From Takakia lepidozioides (taxonomy: Eukaryota; Plantae; Bryophyta): 64,000 nt of DNA. The stretch is from NCBI GenBank assembly GCA_030704615.1, contig CM060731.1, positions 32,612,001 to 32,676,000 of the forward strand. Reading direction: 5' to 3'. Position numbers and translations under genes: made by a program. Of the stretch, positions 1 to 64,000 are shown piece after piece. Positions within the stretch are counted from its first letter, which is position 1, and each line of letters begins with the position of its first letter. Below the pieces are notes generated by a model. The model had not been told where the DNA came from and made no database searches. It was given only the letters and a program-made list of their open reading frames with translations.

Positions 1-10
1 GAGCCATGCC

Positions 11-2251
11 ATGCAAACAGTAGGCATGGCAAGCGAAGGGGGGATCCCTGCCGTGCGCCAATCCCCTATGTCCATCGTCGCCTCGTTGCAGGCACGCCCT
101 CAAGGTGCCCTAGTGTTCCGTAACAAGGCTCCCCGAGGCACCGGTGTCTGTAACTCTGACCTTGTACTGAAAGCCTCCATATTGCGTGGGTTGCACACTC
201 TGTACTCTCCTCCCCAGTTGCTGAAGCTTATGGCACTGGGAAGAACTTGGAACAGTTTCAGATCGATTGCAGGGCAGTGGAGACCAGTAGTCCAGGCTGA
301 GACTTATGGACAGGAGTATGAACAAGGAGGCCACCTACAGGTGAAGAAGAATGAGTGGCTACAAGGGCCCACTCTGCACAAGGGAATGCCTGAGACTCCG
401 CACAATTGCAGCCATGTGGGCAATCACATGGAGATAGGGCACTGGGATACTGGAAAAGTGTTGGGAAAATCCCTGGCAGGTTTTCAACCTGTAATGGGTT
501 CTGTTGATGATTTGCATGAAGGGGCACTGAAATCTGATCGCAGCGTTGAAAGCAACCTGACAAGGCACTTCGATTTTTTGGTGATAGGGAGTGGTGTGGC
601 AGGCCTGAGATATGCACTTGAAGTGGCTAAGTTTGGGTCGGTTGCGATTGTGACAAAGTCGGAACCTCATGAGAGCAATACAAATTATGCTCAGGGGGGT
701 GTGAGTGCAGTCTTGGACCCATCCGACTCTGTGGAAAGCCATATCCAGGATACTATTATTGCAGGGGCGTTCCTGTGTGATGAAGAGACAGTTGAGGTGG
801 TCTGTCGAGAGGGTCCTGAGCGAGTGAGGGAGTTGATGGCATGGGGTGCCCTGTTTGATCAGAGTGAGGATGGACAGCTGCACTTGGCAAGGGAAGGGGG
901 CCACTCTCACCATCGAATTGTGCATGCGGCTGATATGACAGGACGAGAAATTGAACGAGCCCTTCTTACTGCTGCTCGCACTAATCCCAACATTGTCATG
1001 TTTGAACATCACTTTGCTGTGGATCTGCTCACACTTCAGGAAGGAGCAACTGTAATCTGCTATGGCTTGGATGCTCTGGACATAAGAAATCAAAAGGTGG
1101 TGCGCTTCATTGCTGGAGTAACTATGCTGGCTTCAGGCGGAGCAGGTCATATTTATCCAACCACCACTAATCCTTTGGTGGCAACTGGCGATGGGGTGGC
1201 TTTGGCACAACGGGCACATGCAGTGGTTTCAAATATGGAGTTTGTGCAATTTCATCCCACAGCCTTGGCTGACGAGGGATTACCAATCAGGCCCGAGAAA
1301 CGGGAGAATGCTTTCCTCATAACTGAGGCAATGAGGGGTGCTGGGGGAATCCTCTACAATCAGAGTATGGAGAGATTTATGCCTCTCTATGATTCGCGAG
1401 CAGAGCTGGCACCTCGTGACATGGTAGCCCGGAGTATTGATGACCAGCTGAAGAAACGTAATGAAAGATTTGTGTACCTTGACATTAGCCACAAACCACG
1501 AGATGAAATTCTGTCCCATTTTCCTAATATTGCAGCGGAGTGCTTACAGTATGGAATTGACATAACCAAGCAACCTATACCAGTAGTTCCTGCGGCTCAC
1601 TATATGTGTGGGGGGGTGCAAACTGGGCTACTTGGAGAGACCTCAATTGTGGGGCTTTTTGCTGCAGGGGAAGTCACCTGTACTGGCTTGCATGGAGCAA
1701 ATAGATTGGCTAGCAACTCCTTGTTGGAAGCGTTGGTGTTTGCACAGAGAGCTGTGGGACCATCAGTTGACCATGCTCTGAAAGTGGGAGGTGGACAGCG
1801 AGAGACCGATGAGGCCAAGGAGTGGCCACGACCAGTTGTGGCAGTATCCTTGATGGACTTCCAGGTAGAGGAGGTACTTCGAGTTACAGCTCTCCAACGG
1901 AAGCGGCTGCAGCAAATAATGTGGGACTATGTGGGCATTGTCCGATCAACAGAGCGCCTTCAAGTTGCACAGGCAGAGTTGGGTGAACTTGAACATGAGT
2001 GGGAGGATCACTTGCTCAGAAATGGGTGGAAACCCAGTATGGTGAGTCTAGAGGTTTGCGAGATGCGCAATCTGATATCTGTGGCTAATTTTGTGGTTAG
2101 TAGTGCTTTGGGTCGGCAAGAGAGCCGGGGGCTTCATTATACCACTGACTTCCCTGAGCTTGTTGAGAGTGAGAGGCTCCCAACAATTCTCTTCCCTAGC
2201 TCTCCCATGGCTAACACTTGGATCGGCTCACAATTGGTCCATAAACTGTAA
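11..2251 (+). CDS. AO: L-aspartate oxidase (NadB family, de novo NAD synthesis), intronless, with OSB-derived N-terminal extension
   Basis: 746-aa ORF: FAD-binding DFLVIGSGVAGL, TNYAQGG, LAREGGHSHHRIVH, EFVQFHPT, ELAPRD, PAAHYMCGG, GLHGANRLASNSLLE, RQESRGLHY. Plant-type insert PTALADEGLPI. Frame is open to the window edge, so the true start could lie upstream. Confidence 0.96.
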   Translation: MQTVGMASEGGIPAVRQSPMSIVASLQARPQGALVFRNKAPRGTGVCNSDLVLKASILRGLHTLYSPPQLLKLMALGRTWNSFRSIAGQWRPVVQAETYGQEYEQGGHLQVKKNEWLQGPTLHKGMPETPHNCSHVGNHMEIGHWDTGKVLGKSLAGFQPVMGSVDDLHEGALKSDRSVESNLTRHFDFLVIGSGVAGLRYALEVAKFGSVAIVTKSEPHESNTNYAQGGVSAVLDPSDSVESHIQDTIIAGAFLCDEETVEVVCREGPERVRELMAWGALFDQSEDGQLHLAREGGHSHHRIVHAADMTGREIERALLTAARTNPNIVMFEHHFAVDLLTLQEGATVICYGLDALDIRNQKVVRFIAGVTMLASGGAGHIYPTTTNPLVATGDGVALAQRAHAVVSNMEFVQFHPTALADEGLPIRPEKRENAFLITEAMRGAGGILYNQSMERFMPLYDSRAELAPRDMVARSIDDQLKKRNERFVYLDISHKPRDEILSHFPNIAAECLQYGIDITKQPIPVVPAAHYMCGGVQTGLLGETSIVGLFAAGEVTCTGLHGANRLASNSLLEALVFAQRAVGPSVDHALKVGGGQRETDEAKEWPRPVVAVSLMDFQVEEVLRVTALQRKRLQQIMWDYVGIVRSTERLQVAQAELGELEHEWEDHLLRNGWKPSMVSLEVCEMRNLISVANFVVSSALGRQESRGLHYTTDFPELVESERLPTILFPSSPMANTWIGSQLVHKL

Positions 2252-4431
2252 GAAGAAACACACTAGGTACTGGGAGTTCTATTCTTACGAGAAATGTAAC
2301 CGGTGCAAAAGGTGCAGGCCCACATTTTGGTTGGAAGTTCAGACGGACATGGGCATCCTTGTGAGATAATTCAGCTGGCTTGAGAAGCGTGTGTCCATTG
2401 GCCCTGTGTTGTGCATGGGCAAAAGATTATGTGTGACGTTAGTTAGTTTGGATGCCCAACTTCTGCAGCCTTGTCTTGGTTGGTTGCATTGGGATGCTCA
2501 TATCTGCTTGGTTCAATTGTGTGAGCATCACCTTTGTGAAGACCTAAAAAGAGCATGTTGCGATTGTTCATAGGGGTATGCTGTCTTCCGAAATTGTGGT
2601 TCCTGGCTTGCCCAGCCTAGTCAGATACTGTGGTTTTGCCAGTTGTGGATTGATTCGTCTGTTGCTCCAAGATGATCCAATCTGGCCATTGATAATTGTT
2701 GGTTGGTAGTCCAAGTAAAAGCAAGGTCATTGCAAAGAGGGGAGTGGAAGGAGTCAGCAAGATTGCATTGGTTGGAAACTCGAGGTAGTCGTTGTCTCTT
2801 CTTCTGCAGGACGTACGTCCTCTCTTGAGCAATGTCTTTGACCATATTAATGTCCACAAGGTTGGCCCATGTTCTGATTGCTCAAAAATTTAACTCTGAT
2901 CTGATTCAACAAGCCATCTCCCCCTCACCCTTCACGATATATCTTGTATGTATGCAAATGACACCATTTCTGGGATCTTCATCTCTTAATTGATCCTGTG
3001 ATGCAGCATCATTTAAAGTGAATTGGCAACAGTCCTTAGCACATCTGGTAGGAAGCAAAGGCTGCTAGTATCTAAAAATCTCTCCAAACACGAGGCTCTA
3101 ATCTAGGTTTGTCTGGTTGAGCAAACCATTCTTCTTGATCATCCTTTCTGCTCTACCCATTAGCCCTCAATGAGCTCTAGTAAGATATTGGAGCTCTCCT
3201 CAGTATCACCGGTGTCCTTTGGCAAAGCAAGTTCTCCCTGCATAAAAAGGGTTTTTGGAGTAAACATGTTAGACACTTCAGCTGCTGGAGTGCCATCCAT
3301 GATTAACACTCTAAGAGATGGAAGAGTGCCATAGAGTTCGCTCTGTTTATCAAAGGAAAATGTGTGCTACAACCTGATAGATCAGATATATGCCTTGAGA
3401 TCATCCGGCAGTTGGGTGGCCTGAATACGTGTTTAGATCCCTTCTGCTGGAGTCTCAGCCAATTCTGTTTCCTCTTTTTCAACTACCCGGCCTGTTCAAT
3501 TGCCACTTCCTGGTCTTTTCCTGGAGACCACTGAAATTGAAAGTGTGTTATCACGATCAAACTTGTCTGTCACGGGTCTTGGTATTCATAGTCATGGGGC
3601 TTCCGATCTATGAATCTATGGGTTCACGTTGACCTCTAATGTGAAGCTGGCATTAACTCGCCTATCAGTTCCCCATCAGTTCTTCAAGGAACGCCAAGTC
3701 TCCGACGTTTTGAGCGACTGCTGAGCCACAGATTTCGACTCCCTCTAGCCCAGCACCCTCTAAGTTAACGCAATACTATCGAGCACAATTCACCCACTTA
3801 GCCAACCGCCAACCTTTACCTATAGATTCTCTCTATATGCGAAGTTCAACGCTCTTCTTGCAGGACTCTTCTTCTCTACTTGAAGAAAGAGTGTTTCCCA
3901 TGGTCACTGGATCGACACAGCTTCCTATCTGTATAGGTCCTGCAGGACCCAGCCAGTCACTTAGGATGATGCTGGGTCATCGTAACCAAAGGGCTCTCAA
4001 CTCTCAACACTGAAGGTTCCCTGGCACATGAGACAGAAGTTGGAAACTGAACTGGGTTCGGTTCGAATACAAGAAAAGAGAAGGTCGTGTTACTTATCAT
4101 TCATCGAGCAGGACATTCAGTTGCACAATTCTGGCGCTGCTAATTATTAGAGATGGAGGCGCGGTATTGATGATTATTGATGTTGAGGTCGAGTGTAGTT
4201 AGGGTCTGCGTATTAATATGTGCATCTGTACTGGTGGGTTGATGCATTCTGCTGCCTGCTTGGCTCATCCCGGCAGGTGCCTTGCATCCACCTTTCTTGG
4301 AAGCTGGTAGCTCTGAATGCCTGCCGCCTCTGTGGGTTTGAATTTTTCTTTGGGTTTTTCTTCTCGTGTGCCTCAGATTGAGTCTTTGTGTACTGAGAAG
4401 AGTAATAATCGAGTATCAGTGAAGGAGCACT

Positions 4432-7418
4432 ATGGCTGCACATACAGTTGGCATGGCACGGGTTGCGAGCCTGCCTGCCTTCCACCGCTCCCCCTTGTTC
4501 TTTATCGCCTCTTTGCAGGCATGCCAGAGAAGTATCTTCGGATTGCCTCTGAAGTCTTCCCGGGGCTATGGTGCTTGCAAGATTGGCCCCGCGCTAAAAT
4601 TGTCAAGGTGTGGGTTGTACTCTTTGTATTCCTGTCTGCGTACTCCGCACCTTATAGCAGTGAGATGTGTCTCGAACAGTTTCAGGCCAATTGCGGGGCA
4701 GTGGCGACCAGTGGAGGAGGAGGAGGTTGATGGGGGTGTGCAAGGAGGTCACCTGGAGGCCGAGAACGCTGAGTGGCCACGGCCACCCGTTGTCTCCTTC
4801 AACAAGGAAATTTCCAACACAGTGCACCTCATCGGTCGCGTGGGCCGTGACATGGAGATTAAGTACTTCGATACTGGAAAAGTGTTGGCAAAATCCAGCC
4901 TTGCTGTACCCAAGACAACCCTTACTACTGTTTCTCCGAGTGCGCCAGAGGTTCCTCCAAGCTGGTAAGCTGATTGTTCCAGTGAACAGGGAGACAGAAA
5001 ACATAGAGATGAGTTACCTAGGGCTCTGCTCCGTGTAGAAAATTGGCAAAAGGACGAGTTCAGCTCCAGTAGTTTTGGCAAAATCCAGCATTGCTGTACC
5101 CAAGATAACTCTTAAAAGACTACTACAGATGTTCCTCTGAGCTTGTAAACTATTTTTGTTCCACTGAACAGGGATACAGAGAAATAAGCTACATAAGGCT
5201 CTGTTCGAGGGAGAAAGTGTCAGTTCAGAAGATATGCTTAGCATGCCTGTGCGGTACAAGAAATCGGAGCAAATGTGTTATGATAGTCTAACGTCCGTGA
5301 CTAGATTAGAGCTTGACGAGGCTCAGTCGGTCCGTTTGGGGTGCGATTGTGAATGTCATTGTCACAGTTTATGGTACACCAAAAGTAAGATTAATAAACA
5401 GGGTGGGATGGCAGGTTGGAGTTGGAGATCTGGGATACTCTGGCCGAGAGTGCGGGGCACCACGTTAAGAAAGGGGACAAGATTTATGTTACAGGGCGTC
5501 TGGTAGTTGACTCTTACATCAACAAGAACGACATACCTCAAAAAAGTACCAAGGTCGTTGTCACTTCCATATGTCACAGGCTTTAGATAAAGCGGCATGG
5601 GGTTCCTTCTCTTAGCTGCCTCTGTGGAGAGTCTCATATACACATAAGCTTTTACTTCTGTCTTCATTTCTGTCCGTTTGACACTCTTCGGACATCTTGG
5701 GATATTGTAAGGGCCTGACAATTGGTCTTATTTCCTGTGTGTGACAGATTGTCGTGAGGACATTGAGCTTTGTGGAATCAGAGAATTCAGGTCACCCTTT
5801 CTCTAACCCTTTCTCCCTCCAAACTGGGTCTGGGGTCTATGACCACCAGGCCAGGAGCAAGCAGTTTGATCTCTGCCTCTATCCACTGACCGGTAATTTT
5901 CTGAACAGAGGGCATTAAATGGAATGCCTCTACTGAAGGACACAGATCCCTGGAAACTAGGGACCTGACTTCAGTGATTGTAAGACCTTCCTCATGCCAT
6001 CCTGCGACCGCTCAATTTTGAGGGTTTCTAGAAGATACTACCACATGCCAACTTGCCTTCATTAAAAGGCTCAAGTTGGTGGCTCTTCATATGCATGATC
6101 TCTTCACTGGCACCTTTCCGTGCCTCCAAGGTGTGGGGTAAGATGAGAAGCAGTTCAGATCCCTCAATGCTTTCTAGAGGAAATCTGGAAAGTCCGAACT
6201 AATCGTTTATTATCAAGTCCCACTACTGCGTTGAGCCACTCATTAAGGTAGTCTGTTCCCTCTTGTTCCGCCCAAACTGGGCGTGGTGTCTGTGGCCACA
6301 AGGCTACGGCAAACGTCTTAATGAATACATTCTCTCTGTCTCTGTCTCTCCTGCCCTTTCCATCTGGAGGAGTTGGTGGAGAAGGCTGTGGCCAAGCCTC
6401 AGAGAATCACTGCAAAAGCTTAAGCAGTGGTCAAATCAGCTTATTTTGTCTTTCTTATCAAGTGGGACTCCAGGGCCTCCGGCCACTTCATATTATCCGT
6501 ATTTCTTCTCAAGAAACTGCTTAGGTAATCATCTAGATATATATCAACTGTGCTTAGTAACGCAGCCTTTGTAAAATGGGAAGTGACCCTCTTGCTGGCA
6601 TTTTCAAAACAGCCATTTTTCAATCCATTGCCCAGCAACATGACAGGTGATTTAGGTCTGGTGTAACAATGGGGTCACCTTAACGGACATGCATTCTATT
6701 TCAATATGGGTTTTACTGTAGGTAGTTTTCCTGGTGGATGTGACCTGCTGTTGGTACTGTGGGTGCAGTCAAATATCCGAAAAATTCTTCAGAGCCAGAG
6801 CAGCTTTGGAATGAATATTTTGCTAACCCAAGTCAATGGTGGGATAATCGAGGCAAAAAGGTGAATGTGTTATGTTACAGCAGAGAGGCATTGTTTAATT
6901 TTCTTGTGAAGTAACGATTGCTACCATGGTTTCAATCTCGCTCTCTCCTCAACATCAGTGCAACCACTTTGGCATATTTCAGTCTCAAAGTAGGTGCTGG
7001 AGAATTAGTGGTAATAAAGGTCATGCTTTGACTAACACCAAAATTATGGCCTGAACTTCCATACCCTTTTAGATTGAATGAATACAGGATAGGAACTATT
7101 GTCCAGCAGTAGTGTAGGGTGTTTGATCTGTAAATTCAGGGTTGCCAATTGTCTGCCACTTATGGTGAGGAAAGATTGATGCATTGCTGAAGAGTCTGGG
7201 GTGAAGTGTGGGTGCAGGTCAATCCCAGAGGACCAGATTTTAAGCACAAGACCACCAATGAGGCTCTGTGGATTGATAGCTTCAAGAAACCTGCATGGGT
7301 AGATGCTCAACTGGAGAAGTTGGACTCACGTAGGCCACAGCCTGGAGGAGGGTTTTCAGGGCGTTCCCAGCCTAACAGCCCCTCCTCTTTTACAGATGGA
7401 GACCTCCCAGACTTCTGA
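4432..7418 (+). CDS. OSB: Organellar single-stranded DNA-binding protein (OSB/PTAC9 family); exons 4432-4964, 5415-5553, 5748-5790, 6769-6860, 7218-7418
   Basis: Spliced in frame at GT-AG sites: transit peptide, SSB fold (NTVHLIGRVG...WLELEIWDTLAE...VKKGDKIYVTGRL...IVVRTLSFVE) and one PDF motif (LWNEYFANPSQWWDNRGKK|VNPRGPDFKHKTTNEALWI). Confidence 0.92.
4878..5208 (+). repeat. Degenerate tandem duplication (~150 bp) of the OSB exon1/intron1 boundary
   Basis: ttggcaaaatccagccttgctgtacccaagacaac...gttcctccaagctggtaagc...gttccagtgaacaggga (4885-4992) recurs as ttggcaaaatccagcattgctgtacccaagataac...gttcctctgagcttgtaaac...gttccactgaacaggga (5075-5174). Confidence 0.85.
6170..6330 (+). mobile_element. 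3'-end fragment of LINE family A in OSB intron 3
   Basis: tctagaggaaatctggaaa...caaactgggcgtggtgtctgtggccacaaggctacggcaaacgtcttaatgaatac matches the 3' end of the LINE at 11590-11832. Confidence 0.75.
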
Positions 7419-8265
7419 TCTTCTTATGTGGGATGCATAGGAGGTTTTACAAAATACTCCTTCATGATGCAAACAATGAGGGGAGGCAATAGCCACCCAT
7501 TGCAAATTCCATTAGGCAGAGTTCTTAAGTTTTTGAATGAGGGCTTGGTTTCTTTTCTCCCTTTTAGTCAAATGGAGGTGCATAGACTTCTACATGAGGG
7601 GAGGGGTATTACGCAGATGTTTTATGTTGTAACATTCTGGTTAAATTTAGGTTCTTCTCCCATATGATCCTCAGAGCTCCGATTGTCTGTTGAAATAGAC
7701 TTGTACATGATTTAACTTGACAGTACTTGTGTAAAAATGTACACAATTTTGGCCTTTTCAGCTGGAACTGCTTATCAATGTGGTGGTGTATAGCATTATG
7801 TTAGAAGTGGGTTTTGGGGGTTTTGATGACCAATGTCTGCTCACTCGTGGAAGAGGAAGTGCAACATTCTCCCTATGAAAGTTAACTGAGTGCAAGTGGA
7901 ATTCACTCTCCCTGTGCCCAACATCTGTTGCCTTTGCCTTCTAAATCCATGCGACCCAAGGAAGTGTAACATCTTCGAAGAGGAGGTGCCTTCATGGTGC
8001 TGGGACTACATGCCCCCTTCCAGCAGCAATGACCATGACCCAAATTGCACAGAGTTCCTACATATTCACCAGTTTCCTAGTGCATTGAAGATATTTGGCA
8101 ATCTGGATTCTTGAACTGCATCCTAGTAGCTCACTGTAGTCTCCCTCAAAGGAGATGCAACACAGCCACAGACATACAAACTCCAAGCAGGGAATGAATA
8201 GGTTAAGAATAGATTCATCCTTGCAAAAGTAGGGATCTCACATTATTAGGTTTTGTGGCAAGTAC

Positions 8266-8320
8266 TATAAAAAACGTGTTTATCATGTTTATGAGCAGCT
8301 GCTCTGAACTCTAAACCCTA
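8266..8320 (+). promoter_or_regulatory. TATA-like box and telo-box upstream of SNU13
   Basis: ctataaaaa (8266-8274) and AAACCCTA (8313-8320); telo-boxes are typical of plant ribosome-biogenesis genes. Confidence 0.45.
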
Positions 8321-8456
8321 TCTCCAGCGCTTGTTCGTCTTCCTTTCCGCTCCACCGTCACGGCCGCCCTGTTGCTCTCTCCCTCTTCTATCTTTCCGTC
8401 TCTCACGCTGCGAGGGGTGTGTGGCTTGTGATTTGGAAGTTGGGTTTCGAAGCGAC

Positions 8457-8843
8457 ATGGGTTCAGAGGCAGTAAATCCCAAGGCATACCCGTTGGCGGA
8501 GGCGCAGCTCACCATAACCATCATGGACATCGTGCAGCAGGCGGCCAACTACAAGCAGCTCAAGAAGGGAGCCAATGAAGCAACCAAGACCCTGAATAGA
8601 GGCATTGCGGAGTTCGTGGTGATGGCGGCAGATACAGAGCCTTTGGAGATTTTGTTGCACTTGCCCTTACTGGCCGAGGATAAGAATGTTCCTTATGTTT
8701 TTGTGCCATCAAAACAGGCATTAGGGCGGGCATGTGGGGTGTCACGGCCTGTCATCGCATGCTCTGTGACTACGAATGAGGGCAGTCAATTGAAGTCGCA
8801 GATACAGCAACTCAAGGATGCCATCGAAAAGCTTCTGATTTGA
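8457..8843 (+). CDS. SNU13: SNU13/NHP2L1 (15.5K K-turn-binding protein of U4 snRNP and box C/D snoRNPs), single coding exon, 128 aa
   Basis: [14 protein letters not shown]...[22 protein letters not shown]...[35 protein letters not shown]...IEKLLI; ATG at 8457. Confidence 0.97.
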
Positions 8844-9715
8844 AGAGAGACCAGGCCGGAAAGAGACTGGGGACATGCGCACAACTACGTCTGCATGTGG
8901 TGGCCCTGGCTTCGCTCCTTCTCTGACTAACTGAAACGTCAAGACTCTTACTGCTCCGGCATTGATGAGAGATTCGGTTTGATAGGAAGCGTGATAACCG
9001 ATAGGAAGCGTTAAGGGTTATCTTGGACGCAAGTTTGGGCTTTTGTGTTGGAATTCTGGAAGTTTTTGGTGGATAGGATGCAAAATCCGTAGTCTTTCAG
9101 AGAGACTGTAATCAACTTTGCTCATGAATCAGTGGCCATGTTTCCTTTTTGACTGGCTCCTCTACATATTTGTTTCCTTAGGTTCTGGATGACCACACTA
9201 CAACTGGATTTCCGATGCCAGTACCAGTGAGGGTGACTATTGCGATGCACCCCTCATGTAGCAATGATACAGCTCCTTTCGCCCAGTACTTTCCTGGTAT
9301 TGCAACGCCTTTCGTCTTGTTGTACAATCAACCTATTTGATTCTGGCTTTCTGAGTATGTTCATTGCTCAACAGTGAGGTGAAACTTGGTTCTTTCAGCA
9401 GCCCGTCTATTTGTGAGTATGGCCTACCCATCACATTCAAACAAAGCAAAGTCTTCCTTGTATATGTTGTTTTTGTTCGCCATGTGGATGTTGTACAGGA
9501 GTAAAACACGGAGATTTGGATAACGATGTCTGTGTTAAGGTCGTTATAAACTTTACCTACGGTTTCTAACTACTGTCCAGGATACACCCATATCTCCATA
9601 CACTCGCTCTTATTTCATGAGAGGGGCCTTTAGTGGGTGGTTGAAGCTTCTGCTGAACGAAGACTGAACACTTCAATGAAATTCAAGCAGTCTATGAAAC
9701 AAGGCCTTGTTTACT

Positions 9716-9720
<5 letters not shown>

Positions 9721-9756
<36 letters not shown>
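9721..9756. repeat. (CT)n microsatellite
   Basis: Perfect CT run. Confidence 0.95.
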
Positions 9757-9758
<2 letters not shown>

Positions 9759-10502
9759 CTTGTCATTGGATAAAGCTGTGGAGTATTTAATCAATTGAAT
9801 GTTAAACCTATGTGTTAGTTGTATCTTCTTAGAAAGTTGACTCAGTACGTCTACACTCTCCTTTGGTTCTGGAACATTTAGTGGGGAGTTAGTAACAGCT
9901 CGTCAATATTATAGGATGTGCCTGATTGGTCTTTCTACTCATTATAAGGTATTAGACAGCATTCTTTTTGTTCCCTTTCTCTTTTCTACTTCGTTCAGGG
10001 TTTACTTGATTGATTTTACTCTGTTCAATCTTGCCTTTCTTGTGCCTTCTGTTTTGATCTTTGGAAGTTCCTTCTTTCTCTTTGATTTGGCATTACCTCT
10101 TATTTGCCATTTTTGCGGAGGTTCAGCATCCAAGTAGTGACCAGCTGGTATCTCATGGGTATCTTCAGGGTGCACAGGACCCTTCAGCTATCCTTCCAGC
10201 AAACCTCTTGGAGTGGTTTTGCTCTATTTTTGGTTCCTCTATTGATTACTAGACAATATCATGTTGCCTGCTGAGGGCTAGCTAACATTATGGCTGAGTT
10301 TTCCCATTACTCCCCCAGAAGTCCCCGAAAGTTCTATGTATGCAGATCTGCCTATGAATTTGAGCATAGTAATATGTATGATCTACACCCCATGTCACGG
10401 AGCTGCAACTTGTCACTGCTACAGATGAATGAAGTTGATGGTCCAAGACTTCGGGATTGACAACACAATGTTAAGACTGCACTCTCTATATGGCTCTACT
10501 TG

Positions 10503-11832
10503 GCTAATGTCAGCAAATGTGCAGTGGTAGCATTCAACGACAGAGGAGAGGGAGGAAGTGATCTTAAGTTGCAGTGGGGTAGCCAAGAGATCCCGGTCCT
10601 CCCTTCCTACACTTACCTGGGCGTTGAGTTCTCCTCCAATTGTAATTGGGATGCACATATCCGGAAAGTTGTTCAAACTGGCAAGGGCAAAGCTCTGGGG
10701 CTCACTAAATTTTTCCACTGCAGAGGGGTCAACTCTGAGGTTAAGAAAACCATGCTTTGTCGCGTTATTAGACCTGCCTTGGAGTACGGATCTGCTATAT
10801 GGGTTGATAACTCCAACCAGGCTAAGTCTCTAGAATCCATTCAAGTGGGGGTGCTTAAGGAGTGTATGTCAGCATGCTCCAAAACAGCCAATGTGGCTGT
10901 TCGGGGTGAGTTTGGCATTCCGTCCTTAAGCTCCCGACGAGATGAATTCAAGGTCAGATGGTGGGGTCAGCTGCAACATATGCCCAACACCAGATATCCT
11001 AAATTAATCGACTCTATATCTTGGAAACAGGACCGCCCTGTCAAACAGGCTAAGTCCTGGCAGAAGAGAGTAGAAGAGATCCTCAAGGACCTGGACCTGG
11101 ATCCGCAAGTCTTGACCCTGCTGGATAAATCTGACTTAGAGGCTGTAGTGTCCTCAGCCATGTCTGTTGCCATGAGATTGTCTGATGAAAATGAAGTTAG
11201 GCAGAAAACTTCCCTGAACTTGTTTCCAGTTTGTGACATGGGGGAGGACATCTTGGATGACCTCAAGGGTCTACCCACTCTCGGCACTAGACTGAAATTT
11301 AAACTCAGGGCAGGAAGCCTACCTTTGAACAGCAAACAGAAGCAGAGAGGAAAGGGAGAGTGCAATTGCCCGTTGTGTGGGCAATCTGAAGACAGTATTC
11401 ATTTTCTGATACACTGACCGGGGTTCTCTCACCAAAGAGACGCTCTCTTCAAATCTATTAAGGGAATTGTGCCTGTACCCCTGTTTACCAACTTTGAAAG
11501 TCTCGAGGTTGAGCCAAAAGCCCAGGCCCTCCTGAGGCCTAGTTTTTGGGCAAATCACACACAGCAGATTGATGCTTGTGTGAAGGGATTTCTAGAGGAT
11601 ATCTGGAAAACCCGGATTGATTCTTTATATGGAGGTAAGTCTTACTACCAACGTCAGCCCCTGACAGAGGTAGGTTCTGTCCCTTTTGTTCCCGCTCAAA
11701 CTGGGCGCGGGGTCAATGGCTACAAGGCTACGCTCAAACTGGGCGCGGGGTCAATGGCCACAAGGCTACGCTCAAACTGGGCGCGGGGTCAATGGCTACA
11801 AGGCTACGGCAAACAACGTCTTATGAGTACAA
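10503..11832 (+). mobile_element. 5'-truncated non-LTR retrotransposon (LINE family A), C-terminal RT region plus Cys/His finger
   Basis: YTYLGVEF, RPALEYGSAIW, AVRGEFG, KLRAGSLPL, CPLCGQSEDSIHFLIH*P. A single in-frame TGA at 11415-11417 replaces the expected Cys and the frame continues into ORF 11469. Candidate 8-bp TSD TCTACTTG at 10495-10502 and 11833-11840. Confidence 0.88.
11694..11807 (+). repeat. 3 x 38-bp tandem repeat at the LINE 3' end
   Basis: gctcaaactgggcgcggggtcaatggc(t/c)acaaggctac at 11694, 11732 and 11770. Confidence 0.95.
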
Positions 11833-12224
11833 TCTACTTGACATTTTATCTTGGACTCTGCCTCAATTGTTTGGGTTATCTTTTATTTTATTACGGAGTT
11901 TGCACTCTGCATGCTCATAGATGACCTCACAAATGTGAGTTCAAAGTTTACTAGCCTCACTTACATATATTTGTCTTAGGTCATAGGCCTGTTTATCTTT
12001 CCTTTCCTGTTTGTTTCTGATTTTCTCTTCTGAAAATCCCTCTAAAGGACCAGTTCTTCTCAGTACTTTTTGTTTTTGCTACCTGTAAGTATGGGGATCT
12101 CATGTGTAGAAGGATATTGTCTTGGGTTGCAGGTCCCTATGCAAATGAGATCTCTAAATCGAGTAAATTGCTCTGATAATGTAAAGTCATTTGATTGTCT
12201 TGTCAACCCTCAATAGTGCCCACT

Positions 12225-12360
12225 CTTGGGAATGACAATTCCAATCATGCTAAATCCCTAGAGTCCGTTGAGGTCGCAGCACGCAACGAAAGTATATCGG
12301 TTTGTTCTAGAACAGCTAATGTGGCTGTTTGGGGGAGTTTGGGATACCTCCTGCAAACTC
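12225..12360 (+). mobile_element. Short degenerate fragment of LINE family A
   Basis: DNSNHAKSLESVEV...CSRTANVAVWG matches DNSNQAKSLESIQV...CSKTANVAVRG of ORF 10500. Confidence 0.7.
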
Positions 12361-13669
12361 CAATTTCACCTACTGACCTTGTCCAGGCAGCAATCACAGC
12401 CGCTTGAGCAGCCAAATGTGCAGGTGCAGGAGGTGGGGCACCAGTACCTGAACCCATCTCAATTTGAGCAGATTTCTTGCCACCACTGCCGAATTGCATT
12501 CACTCGACACAACACTTCTGACCGCACTCCTTACTTCCCTACTCTCTCATTCTCTCGTAGGAAACATGATTTGCATGCAGGACCCACAAATGTAGCTTGG
12601 CTATGAACTTGCAGCCTTCTCACATACTGAAGCCTACAACTCAAGACAACAGGATCATAGTTGGTAAGTGTTATGAATGCGAAACTGAGGGAGACATGCA
12701 AGATGAAAGATATGATGCGCAATGGCCCCCTGCCACAATCGCAACGACAACATGCACACACTCTGCACGCCAGTAAAGCTCCCAAACAATGTGCAAACTC
12801 AAGTGTTCAAGTAGCAAGGAGCTCCGAGCTCCGTGAGAGAGAAGCTAAAAGCACATGAGACTTGCTCTCGTGCCGCAATCCTGACCCTCCTATCTTGGAT
12901 GCCAAAATTCATAACCATAATGGAAAAATCTGGAAGATTGCTCATTCAAGACATGTTGGTCAGGTGGGTCTGGGACCAGAAAGTTGGGCCCAATTGATCA
13001 AAATATGCAAAGACCGCAAGCAAAAATCCAAAAAGAAATGCTTCAAACAGGCCGTATGGACGCTTAGGGGTTAAGCCTTAAATGAGAGGAGGTTGAGCAC
13101 AAAGGCATATTCCAAGTATTCCAAAAGATTTTGGAAATATGCTCTGTAAATCCAAAATGTGCGGTAAGAAATATGAAACTATCTGAAAACTGTGCTCACG
13201 CAAAAAAAAATCATGAAACTAATCGTCCAAAGCTTAACTCGCGTGAGCACAAAGACCCACAAATATATATGCTAGAACTCAAAGATCAGCGCACGTTGTG
13301 GCATTTGGTAACATTGTGTGTAGATCATCTCCAAGAACCACACAGAAATCAGCTTTCGCTGGCTAAACGCAAATGGTTTCAAGCTCCTTATATATGTTTA
13401 AGATTCTATTTAGACACCATGGAGACCCTATTACCGTAGAAAGACCCTATATCCGTCTATTATATGCATTTCTGTTGACCCCTATAACCGTGGATCCCGC
13501 TCATGGGGCAATGTTTGTGCTCTGGCCATTTGTGCTCACGCGGTACCAACCCCCAATGACGAGCACCCTTTTGGTGGGCACACTTAAAAAGAGGGCATAC
13601 CCTCATGGATGAGGGTATAACTTTTGACCCCCAATCATCTATAGGGATGAATTATACGCATATATATAC

Positions 13670-14074
13670 GCCTCTCATTTTAAGATAATAGGGTCTTCAA
13701 TGGGCACGGGCGATGTGGCCGGTGGGCCCCGCACACGGACGCCCGGCTCCCCAGCACCCCGCCCGCCCCGCCCCGTCCGCCGCTGCGCGCGGTCGCCCAA
13801 CCACGGGCGCGGCTGCAGCAACCGCGCCCGCGCCCCCGTCCGCCGCGTGGCCAGTCCCCCGCCCATGAGTCCGCTGCCCTCCAGTTTGCCAGTCGGCTGC
13901 CCAGCAGTCTGCCCGCCAGTCCGGTGCTGGCCAGTCCGCTGCCCAGCAGTCTGCCAGTCCGCCAGTCTGCCCGCCAGTCCGCTGGCCAGTCCCCTGCCAT
14001 CCAGTCCGCTGACGGCGCAGGATCGCCACCGTCCATTCCCATAACCCATCCGAGCCCTCCATTTTTAGGGCTGC
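13670..14074 (+). repeat. Left TIR of MULE (GC-rich, ~405 bp)
   Basis: Near-identical reverse complement of 26469-26862 apart from small indels. Confidence 0.95.
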
Positions 14075-15822
14075 GAAAATGGCAATGATCTTCCCACCAA
14101 ATCCCGGCCGCTCTCTTTTGACGGCTGTTTGTTGTCCGATGTTGCGGTAGGCGTTTCCATGCACGCGACTGTTCCTCTTTTGCGCTCATGATGATGATGA
14201 AGCGCGTGCTTGAACATGGTAAGACTGTCTGGGCACTACAGCCACCATCGTGCATATGCTTCCACTATTTTTGCCTTCTTGTTGTGCTTTCGGGAACCTT
14301 CGTTTTATGGTTTGGTTCTATGTCATAAATATGGAAAATGCGGACATCTGTCGTCGATAACGTCCTCTGCTTGTGATCCGTCATGATACGTTTAGCCCCT
14401 TCATACTGCATCCCTCATGAGAGCCTTCACAAGTTTAGTTCGTTAAAGGAACCCATGGGTAACATGGGCGCGAAAATGGTGGAAGCGTATGCACATGAGG
14501 GCGTGTATTGCAGATTTCGTATCGCACGATGGGACTGTTTATGTGACCAAGTATAGCGGCTTGCATCCGTCGTGCATAAGTTGTGGAAAAGGGTGGAGAA
14601 TCTGAAGAAACCCAGCTTTGTGATGGATCCACATGGTATTATATAAGGGATGGCAGCACAAAAAAATAATTTTCGAGTCGTCAAGGAACACCATCCAGTC
14701 GTAAGGTCCTCAAACATCCACACGCACCTGCTGAATGCAGATGTCTGAGCCACGACGGGAGTAGGTGCAGAATCGGTACATTGTCGCATTTGCCAGGAGA
14801 CAGACCAGGCTGAGACAATTGCATCTGCAAATGCGCGTGGATGTTTGAGGTTCGTTGTGTCGCGAGTCTGTTCATAGTGGGTCTGCTGGCCCGTCAGTGC
14901 TCCGGATATTCCCCTTATCGCGTGCATAACAGTCAGTTTGGAGGCGGTCTGCTGGAAGTCCGTCTGTTGGGATATCAGTCTGTCACACTTGTGAATTTGT
15001 CAATCTGTTGTGTCGGAAGTCTGTTGCACTAAGTCTGTTTGACTTCTTATTTTCCCTCCCGTCAGTCTTTTGGCTTGTTCTCCCGCCAGTCTGCCGAAAC
15101 GTCCGTCTGCTAGACAGTTCTCCTCTATGGATATCAGTCTGTTGGACTGTGCATGCATCAGTCTGTTGTGCCACGAGTCTGTTCGCAATGGGTGTGTTCG
15201 ACTTTCCTATTCTCCCCTTACTTTCTTTTGTCTTCATTCCGCTGGCAGGGAAGTGCCTCCAATATGAAGCCGCTTCGCCTCAGCAAAGCAAATAGTCCGC
15301 TGGACTGGCGGTCCGCTGGACTCTCGGCCCGATGAGAAATGAGTCTGTTGCACTTGCGAGGACCGTGGATGAATTAAGTACGATGCGTTCGTTCGGTGGA
15401 CGTACTCAATGCGATGACGGTGGATAGTTGGCGCCTGTGAAATCGCGGCACGTTGGCAGTGCCATGCCCGCTTTCCCCCTTCTACTTCTACTTTCTTCTC
15501 ATGTTCCATGTGCGATCGACTCCATTCTCTTCGCGTATGTTTCTTCGCACTGTTTTGCACTGTTTTGTTTTCCTCTTTGCGTTTCCATCACCGTAACGAA
15601 AGACGACCGTTCTTCCCCAGGTGTGGAGAGTCGCGGTGAGCCGCGAAGCGTCGCAAACACGCTCGCCTTCGTAACAACTCAAAGTTCATCGGCTCGGTGA
15701 GGTTCTCACTTGCTGTGGTGTTTTCATTCCATTCTGTGTCATCTTCTTGCTTAGGGTGAGTCTTTTCATAGGACTTCTATCTGTCGCTCATTGTCCTTGC
15801 ACCTTCGTTTCATTCTGCAGCG

Positions 15823-18800
15823 ATGGAGGATGCTTGTGAAAAGGGTGGAGCGGACTGGGTGGATTTTGTGCACCAAACCAGACTGAAGAAGGAGCGAAGG
15901 TACTAGTACTCACCAGACGAGTTTGATCATAAAATAGTGGAAGCATTTGTAGACCTCCGCGCCCGGAAGCCCAAAAACTCGAATTGGCAGAAGGACAAGC
16001 TCTTCTGTCTCTTCTGTGAAGAGGTTATCAAGGACAAAATCCAACTAAATCGGCATTGTGTTGACACGGGTTGCAAGGAGACTGTTGCAATGATTCCACG
16101 GGATTTCAAGCCTTGGCCGATACTGAAAGAAATGTCGATTGTCAAAGATGCCACAATGCGCTTGCGCGGATCAGTGCTTGACCCCTGCACTTTGGAATTA
16201 GACGAAGTGCGCGCACGGTATGGCATCCATTGTGGTGGCCCGTCATGGAGGATTTGCAAGTGCAGGGAACGCCGGACGCTCCCAGAAAACGTAAACTGAG
16301 TGATGGGGCCCAAAAGAAGGAGAGGCAAAAAAAGGAGAAGGCTGCAAGGTCTGCTGGCGAGGCAAAGGCAAAATCCACGCAACAGACTGAACACCGTCCT
16401 GGGCGGCAGACCCACACCATCAAAACTGATACTGAAAATGAATCTGCTTTGGGCCTGGAAAGGGTGACAAGTCCAGTGGACATTGACTTGCCTGACCAGA
16501 CTCGGCAGTAGACTCACACAAATATCGCGACCCATGCCATCGGTTTAGGGTCAAAACCAAAAACTCAATAGAGCACTGAAGGGCCAGTTTGCCCTGGCAC
16601 ATTGCGCCTCGTTGACTTTGGGCTTTTCCCACCTGAGTGCCCACCAATTGGGGATCCAGACTTCTTCCGTTATTTCTACAGAGTTGCCCAGTCAGGTCTG
16701 CTACGTACATTCATCCGACAGGCGGAACAGAACTGGTTGAACAGCTTTGAAGATGAAGATGACGATGATGAAGTAGAGGAGGTAATGGTCAGTCTGACCG
16801 TCCAGTCTGTTCTCTGTGTTATTTGAGTCCATCATCGGGGGGTCACGTTGCCTATTCAGTCTGGTCAGTCCGCTGGCTCACTCCGCTCGTCAGTTAGTCT
16901 GTTTTATATCGCTACATTACTTACTGAGTCCGTTTGTCAGTCCACTGGTATAGTCTACTAGTTGCCTCCACCCTACGTACGCACGTTACAGTCTGCTGGT
17001 CTGTGAGTCTAGTCCGCTGCATGAGGTGAATATAGAATCCACGTCCATGTTCCTGATGTCCAAGTTCTCTGCCGTGTACCAGGATGAACGTGTTTATATT
17101 CGTAGGGCCATTCAGGCTTGGCGGATACCTAGCAATGATGCTCCTTTACAAGCGACTGCAGTGCGTGTGGAAGTGGACCGCGTGCGAGAGTACATATTAT
17201 TGAAGTATCATGGGTCATCTGCTGCTATAGCGGCATTACATATTCAAGACGCGTCGGGGAGGAATGCATTTGGGACAGGCGAGTCTGCCATCCAGCAGTC
17301 TCCCATTCAACAGGCCGTCATCCAGCAGACTCCCGTTCAGCAGCCTGTTATCCAGCAGACTCCAACGGAGCAGACTCCCAACGAGCAGTCTGTCATCCTG
17401 CAGACTCCTCTCCAGGAGCCCATCATGCAGCCCATGCCAATGGGAAGTCCTGTCATCCAACAGACTGCGGACCAGCAGACTGACCAGCAGACTGCCTTTC
17501 TCTCACATAGCACGGCGCTTTTTGCAGTTTGGCGATCGCCATCACCGGTAATTCGACCCGGAGCTGAAGACCTCACACTTCCCCGGCTTAGGGTGGGAGA
17601 AATTAATCCCCATTTGGATTGGCATAATGAGCTCCACCGGATTGTTGCGGACCGCCGGTGGTCATTTGTACCCTTTCATTATTCCATGGAGTTTTCTATT
17701 GAGGAAGCCAACCATGTTCTAGAAGCCGCCTCTGCTGTTGCCATTGAAGCCACAAGCGACCAAAATGCGCCGCCTCTACTTGTGCAGCTGATTCTCATGG
17801 ATGACCCACGGCCTGAAGACCTCAGACATATGCCTATGGCACATCCAACCTTTGGGGTGTGAAGAAAGCACTTGTTCGGATTGACTGAGGAGGACTTTGA
17901 GCGCATGGCAGCTTTCTTCCTACAACACAGATAGATGCAATTTGGCAATTTCCGCTCATACAACAAGTTGATGAAGGATCTGCATAGTTTGAGGATGGAC
18001 TTACTCCATGGAACAAACCATTCACAGAAGTTTGTGGTGGATGATGCATTGCACTAGTTTGCATTGGTGATGGAGCGAGCAGTATTCGACATTATTTTGC
18101 AGAATCCCAATGTCTTCAAAGTCTTGTGGTGTGGGATCCCAACTGAAGACCGCATCGGCGCCATTGCTCATCTCGATGGAGCATGCCTGTGCCGGCAAAT
18201 CAAGGACATTGGCCTCGTCGGAAATCTCTTGGAAGGTAAAATGTTATGGGCAACTTTCGTGTTTCAGCTCAATTTCTTTTGCCAACTTTTTTACAAGTTC
18301 ACATTTGCATAAACATGTGTTACAGGGCGAGTTGATCTGGGAGACAAGCAAGTGCAGGCTGCTTTCGACTCTTTTGCCAGAGGTGCAAGGGACATTGTCC
18401 TGGCTTTACAAGGAGTTCGGGAGACTGTCCAGCAGACTGGCCACAAGAATGTCGAACAACATATTCCCCACGACACATGTGGGCAGACTGCCCAAGTCAT
18501 GGAGACCGAGCATGTGCACCAGACCGTCCCGGGTAATAGGCCGGATCACTCCCAGCAGACTGCCCCGTACACACATACTCAGTATGTGCAAACAATACTG
18601 AGCGGGCAGCGAACTTTGCAGACTTTGCAGCAGACTGGAGAACAGACCGACGAATCCAGCCAGCAGATTGCCTCTCAGCAGACTGTGCAGCACACTGGTG
18701 AACCCACTCAGCAGATGGCCGAGCAGACTATCTAGGAGACTAACAGCCAGTCTGTTCCCTGGATTGTGCAACAGACTCGGATGCACTGGCCTCACCGGGA

Positions 18801-21454
18801 CCCTGTGGACGAATTTCTGCTGAGTTCCCAACAACATGTTTTTGGATCTGCCTGTATGAGTGTTTTGACCGAGTCCACTTTTCCCCAGGCACATTCACTG
18901 ACGACGTCATCAGGTCACCGGTAAAGCATTCTTATCCAGCTCCCCGTGGTCTGTCTTCTATGACCTTCCAGCTTAGTCCCATTTTCGTGCGCTCAGTGAC
19001 GAAAGCGAAAGCCATAGATGAGTCTTACGTGATGACCGAACTCAATCTGGGAACACAAAACCATATCATAGATCGTATAGAAGAGTCTGAGGAAGTAATT
19101 GCTGGTGGGTCTTCCATACATATGTTGATGTTTCCCAAGTCCATGGAGATCCGAACACCCAGCCGGTTGTCCACCAGACTGACCAGCATACTGAACAGTG
19201 GACACATGGAATGACTGCCGAGCAACCTGTGGCGGGGCAGCATACTGTCTTCATTGATGAGCAGACTGAACCGCAGACTAACCAACAGACTGCACAGGTC
19301 ACAGATGGAAGGATTGACCAGGATGGCTTGGAGCGGCAGACTGCACAGCTCAGCTCTGACTGCACAATTCAGACTGCACGGCCTGACCAGCACACTGCAC
19401 ACTTCACAGAGGGAAGGACTGACGACCAACCTGCCACCGAGCACATTGCCCACATTGAAGAAGAGACTGAACCGCAGAGTTGCCAGCAGACTGCACAGTT
19501 CACAGACGAAAGGACTGACGAAGAACCGGCGGCCGAACAACCTGCCCACATTGAGCAACAGACTGAACATGCTGGCAGGCACACTGACAAGGAACCACAT
19601 GCAGCGCAGACACCGTCTGGTATAGCGCTGGATTACATGGAGTCTGCTCCCTTACCCCTTGGGCAGGTTGTGTCATTTCCTCTTTCAGGACTATTATTTA
19701 TATTTTAGCACATTGTGAAATTGGGCTAATTCGTCATTTTGCTCGGTATCCTCACAGGATGTTTGTCCCTCCATCGGCAGACTATCTACTTCTGAGGACA
19801 TGACATCTTCTGCCCATGATGCAAACGTGGGATCGACAACCAAGAAAGGTGTGGGGTGAGCACGCCTACTGATGCGCGGGTCAGTTCTACGCATGCAACC
19901 CACGAAGCTGCAAAGACAGGTCCATCAAGTATAAACAAACCTGCTGACCAGCCTCTGTTGCGAAGTAGGGCGGCAGCGCTGCGTTTGTCTGCTCTATCCA
20001 GCCCGCCTACAGCTGTCCCTGCTTCCTAGGGGAGAGGCAAAGCCAAGAAGCGGACTGTCGTGGACCATGCTGAGGAGGTCGAAGAGGGTCCGAGTACCAA
20101 GAGACCGGCGAAGAAAAAGTCTGGCGTCTTTATGAACAAGAACCGCAAGCTGGCCTTGGACATGGACAAAGATGTGGGTCGTTTCCTGGAGCAGCACATG
20201 TGAGTACTGTGCTCAGTCTCCTCGTCTGTCTTTGTCGTTAAGTGCTTTGCGCTCTGTTGTGGTCAGTCTGCACGTTGGTCAGTTTGCTGCTGGTTTCATC
20301 ATTGTCTGTTGTGGTTAGTCTTGTCAGTCTGATGAATTGTTCAGCCTGTAGAGTGTTTGGTACCGTGTTGACGTCAGTCTGTTCAGTACATGAGGCTTCC
20401 CGAAGGATGGTCTGCTCTGTGCAGGATGGGTGCTCGGTTTGGCAAAGCACATGCTCTGCACGTGAAGGCGGGTAATTCCATGCTGATGTTTTTTGAAGGG
20501 GACCCACGGTTTGAATGCGGACTGTCACGGGATGACATAAAGGCGCTCCAGAAGGTTGAGTCGGAGTGCACAGATAGACTCCTAGAGCTGTGGTGTCGAT
20601 TCTATGAGAAGTTGGTTGAGGCTGCGTTCACCAACACTATTGCTGTTCTTCCAACGTCGACGTGGACGGTGTTGAAGTCATTGGGGGTGAGGCAACATGA
20701 AAGCCTTCTGGAGATCTTGAAAGGTTGCCTCAGCACTGAACGACTGGGTAATGACTTGAAAGAGTGCGATTTCATTTTGGTGCCGATTGGGGACGAGTAA
20801 GAACTCTTCTGAGTCTGCTGAGACTGTCTCCTGAGTCATAGTCTGGTTTCGCAGTGTCGTCTTGACTCTGAGCGATTAAGTTGACCTCTGTATTTGTGCA
20901 GTGGACTGGGTTTGAAGATTGAGTCTGCTGAGTGCTGAGTCTGCTGAGTGGTCGGTCTACTAAGTATCAGTCTGCTGAGTCTGCCCATCATGATTGTGCA
21001 ATGACGTCATGTTGTTTGATACCATTGCAGGGGGCACTGGAGTGTTTGTATCATCGACCTCCGCAAGGGCTATTACACTCACCTGAACTCTATGAGGGAC
21101 TCGCATAAATGTCCCTTTGTTCTAGGGTGGATTTGGAAGCTTCATGCTGAGTGCTTAGGGTACTCGATGGACTCACCAGAGTGGCATGAGATTGTCCAAG
21201 CATTTCAGTTCCACGCGCCTGATGTGCCCCAACAACCATTCAGCTGGGAGTGTGGCTTTTACGTCATGTCATTCATTCAAGTGTTTTATGAGTGGGTAAA
21301 AGTCAGAGCAAATGTCTCCAAGAGTGCAAAGCCAGAGAGAGGAACACCTTTCACGAAGGACTAGTTTACTTTCAAGTTTGCACTTGGGCAGCGAATGCAG
21401 TGTGCCCAGTATATCGTGCGGGGGTTGGACAATGTAGAGAAACTGCTCTCATGA
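15823..21454 (+). pseudogene. MULE accessory gene: N-terminal C2HC-like finger, Gln/Thr-rich repeats, C-terminal Ulp1-like (peptidase C48) domain; multi-exon, disabled by nonsense mutations
   Basis: FCLFC-x12-H-x5-C near 16000. C-terminal DFILVPIGDE|GHWSVCIIDL...HLNS...VPQQPFSWECGFYVM across intron 20797-21030. In-frame stops at 15904, 16509, 16569, 17860, 18733 and 21362, and a frameshift near 16240. May be more than one gene. Confidence 0.75.
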
Positions 21455-22091
21455 GTATGATGTACTTGTCCTGTGAAGTCTATGTACCGAAATAAAAATT
21501 GCGAGTCTTTCCGCTTACTATTCCAGTGGTGATGAGCACTTTTGTGTACTGTGGGTGCTGGCATGTTTTGTAATGTTGTCACTAAACTCAATGGACACAA
21601 TGGTGTCAATTTTTCCATGCACTATGCACCCGAGTCTGCTGAGCTTGAATGTGCGAGCAATTGCTGCCGAGGCTAGGACTGGTGGGTCTGGTACCTAGTC
21701 TGGTAGGCACCATGTCCATGAGTCCGCTGGGACGCTGGATTGGCATGAGTCGTTAGGGAGGTAGTCCACTGGAGCCTGTCCATTTTGAGTCTGCTGTTGT
21801 GGATGAGTCTGCTTGAGACTTAGTCTGTCCAGCAGTCTGTTCGAAGAGTTGCAGGGATGAGGTGGAAGTGTGGTGAGCAGACTTTTGGAGTGGGCAGCAG
21901 ACTGACCAGCAGACTGGCTTACTGGCGCTCGCAGTCTGTTGACTGTGACTCTGTTGGGAGACTGCGTGAGTCCGTTGGGAGACTATGCTTGGGAGACTAC
22001 GTGGGAGTCAGTTGGGAGACTGGAAGAGTCCGTTGGGAGACTGTGCATTAGTCCATTGCGGACTTGTATTTCAGAAAGGGACAATGCTACC

Positions 22092-22279
22092 AGAGGAATT
22101 GCAGACTTATATTGTCTTCTTCGTGACACCTACACGACATGAAACCTTGTCTCTTTTCGAGGAATTACAGACTTATATTGTCTTCTCGACGTGAAACCTT
22201 GTCTCTTTTCGAGGCATTGCAGACTTATATTGTCTTCTTCGTGACATCTACACAACCTGAAACCTTGCGAATTTTCGAG
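22092..22279. repeat. Imperfect 3-copy tandem repeat (~53-67 bp) at the transposase 3' end
   Basis: gagg(a/c)att(g/a)cagacttatattgtcttct and gaaaccttg each occur three times. Confidence 0.85.
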
Positions 22280-25200
22280 TATATATGTGCTGTAGGTGCA
22301 GGTACAGACACCCTCTTGCTGGTTCTCCGCAAAACCCTAGGCCGGGTTTTCCAGGCCTCCACGAAATCTCGTCTCCTTTTAAAAGACATGTTGTTGTTGT
22401 CGTTCAGAGGACGGAAAGCCTTCGCTGCCGCAGGGTGCAACATTCCAGTCGCACTTTTCGCCAGGATATCAACGAGTTGCCCTCTGCACATATGAAGAGC
22501 AGATCGGGCATGTGCCTCCAGGTATTTGTCATCACCTACAATGCGAAGTATGTCCGCGAATTCTTGTTCCATTGAGGCTGAGACCTCCAGAGGTGCCTCG
22601 TCGTAGAGGAAGTCATCCGGATGATGTCTTTCCATGAACTGATTGGATTCGTCGTTGCCACCGGAATCATTGCCCAAGAGCAAGTTAGGTAATCCTCCAT
22701 GAATGGTTCTCAGTGCCGTGCCACAAACGCGCACAAAGAGGCCATCCTGCAGGTCAGGGTGAAGCATCTTCAGGACACGGACCTGATGCTTGCATAAGTT
22801 TCCCTTCATTGCCCATGGGCACGTGCAACAACCCCAATCGCAATCAGGATTGTAAACAATGTATGTTGTGCCGGGGTGGTTGCTGCTGAGAACGTAGGCT
22901 GGTTCACCAGGACCCAAGGGAAGAGTAACACTCTCAGCAGGAATGTCTCGTGCCGCAAGTATAGAACTGGATATGTACTTTTCGTGTTTGTCATTTCTTA
23001 TGAACCCATGGGTCTTCAAATGGATTGCGTACCAGTAGTGTGTTAGCACACGGCCAGTGAGTTCCCATATAAGCCATAGAAGGCTTAAGAACAAAATAAG
23101 AGCATTTCTTTACATAAAAGAACATCACCAAAGCAGGGTTACGGACTGATATTTGGCAGCTTATACAAGAGGGTGTAATCGGCTGCCCTATTTTGCACAT
23201 CAAGTTACTTTATTGACACCATGTTTTTTGCCCCATGATCTGTTTTAGATCTGGGGCTGGTGTGTAACTTCAATGACAGGGTAGAGTAATATTCCCACCT
23301 CTCATTCCATGCCCCAAGACCAAGTTCTATGTCTGGGGTAGGGAAATCATTACCATAACAGGCTGTAATCAGATTTACATGCCATGCAATCATCCATAGG
23401 AAACACAAAGAATCTGAATTGCTCATCCCATCAGGCCTGCAGGTTACTTTGGTATTATTTATCCTAAAGCAACTCAAATACAATGCCTGAATCATTCTCT
23501 TCACATCTACCAATGTCTTGCCGTTTTGGAAAATAGGTAAACATTCAAGGGCATATAACCAAGGACCAGATTTGGCCACAAAAGATCCATCCATATCAGT
23601 TTGGCGTGGTATCAAGTGTCCTAAAGTAACCAGCTTCTAAAAGAGGCTAAGTTTCCAATGCTTGTACATTCAAGAGCACTGTCTGGTCATGAAAACAGGT
23701 CTGCCCTACATTGTAGCATGTTACCAGATCTCTTTAAAGCCATCAGCTTGTCATATCATTGCTCCATTGTCACATCGGTATGCCGTAGGGAACAAGAGAT
23801 AGTCGCCCTAATGATTGTCATAAAGTAACAATCAGGAAATCTTATATCAGACTTTTAGTGTCTTGCTTTTCCCCATGGCAAGTCTTGCCTTCAGATTTCC
23901 ATGGTATGCCTCAATGCTTGCGTTTGTGTCTTGGCTCGCATGAGGGACATGGCGGGCTGCTGTACACCACATTGCTATTTTGGGCTTCCAGTACTGTTCG
24001 ATATAGTCAAGAAATTCATGTCCTTTCGGGTATTTTGACCTCATACGACGGATTCTCCTTGCCACCCACCGAATCGCTCTTTTCTCGTTGCGTGGTCCCC
24101 CTCTACAGTACATGAGGTCTCCCATATCCTTCAACAAATTTACAGCAGTCACCGGATCCTTCGTTTTCTTGCATGATTGCTTCACCCATGCCTTGCGGAC
24201 ATGCCAAAGGCAGAGGAAAATGAGTACTCCTTAAAAAACAATTCTGCACAACACACATGGTACACATTAGAATCTTAGGATCGGACTGCAATGGTGGACT
24301 GCCGGAGTGGACTGTAACAGCGACCTGTATCAGCGGGCAGAGCCACTGGACTCGCCCAGTGGACAGTACAATGCCATAACGTTGATGTGCTGGAATAACC
24401 CCATTGGACTACACAGTGGACTTCCCCTAGCTAGGACTGGGGCAGCAGACTGCATCAGCGGACTGCCCCATTGGACTACCACAGCGGACTGCCGAGCGGA
24501 CTTGCCAGGGACTGCCAAGTGGACTTGGCAGCGGACGGCCGACCCCAGGGACTTCTGAGTGGACTTGGCAGCGGACTTGGCAGCGGACTGTCGAGCGGAC
24601 TTGCCGGGGACTGCCAGCGGACTTGCCAGGGGACTGATGAGCGGATTTGACAGCAGACTACCAGTGGATTTGCCCAGCGAACTGCCATCGGGTTTCGCCA
24701 CAGGAGTCTGCCAGTGGACTGTAGCAATGGACTGCTGCAGTGGACCTCGACAATGGACCGGTGCTGTGGACCAACAGACTTACCGAATAGCGTTGATTTC
24801 TGCTTCGGCATCGTCCACAGTGAAGGCATTGGGTCGCCAACTTGGCAAATCTGCGAGGAGTGAATCGCGCAAGGCTCTCATCCACGGAACCAGGTCTCTT
24901 GTCCGATTCCTCGCGGATAGGATATAGGCAACTGGTATACCGTTCAACCACTCGTCGAAGACCATCAACGTGTACAATGGGAACTGTTGGAATGCACAAT
25001 GTAAGATGGTCAGAGCATGCAAATTCCGCTCAGTTCTGCACGAGAAGACTTCATAAGAGTGATGAGGTCTGCAACGGTTCACAATGGGTCTGCCCCTCGG
25101 TCTTCCGCAACGTACACATGAAAACATACAGAAAGGGTCAACACACCAAATTTTATGTGAATGTTGCATGGTACTATGCTATCATGCTCGTACAAGTCCA

Positions 25201-26324
25201 TGGAATCGTTCGAATAGTACCTTGTCATGATTTGTCCCAAAGGTTGCATCACATGCAACGATACGGTCATGTCCTAGTTCCAACATTCGTCGTTTTTGCC
25301 ATGGAGTCTGTATGCCAATAGTGAATGTCAAATCTCCATCAAAATGCTCGAATGTTGGCTCTAATTTCTCCTCTTGATAGAAAAAAACGGACACAGGATT
25401 CTGGTCTCTCCACATGCGCACACTCTTTGCATCATCGGCGTGTTTTTTGAAGGTTTGCCACGCACGTTTCTCGGCAAGGTTGCGAACATCTTGCTCCAAC
25501 AAGAAATCATCGCGGGTCCATACATCGCCCAAGCCGGTGTTGTTTATCACGTGCTCTTTATGCTCCATCATGATTTGGGCGACCGACAGGCCTCGGCACA
25601 AACACTCGACGACCCAGGCTTTCAATTCCTCGCTAATATGTGGTGCATAGGCGTGGTGGGTGTTCCTGAACTCTGCGGACTTCCCATGCGAGGGTTTCCC
25701 TTTGCGCATCTGTATGCTCCATGTTGTTGTAGTACGTGAGGACACAGATGTCAGGGGCGAGATAGCATTGCTGGACCTTGAAACAGCATTGGCAACCACG
25801 TTTGTAAGACTCTCCATACTCCGACTTCTTTCTCCTTGGGCCTTTATGAGGGCAAGATGTTCCAGCACCCACAAGAGGTCATCCACGCTTCTGTTTTGGA
25901 TCCTCCACTATTGCCTTGTTGGTGCGCTTGTCATCAGGACCGTAGCAGCATTGATACCTGGACAGAAAATTCTAAAATTGATATCCAACGACTTGAGGAA
26001 GCATAAAATCAGAGAACTCGTGAAACAAAAAATGGCTTTTCGCGAGCCGGGTTCCACTTTAGAATGGACATTCACCCAAAACTGAGTGGGGTAGTCCTCC
26101 AAACTCTCCTCTCCCAGGACGAAGTCACCAACTCTATCCCAAGGTATGCAGGCCTTTTCAACATTCGCTCGCACACCCATAAACCCATATTGCGTCTCAC
26201 TCTTCCAATGGAGATTCTTCTTGTTGAAGGGTCCTGGTTTTGCTGTTTGCAAACATTGTCGAAGAGGCCGTATAAGCGGGCTTTCCGTGATCAATATATC
26301 ATCGGGTTTTGCTTCCACGTCCAT
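22225..26324 (-). pseudogene. MULE transposase with SWIM zinc finger (multi-exon, disabled)
   Basis: IPWDRVGDFVLGEE, YQCCYGPDD, KRGCQCCF, FTIGIQTPWQ; DDE residues in VACDATFGTN / FTVDDAEAE / ASIEAYH; CLWH; SWIM CTC...NLCKH. Stops at 25879-25881 and 24231-24233, frameshift near 25700, insertion ~23080-23855. Confidence 0.9.
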
Positions 26325-26468
26325 GCCCTATATAGTACAAAGGACACGCTTCTGAACATGCAAGAAACGCGCCGCATTACAGGACACGATCGACAACGTG
26401 CCATGAGAACAATGCGCACGTTCGCGGCTGCTGGCAAGTGGCAGGCGGCAGAGATGCAGGTTTGAATT

Positions 26469-26862
26469 GCAGCCCTAAAAATGGAGGGCTCGGATGGGTT
26501 ATGGGAATGGACGGTGGCGATCCTGCGCCGTCAGCAGACTGGATGGCAGGGGACTGGTCAGCGGACTCGCCGGCAGACTGACAGACTGCTGGGCACCGGA
26601 CTGGCGGACTGGCAGACTGCTGGGCAGCCGACTGGCCAGCAGCGGACTGGCAGACTGGAGGGCAGCGGACTCATGGGCGGGGACTGGCCGCGCGGCGGAC
26701 GGGGGCGCGGGCGCGGTTGCTGTAGCCGCGCCCGCGGCTGGGCGACCGCGCGCAGCGGCGGGCGGGGCGGGCGGGGTGCTGGGAGCCGGGCGTCCGTGCG
26801 CGGGGCCCACCGGCCACATCGCACGTGCCCATTGAAGACCCTATTATCTTAAAATGAGAGGC
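26469..26862 (-). repeat. Right TIR of MULE
   Basis: Ends ...CCCTATTATCTTAAAATGAGAGGC followed by the TSD. Confidence 0.95.
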
Positions 26863-28367
26863 TATATATACATCCATGTATAGTCAAAAGTGTAGGCAAT
26901 TTTGGAGATTGAATCTGCCCCAATTTGTAAATGTATTCCGAAATTGCATGGTAAAAAAGATTTGACCACAAACTCCAAGTATCAATTTGAATTTTCCAAG
27001 ACAAAGGCCCTCCATAATCTGATTATATGGCACCTAAATGACTGTATCCCAAAATCAGATCAAGCATAAGAATTACATTTGTGGTCACCACCATTGGACC
27101 AAGGGCTCCAACCACTCAATGACAGATTTATAAAACTCGTCTATTCTGTTTATTCATATGGACAATTCACAATCCTTTCATCCTCACTTCCATAAGCAAT
27201 CTCCTCTCTCCCTCAGATCATTTGGTCTTGGTATGATTCTCAGTCTCATCTCTCATGCCAACCGAGTAGCTCTCCCCCTTACCTCTGAGTCGCTCTACCA
27301 GGGCCTCTGGGTCCCCCCGGACATCGTGGAGGCAGGCTGAAGGGGTGACGACAAGGCAAAAGTACAAATGGAAACAAATGCAAATCTTTGCCTAAATATT
27401 TGTTAGAATTCTGAATTTCATTTTGGGGGTAGTAGTTCATCATTCAAGGAACACTTTCACTGCAACAATTGTGATTCCAAGGAAATTTCGGACCCCCCCT
27501 AAATTACATGTCATTTGAGCTTTACGGTGTGTTTTGACCCCCCCTGTTTTTCCATACAAAACAACCTTATCAAGATTTTGTTTGAAATTTTGGGGCAACA
27601 TGCTTTAGGTGCCACATAATTGGAATCTGGATGGGTCTTGTGAGGAAAAAATATATTGTCGATCTAATTTCCTGGTCAAACCATTTTTCCACTCTAAATT
27701 TGGAGTGTACCCCAAATTTTGGGCTTGCAAATTTCTTATAATCTTCCAAACGACACGGTGGAATGAGCTGAAATTTTCCCATAAGCTGGATGAAGTAGGT
27801 AGCCTCCCATTCATACGGTTCATCCCTGTGGATGTTAGTTTCCTGAGAGATATACGCTCCTCCATGAGGGTATGTCCTGTTTTGGAAGGGGCCCACCAAA
27901 ACTGCCTCGTCCATTAGGGGTTAATTGGAAACATAGGAAAAATAGAAACTTCAAAATTCAAGGGTCATCTGAATTTCAAACCCCTCATATCCAAACCTTA
28001 ACTTCTTATGATCTTCTTATTAGTCAGGTTTCATAGATGGTGGCATATCTGTCCTAGATTTATGTTCTGACTGTTCTTCGTAGCCTGGTTCGTAGCAGCT
28101 GGTTTCTTGCATCAGTTAACCTTGGCTAGTTCCTTTGCTTTCCGTTGTGTCGATCTGGGAGCTTCCCACTTAGGGTGTTAAACAAAGGCATGTTGGACTG
28201 GTATTGAATTTTTAACATACCAGCCGGGTCCGGGGCTTGATTTTTTTGAAATGTGAACACTCGTATGGCCCTAGGTATTGCAGAACAAGGATTTCTGAAA
28301 TACAATACTGGTATAAATATTGCTTTTTGCAAGAACCAGTATGTGGTATCAATAATAGGGTTCGGAC

Positions 28368-29094
28368 CAGTGTTGGGCGGTTCTTGCATTTGTGAAGGAA
28401 CCTTTGGTTCCGGTTCCACAATTATTTCAAGAGACGGTTCCGGATCCGGTTCCGGATCTGACTTTTAAACATGGGGGCGGTTCCGGTTACCGGTTAGTTG
28501 CTGATAAAAACCATCGGTTCCGGTTAGGTTCCGGTTCTATTTTAAAAACATATTTGTTTAATTTAATTAGATTTAAAATATTTTATCAGTCCGGTAGATT
28601 AAATAGCAGTGTATGAACTAAAATCCAACGATTTTGTTAGTTTTCACTAACAAAAAAAAAAAACAAAAATACTCTAAATAAACTGGTAGAAGAAAATGGG
28701 TAAAATTTTATGGGTTGAAAGTACTATTCAGCTACCTGGCAAGTATTGGCATCTTCAAACATTTTATTAATGAACTTAGCCAGGATATCATGGAGTTGGA
28801 GATTGAACCCAAGATCTCATGGCGCTGAAGCATTGAACATAGAATCTCGTGGCCTTCAAGCATTGAACCCAGGATATGTCAGGAGCTTGAGAGCATTAAA
28901 TAAGTTTTGCCCTGGCCCACCAGCCCCACCAAGGGGTCAAGAACCGGAACATGTTTTTATCCCCTCGCACCCAGGTTCTACTGTTCTCACACCCAGCAGG
29001 AACCACCGGTTCGATTCTGCGCCGATCCCATTGGCACGTTCCGGGTTCCGGTTAACCTGCACCTGAACCGGCGGCGGGTAACCGCCCAACACTG
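28368..29094. mobile_element. hAT-type MITE, 727 bp
   Basis: Perfect 15-bp TIR CAGTGTTGGGCGGTT / AACCGCCCAACACTG; 8-bp TSD GTTCGGAC / GTTCAGAC (7/8); many subterminal GGTTCCGG/AACCGG motifs; AT-rich core. Confidence 0.88.
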
Positions 29095-29872
29095 GTTCAG
29101 ACTTGTGCAATACCATACAGATATCAACCCGGTATGAAGTTTATTCTTACGACAGCTGGGCTGAATTCCATGTGACATCAAGGGTTTCCAATACATACAT
29201 AGGCATACCCAGCCACGATTTGTCCATTGCCACCACCGTCATTGGTGTAATCACAGCTGCAATTACACAACCACCCCAAATCTGATAAATCTCTCACCCT
29301 AAGTGCAATCTGCCGCCCAAAGGTTCCCTCTGCACAGCCGTCACCCTTCCGTAGAATGCGTGTTAGTATATTGCAAGACCCTACCCAGGGCTCAAGAAGG
29401 AAATCGAGGTCTTTGAAACTGGTATCGCGCTTCGCATTCACGGGAGGTATCAATATGAGTATGGTTGGGTGGCAGCCCGAAATAGGGTAACACTGGTCTG
29501 TCCTAGGTATTGTGGCCGTCACCTACCCGCCTGGTAGGTTCTCTCATACCAGGTTGATACCCACTATTGATACCCGGGTTAACCCTATATACCAGTACAA
29601 CATCAACATCGGTGTGCTCCTCCCTAACTTACCTCTACAATTTATCTTTTCACTTCCATCCACTGACATCCATGAAAGCTGGATCATGGCCAAAAATTCT
29701 GATGCACCTGATTCGGTCGCGTCCTTTAGGTTTTAAAAAATAAAATAAAAAGTGATAGGAAAATTGTAGAAGGGTGGGGAAAGAAGGAAAAATAAACGAC
29801 AAAAGGCGGGCAGATACATGTGATAAGAGCTCGATGAGTGATAAGCAAGGCGGCGTATCATCCAGAGGGTGC

Positions 29873-29881
29873 AAACCCTAA
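29873..29881 (+). promoter_or_regulatory. Telo-box upstream of PCN/UTP4
   Basis: AAACCCTAA ~750 bp upstream of the ATG, just before a CT-rich 5'UTR-like stretch. Confidence 0.4.
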
Positions 29882-30618
29882 TAGACGTCCATCCATCGGT
29901 ACAGCCCAGCACATGCAGTCACGGAAGAAAGGTGACGAATGCCCCCAGCACACACTCTGCCTCACACACACCAGAGCCGAGGCCCTTCTTCCTCTCCGTC
30001 TGCCCTGCGCCGCCACGGCCGCCATCGCTGGCCTGATTTGAGAAATTCTTTTCGGTCACTGTGCTTCCATCTATCTCATGTTCCTCCTTTCTTGCAGATC
30101 CTCCTTCTCCGAGAAGTTTACAAATCGAAATTGTTGGGTTTCAACCCAGGTGTATCTCCTCTCTCCTAGCCTAGTGCCTCTCCAACTCGTCGTCCCTGAA
30201 TCGTAGCGATCTGTTCTGGTTTCGACGTGTCGCTCCTAGCTGCATTCCGGCTCTACTCGGAAGGCAAGAGCATGGCAGCTCTGCATTCCACTGAAGGTAG
30301 GCACAAAACTGTGAAAGCCTTTCAGATGGCTGGTGGGCTCCGACTTCCGTTACACGCTCCTTTGAAGAGCCTTTTCATGCCTCCGTTGCCGAGGGCGGAG
30401 CTACTGATTTGAGTTTTCCTGTTGCCCCTGTAGGCTCAGAGGACGATCTAGGTTGTGAGTCCAGTTTCAGGACATCACCCGAACATCCTTCCTCCCATAC
30501 TAATTGCGTCCGCATGTGTGGGCACGCGCGAGTGAAACAAGACTGCGTAATCCCAGACTGGGGAAGGAATCAGGCTGGCGGGTAGGTCGGTTCGAGTGTC
30601 GTTTAGGGTGGGAGTACG

Positions 30619-33600
30619 ATGCTGGAGGTGCACAGATGCCGGCAGATTGAGTGGGCACCGAGTGCGGTGGTGGCCCTAGCCACCAGTGTGAATGGTGCTG
30701 TGGTGGCAGCTGCACGTGAGAATGGAGCCATTGAGCTGTGGAGTGTTGCTGCGGGTTCCGTTGGTTGGCATTGTCAGCTGGTAGGCAATTTTGTCACACC
30801 TATCAACTGCTTTACGTTAGGTTTCTCGGCTATGAAAATGCTTGTGTGCACAAAGAACCGGCTTGTGAAGTATCTTTTAGTGATTGGGGTTTTGGGCTTT
30901 TCAGGGGTTTGGCAATGCCCTGGTACCCGGGGTTTTTCCAATGCACTGTGGTGTTCATGCTGTGCCAATCAGCAGTCTTAAATGGGATCTGATGCATTTC
31001 ACAAGAGCAAGTGAAGGGTCAGCGTAGGTCTGTCCCGTTTTCTTCGAGCCAGATGCAGGGTATCCTCAAATGGCGTGGTGGTTTGCCATAACTATAGGAT
31101 GGAGACTGTGCATCGATCCCTGTCGTGTATTGGCCTCCTCATATATCTTGCTGATGGACGGCTTGGTGTGATGGAAGGTAAAGGAATATTGTCAAGAGAA
31201 GGTTGTGATGCAAGGGGTCGTTTGCTGAAGGCAATAGCAGGGATTCTAGATAACACAGTTGGGGTTTCTTGTTGTACACTCCATGTTGAAGGGTTCTCTG
31301 ATGGATGGATGCAGAGGATTCCGGGCAGGCAAGATGCTGCCGTCTCGACTCTGGTATGGTGTGAAACTCAGGAGGAAGATGCACCATTAGGGCGCCTGTT
31401 TTCTGCTGGTCTGGATGGCTTCATTACTGAATGGGATCTTCATACACTTCAACCCAAGGTATTGTGGGTCTTGTAACTACTTCAACCCCATGATCTGCAA
31501 GGGTCTTCAGTGCAAAATTGGATTCTCTTAACCTGTCAGAATAGTATAGTTGGAGTACCTTGATAGAACATACTGTTAGTGGATCAGGCCTTCAATAGAG
31601 AAATCGGTTACAGTACTATTTAATTAAAGTAGACGGTCTATTGGGCTACAGGAAGTCGTGGAGTCAAATGGAGGATCTGTCTGGCAACTGGCTGCAGAGC
31701 CTATGGTGAGACCATCTAAGGAAGTCAGTGGCATGGTGCCAATTGAACTGCAAAGGGATGATACTGAGAGTGATGATGAGAGCTGTAGCAGTGAGAGTGA
31801 TGATGACGCTGAGGACCAGGAGCAGAGAGTTGCAGTTGCATGCGACGATGGCTGCGTACGCCTCTTTGCTGTTTCTGACTCCCAGCCTGGCATGGTGTAT
31901 CGCCGCTCCTGCCCTCGGGTCAAAGGTGAGTCCCTACCCTTCCTTTTGCTGCATTGCTGACTTTAGGTCTGTCAGTGGTCAAAATCACCCGCTTCTTTTT
32001 ACCAACTTTTTGTAGCACTAAATTTATGCCCAGATTGGAGGATGTCTTGTCTTTCTGATGCTTTGGCATGAAATCTGGGAGAGTTGCGGAATATGACAAG
32101 ATTTTTTTTGATTTAAGTACAAGGTGGTGCATTTTTTTTGCCAACCTGTTAGGTGAAGTGGAAACTTGATTATCGAGTGGGTTTATGAGCAGGCAGGATA
32201 TTGAGCGTGGCATGGAGCTTGGATGGCACACACGTGGTAGCGGGTGGGTCGGATGGGTAAGTGAGCAACTTCGCTGGCACATGGAAGGCTAAATAAGGGC
32301 TCTAGTATATTTGTTGTGTATGAGCATATATGAGGTAAAGTATGCTCAAAATCGCCAAGAAGTAGATTTTGGTGCGTGAAAAACCCTTGAACTGACATGG
32401 CTTTGCAATATCTAATCTGAATATTATATGAACAGCATATAACATTTCGAGATTGCTGTCCAATACTCACAATGTGAACTGTGCCTCTGGTATACCTTAC
32501 TAGGTCAAAGGTCATGTGGTAAATCAACAAAGTCATGGCTTCTACTGTCTGTCTAGGATGATGAGTATTTGAAATTGCAAATACTCGTGGGCTGGATACT
32601 GGCTTTTGTACATGGTGCCTCCGTTTTGTCTGAAGTCATCAAACGGGGTATTCAAAGTTGTTCTCTTAGAGGAAAGATTGTAACTTCAACTAGTTAGGGA
32701 CCAGTAGCTGCTTCAATGAGAAACAAAAGGTTTTTATACAGCCTCGGGTGCATATAGTGTGTGAATTTTAACTCTTACAGCTGTGTTATTACGAAAGCAG
32801 CTGCATACGGTGCTGGGATATTACCAGCATGCGGGAGCTCTACAGAATAACAGCCGGAATTGGAGGCAAGGGGAATTCTTCTGATTTGTGCATCTGGTCC
32901 TTGTTGGTTCTCAGGTGAGTCTTGTATCCTGAGTTCTGTGCTTTTGCACTAGATACACTGGCTGCTGTTGCTAGTGGTCGCTTGAGGCATGGGATGATAT
33001 CTCCATGCAAGGTAGGATGAAGGGGAAAGTGAAGGTCAGGGTTTCCCAAGTGTTGGCAATATATAGTGTGTACCAGAAAGGAAGGCACTCTTATCAAGAT
33101 TGGAAGATTCCGCTGGCTAATTGTGAAACTGTTGAGCTTCTGCTGCTGGAGTTTTCTGCTTCTTCTGTAAAAAATATCAATGCTTGGGATCGTAAATGAT
33201 TGACCTGAAAGAACCATTTGCTACCCTCGAAGGTGTGTTTGCCCAGAGTAACTGCAGTGGCTGAGTGCAATTTTGATGATGCAGAGATGGGAGCATTGTG
33301 AGTGGTGACAGCAGTGGAAGCACTCAATTTTGGGATGGTCAGCAAGGCACCCTATTGCAGGCACAGACTCGACATGGTGCTGATGTGCTTGCCTTGACTG
33401 CTTCGCCTTCTCATCACACTGTCTTTGCTGCTGGTGCTGATGGGCAGGTTGGCTCACTAACGCTAAAACCAATCTTTTTTTGAGTTGAATGCTGGACTTC
33501 TGCGCTCTTTGTGGGCTCACCTGTATATTGTGGACTATTTACCAAGTTCCCTGGGTTAGTCTATAATGTATATGTTTCTGTGGCTCACTTCGGGACTTGG

Positions 33601-36600
33601 GGATTGAGTTAGTGTTCACATGACCCTTCTTTTTTATTCAAGCCCACTCTAGTCCTTGGTTGTGTTGATTGTGATGGGTTGATGTATGGGTAGCTTTGTT
33701 TGCCAGCGTCGGTTAGTTTTTTGTGGTGGCAAGTTCATCATCTGTAAGTTAAGATAAGAGATGGTCTAGCCTGCAACTGCTATGCTCAGGGGCCTGATGA
33801 TTCTGTAGCAGCTGGATCCTGTACCTTTTGGTTCATGAATCATCTGGGTGGTGTTTCAAGATAATTTTGAAACACTTAATTGTCTTATGGATGCTTCGCA
33901 AGCAATGTGATTCATGTGTGCAAGTTTCCAGACCCCACTCTGGATCAGCATCATGCACTCTCTTGAGAATATTTTCCTTGCAACCGTCTGGCAATTCCAA
34001 TTCAAGTGGGAAAAGTTTATTTATGTGTCGTTTGCCTTTCCTGCTGAATCAAAGTTAATGAAGGACAGCTTTTGCTCTAGGCAGGGCTCCTTATGAAGGT
34101 GGTTAACCAGAGCTTTTGGGAAAGCAGGTGGTGCAGTTCCAGTGGGTGGAGCAGGGTAGCAGAATAGCAGATGGTGCTTCTACCTCTCGATTTGTTGACA
34201 TTGGAATGGGGGCTCTGGGTGACAAATGGGTGTATGTTGGAGGCAAGCGCACTCACACTCATGATGTGAGGGCCTTGGCCATGGCCTTCCCATTGGTTGT
34301 TCAGCAAGGTGAGATGGGTCTTAATACGTTTTTCTCCTATAGCTTCTAACTGCTATCTTTCTGCATTGCTCCAACTTTGGGTCCCATAGAAAGGAAGTTC
34401 ACTTTTTCGGATTTTGGTTGCCCACTAGGGGTTTTGTATCTGAGAAGTAATTCTGGGAGATGAGAGAAATCTGGAGGCATGAGTTATATATGTTCTCTTG
34501 CTTGTCTGGCAATCGCTTTGATTTGGGTATTGTATTTTGTGTGATGAAACAAGGGAATCAGAGTAAATGCACACCATGTGGATGACTTGTGTAAATGTGT
34601 TTATAGATCTGCCAGGAGCCAAGAGGAAGAGAAATAGGTGGCGCATGAATAACAAGAAGTTGGGTCCCTTGGATCATAGGAAGTGGGCACAGCCCGGCAC
34701 TGCAATGCTTATCTCAGGAGGCAATGATTCCAAACTTTTTATATACCCGGCCAATGCATTCCTCTCATTCCATCCCTATGATATTTGTCCAGCTCCTCAG
34801 CGTCCCTTCATACATCTGGCCTGTGAGTCAACAATGAGGGGAGGCACATTGATGATGGCGCAGCATCCGACTTGGGTTGATGTTTGGAAGATCTGCACCA
34901 AGCGGTCAGCAGCCTCACAGTCCATAAATGGAAATGGCCTCTGTGCTGACCCTGCTGTCTTAGGGAAACGGAAACGAGAAGTGGGGAAGGCAGTGGACCA
35001 GAACCAATCGAAAATGTTAAAATGTAATGGTAGGGCAGAAGCTGCCATGGTTGTTGAGAACTATGGCAATGGGGATTTGTCGAAATATCATCCAAGGGTC
35101 ATGGAGAAGGCTCAGGGCACGGCTCAGGGCACGCCTCCAGTTCTCCTCGCAAGGATAAAATGTAAAACAGCTGAGCATATCAGATGTAGTGCCATATCAG
35201 GCAATGGTCGTCTAATTGCATTTTCTGACTGTGTGAGACCTCGGTTATATGAGTTGGAGCAGCAGCAACACATTCACATCAATGTGCCAGATCAAAAAAC
35301 GTGGAAGATTAAAAAGAGAAAACTTCCAGCAATCTTGCCGGCTGCACACTGCCTGGTGTTTAGTGTTGACTCCACACGGCTACTTGTTGCTTGCCCACTG
35401 GGGTTGATTCTGGTATGTGTTGTATTTTCCTGTTGTCTCTTGTTGAGAAATTTTGCTGCGTATGGGTTGTCTGTCCTAATCTGTCTCCTGGTTGGCATCA
35501 AGTCTTTTCTGTTGTCAGGTTCATTGTATTTTTTCTCTCTCAAGTCCGTAGAAATCATCCCACCCAACTCGAAAAGGCTAATGCTATTTAAGAAGAACCA
35601 AGGAGAACGTGGATGCTGAGGAATCAAATCCTTTTGCTACGTCTCACTCTGCCAGGGTTTTGAATATGCATGTCTGTTGAGATACTTTTGAGAGCGGTTG
35701 ATTATTGCTGAAGGGCCTCACCACTATTAATTGGCAGAGGTCCTCCGTGTACTTGTGACCAGTTACTTGGAGGTATTTTGCTGAGAATGTGTCAGTTTCT
35801 GAGAGTCCTACTACATTGTTCTCTATCAGGCTATTTTGGATGGACCTGTGATATTCTGAGAGGGTGGCAGGTGGTGGACATTGAGGATGCGGATGTAGTA
35901 CACACATTTCAAGTTCCCTCCCAAAACTCTGTTCCTAATCCAGCAAGTTCTCCTATAACACTCATGTCTACTAGTCCTGATGGCCAATGGCTGGCTGCTG
36001 CCACAAGCTCTGGCCATATCATCGTCTTCAACTTGGAAACCTTCCGGTGAGCATCTTCACAAATTTGTGATTCAAAAGTGTTGAATGTGCGCTATATCTA
36101 CACAACAGCTTTGAAGCTAGGAATATTCTCAGCTGGCTGTGAGGAAGATTTGTGATGCTGTCACCTGGATGGCCTTACATCTTGACGTCTCCCATGTAAT
36201 AGGGGTTTTTCGTCACCAAAAGCTCAGTCTGGTGACAGTGTCATTGTGACAACGCTCTTAGTCTTTCTTTCTTTAGCGATATTTCCTGGGTTAAGAAAGG
36301 AAATGAAGGGAGGAAATTGCAGGACAGGCCACTAAGTCTGAGGATGATCATATGTGCTGGTGAGGGCAGCATTGTTTGCCAATGCACCCTAATCACTAAA
36401 ACCAAAAACTTTGATCCTGAAGACTTTGTGTGGTGGATGTGTTTCAAGATAGTACATTTTGCATGTGGTGGGTATATATGACAGGTTCTTGAAATGTCAC
36501 ATTTTGTCAGTAGCCTGTTCTAAGTCCAGTTTCAATTTAAGTCAGTCATGCACAAGTGAAGCAACATGTGAAAATTCGTGGTACCTCGCAGGGATGTTGC

Positions 36601-37858
36601 ATCATGGTTCCCAGCTATATAGCTTGTTAATGTTAAGTTCTGATATCCGAAATAGTCAAGTGCACTGCTGTAGTACATGCAAGCAGGCAGGGAGTGATAC
36701 AATGTGGTCATGGTGTGGGGGGATAGGCATCATTGGACTGTACCCGTTCTGGATGGAACTCCTGCAACAGCTGCAGTCTTCCACACCGGCAGTAGTAATG
36801 CGCTTGTTGTAAGCAGTGCTGCCAATCGGATACATGTTTTGGATGTGGAGATGAAGGCTCTTGGTGAGTGGTCCAAGCTCAATAGTTTGAAAATTGCCAA
36901 GCACCTGATGGATTTTCCAGGGGGTATTGTGGGTTTGTCTGTTGCGCCGTCAACAAAGTCTACCTCCATCATCGCTTACAGCTCCAGGTTGGAACCTTGA
37001 GTTTTCCCACCTGATCATGTCTGGTCTTTGTTGGTGTCTTTGCAGCCAAGGTGATCTCACTGTTGGTTCAGAGTTCTATCAGAAAGTAAAGGTCTTGCCA
37101 TTAATGTTTCTGTTCCTTGATAGGGTTTCTATGTCTGTTCTGCTTATAGGGGACCTCTGTGAACTTCTAAAATTTTTCCCCTTCCTCTTGCTTGTTCTTC
37201 ATTTAATCCCAAAAGTTCTCGAGCTTTTCTGCGGACGTGTAAGCTTTCTAGATATAAACCACTGACGTCAACTGTTAAATAACCTATGTTTTCATGGGGC
37301 ACAAAACTAGAGTAAATTCTATTCTGAATTGGGATGCTGGTCGGCAATAGGCTGGGGCACATGGCCAGGGTGTTTGTAATGGCCAACCCACAAATGACAG
37401 TGAAATAACCTTGTCTGGGTCCGGGACTGCAAGTGCATCCCTTTTCCCTTATCTCTCTTTTCAACTACTCTTCCCCTTTCGTGTGCCAAATTATCACTGT
37501 AAATGTTGCTCTTTAATTGGAATCTGAAATGTGCAGTGCAATGTGTCACATCGACTTCAAAATGCCCATAAGGGATGACGTGGAAGACAGTCAGCGTGAT
37601 GCAGGCGAGACAGGAAGAGCGAAGGCACTGGAAAATGGAGAGAAGCATGTATATGCAAATGGTGATGGAAAGAATCATGTTTCAAGTATCATTACTAAGA
37701 AGCCTATGGGCACCAATTTTGTGATAATTCCATTCAAGGATCCGGTGTTGTTTTTGGGACATACCGACTGCAACGCTGCCCTGGTTGTGGAGAAGCCATG
37801 GATAGAAATATTGCGACAGTTTCCAGCCCCTGTATTTAGGCATGTTTATGGCACGTAG
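30619..37858 (+). CDS. PCN: WD40-repeat protein PCN / UTP4 (cirhin) homologue; exons 30619-30780, 31315-31458, 31652-31925, 32193-32256, 32801-32914, 33285-33447, 34128-34308, 34607-35412, 35871-36045, 36727-36987, 37537-37858
   Basis: [21 protein letters not shown]...[12 protein letters not shown]...[44 protein letters not shown]...[12 protein letters not shown]; GT-AG junctions keep the frame. Confidence 0.92.
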
Positions 37859-38799
37859 GTAACATCAAGGTGTCATCTTTTTGAGAAGTAACGGATGTTA
37901 CCAGTCTGCTTTAATTGTATGATATGAGATCAATCTTGTCACAGTCTGCCACTAATTTTCTGTTTGTCCATGTCACTGGTCTTCGAACTGATCATTGTGA
38001 ATAGATCTCAACATAATGCAGATTGCGGGTCTATTTGTTGTGTGGGAGGAGTAATCGTGTACTAAATTATAGGATAACTGAATAAGTTAGAGTTGTGGAC
38101 TAGTACTTAAGTTGCCAGGTTTAGGGGACCCCTACGCAGAGATATAGAAGGGAACCCTTGATTTGGAAAATCCTTTACCCCTTGTGGTTTTATGCTACAT
38201 ATAACCTTGAGATCGTCACCACAGCCCCTGATGCCGTTGGGTATGCTATCTCCTTATCCAGGCTGAACAGGTGCTTCAGTAGGGAAGATATAGCAATAAT
38301 GCAAGCGAGCATGCAATCTCGGATGGAATGGTATGCAGGCTTAGGTCAGTCAATTTTCCCCCACCCCATCTTGAGAGTTCACTTTTGAGATCCTTGACAC
38401 TCTAATTGGTCTTACATCATCAAAGCTTTAAGTGATGATTAGTGTGGTCACCTTTAAGATGCCTAGTGGAAACTGGCAGGTCTTCTCAACTTCAACATGC
38501 CGTCATGGAATTTGATTAAGCATTGAAAGGAATTAACGTCAGACAAGAGCCAGGGCAATCCAGAAAAAATTGGGCCTTGTGTCTCATAGCTAAGTACCAT
38601 CACCATCATTTTACCAAGAGACTACTCATCACTACACAGCAATGATTAGCAGTCTAATTGAAATTGAGTCTATAATAGGGGATTGGGGATTTATCATGCC
38701 GCCGGCAACTAGCAAATTACCGTCAGATCGGACTCCTACTATTGTTTTCCTTTCAGTAGAACTCAGTGGTCACTTCTGTTCTTCACAAAGGAGCCACTA

Positions 38800-39999
38800 G
38801 GAGTCTGCTGGAGGAGGGTTTGCCCAATCCGCTCGTCGGTCTGCTAGAGGGTCTTCCTGTCGGCTAGAAGGTTGGAGTCGGTTTGTTGGAGAGTCTGCCC
38901 AGTCTGCTAGAAGATCCGCCACAATAAATGAACAAGGACTTAGAAAAATTTCAGAATCTGGGCGGTGACTGGCAGGTGGGCTTATGAGCTCACCCCATAC
39001 TGGCGGGCCCATAGGTGCATTCAAGTCGCTAATATCAAAAAATGACAGGCGGGGCCATGAAGGCAGAAGGAAAGAGGTTATTTTCTCCTCTCTTTGTGAT
39101 TAAGCATGGGCCTGATTAAGGGAGTATATTTTTGTTGATTTGAAAAATTATTTTTAGAAGATGGCACATAGAGATCATAAGTGGGTTTTATGAGTGGTGT
39201 TGCTTAGAGTCCCTATGCCAACCGAAATGCTGATGTGATGGGTGAAGTTCCCCCCTAAAGTGCCCCCATGGATCCATTTGTGTAACTGGAATCGATGGAT
39301 GTATCTTCTGAGTTATGGATGAAATAATGCGCCGAGACATCGCATCACCATTATTCTCACCCAACCTTTTTCTTAGAACGTTTCTCTGGCATCATTTTTT
39401 GGAGCTTCCTTGTACATAGATTATCATGTTCTTTCTGTGCAGATGTCTCAAATTTGCATTAATCTTCAATTTTCTTCTTGAGCCATGCAATGGCCGCCAG
39501 GTTGCGGATTGCTAAGCTCCACTGTAGAAAATCTCAAACAGTTGTGTGTGATCAATCTGATAAGAGAAAACAAGTGTAAAATCCTTGTGACAGCAGAGCG
39601 GACTAGGCACACCCTCCTCCAGCAGACCTCCAACAGAGCGGACTGGGCACACCCTCGAGCCGAACGGACTTGCAGACCCTTCGACAAAAAATTTAGTAAC
39701 ACACATTACTGCCAGGGTACAACCCCACGATTTGAACACCAAACGTGTTCATTGCTCTTAACCACCACACTACCCGCCACTCCCGCCACTTTCTGCCAAC
39801 CCCTACAATAACTGATGCTGTATGTGCATATTGTGGGCCCCAGCAGACGAGCTTGCGGGGCAGACCCAGCAGCAGACTGGCCGGGTAGGGAGGATGGCCG
39901 GTAGGTGCTCCCACCCTCCGCGACCCCCTATACAACACGCGGGCCCGCCACAGCCACACGCGCGGGCAATCAACACACTAATATTGTTCAATGAGAAGC
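38800..39999. mobile_element. Truncated relic of a related MULE family (one terminus, no coding capacity)
   Basis: 39941-39999 (gggccc...gccaca...aatgagaagc) resembles the right terminus of the large MULE. Inverted pair gtctgctggaggagggt..gcc.a.tccgctc at ~38803 and ~39596-39627. Same AGTCTG/CAGACT motif. Confidence 0.6.
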
Positions 40000-40721
40000 C
40001 ATGGCCCCTCTCAAGGCCAGTTACTGGTCCCTAAAAAACCTTGCCTCCTGGGGCACCACCCACGGGAGGTCCTTCATTCATGTCACGGCAGTATTTGGCT
40101 GTGGCTTTTACTGCCATACATTCCCATGTATCCTTCTGTTTAAAATTTTCTTTTCGAAGCCAAAAAGGCCTAGAGAGGGCACGGCCCGATCCTGGGGTCC
40201 CTTTAGTCTGACTAACAAAATGTTTTTGCGATGCTATCTGAACAGATTCGCACGTTTAAGGAATTCTATTACTTGTAAGCTAACAGATAAAAGTTTGTGT
40301 GGACAATGAGGACTTTAACTTGTCTGAACAACTCCATGGTTATAGGATACATCCCACAACCATTCTGCAACTAATGACAGAATTTTAACAACGATTTCAT
40401 AACGAAGAGTACAACGCATACAAGCCTCTAGGGTGCCAGGCATCTGTGTTCCAGAAGGTGTAATTGATGTACAGGCCATATCATAATATTCAGTCAAAAG
40501 TTCTAGCATTCCCTTATCTTCTCAGTAAAATGTTGTTTTGAAGCGCACATGTGGTTTCAAATATCTACAATGTTTTTGAGCATGATTGAGTTATTGACCT
40601 TGGTTCTACAAAAGGGGTATCTATGTGGTCAATCTCAAGTAGGAGCAGATCACACAAGACATACATCTAGAGAGAGAGGGAGAGAGAGAGAGGGGGGGGG
40701 GGGGGGGAGGGAGAAGAGATA

Positions 40722-43700
40722 CTATGCCTTTGTTCCAGCCCCACACAATCCCAGTCTGCTGACAAGATAGTGGCCCTTTCTAGCTTCCTCGTCAATTTGT
40801 TCTTCCGTTGCCTTGACTTTGGCTATCGCTTTGTCGAGACGTTCCTCTGCCTTGGAAATTGCGCTGTTCAGGTTTTCAATCTCCTTGCGTAACTCCTCGA
40901 TCTTTTGAGAAAACTCAAAACGGAGCATCTTTTTCTGGTTCTGTATATCCATCTCGCTTGCTGGCGCCCAGCTTGTCAGAGACGCCGCCTCCTCGGCTGG
41001 AACTGTTGGGAATCTTATCACAGGCTCTTCCCTGCCAGTAGTCAAACCAGAGTTGGTTAACTTGAGGGCTCTTTCCTCATGACAACCCTTCTGCCACAAA
41101 GCTTTTTACACCCCCAGAAGACCAAAGGCCTTCCCAAAGAGAATTCAAATCCAAAAACAACAAAGAAAAGAAAAAGAAAAAGAAATTTACAGAAATTTCC
41201 TGGTGCTGGAAGAAGAACCTTCAATCAGCATGGCAATTGACAGTCGTGATTTCGGTTTTGTTGAGGTTGATCTGTAATCCTTTGTGAATTCCTCCACAAT
41301 GCGGAGGTGTTTTTGTAAGCAGCACAACATCATCAGAATGCAGAAGCACTGACGTGTTGGACTCCCATCCAAGGGCAACTCCACTCCATGGTTTTTACAA
41401 TGAAGCTCTCTAAAGAGAGTTGGTGATAGAAATGAAGTGATACTTTATCACATCCCAGAAAGCTCGAATAGCTTATGGGACAAAATGAATGAAACAAGAA
41501 AGAGAAATGAGATGGCTATCCATAAGACAGATAGGACGAAACTATAACATGCACAGGAAGATGGGACAAACAAAAGGAAAGGAAAGGAAATGAAATGTCC
41601 GCGGAAAGCTCAAAAGGAAAGAACCAAAACGAAACTAAACTCAACTCTATACCGTTTGAGGGAAGCCAAAAAAGTAGTAGGTCCCCCAACAGAAGGAGAG
41701 AAATGAAATGAAATGAAATGGGCTTTATAACAGAAAGAGAGAGAGAGGAACTTTATAAGGTCCACTGCCAGGAAAGTGAGAAGAGAACCTTCTTCCAAGC
41801 TCCATGCAATCTTTGTCCCGAATAAGCCCCCCGTCAAGGGATACTGCCCCTGCTGTTATATGCTGCTTGGCTTCGAACATGTGAACTGCTGTGTCATAAA
41901 CCTGCAAAAACGAGAATAGCTTGAAGAAAACTGATTCTCGGATTTGGACATGCGATGGGTGAAGATGGACAAGGTTGACTGCATATCCTAAAAATCCGTC
42001 TGGACCTGGGCCTTCAGGACTCCCTGGCCTTGAGATGTTGAGTAGTTTCTGTGGATGGTTGTTATCGACAACTGGCAAGCCATCACGATGCCTGTCAAAA
42101 GTCCAGGGAGATCTTTTGTCAGGATCGCATGTAGTTTGAGAGACGAACAATAGAAATGAAATGAAATGGAAGAGAGAAGGGGTGATCAGTCCACCCATGC
42201 CATATCCAAAGGTAGCCTTGTGGAACTTGTAATAAAAGATGGGAGGCTAACAAATACAGGGAACCTAAACTGGTCAGAAACTCTCTCTCTCTCTCTTTCA
42301 TGAGCTCCCCTGGGTGTTATAAAGTTTCTTCTCTCTTAAGTACCGTTTCACTTCATTTTGGTGGAGGTCCCCCTCTCTCTTTCAAGCTTGCACAGGGCAC
42401 AACCAGGAAATTGAAACTGAAGGACACTTCTTCTATTGCCCTCTATACTACGAGATCCATGGGAGACTGTCTATTCCGCGGAACCCAATCTCTCACTGAA
42501 GTCTTCCACTATGAGGATCAGAAATGCTTGGCAGCTTACCTGCACAAGGCCTTCACCCTTAGACAATCACTCGAGCAATAGTTTTTATTCTTGGCTCTGG
42601 TTTTGTTTCCTCTCTCATATTATCTTCCATTTTATCCCATAAGCTCTATGAGCTTTCCCCGGACGTTATAAAGACCATTTCATTTCATTTCATTTCATTT
42701 CATTTCATTTCATTTCATTTCATTTCATTTCATTTCTTGTTTCTTGTCCCATAAGCCTTCAAGTCGTTGTTTTGTTTTAGAGTATCATTTCATTTCTTTC
42801 TCCTCTCACTGAAGTCTTTCACTATGAAGATCAGAAATGCTTGGCAGCTTACCTGCACGAGGCACTCACCCTTAGACAATCACTCGAACAATAGTTTTGA
42901 TCTCTGGCTCTGGGTTTTTGTTTCCTCTCTCATGTTTTCTTCCATTTTGTCCCATAAGCTCTATGAGCTTTCCGCAGACGTCATAAAGCACCATTTCATT
43001 TCATTTTCTATCTTATTTGTTGTCCTATAAGCCCTCTAAGCTTTCTATGGACCTCTTCTAAACTTGCTATGTAACTTGGGAGTGATTACCTGGTTTCATT
43101 TACAAAAAGCACCTGGAACCTGCCAGAGATCTTCAGGTTCTGACTTTGAGCAAAACCATGAAGGCCTGCGCTCTCATCAATCTTCCTATTAAGATCGTAC
43201 ATCTCCAAACACTTCAAACCCTTCTCAGATTTGCAGACTATCATCAGCATCTTCTCTAGCCCCAGAAAATCTGCGAGTGCCCTGTAGACCATAGACCAAT
43301 ACAGAAACAACACAGGAAGTTACAATTTGCTACTCTCACTTCTCTATTCATTGTAATAAACTACCTGATTATAAGATCAACAGGTCACAATGCATGGAAC
43401 AGAGAACACTCCATGGAGTAGTATACTGTACCAATGAGGGATGGGGCATATGACCTGTGGGATATAGGCCTCCACAGCCACTCGTGGGGCCTGTGGTATG
43501 GAGAAGATGTCACAGCTAATGGCAACCCCAATACAGGGCTGGCACTGCCATTATTCTAGACAGATGATTTGACCCAATCATACTAGAAAGAATACTGTTA
43601 ACTATTGATATGGCAACCCTTTATCTCACCACACAATGACACATGACACTGCCAGTTAGTAGTACCTGTATGGAGAAAAGGAAAATGGCAACCGTATGTT

Positions 43701-46700
43701 GAAAAATTGCCATCGAAAGCGAGAATTGCCCTACCAAGCCTTACTTGATACAAGAAACTTCCAATGCATACGTGTGGACAAGCATGTAGAGACAATCTCA
43801 CCGGCTTAGTAAATCACTTTGGACGGAAGCCAACAAGGCCACAATGCCAAGAATCTCACTGCCTTCCCTGCCAGAGGCATGAAGGTAGTTCCCTTCCTTG
43901 ATAGCATCCAAGAGTATGCTGGCAGCATGGGTGCCAGGTGGACTGCCTTGCATTTTGACATCATCAACTGCTTGTTTTGTTGTGTACTTGATTTTTTGCA
44001 TTCTCTCCCATAAAGAAACAGCTCCACACTGTGCACCTTCTACCTTCACTTGATCATCCAGCTGTCTCAGCTGCCCTGGTTTTCCCCACAACCCCATTCT
44101 TTTCAATGTCAATATTTTTTGAAGTTATGAAGTTTTCTTATGAGATCCGGGGGAGATATTCCAAGGTAGCCAATCTCTCACAAAGCTGTTCCATTAGGAG
44201 GATCAGCAAAGTTCAGCAGCGTATCTGCATGTGGCACTCACTCTCAGACAATCCCTTGATCAATACTTGGTTTTGGGCTGCTTGTTGAGGACCCCACTCT
44301 CTTTCTTGTCTCATGCTTTCTCTTGTGCCATAACTTTGAGCTTTCTGTGGATGTTGATGATGTTCTTTCACTGTCCTTTCTACTATGAGATCCATGGGAG
44401 ACTCTATTTTCTATTCTGAGATACCCAATCCCTCACTGAGGTCTTCCATCATGAGGCTTAGCTGCATATCTGCCAAGGCGTTGACTCTTAGACACACCCT
44501 TGAGCAGTAATTGTGTTTGGGCCCCTCTCTCTTTCTTGTTTCATGCTTTCTCTTGTCTCATGAGCTCTTTGAGCTTTCCACGGACATTTTAAAGTATCAT
44601 TTCATTTCCATAATCTCGTCAACAGTTAAGGTTAAGAAGAGTAAGAAGAAAGCTGATTTGCAACTGACAAAGGAGCTCATGAGGTTTAGGGTTGAAGGCA
44701 TAACACCTTCATGAACGGGCATCTGGTGAGCAAGTAGAAAGGAAGTCTGGTTAATGTCAAAGAAAGGGTCTCTCTTTTCTGACCTTGGTAACAGTCAGTG
44801 GCATCCTCTCCATGTTTCTTTGTCTTCTGGAGCTGTTCGATTTCGTCCTCTAGTTGCTTCACTTTCCGGCCCTGTCTCCTTACCTTCTCCCTAAGGCTCT
44901 GATTGGAAGCAACTTCACATTAGTCCAGTAATATAATGGAAGATTGTCTTTGGTGTGAGAGACAATACTATTCTATTACCTCATATACAGACATAAGGTT
45001 CAGAAAAGACAACAGAAGGCCTGTTATGGAAAGCAAGGCTTTTGATTTGTGCACTACACTGTGGGGAGGTAATGATGTATTTATTTACCTGCTGGTGCTC
45101 AAGTGTGGTTTGAATCTGCACCCGCACGGCATTGTCTGGGCTCGCCTGTACATCTACAGGAAAAGCGACCTCTTCATGTACAATTGAGCACAGAGGGGCT
45201 GCTGTAGCAATAAGCTCCACCTGGTATAGTCACTTGTCAACACAATCCCTTGGAAGAAAGGCAGGTTTCCTTGTGTGATAAGGATATATGAGAACAAGAA
45301 GAAGAATGCAGTTTCTGTCTGTCTTGTCAATACCCTTTCTATCTCATCTCTTTCATGTACTATTCAAATCTAATACACTCAATCCTTGAAGATGGACAGG
45401 TCAAGTTGTGTCAATGGTCCCTTTGTGCACAAACATACATTACCAAAAAACTTTGTGCCTTTCACCAGAACTTGAAGTAGAGGAGGACAGCAACACTCAA
45501 CAAGGGAGTTTAATGATAAATTCCTACTTCGCTCTTATCCAAACCTTCAGAGAAGTCTGTAGGCCAGGGGTAAGAGAATATGCCACCACCCCACGCCAAA
45601 GTCCGGGTATTCTTGGAAGATCAATAGCAGGCAGGCTGCAGGATCCATGCCGAAGTGGTATAGATATGGTGTTGTTCCAATCCAGTATGAGTGTGTGTGC
45701 GGATCCATCCATTTCTTGATCCACTTCCCCATTGTCATTGATCACTTCAACAATCACTCCTTCAAGTTGGGTGCCCATGTCTGCGAACTCTGGCACCTGA
45801 TTCATTGCACAATATCACATGCAGTCATCTCTGTGGAATTTCTTTGCATTTACATTGTAAGCTATTCTCCAAGAAAGAGGAAAGAGTGTACATTTCTGGT
45901 GCGAAGAGTTCGTTTAATGATGTTGAAATCAATCTCCCACAGAGAGTCACCGCCATATAAGTGTATTCCAATAGAACCTGTGACACATTATTTGGAGGCT
46001 TAGAAAACGTTCAGATAAGAATCCTTAACGTATCAACATTCTGTAAGACTGCAAAACAAGGATAGCAAGACTAGTTTGAGAAGAGTGGCCAGCAGCTTGT
46101 GTCTCTCGCTGTGCCCAGTGGATGTCACAACCTCTGTTCTTCTCTTCCCTCCCCCTCTTTCTTGTACCATTTCATTTTCTCTGTCCCGTAAGCTCTTTGA
46201 GCTTTCCACGGACTTTATAAGGTACCATTTCATTTCATTTCCAACACAAAGAACATTTCTTAGGAGCTATCTTCACTCATACACAACAAAACAAGACCAC
46301 ATTATGAATCTCAAACGAAAGGGTCACCTCTTCCACCATAACCAGCTGTGACCCTTAGTAGCCCTCCAAGCACAATACATCCATGCTCATCAACCTGCAA
46401 TATCATGCTCAAACCCAGGTCTTGTACTATTTCAGTTGGATATAATTGAAAATAATTTTATCACCACAGTGAAGGAGGATCCAAATCAATCATGCTTTTC
46501 ATATGAGCATGGATAATTCATTTGGACCAAAAACATGAAGATAGGTTGCAGGTGTGCACAAGAGCATCTAGCACATGCATTTGGAAGTTCTATGCCAAAA
46601 ACGGTTTGAGCTATGCACCTTTCTCATGTTGCCCTGCTTGTCTAGGAATTGAAGCCCCTCCAGATTGAATCTTACTCCCTCGCCTCTCTCAACAGCGTTT

Positions 46701-49700
46701 CCAAAATTATCGAAGGCCTGCACAGTCGTAGTGTCTGTCAATCATATCGATGTCAACATTCTAGTTTTCTCTCTAAGTAAGGCAATCAAGAAGCTGCAAA
46801 ATGGCAGAGCGGTGGACATTTCAGGACTTCAGAGTGAATTCATCAAGCATGCTGCACCTACTTTAGCCCCTTTTATAGCTAACCTCTTCAATGAGGTGGT
46901 GCAACGGGGCTTTCCAACAGAGTGGACAAAGAGCATCACCCACCCACTTTTTAAGAGCGGTGACAGGCTCGCACCGACAAACTATCGTACTATCATGGTG
47001 TCCTCATTACTTGCTAAACTGTTTGGGGCAGTAGTGGCCATGGAACTGGATGATTGGGCTGAGTACTCTCGCATTCGTGCTGAGGGACAGGCTGGTTTCC
47101 GTCGAAACTGATCCACTATTGACCACATCTTCACTCTTCAAGTTATGGTGGAAAGTGCACGCTATGACAAAAGAATGGTCTATGTTTGCTTCTAGGACTT
47201 TCACAAAGCCTTTGATTCAGTTCCTCGGGACCTTCTCTTCCAACGGCTCCATAGAGTGGAAGTCCCTCCAGACATCCTTTGTGCCATCTCTTCTATGTAT
47301 GAGATTGTCACTGGCATGGTCAACGTCGCTGGTGAATTCTCAGCCGAGATCCACAGCAACATTGGAGTCAAACAGGGCTGCCCCCTTTCACCTACCCTGT
47401 TCGGGATCTACATTGACGCCTTGGAGAATTACATATCAAAAAACCGTGGGGTTGGGGTCCCATTGGATGGGGGACCAACCCAATCAGATCTCCTCTATGC
47501 TGATGATGTTGCCCTTTTGGCACAATCCCCGGTCTTTCTGCAACGCCATCTCAAAATTTTGGAACAGTTCTGCAAAGACTATGGGATGCAGGTCAATCTT
47601 AGCAAGACCAAGATCATGGTCTTCAATGGCCAGGCTGATCGTAGATTCATCTTCAACCAGCAGGAAATTGAGATTATGAAATCATACTGGTACCTAGGTA
47701 TGGTTATCCACTCCCCCAAGTTTCACTTTGCAGCCACTGCCTTGGACAGGTTGACTAAAGGTAAGGCGGCCTCCGTCCGCCTTCAGGCCAAATGCAAGCA
47801 AATACATCTGCAGCATCCCCCGACCAAAAAGTGGCTGTTTGACACCGTCGTCAGCCCTGCTACCATCTATGGTTGTGAGTTCTGGGCACCTGGTGTCCCT
47901 GTCTCCTGGTGGGAAAAGAATTTGGAACCATTACAGTCATCTTTTCTCCAAGCAATGCTTGGCGCCAGGAGCACAACTCCATCTCAGATCCTAGGTGCAG
48001 AGTTCGCATGTGTACCATTGCAATCCGAGGCCCTCTTCAGGCTTACAATCTTTCTCCATAGATTGCAGGCCCTTCCACCCAAAGGGCTAGTGGCAAGGGC
48101 CCTCACAACATCTATGAGGCTCAAAGCTGCAGGTTTCAGGAACTCCTGGTATGCTCGAGTGGACAGTTTATTTCAACGTAACGGACTTTCTACTGCTTTC
48201 GTATTACCAATGAACCCAGATGAGGTGGACATCACATCCAGACATGACCGCAACAGACTCATTCGGAGAGAGCTTATGGAATTATATGTCAAGAGAACTT
48301 GGATGCTACCCAATCTCACGACAAAGCTCCACTTCTATCGAGAGACATTCTTGGTGCTCCGCGATGATAGAATCTTGAGACCAAATTACCTTTCAGCACC
48401 CTTATCTCCTTCCCTCTTGAGGGCATTGGGGCGGTTCAGGGTGGGTTCCCACAACCTACGGATAGAGACTGGTAGATGGGAAAACCTGCAACGGGAGGAC
48501 CGCCTATGTCCAGCTTGCATAGGGCGCAGCAAGGAAATTGAAACTGAAGAACACTTCTTCTACTGCCCTCTATACTACGAGATCCGTGGGAGATTTCACT
48601 GTTTATTCAGTGGAACCCAAACTCTCACTGATGTCTTTCACTATGAGGATCAAAAATGCGTGGCAGCCTACCTACACGAGGCCTTCACCCTTAGACAATC
48701 GCTAGAACATTAATTGTGGTTTCTGGATTTGTTCCTCTCTCATGTTTTCTTCCATTTTGTCCCATAAGCTCTACGAGCTTTCCGTGGACGTTATAAAGCA
48801 CCATTTCATTTCATTTCATTTCTCTTTAGAGGACAAGACACTACTATTCAAATTGTAATGGTCAACCTAAATTTCCATATAAAGAATTTGGTTTTACTCC
48901 ATAACAGGAGATTCTACCTGGAATATGATGTTTTGAATTATCTGACCAGGCCTGAGACAATTGTCCAGCGAATCACCGTCCTTTAAGGTGGCAGTTGCCA
49001 GCGCTCCAGGTAATACTGCAGATTTTCAGAACACGCAAGCAGAATTGAGGCACAGGGGAAATGTATTTCAGTCAGTGCAAAGAGTTGCAGGATAAGTACT
49101 GAGCCTGTTCAAGGAAAGAGAAGGGAACCACTTTGAAGGACTGTGGAGATAGTATAATTGTTTGAACATGTTAAATAGAATACATGGCAATCAAATAGAG
49201 GGTGGGGAGATAGTATAATTGCTTGAACATATTAAATAAAATACAGGGCAATCAAATAGAGGGTGGCCTGGAGTGAATAGGCAGGCTAGAGATAACCAGT
49301 TATTTCAATTGAGGCCACCAAAGCGCTGGAAATGTAGATCCGGAGGCTGGCCTCATAGGTTGGAATGATTGGTGTCAAATCTCCTCCACTTACCTCAATT
49401 TTCTGCATTGAGTCACTAAACGCATGAGACTTGTAACATTCCATGTGGCAATTTCTGCATCTGATCGTTGGAAATCATCTTTTGTTTACAAATGGTGCAG
49501 GTCCTTGAAGACTATCACAACACCAGTGTACATCTGTTTAATATATGGCAGATACAAGTGCAAGGGTACGAGTTGTTTTCCCAACCTTTATACAACTCAC
49601 CTGAAACACAAGACTTAAGTTGTCATTTGTCAAAACAGTGAGGTCCTTGGCTATTGTTGATGAAATCTGGAGATGTTGGCCACTGGCATCCCACAGTTCG

Positions 49701-52700
49701 CATTGAACGTCCTCTGGGACACTTAGAAATTCTACCGCGTTTCCAAACTCATCAGATCTTGAAAGATAGAGAGGATGATCCAGCATCCCTCCCAGCCTGC
49801 AAGAGTTTCAGAAATCAGTCTTTATTTGTAGCCCTGATATGGAGAGGGCAGAGTACAATTGACAATTGCAACATCCCAACGATTGGGTCAAGAAAATGGT
49901 TGCACAATCAAGCCTCATATTAGAAGCGTAGAAAGTACACTGCTTTTTATTAACATAAGCCTACAGAAAGAAGATGAGAAGAAGAATAAGAAACTGTACT
50001 ATGCAGACAATGTGTCATTTCCTCATGATTCAGATTGCATTCTGCTTCATAAGAGACCCTCATGGATCACAAGCAAGTGGATAGTGTCAGAAGTTTTGAG
50101 ATACTCACCTGGCGTAGCCTTTCAGTTTACGCCCATGGTGGTGTCTGTTACAGTCGCTAACGTGACTGCACAAGTTCCAGGTGTCTACTTTATCAGATGC
50201 CACCACATTGAGGCATATTGCTGCTGGAGTCACGTCGCAGTATTTTGCACTTTCCTGTCATCACATCCAACAACACTCGTCAAGTCACATGAGAAATGGG
50301 CTGATTCTGACAGAGGGCAGGTCACTGGAACTTTTAACACAACGGAATGGAAGTCAGTCCAAACTTGCAAAAGTGCTCATGCATGGACGAAGACCACTCG
50401 GTCACAGGATTTCATTGACTTAGGATAGCAATGAGAACATGATGTGTTTTTGACCCTGCTCTCTAGTCATCTACATTTGTGTGTGATTGTTCCCGTTTGT
50501 CTGTGGAGAGAAGAATTTTCTTATTTCATGGTGTTTCAGAGGAAGTGTTGAGTTTATCCAGAGAACAAATAGCTCACCAGTGAGAAAATGAAGAAGTATG
50601 CACCCATTTTTCTTAGGACATTTCCCAAAGTATTGTCAGTACTGAAGCAATAAAGGCCCTTCACATTGCGCTTGGTACACGCCTTCACTGTGCTGCTGTA
50701 TATCAGCTCTGCTTTGTCCTTTTCGCGCTTATTTGCATCCTCTCCTCGGACATTCTTCAAGAATTTGACAACCAGCTTCACATCCATAGACTCGGGAAAA
50801 ATTGTTCTCTGCTCTGTTCTGCATGTAGGCACAGATTTGGATGTGCCAGGTGTGTGTGTTGCACCTGGTAGACAACTTTTCGGCCTCACCACAGCAATGA
50901 GCTCGCTTGGTAAGGCAAATCCAGCTTTGACATTATACTCCGTCGGAAGTCCCTGTTTGGAAAAGAAATTCTATTGCAAGTGACTTGTGGGCCCACCTTG
51001 GAAGATAAATACCGTTGCATTCTTGAATTACAATAGCTACAGCAGATCTGCTGTGAGGATGATAAACAAGTGGTTGATACTGCACCCCGGTAACAAGCAA
51101 CAACAGATGTTGAAGACCAACCTGAATTGGATATGAAGTTTTGGAAAACAAGTTGGTAGGAAAGTAAAACTGACCCTATCAACATCAAACTTCATCACTT
51201 CATCTGCATTTAGCAGCTCTAGAAAGGCAGGAGACTTGTTATGCATCTTTTCCTCTTGTCTTCTCCACGTACTTTCGTCGATTTTCTGAGTCTGTACTCA
51301 CAAGATAGCGCAATCTGATCGGCATAATCTTCCAACACACATCAATGCTGCCTAGTTTGAATACAATATGAAGCATGCAAACTAACTCAAAATAAAGTTA
51401 TGCAGGTAGTAGACTGATTGGGGATTCTGCTAGCTATGAATAATTATGGCAGCAAGACTGATACTTCACTGCAGATATCTGTTGTTACCCGTCACTAGAA
51501 ACAAGAATGAAAACACCAGAAGTCAAGGGAATGTAGAAATACCTTCTCTGAGAAGAGAATATCTAGTGGAAATGCCCTTGACATTCCTAAATAGAACTTT
51601 GGGTCCTGATCGTCTGTTGAACTGCTCCCTTGTGATGCGGGCACATCCATGGGTCTATTAAGGGCCACATAATGGCTTTATGGAGATATTTAAGATAATG
51701 GTTTCTGAGGTGACTACAAGGAGTGACAGACAGAAGAAATGAAATGAAACTTTAAAGAAAAGTAACCTTATACCATCCACGGTAAGCTCAAAGAGCTTAA
51801 GGAACAGAAGAAAGCAGAATACAGAAAGAACTGGCGCCCTCAACAAGCAGCTCAAAGATAACTCTCATGCACATCTGCTGCCAACTATTTCTGAAACTTT
51901 ACAATGTCTACAGGGGTCCTGCAGGGCCCATGGGCCAAAGTGGACCAACAAGAGAAGTAGAATTGCATCCACGGAGAGAGACAGAGAAAAGACAGTACCT
52001 GCATATGATCCATATTTCACCTGGCATCATCAAGTAAAACTCGTCAGCCATTCTAGTATATCTTCATATGTCAAATCTGTAGCAGAAATGTCTTGGTTCT
52101 CTGCAGGATATTTACTTAGCACTTATATGCTTTATATGCAGCAAATAATTTGGCTAACTTTCCAGTGCAAGAAAGCATGTAGAAGCTGAAACGTGATCTA
52201 CACACCCTCCTACTTGCACTCAACCAACCTGAAAGCTTCAATCTCGCATTCAATCTCACACTCAATATCCCACATTCACTTTTCTGCCAACATACACAGT
52301 TGTTTGCAGACGTGCATGTATTCACCTCATGCATAGTGCGTAGGATGGTTTTTTGCTGCATACCTGGCGATTCGCAGAGACCCTCACATACAAAGCACTC
52401 CACAGTAACATACAGCTGATTGTCACTCTGTAGCCCTGGGAGACCCTTCAGAAGCTTCAATCTGATTGGACCTTTCTTCTTGTCCTTCACCTTCCAAGAG
52501 ATGTCTCTTGTCTTCATGTTATAATGTACGCTGAAAACTGCAGTGACGGCGGCCATGTTACTGCTAGCAAGCATAGTCCATCTGGTAGGAATTGGAGGTC
52601 AAGTCTTACATTCTGATGGCAAGTAGTTGTATGTTTCATTATTACTCTCTCAATAACCAAACCCAACTCTCTGTTCTGTTTTGTCCCATGAGCCCTTGGG

Positions 52701-55700
52701 CACAGTGGATGCTAGTGTTCTCTTTCTATTGACAGAATAAATCTGTTTTTGTTCTTCTGTGGATGTTGCATAGTTGCTTACTTGATTATTGAAGTAAATA
52801 TTGGTTTGTCCTACCCTGTCCCATGGGCCCTTGTGGCTTCCGTGGACATTCCAGTTTTTCCTGCAGTCCCAGTTTCCTGGTGGGAAAACAATATGAAACC
52901 ATTGCAGTCATCTTTCCTCCAAGCAATGCTTGGCGCCAGAGGCACAACTCCATCGCACATATTGAATGCAGAATTCGCCTGTGTGCCACTCCAAACTGAG
53001 GCCCTCTTCCGGCTTACAATTTTCCTGCTAGGTTACAAGGCCTTCCCCCCAAGGGGCTTGTGGCCAGGGCCCTCACAACATCTATGAGACTCAAAAATGC
53101 AGGCTTCAAACAATCCTGGTATTCCCGTGTGGATACCTTTTTTGAACGCCATGGACTCTCTATAGCTTCACTTATGCCAGTGAACCCAGAAGAGGTGGAA
53201 ATCACATTCAGGCATGACCGCAACCAACTCATTAGAAAGGAGCTCATGGAGTTACATGTCAGGAGAACTTGGAAGTTACCCAACCTCACAACAAAGCTCC
53301 ATTTCTATCGAGAACATTCTTGGTTCTCCGGGATGATAGAATCTTGCGGCCCAATTACCTTTCGGCCTCTTTATCTCCATCATGAGGGCTTTGGGATGGT
53401 TCAGGGTGGGCTCCCACAACCTACGGATAGAGACTGGCAGATGGGAAAACCTGCAGCGGGAGGACCGCCTATGTCGTGCTTGCACAGGGCGCAACCAGGA
53501 AATTGAAACTGAAGAACACTTCTTCTATTGCCCCCTATACTATGAGATCCGTGGGAGATTCCATTGTCTATTCCGTGGAACCCAATCTCTCACTGAAGTC
53601 TTCCACTATGAGGATCAGAAATGTTTGGCAGCCTACCTGCACGAGGCATTCACCCTTAGACAATCACTCGAACAATAGTTCTTTTCTCTGACTCTGGTTT
53701 TCCTATTTTCTCTCATGTTCTTCCTTCCATTTTGTCCCATAAGCTCTATGAGCTTTCCGCGGACGTTATAAAGCACCATTTCATTTCATTTCATTTCTTC
53801 TTACCTTCAAGGTTGATGCCCAACTCTTGCTTGTTGTGGGGCTGGGTGATGTAGATGGTGGGGTTCTTGTCATCAAAGGTTGCCCCTTCATCGAACCTTT
53901 CATGTGACTCACTGACCCACTTGGAGAAATCACCACGCAAGTGCTCAGGTGACAATGTCTTGCCTTCCTTCTTAATCACCACAATCACATCTGCAGCATA
54001 AAATGTTTCCATCACAACGGTAAGCACACAAAAACTAACAACACATAATACATTGCATGTTCATACAGAACTCCACCAGATTTTCTCAATTCCAACAATA
54101 ACAATAAATAGACTTACCTTTCCTTTCTGACTTGGATGAGTCTTGCAAAAGACCAAGAGACAGAAGGGCCTCCGTGAAAGGGTGCTTCCCTACCAAATCC
54201 ATCTGCAGTAACAGAGACCACATGTGCTTTTAATAAGATTCGCAATGTCGTAGTCATACCTGGAGAATACATGCCACAGCTATTGAGATGCTTTACATAA
54301 ATTGATTTCTGCTTCTACATGATTGTGAAAATGATGTGACAGTGGATGCTCAACAAATCTATACAGAGACATAGAGACACGAAATCTACATTCACTGACA
54401 GGAATACCATGGACTGTCTGAATTGTATCCAGAGGCTTTTGATCTGACAGCAGCCATTCTAGACCACCAAATGCCACACTAATAGTCAGGATGAAATTTC
54501 TATTGAGCGTCAGACATTGTAGCACTCACTTTGGAAGTGGTAGGCACAAATCCAGCATCAACATCTGCAAATAACAATCATTCCACCCACAACATCAGCA
54601 TTCTCTGATATCAATATGCATACAAACCTGAAGTCATGGAACAGTTGGAGGTGAAAGAAGTCTTAGAAAAGGAACTCTTCATCCTTGACAATTTCTCTTC
54701 TTAACTAGTTGGCATTATTTTGACAACTCACCAATAAAAGCTTTCACTCGCTTAAAACATTGTTGGGGAACTTCGTGTGCCTTTGGACCCTTCTTTGGCT
54801 CCATGAATGGAAGCCTCTTCTGTAACACCACAAAGTGCACATTCGTCACCCTTGGGTGGTTGTGAGTCCATGTAGTTCTATTACGAGACGGTGTTTGAAA
54901 CCAGATTGCATGGGCAACTTCCCCCCTGGAAAGCCTAACAAACTGAACCATTTACATACTCAATGTCACCATGTGACTTGCGCCCACAGGGTTTAAGAGA
55001 CGTACTCCTCTGGCATCTGGCAGTAGCCTCCCCAGTCTTCGGATGTCAATTCGAGAGAATGTCTCGAACTCCTCTTGATGGGGGGATTCCTTCCTCAGTT
55101 TAGTTAGTATAGAGTCAATCGCTTCCTTCCCCTGCAGGTACATACTACTTCATGTGATGCTTACATCATAACGTCCCAGTAGGTTTTCAGTATTCCTGAT
55201 CCCAACTTGGACCTTATTTCAAAAAAAAATCCTTCATGTGCTGGAGCACATTCTCAAGCATCTAGCAGCTACTGGTGCTGATTAGTGGTTGCACCTTTGT
55301 GATTGGAAAGTAGTGACAGGTAATACGAGCATTTGCTTTGTCTAGTTTGCCTCCTGCATCCAAACCAGTAGAACTTTAGAAATGATAGAGATGTGGGATT
55401 GAGAGAGGAGGAACAGGGAAATTTGGTGAGCCAACAACAGATTTTGGAAGCCCAAGGACCTGTGGGAAGTAGACGATAACATTGGGAGACATAAGGGGTA
55501 GAGAGTTGCACAGTCCACTGTCAGACCACCAAAAATGAACCTGCTTAAGTGTAGATAGTAGTTTGATTTCTTGAAATAGGTACGCTTCACAACTGAGAAG
55601 TAATCAAACATAAATATATGGGATATAAGGTAAGAAATACCAGAAGCTGGGTTGTATGTACCTGTTTGGTTTGATTTGATGTCTTTCGTTTTCGTGAATT

Positions 55701-58700
55701 GTAGCTGTAGAACATATGGTTTGCCATTTCCGGTGAGGGAATTGGTCACTGCCACTTCACCACCCACCACTTCTGCCAGATCTAGTTTATTTACCTGGAA
55801 GCAAACCTGGCCACTATCAGAAGTGAAGTCCACAATGTACACCAACTAAGAGAAACTTCAGGCACCCAAAGGAGAAACGTGCTGGTCTCCAATCAGATCA
55901 GTGCCCCGAAGCCTAAAATTCCAGGAATTTTGTTCTAGTTGGACCAATATTCATCCTACATCGCTGAAGCAGTCTCTCAGTTTTATTCAACTAAGAGTCC
56001 TGGTTCTGAGCGACTGGTGGCACTACAGCAGCACAAAGCAACTTCGTATGCAATCAGAAACAGGGCATATTAGATGACTAGGCACCAGTCAAGTCAATAA
56101 CCTATCCACAGAAAAAGCACTTAGTTACTCATAAAGTAGGAGTACGCACCATGATCGTCACCGGAGTTGCAGTCCTGCCAGACGAGCCTCCCTCATCATT
56201 CTGACAAAGTGGGGTGCAGAGTTTGGTCGTATGATAACATAAAAGTCAACACACCTGTCCTAACCAACCTTTCTAGCATGGCGAAAAGCAGAACAAGGAA
56301 GAAAACCAGGGGTCGCAACTTAACAAACAAAGGTGGTTGACATGGAAACAGACAGGGAAAAACCATCACTTGATATTACCTGAATGTATGGGAAGTAGTA
56401 GTCCTTCAGCTTGCGCCGCACTTCCTCAACTTTCCATTCCAAGACCTGCTGATTAAGATCTGTAATCTCCACCTGTCATAGTGGTACTAAGTGTTATTTG
56501 TCAAACCATGATAAAATTTCTTCATAAAGAATGTCTGGGTGGAGCCTCAGGCAGAGAGGGAGACATGAAAAACTCTAAAGTGCTTACGCAGTGTCCTACT
56601 CAAAGGCATCCTCAATAATGGTCTCTCTTCAGACAGGACTTAATGTTCTTGTATGTTACCTTTATCTTGGGGTTGGAACTTCTTGAACTTTTGTACCTTT
56701 GACTCCCCGCATTCAGAAGGTGCTTGAAAGGGTACAAAAACCTCTTTGAAGGGGTATAAGCACTGAGTATGGAATTTAAGGTACAATGGGTAGCGTATAT
56801 TTTCACCATATGGATGAGAAAGAAGGTCAGAAAAGCATGAAAAGACACAAGTTTTAATACGTCCACAGGCAGCTCACAGAGCTTATACCATCAGGAACAT
56901 AAAAGTGGGGAAACCAACCACACAACCATGAAGCTACAATTCGTCCTCGAGTGATTCCCTAACATAGACAGCCTCTGGTAGATTTGCCAAAGGCATCTCT
57001 GATCCTCATAATAGAAAAGTTCTGCCAGTAGTAGTGACCCCAAAGTTCACAGTAGAGAGAACAGCAAAGGAAGAATTCTGTTCAGTCTCAATGTTCAGCC
57101 TGCCTGTTTAGCCCAAGCAGAGCATAGGTGTTTGGCAGGCTGCAGCATGTCCCATCTGCCAGTCTGGATCCTTGGGATCTCACCATGCATTGACCCAATA
57201 ACCTTAGAAGAGATGGAGATGGAGATGGAGTTGTAGACAAGTAGTTTGGCCCTAAGATAATGTTCTTTCTCAGGCAATGAAGGTACATGACTCTGTTGAT
57301 GGGGTGCAGCCAGTCTTGTCAATCTCTGCAAGGGACACTCTTCTTTGGAGTTTGCGGTCAGACTCCATGCAGTATAAGTTGGAACATGTGGAGTTGGGAA
57401 GATAAGTCTACAAGTGGGCATAAGATGATCCCTGCCATGTCAGTCTCTGCTGCCCTAAGGCCTCACAAAGATGTCTTTGTGTGCCAGTGACTTTTCCGGA
57501 CAGAACTATAGTCTATGGTATGCATTTTCCATGAATATATTATTCTTCATTGTAGGTCTACAGAACAATTCAAACGCACTCTATGAACATGATGCTTGCC
57601 TTTGTAAAGCTTCCATGGGGTGACAAATTACACTCTTCTTCTGTTGGACTACGAAATTCTCCCCCCGTCTGGAACCACAAGTCACGAGCAACATAGAATA
57701 GATTAGAAAGGTTGCTATGCCATGACAATATTATGAACTTGGAGTTGCTTTCCAGAAAGATGATACTTCATAGCTCTTTGAAAAAGGGTACCCGACAATT
57801 TCTCATGGTGATTCAGTAGAAGTAATCATGCAGGATGACTCAGGGGCCAGTTCAAAACTATAAAAAGTTTATAGCAAATATTGAATTCGGTAACAGCGGA
57901 CAGCACAACCTTCCAGGCACTTCCAGCCTTGACTTCATTCTGCAGCGCATCCCTTCCCAAATGTAGGACAACCACTCTTCTGGATACCGCTGTTTTTGAG
58001 GACACTGTTATGCTTCTGCAGCAGCATAGAAGGACAGGGCACCAATAATTAACCTTCAAGATGTTTTTAGGAACAAAGTGACGTAAAAGTAATATCTTGA
58101 ATTCAGTCCACCAAGCTTGTTCCAGTAGATTCATTTCAAGGTTGACAAGCTTATGCTTTAATCCACTATCTGACAGGCTGATGGGGAAGGGGAAAGTGGG
58201 CCGTGACTCACCCTCCAAGATGCAATCCAGCACCAATCCCTCCAAATCCATACATTCCGAAGTGTGGCTGCAAAAACCAAATTCCTCATCTGTCACTTAT
58301 GGAAAAAACTCTCTCTATAACTCCTTTACTGTACCTGGCAGTTAAAACTTCGGCTCCATTCATGCAGACACAAGAACCTTTTCTGTTTCTTTATGCCAGT
58401 GCTTTGCACTGTAGATGACAAATATATATGTAGTATAGAGTGACCACAGCATCTCTGAAACATGGGCTTCTCAAGGTTGTGTGCAATCTACACCAACTTC
58501 AAACCTTCAGGATCACTTACTACAGATTCAAAGCTCATCTGCTGTATAAATATGGGACAGAAAATCCGTTGGATGAGAGTCAACAAGAATATAATTCTCC
58601 GACACAAACACTGTTCCAAGGGAGCATATCCCTGAAACCATGAGTTTTCGAAGGTGGGTGCTCCCTGCAATCCGGGCAAGTTACATACCTTTAGATAGGG

Positions 58701-60517
58701 TGGTTCTCCTCCAATAGCAAGAGCTTGCACATTTCGGTTTGTGGAGCTCCCTATAGTACCCCTGCAATTCAGCAAGGAGTGACATGACTACCTTACATCT
58801 GCAGAAAACTCTCAACAGCTACAAAATTCAGGCCATGTGCAAATGTCACACCACACAACGCTCCTTCCATATACTCCACCAAAACCATACCATTGGCCTG
58901 GACTTGACTGGACCCCACAGACATGTGCAGGGATGAAGCCAGAGACTTAGAAGGGGAGAAGAGAAAAGAAATGAAGTTGTACTCACGTACCACTTGGCAA
59001 TGGAGCGCTCTGGACTACTATCCATGCCCTTGCCCGTGTCAAAGATAGTAATCTTGCCAGCTCCGGGATCCAAGTCCACACTGCACAATCTCCACCAACC
59101 AGTTCACTCTGTGTGATTGAGCACCTGCTTCAATGTTGGGGCTACCCTACTATGCCTCTTTAGAGAAGAGGAAATTGACTGTGAGATGCATACCAGACGA
59201 GCCGCAACTGTCCACTTTTCAATTCCCAAACGGCTTGCAGCGAGTTGTCCTGTTCCAAAGCAATTACCATGCGTTACTAGAGTTCCCATTTCCCTAGAAC
59301 TCCAGTGATCATATTTGGACAATCAAGTTCTATGGAGTTAACGACAGCGACATGGGATGGGCTACACATTGTCATTAGTGGTGTAGAAAATTGGAGTCTG
59401 TCATAAGCTATATTAGATTGCAACTCTGCACAGTCAGTTTAAATAATCGAAGTAACTATTTAGCGACGAATTTATATGCAGTTATATATGGGAAGAATGG
59501 AATCAGCACAACCAGCTCGTCTGCTAACGCTGAAAAGAAGGTGTAATCTTGGGGAAGGACTCCCAGCATCTGTGGCTCTGGCGTCACGTTCCAAAATCCC
59601 TGCCAAACCCATCCCCAAATCACTCAAACCTCGCATGGCAGTTCAAAAGACAGTGTAATGTTTGCACAGGAAAGTGCTAAACTTCCAATTCATAGTTGAT
59701 TAATCCCATGTGAACGGTCACTCAATTCTAACCCAAAAGAATCCAATATTCCTGTGTGCAGGATTGCAACAATTATACAATTCCACAAAATTAACTTATG
59801 AGACCTCAGGCTTTAGGATGTTACCGGATGAGCATGAACAGAATTGGGATGGCCATCCTGTCAAGAAGGAAGCAAATCACAATTAATCAGCACATTGGTG
59901 ACGTTTTGCAAATTCTTCGAGTTTGAATTCGCCTGGCGGAAACTCTCCAGCTCACATTTACCAACTTCCAAGCAGATAGGAAATGGAATGAAATCCAAGA
60001 AAGGAAGGAAGACCAGCTGCACTTAGAAAGTCACGTGACAGACCTGTAGCAGGAGGATTCTGGGTGAGGTGAAGTCCGCAGGGAAGAATTCACCGTCCTC
60101 TATTTCTTTTCCCTCAAAATCCTCAATTTTCACATGCGACCCCCACAATATTTCCCGTTGTTTTTTCTTCGCACTGGTGGCACTCCTACTCGCAGCCTCT
60201 TCTGTCATTTTCACAAACTCCTCAACAGTAAGGCTCATCTCAGCCTCCTCACCGTCCACCTGAACTTCAACGCAGGACCGATTTGGCAGGTACATCTCGA
60301 ACCTGTACTGCACTCTAGTGTTCTGGACCTGCATACTTCCCTCCGAGAAGTTGCTCAAACGCCTGCGGGAGCTCCTAGTTCCAGTCACAGCACTCGAGGG
60401 GAGCTTCTGAACGTCACCCGTGCCATCCATGCGCACGGATTTCTTGCGCTTGGACCTTGAGGATGAAGCAGGACTCTCCACCATTACACGCTTCTTATGA
60501 CTTCTTTCTGAATTCAT
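40722..60517 (-). CDS. GMI1: GMI1-like SMC flexible-hinge protein (N-terminal GHKL ATPase, C-terminal DMS3-like hinge and coiled coil; SMCHD1-like architecture); many exons, not all traced
   Basis: Exons read LPQDYTFFSALADEL|DNSLQAVW, FDTGKGMDSS, PPYLK|PHFGMYGFGG, LKDYYFPYIQ, RRLGRLLPDAR, GEIWIICR|PM, EILGIVALLA...LSR|ALADFLG, GFLGYAVN, LFSFLQVY, GAVSLDGG. Confidence 0.88.
41195..41612 (-). mobile_element. Degenerate fragments of LINE family B (RT core piece plus two 3' tails) in the last GMI1 intron
   Basis: Reverse complement of 41195-41390 gives VELPLDGSPT..LLHSDDVVLL..QKHLRIVEEF, matching VPLDGGPT..LLYADDVALL..QRHLKILEQF; tail motif ttttgtcccataagct..gagcttt at ~41455-41485. Confidence 0.7.
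42388..43007 (+). mobile_element. Two tandem 3' fragments of LINE family B; the first ends in (CATTT)12 at 42676-42735
   Basis: Near-identical to 48520-48820 (VFHYEDQKCLAAYLH.AFTLRQSLEQ plus 3'UTR). Confidence 0.88.
44130..44590 (+). mobile_element. Two older 3' fragments of LINE family B
   Basis: tatgagatcc..gggaga...cttagaca...gagctttccacggac...catttcattt, diverged. Confidence 0.7.
46650..48821 (+). mobile_element. 5'-truncated LINE family B (RTE/RTEX-like ORF2: RT plus C-terminal Cys/His finger), antisense in a GMI1 intron
   Basis: NYRTI, QAGFRRN*STIDH (TGA at 47109), DFHKAFDSV, GVKQGCPLSPTLF, LLYADD, YLG, RFRVGSHNLRIETGRW..CPAC..ETEEHFFYCP; (CATTT)n tail. Confidence 0.93.
51735..51850 (-). 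mobile_element. SINE-sized 3' tail of LINE family B
   Basis: Reverse complement: taagctctttgagcttaccgtggatggtataag...tttcatttcattt. Confidence 0.55.
52860..53797 (+). mobile_element. 5'-truncated, frameshifted LINE family B copy
   Basis: Parallels 47890-48820 (PVSWWE...ARALTTSMRLK...RIETGRWENLQREDRLC); CATTT tail ends a few bases from a GMI1 splice donor. Confidence 0.9.
56830..57480 (-). mobile_element. Old degenerate LINE family B 3' fragment
   Basis: Reverse strand gives ILGPNYLS..SPSLLR and IQTGRWD, and tail taagctctgtgagct..gtggacgt. Confidence 0.6.
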
Positions 60518-60873
60518 CACGTCCAGAATATCTTAAACACGAGCGAGAGATCGCTCTGAACGACTACCTCGACACAATTTCAGGAGATTCCTGAATGCTG
60601 TCGATTGTCTCTCAGAGAAAGCGCGAACGAGAACGAGAGAGAGAGAGAGAGACAGACAGAGCGAAAGACGCGCAGACAGAGTAACACGACGAAAATTGAA
60701 AGCCCGCAGTAGCCGGTCCTGGGCTCAAATCCCCAAAGACGCGTTTTCAAATTTCTTGTCCAGTTGGGGCGTGGAGCAAATTCATTTATGATTACCACAG
60801 TCACATCAAAGAAAGGCGGCTGTCAGCAATTCAGTGTACCGTATACTCATGAAACAGCGTAGATATACATAAT

Positions 60874-61158
60874 CAGTGTTTTTATTTCTGGCGAAATTTC
60901 GCACTTTTTCGACCTCAAAAAACAAATCGAATATTCTGTCATAAATTCCCTATTTTCTCATGGATGAAATCTCCAAAATTCTCCAAAAAAAATATAAATA
61001 TTGGATGAATTCGCCTAATATGAATGATACACATGGATGAAATTACAGAGGAGGATGATTCTGTCCAAATTTCAGTGGATGAACAGAAAATATGGCTATT
61101 TCCTGCAAAACTCAGTAGCCACTCATGTTATTTTCCAAATTTGAAAAGAAAAACACTA
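60874..61158. mobile_element. Possible small MITE
   Basis: Ends cagtgttttt / aaaaacacta around an AT-rich core; TSD only approximate (tacataat / tatataat). Confidence 0.35.
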
Positions 61159-61781
61159 TATAATATGCACAGTATCCAGTACGATATACGGAAAGATACG
61201 ATACGCCGCTGATACTGAGTAGCATCAATCATATTCCCCGGGATTCGTGGTCCGCCGGCAAATGTTCGGCTGCCGTCGGGAAACAGCAAGGAAAAAGTTC
61301 ACGGCAACAGGTAATTTGCCCAAGTCCTGGAGCCTGTGGTAGTTTTTCATATGTCACAGGGTCCCCTCAGCTCAGCATGAAGGCTTGGCTTTTCTTGTTC
61401 TTTTTCTCCTTTGCTTCTGAGTTGTGGGAGTGCATACATGGGTGTGCAGTGTACAATAGTTTACCCACAAATACCTTTAGCAGAGTTGATGTGGAACAAC
61501 AAGGAAGAGGATTCATAAGGAGCCCACACGAAATCAGATGCAATTGATATTTCTTGATTTGTTTGAGGGGGCAGTGAGTTTTGTCGACATTGAGACAAGC
61601 TGCCAAGATGTTGAGAACTACCATTACGGGGTCTGCGAGCTAACGATGGTGACGATATATAAGCTATACAATATAAATGCAAAACCTGCAGGGCAGTGAT
61701 CTCTGACAATGTGCAGCATCATCTGTTTCACAACGAGAATCGCCAACAAGTTGCCAGGCTCTAAGATCTGGTACACGACTG

Positions 61782-63660
61782 CTATGAAGCTAGCAGCTTG
61801 GCCAATTGATCAACAGCTAGCTCTCCAAATGGAGGAGCCTCCAAGGGGATTCCTAAGTCATCTGTGTTGGAGGAACCCTTACCCTGCTTCAACCTTTTGC
61901 CCATACTCTTGGGAGTTCGAGTATAAACTTTTCGGACAGGGCCAGCAGGGCATATCTTGGAGAAGGCATCTACCTTTTCCAGGAGAGTGTCGGGGTCTAA
62001 ATGAGGTTCATTGAGTGGCAGGGCCGTTCCTGATGCAATGGCTTCTTGCCACAAAGTATCCACATTGTAGGGGTTGTCACCAGCAGATGCCCCGTGTTGT
62101 GTAGCTTTGTCAGCTTGTGCTGATTCATCATCTTGTCCTGCCAAACCAGTCACATCTTGTTGAGAGCGTAAACCATTACTGAAGACAAGAGTGTCACCGA
62201 TAGGCTCTTCCCTTCCCTCTTCCTGGGATCTCAATCCAGAAGCATCCCCTGCTTCAACAAAGTGATCATTGGCAACAGTGCCCAGAAGTTGGCCGCCAAC
62301 TTCAGGCACAGTTGCCAAACCAGTGTCTCCAGAGAGTACACCATTATTGAAGATAGGTGTGTCATGGACAGGCTCTTCCCTTCCATCCTCCTGGGATGTT
62401 AATCCAGAAGCATCCGCAGCAACTAGGGAACCTAAGCGGTCATTGGCAACAGGGCCCAAAAGTTGGCTGCCAACTTCAGGAACAGTTGCCATACCTACTG
62501 CCTCGGCCAAAGCTGTGAAAGTGGCAACATTCTCTTGCTTACTAGCCTCGGGTTTAGACTCCTCTGTGGCACCCTCCTCCAGAGGAGAGGCAGCTGTAGA
62601 GCAAGTACCATTGTCTTCAGACTCCACAGAAGTCTCACAATTTCCTCTCCACATCAAAATGGATTCTTTTTCAAATGAAAGTAGCACGCATGGCACCAAG
62701 TCCTGAATTCCCAAACCACACCAAAGAGCCCGTCAGCTCTTGTTCACTGTCGTCTTTAAACGAAGAACTTAAACATTGACTAAAATAAATGGATGACACA
62801 ATACTATAGGGCAAGGAATCTGATGGCTGCTCTCTGGGGCACAGTAGCTCAGTACAGACCCATCACTGAGCCAGTTTGTAGGATCCTTCCAAAGACAATG
62901 ATCCAGCTTTTCTGGGGAACACACACCATGATTGACCATTCAGTACCTTAGACTCTTACAAACAAGAGTTAATAGGATGGGGATGTACCCTGAGTTTGGC
63001 ACCGATTTTCTTGTAGTCACTGGGATTGAGGCCTGTGCAGTCAACACGCACCAACTCGTCCACCTCAAAGGCATCCTTCACATCCCTGACCAAATTCAGG
63101 TACACCCCATTCTTTCCTGTATCCCGCCCTTTCTAGTCATTGTCACCAAAAACCTCCTCCGCCAAATCAAAGGGACAATCTCAACCTAGATGCAGCTTCA
63201 TTACACATAGGCAAGCCAATAGTTTGCATGATGCCAAAAGCCTGTCACACTGCATAGCTATCTCAATCACCAGTTACTTGCTTTAAGGACAGTGATAAGT
63301 GGGCCCCACAAGACAAACCCAGAAACCAGTAGCCTAATAATAAAGCTTGCAAGATTGTGGACTGTATCCCACAGTGCATAACAACGGAGACGAGAAGTTG
63401 TGGACATGCAGTGCATGTTCGCAGAAGCACATACCCAACTTACAGACAGGTGGCAGTTTTTTGCCACGTTTCCGCATGAAGTCAGCCACCTCCTTTGTCA
63501 ATCCTCCAGGGTCTGGTTGAATGAGCTTTGGGTAGATGGGCGCTGGTGGCTTCCAGAGCATGAGCGGTATTCTAGGACGGTCTTTATAGTTGTAATTGCG
63601 CCCTCGGAATAGATATACCACGCCTCCATGGCGCTGTATGATTTTGCCACCTGTCTTCTC
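61782..63660 (-). CDS. CAF1: CRS2-associated factor 1/2-like CRM-domain protein (organellar group II intron splicing), 3' three exons: 63435-63660, 62989-63116, 61782-62702; 5' part outside the window
   Basis: [46 protein letters not shown]|[30 protein letters not shown]|[20 protein letters not shown]1 versus CAF2 cannot be resolved. Confidence 0.88.
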
Positions 63661-64000
63661 CTGCCCACCACCAGCTTATCTATTTGACACTTTCCCTCTA
63701 GTTCATGTACCCAAAGACACCCTACACACTGAAACTCTCCCTCTCTGGTTTCTGTGGGTTACCATCTTTCTTCCTTCCTTCTTGCTCTCCATACCACCCT
63801 TCTGTCAGTGCATGCTAGGAATCACTGCATTCGAACTGAAGTGGTTCACCAAACTCTGTACGTGTAGTTGCTCTAGCGAAGTTAGCTAAATGGGTAAGGC
63901 CTGCCAAGGGAGACCCTGACAGATTGTTATATATTGTTTGATGATTTGTTTTCTGACATCGGTCCAAAGCATACGTCACAAAATAATAACACTAGCTTAT

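What the first reader, a model, noticed from the sequence alone, without database searches (positions are those of the whole stretch)
11..4910. Chimeric gene: aspartate oxidase has borrowed its N-terminus from exon 1 of the adjacent OSB gene
Seen: AO residues ~1-157 align colinearly with OSB exon 1. Matching blocks (AO/OSB): TVGMA/TVGMA, SPMSIVASLQA/SPLFFIASLQA, NSFRSIAGQWRPV/NSFRPIAGQWRPV, QGGHL/QGGHL, MEIGHWDTGKVLGKS/MEIKYFDTGKVLAKS. 19 nt are identical (gatactggaaaagtgttgg, 446-464 vs 4870-4888). The shared part includes the start of the SSB fold, intact in OSB (NTVHLIGRVG) and decayed in AO (ETPHNCSHVG), so OSB is the donor. The AO body has no introns and is plant-type. Inference: a tandem OSB duplicate was invaded by an AO retrocopy that captured its promoter and targeting peptide. 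AO is plastidic in Arabidopsis, whereas OSB proteins go to mitochondria and/or plastids, so the first step of de novo NAD synthesis may be re- or dual-targeted here.
Basis: partly seen in the sequence, partly recalled or inferred. Interest (0 to 1): 0.88.

Follow-up and report, generated by a model that had tools for sequence, protein, structure and literature searches.

The report
Moss enzyme took neighbour's targeting peptide
In an early-branching moss, the gene for the first enzyme of NAD synthesis appears to have replaced its own organelle-targeting front end with an old copy of the front end of the DNA-binding-protein gene next door, a variant of a known kind of gene shuffling that probably leaves the enzyme in the plastid.

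Summary
AO residues 2-154 align colinearly with OSB exon 1 (score 266, shuffle maximum 53; 64% nucleotide identity, dS about 0.64). OSB is the donor: moss OSB orthologues carry these motifs, while ten other AO N-termini do not. The copied piece drifts at amino-acid level (branch omega about 1) yet stays open and in frame (neutral P 0.015 or less), as expected of a translated targeting peptide plus linker. The retrocopy mechanism is not supported. Every moss AO examined has an intronless catalytic exon behind one or two small 5' exons, and the junction lies a few codons inside that exon. A second moss lineage keeps an intron-containing OSB pseudogene 1.1 kb from AO, so the two genes were probably neighbours ancestrally. 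Best reading: an old local DNA duplication replaced AO's transit-peptide exons with OSB's 5' end. Plastid targeting is probably retained; mitochondrial or dual targeting is untested. The scan noted a similar neighbour-capture chimera elsewhere in this genome (s1-473290, unchecked).

The parts
11..2251 (+). Chimeric L-aspartate oxidase ORF, 746 aa, no intron in the CDS. In-frame Mets at nt 11, 26 (best Kozak context; equals OSB Met7), 68 and later.
6..23 (+). Out-of-frame 5-codon uORF starting at the ATG that corresponds to OSB's first ATG (net 1-nt loss relative to OSB)
   Evidence: sequence
11..290 (+). OSB-derived targeting-peptide-like part (about aa 1-93; first 90 aa: net charge +8, 2 acidic residues, 14% S/T)
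   Evidence: function inferred
291..472 (+). OSB-derived linker and decayed first strands of the SSB-like fold (about aa 94-154), evolving neutrally at amino-acid level but in frame
473..490 (+). Junction zone. OSB homology ends at 472 and native AO linker similarity starts at about aa 158-163. The native phase-0 acceptor would map to about nt 452-460 and is gone.
491..2251 (+). Native moss AO body exon (linker, FAD-binding domain, C-terminal domain), under strong purifying selection (dN 0.077, dS 1.03 vs Sphagnum)
2252..4431 (.). Spacer between AO and OSB, including the OSB 5' region; no OSB remnants detected
4432..4964 (+). OSB exon 1, the donor (4441-4896 is the part shared with AO); phase-2 GT donor at 4965
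5071..5216 (+). Degenerate tandem copy of 4881-5041 (end of exon 1, donor site, intron start) inside OSB intron 1; 80% identity, gaps of 2, 10 and 7 nt
5415..5553 (+). OSB exon 2 (rest of the SSB-like fold), in frame with exon 1
5748..5915 (+). OSB exon 3; start inferred from the acceptor, true 3' end not determined
   Evidence: model uncertain
6769..6860 (+). OSB penultimate exon (first half of the PDF motif)
7218..7418 (+). OSB last exon (second half of the PDF motif, stop codon)

Best explanation
AO and OSB were neighbours in an early moss ancestor. In this lineage an old, local, DNA-level duplication copied the 5' end of OSB (start codon region and the first ~155 codons of exon 1, probably with its promoter) and joined it in frame a few codons inside AO's single catalytic exon. 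The simplest route is a tandem duplication of AO body + spacer + OSB 5' end, followed by loss of the first AO copy. A short-range duplicative insertion of the OSB 5' end would give the same picture inside the window. The chimera is translated from ATG 11 or 26. The OSB-derived targeting peptide imports the precursor, most likely into the plastid where quinolinate synthase works, and processing leaves a neutral relic linker of up to ~75 aa in front of an intact AO. Shown: homology, direction, position of the junction, intact enzyme, frame retention, intronless body as the moss norm, AO-OSB adjacency in a second lineage. Inferred: transcription across the junction, loss of the native exons, which duplication route, and the destination organelle.
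For: Alignment far above shuffles. OSB orthologues keep the shared motifs (score 107 vs shuffle maximum 55 for P0121), and ten native AO N-termini show no similarity (P 0.17-0.87). Moss AO gene structures place the native acceptor 36-39 codons before the FDFLVIGSG motif, which here is occupied by OSB sequence. There are no stops and three indels of 3, 6 and 6 nt at dS 0.64. The neighbouring non-coding OSB relic collected three frameshifting gaps in 160 nt at smaller divergence. Simulated neutral survival of the frame is 0.015-0.0005 or lower with indels, and 0.03-0.09 with substitutions only. An intron-containing OSB pseudogene lies tail-to-tail 1.1 kb after the AO stop in L019, and its last exon is also in L003, L013 and L014. 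Plant AO and QS act in plastids (PMC12178909). The AO copy has lost the first Arg of OSB's N-terminus (MARV to MASE); mitochondrial specificity needs N-terminal arginines (PMC7031408).
Against: No amino-acid-level purifying selection on the AO copy (branch omega 1.8, not different from 1, P 0.73; only 73 codons). No selection against acidic residues can be shown. An out-of-frame ATG precedes the ORF. A good phase-0 acceptor (pyrimidine fraction 0.89) sits at 217/218. AO and OSB are convergent in the second lineage but tandem here, and they are not within 10 kb in Sphagnum, Physcomitrium or Marchantia. The upstream DNA that would separate the routes is outside the window.
Confidence: 0.72

Rival explanations
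1. The OSB fragment inserted into AO's last 5' intron or exon boundary and is only partly exonised. Native AO transit-peptide exons persist upstream of the window and splice to an acceptor inside the fragment (217/218, 91/92, 295/296 or 340/341, all phase 0 like the native acceptor). AO would keep its own transit peptide and merely gain a junk linker.
For: The acceptor at 217/218 has a strong pyrimidine tract and arose in the AO copy. The native acceptor is phase 0. Pairwise omega is 0.9 for aa 1-80. The upstream DNA was not seen.
Against: The first 68 codons are also open and in frame (neutral P 0.002-0.16 with indels). Homology runs right up to the OSB start codon, and an in-frame ATG with good context is kept at nt 26. 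Omega near 1 is normal for targeting peptides.
Confidence: 0.12
2. One reading: an AO retrocopy inserted into a tandem OSB duplicate and captured its promoter and targeting peptide.
For: The body is intronless and the native 5' exons are absent from the window. The 16 nt where AO homology ends (4881-4896) are also where the intron relic 5071-5216 begins, which resembles a target-site duplication.
Against: The intronless body is shared by all moss AOs examined. A cDNA truncated almost exactly at the native exon boundary would be a coincidence. No OSB 3' remnant follows AO. AO-OSB adjacency exists in another lineage. The relic is less diverged (20%) than synonymous sites of the AO copy (43%), which suggests a separate, later event.
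Confidence: 0.06
3. The OSB-like stretch is untranslated 5' sequence (or a decaying pseudo-exon) and AO starts at Met140 or Met163, giving a cytosolic enzyme, or this copy is redundant.
For: Omega is about 1 on the AO copy; there is a uORF at nt 6-23; an internal Met163 lies just before the native linker.
Against: The frame has been kept over 152 codons. At least five upstream ATGs would precede Met163. The body is under strong purifying selection with a normal branch length. A cytosolic AO would be separated from plastid QS.
Confidence: 0.05

Closest known systems
SODcp-RPL32 chimera of Malpighiales (PMC8429499, citing Cusack and Wolfe 2007 and Ueda 2007)
   Same: A protein uses the transit peptide plus a decaying piece of the mature domain of an unrelated organelle-targeted nuclear gene; in poplar, duplication left one intact donor and one chimera.
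   Different: There the recipient was freshly transferred from the plastid and had no transit peptide. Here a long-established nuclear gene replaced a working one, the donor is its genomic neighbour, and the fusion is inside an exon with no alternative splicing seen.
Nuclear sdh3 with hsp22- or hsp70-derived presequences (PMC4045975)
   Same: Presequence and a remnant of the donor's mature region captured from an existing nuclear gene; repeated independent cases.
   Different: Mitochondrion-to-nucleus transfers into unlinked host genes, not a swap between adjacent nuclear genes.
Plant L-aspartate oxidase (NadB/LASPO; Arabidopsis AO, Physcomitrium XP_024385078, Sphagnum KAH8973077)
   Same: Catalytic body 76-86% identical to bryophyte orthologues, motifs intact, single body exon as in other mosses.
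   Different: The N-terminal 155 aa come from OSB; the precursor is 50-65 aa longer before the FAD-binding motif; the 5' introns are gone.
OSB proteins (Zaegel et al. 2006, reviewed in PMC4166229)
   Same: The donor gene has an SSB-like domain and one C-terminal PDF motif, like the single Physcomitrium OSB, listed there as plastid and mitochondrial.
   Different: The AO-borne piece has only the first ~25 residues of the fold, decayed, and no PDF motif, so it is not an OSB.

Membership tests
L-aspartate oxidase (NadB) | Scores above a curated NadB model cutoff | tested here: met
   TIGR00551 533.2 bits vs cutoff 452.75; other lineage-specific NadB models score high but below their cutoffs
L-aspartate oxidase (NadB) | FAD-binding GSGxAG and active-site motifs (QFHPT, TEAxRG, LAPRD, AAHY, HGANRLASNS) intact | tested here: met
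   alignment to PDB 5kxj, E 3e-128; motif positions
L-aspartate oxidase (NadB) | Enzymatic activity | not testable with these tools
   needs an assay or nadB complementation
OSB (donor gene 4432-7418) | SSB-like domain plus C-terminal PDF motif | tested here: met
   Pfam SSB weak hit on exon 1; four exons match moss and Riccia OSB proteins, including the PDF motif
OSB (AO N-terminal piece) | Complete SSB-like domain and PDF motif | tested here: not met
   no SSB hit; invariant residues changed; no PDF
Retrocopy (retrogene) | Loss of introns that the parental or orthologous gene has in the same region | tested here: not met
   moss orthologues have no introns in the body
Retrocopy (retrogene) | Parental copy elsewhere in the genome | not testable with these tools
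   the genome cannot be searched; scan notes list no second AO, which is weak
Retrocopy (retrogene) | Target-site duplication or poly(A) relic at the ends | tested here: inconclusive
   16-nt overlap of the two OSB-derived copies, but different divergences; no poly(A) tract seen at the end of the putative insert
Chimera with captured targeting peptide (SODcp-RPL32 type) | N-terminus homologous to an unrelated organelle-targeted gene and fused in frame | tested here: met
Chimera with captured targeting peptide (SODcp-RPL32 type) | Chimeric transcript exists | not tested
Chimera with captured targeting peptide (SODcp-RPL32 type) | The captured peptide directs import | not testable with these tools
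   composition is compatible only
Chimera with captured targeting peptide (SODcp-RPL32 type) | Recipient is a gene recently transferred from an organelle | tested here: not met
   AO is nuclear with its own transit peptide in all land plants sampled

The most novel reading that the evidence does not exclude
The borrowed OSB peptide, or alternative use of ATG 11 and ATG 26, sends AO to mitochondria as well as plastids, so that the first step of de novo NAD synthesis (or an aspartate:fumarate oxidoreductase side activity) runs in a second compartment in this moss. Neighbour-to-neighbour swapping of targeting exons would then be a recurring source of relocalised enzymes in this genome.
Probability: 0.13. 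Interest if true: 0.75.

Novelty: new variant of a known kind. Interest (0 to 1): 0.48.

Why it matters
It is a clean, dateable case of a conserved metabolic enzyme exchanging an existing targeting peptide for an unrelated one, with the donor still next door and outgroups that show the ancestral gene structure and linkage. It supports the view that targeting peptides are interchangeable modules under little sequence constraint, and that local duplication between neighbours can do this without retroposition or organelle gene transfer. It gives a direct test, by GFP fusions of donor and copy, of how a possibly dual-targeting signal drifts once attached to a plastid-only enzyme. The biological consequence is probably small unless dual targeting is shown.

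Tried and rejected
The message did not call the stretch human-like and said to go on with other tools. Two word-based protein searches with the AO N-terminus (candidates of 275-875 aa and 110-350 aa) found nothing. They also missed true OSB orthologues, so the blank is weak. The window's proteins are not in the collection, so DNA upstream of nt 1 could not be fetched. The metagenome scan with an OSB alignment gave only two transcript contigs and no synteny. OSB exon 3's end and any middle exon were not resolved. Assembly artefact was rejected (64% identity, codon-structured differences). Residual similarity to native AO transit peptides was rejected. Selection against acidic residues was not significant. 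The branch model could not separate omega of the AO copy from 1 or from OSB's omega (P 0.73 and 0.33). The bacterial promoter scan is uninformative for a plant. No structure prediction was run, since only ~25 residues of the fold are present. A literature search for Takakia with aspartate oxidase listed no paper holding both terms among the 15 shown.

Full report
Observation. The window begins with a 746-codon ORF (11-2251) whose residues 188-716 are an intact L-aspartate oxidase: Pfam FAD_binding_2 and Succ_DH_flav_C, TIGR00551 above cutoff, and all active-site motifs aligned to PDB 5kxj. A spliced OSB gene starts 2.2 kb downstream on the same strand (exon 1 at 4432-4964, exon 2 at 5415-5553, PDF-motif exons at 6769-6860 and 7218-7418). 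AO residues 2-154 align colinearly with OSB residues 4-155 (score 266; 2000 shuffles: mean 29.8, maximum 53), and the DNA aligns over 14-472 / 4441-4896 at 64%. The 19-nt identity is there. Homology ends inside OSB exon 1, not at its donor site.

Organism. The AO body groups with mosses (100/99) as a lone branch beside Sphagnum and the remaining mosses; its best identity is 86%, to Sphagnum fallax. The scan index reports 5084 windows for this genome, about 315-325 Mb. Takakia lepidozioides (325 Mb, PMC13120521) would fit both facts, but this is my inference and not an identification.

Direction. A no-word-index search with OSB exon 1 returned OSB proteins from mosses, Riccia and Diphasiastrum. 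These keep the shared motifs and the SSB-fold start, and at invariant columns the AO copy is the one that deviates. AO 1-155 scores 107 against the closest OSB orthologue (shuffle maximum 55) but at background against ten native AO N-termini from mosses, liverworts, lycophytes and a fern.

The intronless body is not a retrocopy mark. Sphagnum fallax AO has exons of 36, 59 and 603 codons, Physcomitrium 81 and 603, and Marchantia seven exons. Three further genomic moss contigs have the same single body exon, with a phase-0 acceptor about 36-39 codons before the FDFLVIGSG motif. In the window that acceptor would fall at about nt 452-460, which is OSB-derived, and similarity to the native linker resumes at about residues 158-163. 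What is missing here is therefore the set of small 5' exons encoding the transit peptide, and the break lies a few codons inside the body exon. No OSB remnant follows AO in the spacer.

Ancestral linkage. In a second moss lineage (unnamed contigs, sister to Physcomitrium and Ceratodon) a decayed OSB lies right behind AO. L019 has three colinear OSB exons with stop codons on the opposite strand, starting 1.1 kb after the AO stop. L003, L013 and L014 keep the last exon at the same place. Sphagnum, Physcomitrium and Marchantia show no OSB within 10 kb. Two distant lineages with AO next to OSB is unlikely by chance, so I infer ancestral adjacency, although the orientation differs. A tandem duplication with breakpoints in the AO body exon and in OSB exon 1 produces exactly OSB-5'::AO-body, spacer, intact OSB. 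A short-range insertion of the OSB 5' end looks the same inside the window. The upstream DNA would separate the two routes. An unchecked scan note (s1-459444) places a quinolinate synthase gene head-to-head upstream.

Is the piece translated? Over 149 codons, dS is 0.64 and dN 0.44 (omega 0.69, bootstrap 0.49-1.0). That dS is about 60% of the window-Sphagnum dS for the AO body (1.03), so the event is old. A branch model on 73 codons with four outgroups gives omega 1.8 on the AO copy (not different from 1) and about 0.2 on OSB, against 0.07 in the background, so amino-acid identity is not constrained. The frame has been kept, however: there are no stops (seven in each other frame) and the three indels are 3, 6 and 6 nt. 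A non-coding OSB relic in intron 1 (5071-5216) took gaps of 2, 10 and 7 nt in 160 nt at only 20% divergence. Simulated neutral survival of an open, in-frame ORF is 0.015-0.004 at a cautious indel rate, 0.0005 or less at the relic's rate, and 0.03-0.09 with substitutions alone. This is the pattern expected for a translated targeting peptide with a tolerated linker. Caveats: the ATG matching OSB's first ATG (nt 6) is out of frame and gives a 5-codon uORF, so ATG 26 (OSB Met7, close to where P0121 starts) may be the real start; and a strong phase-0 acceptor at 217/218 keeps the partial-exonisation rival alive.

Where does it go? The first 90 residues resemble an organellar targeting peptide (net +8, two acidic residues; OSB +11, none), but acidic-residue avoidance is not significant. 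AO and QS act in plastids in plants (PMC12178909). From my own knowledge, their intermediate iminoaspartate is unstable, so plastid import is probably required if this is the only AO. Arabidopsis OSBs are mitochondrial, plastidic or dual, and the single Physcomitrium OSB is listed for both organelles (PMC4166229). Mitochondrial specificity depends on N-terminal arginines (PMC7031408), and the AO copy lost the first one and gained an acidic residue there. This weakly favours plastid-only targeting. I put dual or mitochondrial targeting at about 0.13.

Comparison and verdict. It works like SODcp-RPL32 (PMC8429499) and hsp22/hsp70-sdh3 (PMC4045975), where a targeting peptide and a stub of the donor's mature domain were captured. 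Exon shuffling of transit peptides is a recognised route (PMC7456531). It differs in that the recipient is a long-established nuclear gene that already had a transit peptide, the donor is its neighbour, and no organelle transfer or retroposition is needed. I found no paper describing this case in the held library. An unchecked note from the same genome (s1-473290) describes a similar PPR/RRF neighbour capture. Verdict: a real, old and probably functional chimera; a new variant of a known kind; interest 0.48.

Noticed in passing
window 5071-5216 vs 4881-5041: Degenerate tandem copy of the end of OSB exon 1, its donor site and the intron start, inside intron 1. Its left end overlaps the right end of the AO-shared block by about 16 nt, which resembles a target-site duplication, but it is less diverged (20%) than the AO copy.
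   Followed up: partly
L019 4319-6445 (-); L013 5374-5499 (-); L014 4001-4126 (-); L003 4203-4337 (-) and 4737-4770 (+): OSB pseudogene tail-to-tail with AO in a second moss lineage; in L003 one exon piece is inverted. An intact-looking OSB of that lineage is on another contig (L006, mRNA L017).
   Followed up: yes
L001, L002, L003, L009, L010 vs L012: All introns of the AO catalytic region present in Marchantia are absent in every moss examined, suggesting loss of several introns in the moss stem lineage (for example by cDNA-mediated conversion).
   Followed up: partly
window 6-23: Out-of-frame uORF from the ancestral OSB start codon, ending 2 nt before ATG 26; it could dampen or tune AO translation.
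   Followed up: no
window 8457-8843: Intronless SNU13/15.5K (L7Ae family) gene directly after OSB; not found near AO or OSB in any fetched relative locus.
   Followed up: partly
window 5390-5414 and 7195-7217: The acceptors of OSB exon 2 and of the last exon lack a pyrimidine tract (G-rich, pyrimidine fraction 0.28), which is unusual for plant introns.
   Followed up: no
window 10500-11417 and 47256-48713: LINE-like reverse transcriptase fragments, by inspection of the ORFs; a MULE at about 13.7-26.9 kb was already noted by the scan.
   Followed up: no
L003 669-1247, L013 1895-2332, L019 882-1316: Tandem repeats of about 150 nt in the intron before the AO body exon in the second moss lineage.
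   Followed up: no

Follow-up and report, generated by a model that had tools for sequence, protein, structure and literature searches.

To our knowledge, experiments have shown transposons to protect themselves in a sequence-specific way only in Arabidopsis, through VANC, TnpA and the AtMu1c transposase. TnpA of the CACTA element En/Spm reads inverted 12-bp sub-terminal repeats and counteracts methylation-based silencing. In the KI-MULEs / Kaonashi elements of seed plants, a Peptidase_C48 gene lies beside the transposase, and we know of no description of a short word saturating the whole of such an element. VANDAL21 (Hiun) elements carry arrays of the motif YAGTATTAY that are read by VANC21 (Hosaka et al. 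2017, PMC5735166; Sasaki et al. 2023, PMC10398659). The 9-nt motif bound by VANC21 forms dense arrays of one orientation in non-coding parts, which turn over as tandem repeats (PMC5735166). VANC itself has tandem peptide motifs (PMC10398659), adopts a MAIN/plant-mobile-domain-like fold (PDB 9LNK) and has been reported to be dicot-specific (PMC13547354). The first-pass annotation of the locus described here had also credited VANDAL elements with a Ulp1-like protein, a statement that finds no support in PMC5735166 and PMC13547354, where the term "Ulp1" does not occur. Finally, the AtMu1c transposase alone binds motifs in the terminal inverted repeats (TIRs), hypomethylates and activates cognate copies, and its binding extends to related non-autonomous elements with the same motif (Sasaki et al. 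2026, bioRxiv 10.64898/2026.08.24.746577).

The window, that is, the whole 64,000-nt stretch of Takakia lepidozioides DNA that was analysed, contains a Mutator-like element (MULE) of ~13 kb at 13670-26862, with two convergent genes, one for the transposase and one accessory (helper) gene (Table 1). The limits proposed earlier, 13840-26680, were too narrow. The target-site duplication (TSD) of 9 bp lies within the 9-11-bp range by which MULEs are recognised, as they are by long TIRs, which here measure about 405 bp and have blocks that are 84-98% complementary; the outer ~198 bp of the left one are GC-rich. No recognisable ORF was found in the spacer between the left TIR and the accessory gene, and the convergent 3′ region contains a 52-bp tandem repeat in two copies at 22135-22238. 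A further mark of MULEs is a DDE transposase of the MuDR/MULE type that ends in a SWIM finger. By eye, the core exons of the transposase show the signatures DATF.., ..DDAEAEINAI.. and ..CLWH.. (DATF / DxxxAI / CxWH), and the PF10551 threshold was reached by none of the exon pieces, searched singly. The candidate finger in the last exon scores 18.2 bits with the SWIM profile, just below the cut-off of 19.6, and atlas look-alikes of the transposase carry SWIM.

Table 1. Features of the Mutator-like element and its target-site duplications; words are sites of AGTC[CT]G.
Feature	Position	Strand	Content
TSD, left copy	13661..13669		9 bp, TATATATAC; identical to 26863-26871
Left TIR	13670..14074	+	405 bp; 9 words at 13868-14008, all pointing inward
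Spacer / 5′ region of accessory gene	14075..15821	+	11 words at 14865-15347, all on + strand
Accessory exon	15822..16781	+	Candidate C2HC finger CxxC-x12-H-x5-C, basic stretch, acidic tail
Intron A	16782..17082	+	GT..AG; 8 words, sense only
Accessory exon	17083..18235	+	First QQT repeat region 17282-17495, then conserved orphan domain
Accessory exon	18358..18920	+	Second QQT repeat region; 8 antisense words in frame
Intron C	18921..19297	+	GT..AG joint in sister transcript
Accessory exon	19298..19666	+	Third QQT repeat region; 4 antisense words
Accessory exon	19758..20199	+	Basic, NLS-like stretch
Intron E	20200..20394	+	Predicted only: GTGAGT..AG, reading phase kept, no covering contig; 3 sense words
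Two Ulp1/Peptidase_C48 exons	20395..21364	+	PF02902; split by intron F
Intron F	20797-21030	+	Joint 20796>21031 in spliced contig; 6 sense words
Convergent 3′ region of both genes	21365..22227		17 words
Transposase gene	22228..26330	-	Exons word-poor, about 1-2/kb
Last transposase exon	22228-23109	-	Candidate SWIM-type finger
Large transposase intron	24231..24779	-	Predicted: GTAAGT donor, poly-T..AAG acceptor
Right TIR	26469..26862	-	10 words, orientation inward
TSD, right copy	26863..26871		9 bp, TATATATAC

What does the accessory gene encode? Its content is a candidate zinc finger, an orphan domain, a Ulp1 (C48) domain and an NLS-like basic stretch. The exon with the finger is delimited by a spliced contig that starts at 15822 and by a donor at ~16781, and in a sister copy, L001, it is intact as an ORF of 334 aa. 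The candidate finger stays under every Pfam threshold (the best match is zf-Di19, E 0.15) and, as far as we know, a lone zinc finger is insufficient to specify 9-10 nt. The orphan domain in the middle of the protein has no relative among 1.84 billion proteins. The Peptidase_C48 domain matches Pfam PF02902 with 47.9 bits (E 1.9e-12); when it is aligned to Ulp1 (1euv) and SENP2 (1tgz), the catalytic His and Cys are kept and Asn replaces the catalytic Asp, and its oxyanion Gln aligns with that of Ulp1 1euv. A search of the accessory exons and the spacer ORFs for relatives of VANC21 or the plant mobile domain gave a sequence match neither to PMD in Pfam nor to VANC21 in PDB.

Sister copies of the element are transcribed and spliced, as contigs with five GT..AG joints show. 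When the window copy is compared with L001, every indel of at least 12 nt adds or removes units of the word described below (21, 13 and 12 nt). Intron A of the sister copy carries two extra units (21 and 13 nt). In the third QQT exon, at 19505, 12 nt are missing from a sister transcript. Part of the codon identity among the QQT repeats could go back to the duplication of a single unit. The window copy is dead and bears a C>T decay signature, which is the look of a silenced copy. In its exon 15822..16781, a 1-nt deletion at 16244 and three stops (15904, 16509 and 16569) interrupt the reading frame; other stops lie in exons 17083..18235 (17860, 17932 and 18055) and 18358..18920 (18733, where the sister copies have C), and, compared with the sister transcript, exon 19758..20199 has lost 1 nt at 19852. 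The expressed and spliced sister copies, the turnover of word units, the C>T death of the window copy and the antisense exonic words presented below are all new findings of this analysis.

The element is saturated with the word AGTC[CT]G, more strongly than had first been claimed. Counted on both strands, the word occurs 117 times in the element (9.1/kb), and the same 117 sites lie within 13840-26680, against 37 sites (0.72/kb) in the remaining 50.8 kb of the window, a 12-fold enrichment. When the element is resampled under a first-order Markov model, 13.7 ± 3.5 sites are obtained, with a maximum of 25 (300 resamples), so that the observed number is 8-fold higher, or about 29 sd away. The unbiased k-mer comparison of inside with outside that had been proposed as a check ranks the word first at k=6, 7, 8 and 9. 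Its consensus is cAGTC(T/C)G(C/T)TG, 9-10 nt long; the 9-mer AGTCYGYTG is found 50 times inside the element and 5 times outside, and information content is limited to positions -1 to +8, with ~0.05 bit in the flanks. AGTCTG and AGTCCG are the sole enriched forms (10-fold or more), whereas the other one-mismatch variants reach 0.6-3x, the single higher value (AGACTG, 6x) arising because that variant overlaps the reverse complement of the word. The word is private to the family at least with respect to the 50.8 kb of flanking DNA, the background compared, and is rich in CG/CHG sites.

All the clusters named in the first pass are present, in the TIRs (22-25/kb), the spacer, the introns at 16782-17082, ~20200-20394 and 20797-21030, the 3′ region and the transposase intron. 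This last one holds 12 words (11 sense and 1 antisense), mostly of the AGTCCG form and in 12/24-nt arrays. Three of the named introns are backed by spliced contigs, while the one at ~20200-20394 and that of the transposase are predicted from sequence. In all, the word fills the ends, the spacer, the introns and the UTRs, and two short introns (122 and 91 nt) are without it; flanking host genes were correctly described as sparse in it (0.4-0.9/kb). A separate inverted-repeat element of ~1.25 kb at 38.7-39.9 kb carries the same word in both arms, pointing inward, and its ends differ from those of the MULE.

The word is not restricted to non-coding DNA. The first-pass annotation had overlooked ~30 antisense sites in the repeat-rich helper exons and intron C, among them those of the first QQT region (7 antisense and 2 sense words). 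Each of the 23 sites checked for phase encodes Gln-Thr, and this dipeptide is written CAG-ACT in 21 of 26 pairs, where the codon usage of the gene itself predicts 24% (p 1.6e-9). Because of this codon bias, and because the exonic words lie on the opposite strand, what is conserved is the DNA word and not a peptide or an RNA sense motif. In contrast, the Ulp1/C48 domain exons are nearly word-free. The word is thus kept out of domain exons and embedded in frame in flexible ones, a distribution that suggests two selective forces in balance. When the exons of the window copy and the sister copy are compared, word positions are no better kept (4/96 substituted, versus 36/2005 elsewhere), in what is a weak test with one copy decaying neutrally.

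How could these observations be explained? The likeliest explanation, to which we give an even chance, is that the words form a family-specific double-stranded DNA binding array for an element-encoded protein, with the helper or the transposase as its reader, and that silencing would be countered in this way. In its favour are the strength and sharpness of the enrichment, the writing of the word into coding DNA, the turnover of word units, the second word-bearing element, the spliced transcripts of sister copies, the domains of the helper and the Arabidopsis precedents. Protein binding, the identity of the reader and the opposition to silencing are the parts of this explanation that we infer. 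The dead copy in the window belongs to a Mutator-like family that is still expressed, and the candidate readers would be the helper, with its zinc finger, orphan domain and Ulp1 protease, or the transposase. The reader need not be the accessory protein: for AtMu1c, TIR binding and hypomethylation are achieved by the transposase without a helper. Active copies might then recognise all family members in trans and along their whole length, and the most plausible use of this recognition would be to hold these members transcriptionally open against silencing. VANC, TnpA and the AtMu1c transposase have this effect in Arabidopsis. That the word is rich in CG/CHG sites counts against an anti-silencing role, since it is an odd choice for an element that avoids methylation. 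The single finger below threshold, the Asn of the C48 domain, the lack of an encoded VANC/PMD relative and the unremarkable conservation of word positions also weigh against this explanation.

It seems unlikely that the words act only in end recognition and synapsis, as sub-terminal repeats bound by the transposase, with internal copies that spilled over from the TIR arrays and regulate nothing. In favour of this, each TIR holds 9-10 inward words, an arrangement like the sub-terminal repeats of Ac and En/Spm, the small inverted-repeat element has the word in both arms, and MULE transposases are reported to bind TIR motifs common to non-autonomous relatives (10.64898/2026.08.24.746577). However, 84% of the sites are internal to the element, and no word lies in the outermost ~198 bp of either TIR, the part in which the ends would be expected to be recognised. 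Moreover, spill-over leaves unexplained why exonic sites are kept at the DNA level, and the small element has the word but not the ends of the MULE.

We also regard as improbable a neutral origin without any protein reader, in which replication slippage, local duplication and unequal exchange would have spread a CAG/CTG-related unit prone to slippage. The 48 of the 117 sites that lie in tandem arrays, the whole-unit differences between copies and the commonest spacings (12, 8 and 15 nt) are in line with such an origin, and uniform orientation within each array is what tandem duplication predicts. Nevertheless, the other 69 sites are scattered and their flanks are unrelated, the profile of information content is sharp with near-miss variants unenriched, and the word is found on both strands in no fewer than 10 separate compartments. 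The same word is also present in a second element with unrelated ends, and neutral spread would not account for the balance between exclusion from domain exons and in-frame embedding elsewhere.

Recruitment of a host factor (a transcription factor or chromatin protein) by the word, instead of an element-encoded protein, is highly unlikely: clusters do lie upstream of both genes, in the TIRs and the spacer, but flanking host genes have the word at or below chance density, and a promoter needs no saturation of the whole element. As for orientation, the non-coding transcribed parts (spacer, introns A, E and F, and the transposase intron) have 39 sense words and 1 antisense word, a count that stems from only about 6-8 independent compartments, and the words of the convergent 3′ region are mostly on the + strand towards the accessory gene and on the - strand beside the transposase stop codon. 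The earlier claim that intron words follow the sense strand thus stands for four of the five word-bearing introns, few as the independent events are, and fails in intron C (1 sense and 4 antisense, the latter in phase with the frame of the next exon). An RNA-level signal, such as a site in introns or UTRs for splicing or for an RNA-binding protein, would explain this sense bias, the match of UTR-side orientation to each gene and the overlap of a word with the GTAAGT donor of the transposase intron, yet it is very improbable indeed, given that the ~30 copies of the exons and intron C are antisense and make a different RNA sequence, that the TIRs are also word-filled, that the introns of 122 and 91 nt are spliced without a word and that so few compartments bear on orientation.

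Returning to the family-specific binding array, a more specific version of it is possible, though doubtful: a VANC-independent anti-silencing system in an early-diverging moss, in which the helper would be recruited by its private 9-10-nt word and would strip SUMO-dependent silencing from every member of the family, sister families having diverged to other words so that recognition would be private to each. The word would then be written along the whole element, including the flexible coding parts of its reader's own gene. If this is true, a moss Mutator family that combines the same DNA layout with an unrelated helper would demonstrate the repeated evolution of private address labels in the arms race between transposons and silencing. 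It would also tie a SUMO-protease-type domain to a self-protection role, and the Gln-Thr repeats, their codons fixed by the word, would clearly exemplify how a signal at the DNA level can be forced onto coding sequence. The system is directly testable, since the word, the candidate readers and an intact and expressed sister copy are now defined.

The moss element can be compared with several known systems. As in KI-MULEs and Kaonashi, a C48 gene adjoins the transposase, but in the moss element a candidate zinc finger and a relative-less orphan domain form one protein with the protease, which has Asn for the catalytic Asp. As in En/Spm, several short motifs lie inverted near both ends; En/Spm belongs to another superfamily, its motifs are restricted to the ends, whereas the moss words reach introns and exons, and the moss element has no TnpA-like protein. 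The small word-bearing element at 38.7-39.9 kb parallels the non-autonomous relatives bound by the AtMu1c transposase, although AtMu1 is without an accessory gene and its sites are reported at the TIRs only, while the moss element has a large helper gene and mostly internal words. With respect to VANDAL21, the moss element encodes no VANC/MAIN-type plant-mobile-domain protein at the sequence level, and its word, a candidate binding site, is GC-rich with CG/CHG sites and is also found in long TIRs and coding exons, whereas VANC21 motifs are mainly non-coding. Because nothing in it resembles VANC21 or the plant mobile domain, it is a VANC analogue at best and not a member of that group. The part of the earlier VANDAL analogy that holds is the sharp oriented word, the turnover of its arrays, the helper gene and its expression. 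Like VANDAL21, this is an element of the Mutator superfamily with an extra gene and with a dense, uniformly oriented word of ~9 nt in upstream regions and introns, of which C-type and T-type variants stand side by side; its arrays grow and shrink between copies, and the variable regions of its accessory protein are tandem peptide motifs.

The motif-rich stretch is a Mutator-like element (MULE), as indicated by its target-site duplication (TSD) and terminal inverted repeats (TIRs) together with the transposase evidence. The first-pass annotation had placed its borders at 13840-26680; the TIRs turned out to be longer, about 405 bp, and, with a perfect 9-bp TSD, TATATATAC, on both sides of them, the element spans 13670-26862 and is thus 13,193 bp long. 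Its interior carries two convergent genes, a transposase on the minus strand and an accessory (helper) gene on the plus strand. The last transposase exon encodes a SWIM-type finger (18.2 bits, slightly under the Pfam cut-off), atlas look-alikes bear SWIM, and MULE-like signatures can be seen by eye. All protein searches used single exons or intact sister open reading frames (ORFs), and in the exon-by-exon search the Pfam MULE model was reached by no single transposase piece; a metagenome scan and a PDB sequence search, each with a transposase exon, gave no match, and a word search with the SWIM exon found no relatives.

Three further observations concern the element and its surroundings. A duplicated 52-bp unit overlaps the last codons and the stop codon of the transposase, each unit containing one motif in the sense orientation of that gene. 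The CpG observed/expected ratio is 0.70 in the element (13670-26862), compared with 0.41 in the gene-bearing flanks, despite the C>T decay of the window copy. Finally, a 54-nt inverted-repeat pair encloses the MULE plus about 1 kb on its right; the insertion site of the MULE may have been an older, small inverted-repeat element.

The motif itself is both abundant and sharply defined. It had been claimed that it saturates the element, and the counts bear this out: on both strands, the AGTC(C/T)G core occurs 117 times in 13840-26680 (9.1 per kb) and 37 times elsewhere in the window (0.72 per kb over 50.8 kb), while 300 resamplings with the element's own first-order composition gave 13.7 ± 3.5 sites and a maximum of 25. 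In an unbiased k-mer comparison, inside versus outside the element, the motif ranks first at k = 6, 7, 8 and 9. It extends to the consensus cAGTC(T/C)G(C/T)TG, and the 9-mer AGTCYGYTG is found 50 times inside the element versus 5 times outside. Information is limited to positions -1 to +8, with ~0.05 bit over the 20 positions on each side. AGTCTG and AGTCCG are the only enriched forms; the remaining variants with one mismatch stay at 0.6-3 times background, except AGACTG, because it overlaps the reverse complement of the motif (CAGTCTG being a near-palindrome). Tandem Repeats Finder arrays contain 48 of the 117 sites and the other 69 are dispersed. Two different motifs, TGTAACCC and YAGACC, are ascribed to other MULE families as leads only.

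Features of the element and its surroundings, with the motif content of each compartment, the splice evidence from sister copies and the parts of the accessory protein. QQT, Gln/Thr-rich repeat exon.
Feature	Position	Strand	Motif	Remark
Inverted-repeat pair	13569-13622 / 27848-27901			54 nt, 81% complementary
TIRs	13670-14074 / 26469-26862		22-25 per kb	
Spacer upstream of accessory gene			11 sites	
Intron A	16782-17082	+	27 per kb	indels of 21 and 13 nt versus the sister contig
First QQT exon		+		12-nt in-frame indel versus the sister contig
Intron E (inferred)	20200-20394	+	16 per kb	
Intron F	20797-21030	+	26 per kb	
Two short introns			0	122 and 91 nt
First C48 exon		+	2.5 per kb	
Last C48 exon and SWIM exon			0	
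Convergent 3' region			20 per kb	
52-bp unit, two copies	22135-22238		one per unit	94% identical
Transposase core exons		-	1-2 per kb	
Large transposase intron (inferred)		-	22 per kb	
Flanks			0.4-0.9 per kb	
Second inverted-repeat element	38674-39932		8 copies	~1.25 kb; ends ATAGGGG...; best arms 38803-38841 / 39589-39627, 85% complementary
GT..AG skips of sister contigs	16779>17081, 18233>18356, 18919>19297, 19663>19755, 20796>21031	+		contigs also span the intervening exons
Alternative GT..AG skip	19662>21027	+		1364 nt; one contig of public run X2
Accessory protein, part 1		+		candidate single C2HC finger, CPFC-x12-H-x5-C
Part 2		+		basic stretch, then acidic tail
Part 3		+		first Gln/Thr-rich repeat region
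Part 4		+		conserved middle domain, ~240 residues
Part 5		+		second and third Gln/Thr-rich repeat exons
Part 6		+		NLS-like basic exon
Part 7	21031-21364	+		C-terminal Peptidase_C48 (Ulp1) domain, E 1.9e-12

The scarcity of the motif in flanking DNA, noted at first pass, is borne out by the densities in the table. The accompanying claim, that intronic copies lie on the sense strand of their gene, stands in part. Sense copies outnumber antisense ones 39 to 1 in the spacer, introns A, E and F and the transposase intron taken together, and those on the 3' side are also oriented with their respective gene, but intron C (18921-19297) goes against the trend with 1 sense and 4 antisense copies. Because there are only about 6-8 independent compartments, array duplication preserves orientation and intron C deviates, the orientation rule is descriptive and not proof of strand-specific function.

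A separate element elsewhere in the window, also with inverted repeats, carries the motif on the plus strand in its left arm and on the minus strand in its right arm, that is, facing inward like the copies in the MULE TIRs. The ends of this element are unlike those of the MULE, and inspection by eye revealed no clean TSD. The element may be a non-autonomous relative with the same motif.

The motif is not confined to noncoding DNA. About 30 sites on the opposite strand, overlooked by the first-pass annotation, lie within the repeat-rich accessory exons covered by spliced contigs, and they add an exonic component to the confirmed observation. Between 17083 and 19666, all 23 antisense sites begin in codon phase 0, so that they read CAG-ACT, Gln-Thr, usually within xQQTx. 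CAG-ACT encodes 21 of the 26 Gln-Thr pairs, compared with 24% predicted by the gene's own Gln and Thr codon usage (p = 1.6e-9), and the peptide context around the pairs varies between sites; it is therefore the DNA motif that is kept and not the peptide. Part of the codon identity could descend from a duplicated unit, as the consensus shared by coding sites is slightly longer. That the motif is missing from exons of folded domains yet occurs in frame in flexible ones suggests that selection favours the largest number of double-stranded copies the proteins tolerate.

Sister copies of the element tell how the accessory gene is expressed. Contigs from two public runs, guessed to be RNA and 95-99% identical to the window, hold five canonical intron-sized skips, which are hard to explain otherwise than by transcription and splicing of these copies. 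The alternative splice would drop the NLS exon and the first C48 exon. One spliced contig extends more than 250 nt upstream of 15822 and includes an ATG; this upstream sequence is absent from the window even at 3 mismatches and, in consequence, the first exon of the helper is either missing here or diverged. A third, VANC-like gene in the spacer was considered and rejected, no gene being detectable there or in the 3' region.

The encoded protein includes an orphan domain. The best Pfam match of its candidate finger is zf-Di19, with an E value of 0.15 that lies under any threshold, and a word search with the zinc-finger exon found no relatives. An exhaustive search of 1.84 billion representative proteins returned no relative of the middle domain except its own sister, P0001, which is 95% identical and was the sole match of the accessory exon search. 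The middle domain has no atlas look-alike, the N-terminal and middle parts gave chance-level matches in a PDB sequence search, and exact-protein look-ups found only L001, a 2.9-kb contig of genomic DNA from a sister copy. Single-sequence AlphaFold models were too poor to help (pLDDT 51 for the middle domain, 35 for the zinc-finger region). In the C48 domain, His, Gln and Cys line up with their counterparts in yeast Ulp1; Asn occupies the position of the catalytic Asp, which SENP2 also has, and protease activity is for this reason uncertain.

L001 is 96.1% identical to the window and its ORFs of 334 and 411 residues are intact at the sites of the window breaks. The two differ by 54 substitutions; for 39 of these the window copy has undergone C>T or G>A and for 1 the reverse, the changes affecting 3.4% of CG, 4.2% of CHG and 1.75% of CHH sites. 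In the 2.8-kb overlap such changes created six stops (three TGG>TAG, two CAG>TAG and one CGA>TGA), and a 1-nt deletion is present as well; the helper gene is broken further downstream at 18733 and 19852. Judged from this C>T excess, the stops and the deletion, the window copy is dead and has decayed in the manner expected of methylated DNA. The family is still expressed. The idea that the T-form of the motif is a deaminated C-form was rejected, since T-form copies already outnumber C-form ones 20 to 6 in the intact sister, and every site shared by the two copies has the same form in both. Turnover involves whole motif units: every indel of at least 12 nt between the window and L001 gains or loses one, and 12 nt of the third QQT exon are missing from a sister transcript.

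What might the motif be for? The best-supported reading, whose chances we put at about even, is that the motifs form a family-specific array at which a protein encoded by the element binds double-stranded DNA. The reader could be the helper, with its weak single finger and orphan domain, or the transposase, which must possess a DNA-binding part of its own. By analogy, binding would counteract silencing, and a SUMO protease tethered to DNA would be a plausible effector, of uncertain activity after the Asp>Asn change. That the motifs are binding sites for transposition only seems unlikely to us; the word-free outermost ~198 bp of each TIR, whose inner half has 9-10 copies pointing inward, speak slightly against a purely mechanical transposase site, as does the inward motif in the separate, differently ended element of ~1.25 kb at 38.7-39.9 kb. 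An improbable alternative, too, is that the motif is a neutral product of slippage. Recruitment of a host factor is very doubtful. A signal acting at the RNA level is hardly credible, since the exonic copies are antisense and a sense RNA motif is therefore not what is kept.

We found no published description of motif-saturated MULEs in mosses or in any plant beyond the Arabidopsis work, and no confirmation in PMC5735166 or PMC13547354 that VANDALs encode an Ulp1-like protein. In AtMu1c, the MULE transposase alone binds its own TIRs; it lowers the methylation of cognate copies and of related non-autonomous ones and activates both (2026 preprint, 10.64898/2026.08.24.746577). The VANC21 system has a 9-nt motif that is densely arrayed, in many copies of one orientation, in introns and upstream regions; repeat units are gained and lost rapidly, the motif comes in C-type and T-type variants, and the accessory protein contains tandem peptide motifs (PMC5735166; PMC10398659). 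VANC, the structure of which has been solved (9LNK), is reported to be dicot-specific (PMC13547354). The system analogous to VANDAL proposed at first pass is supported in part. At the sequence level, the moss element encodes no VANC/MAIN-type protein and membership in VANDAL/VANC is refuted; its DNA layout is nevertheless VANC-like, matching in motif arrays, unit turnover, C/T variants and peptide repeats.
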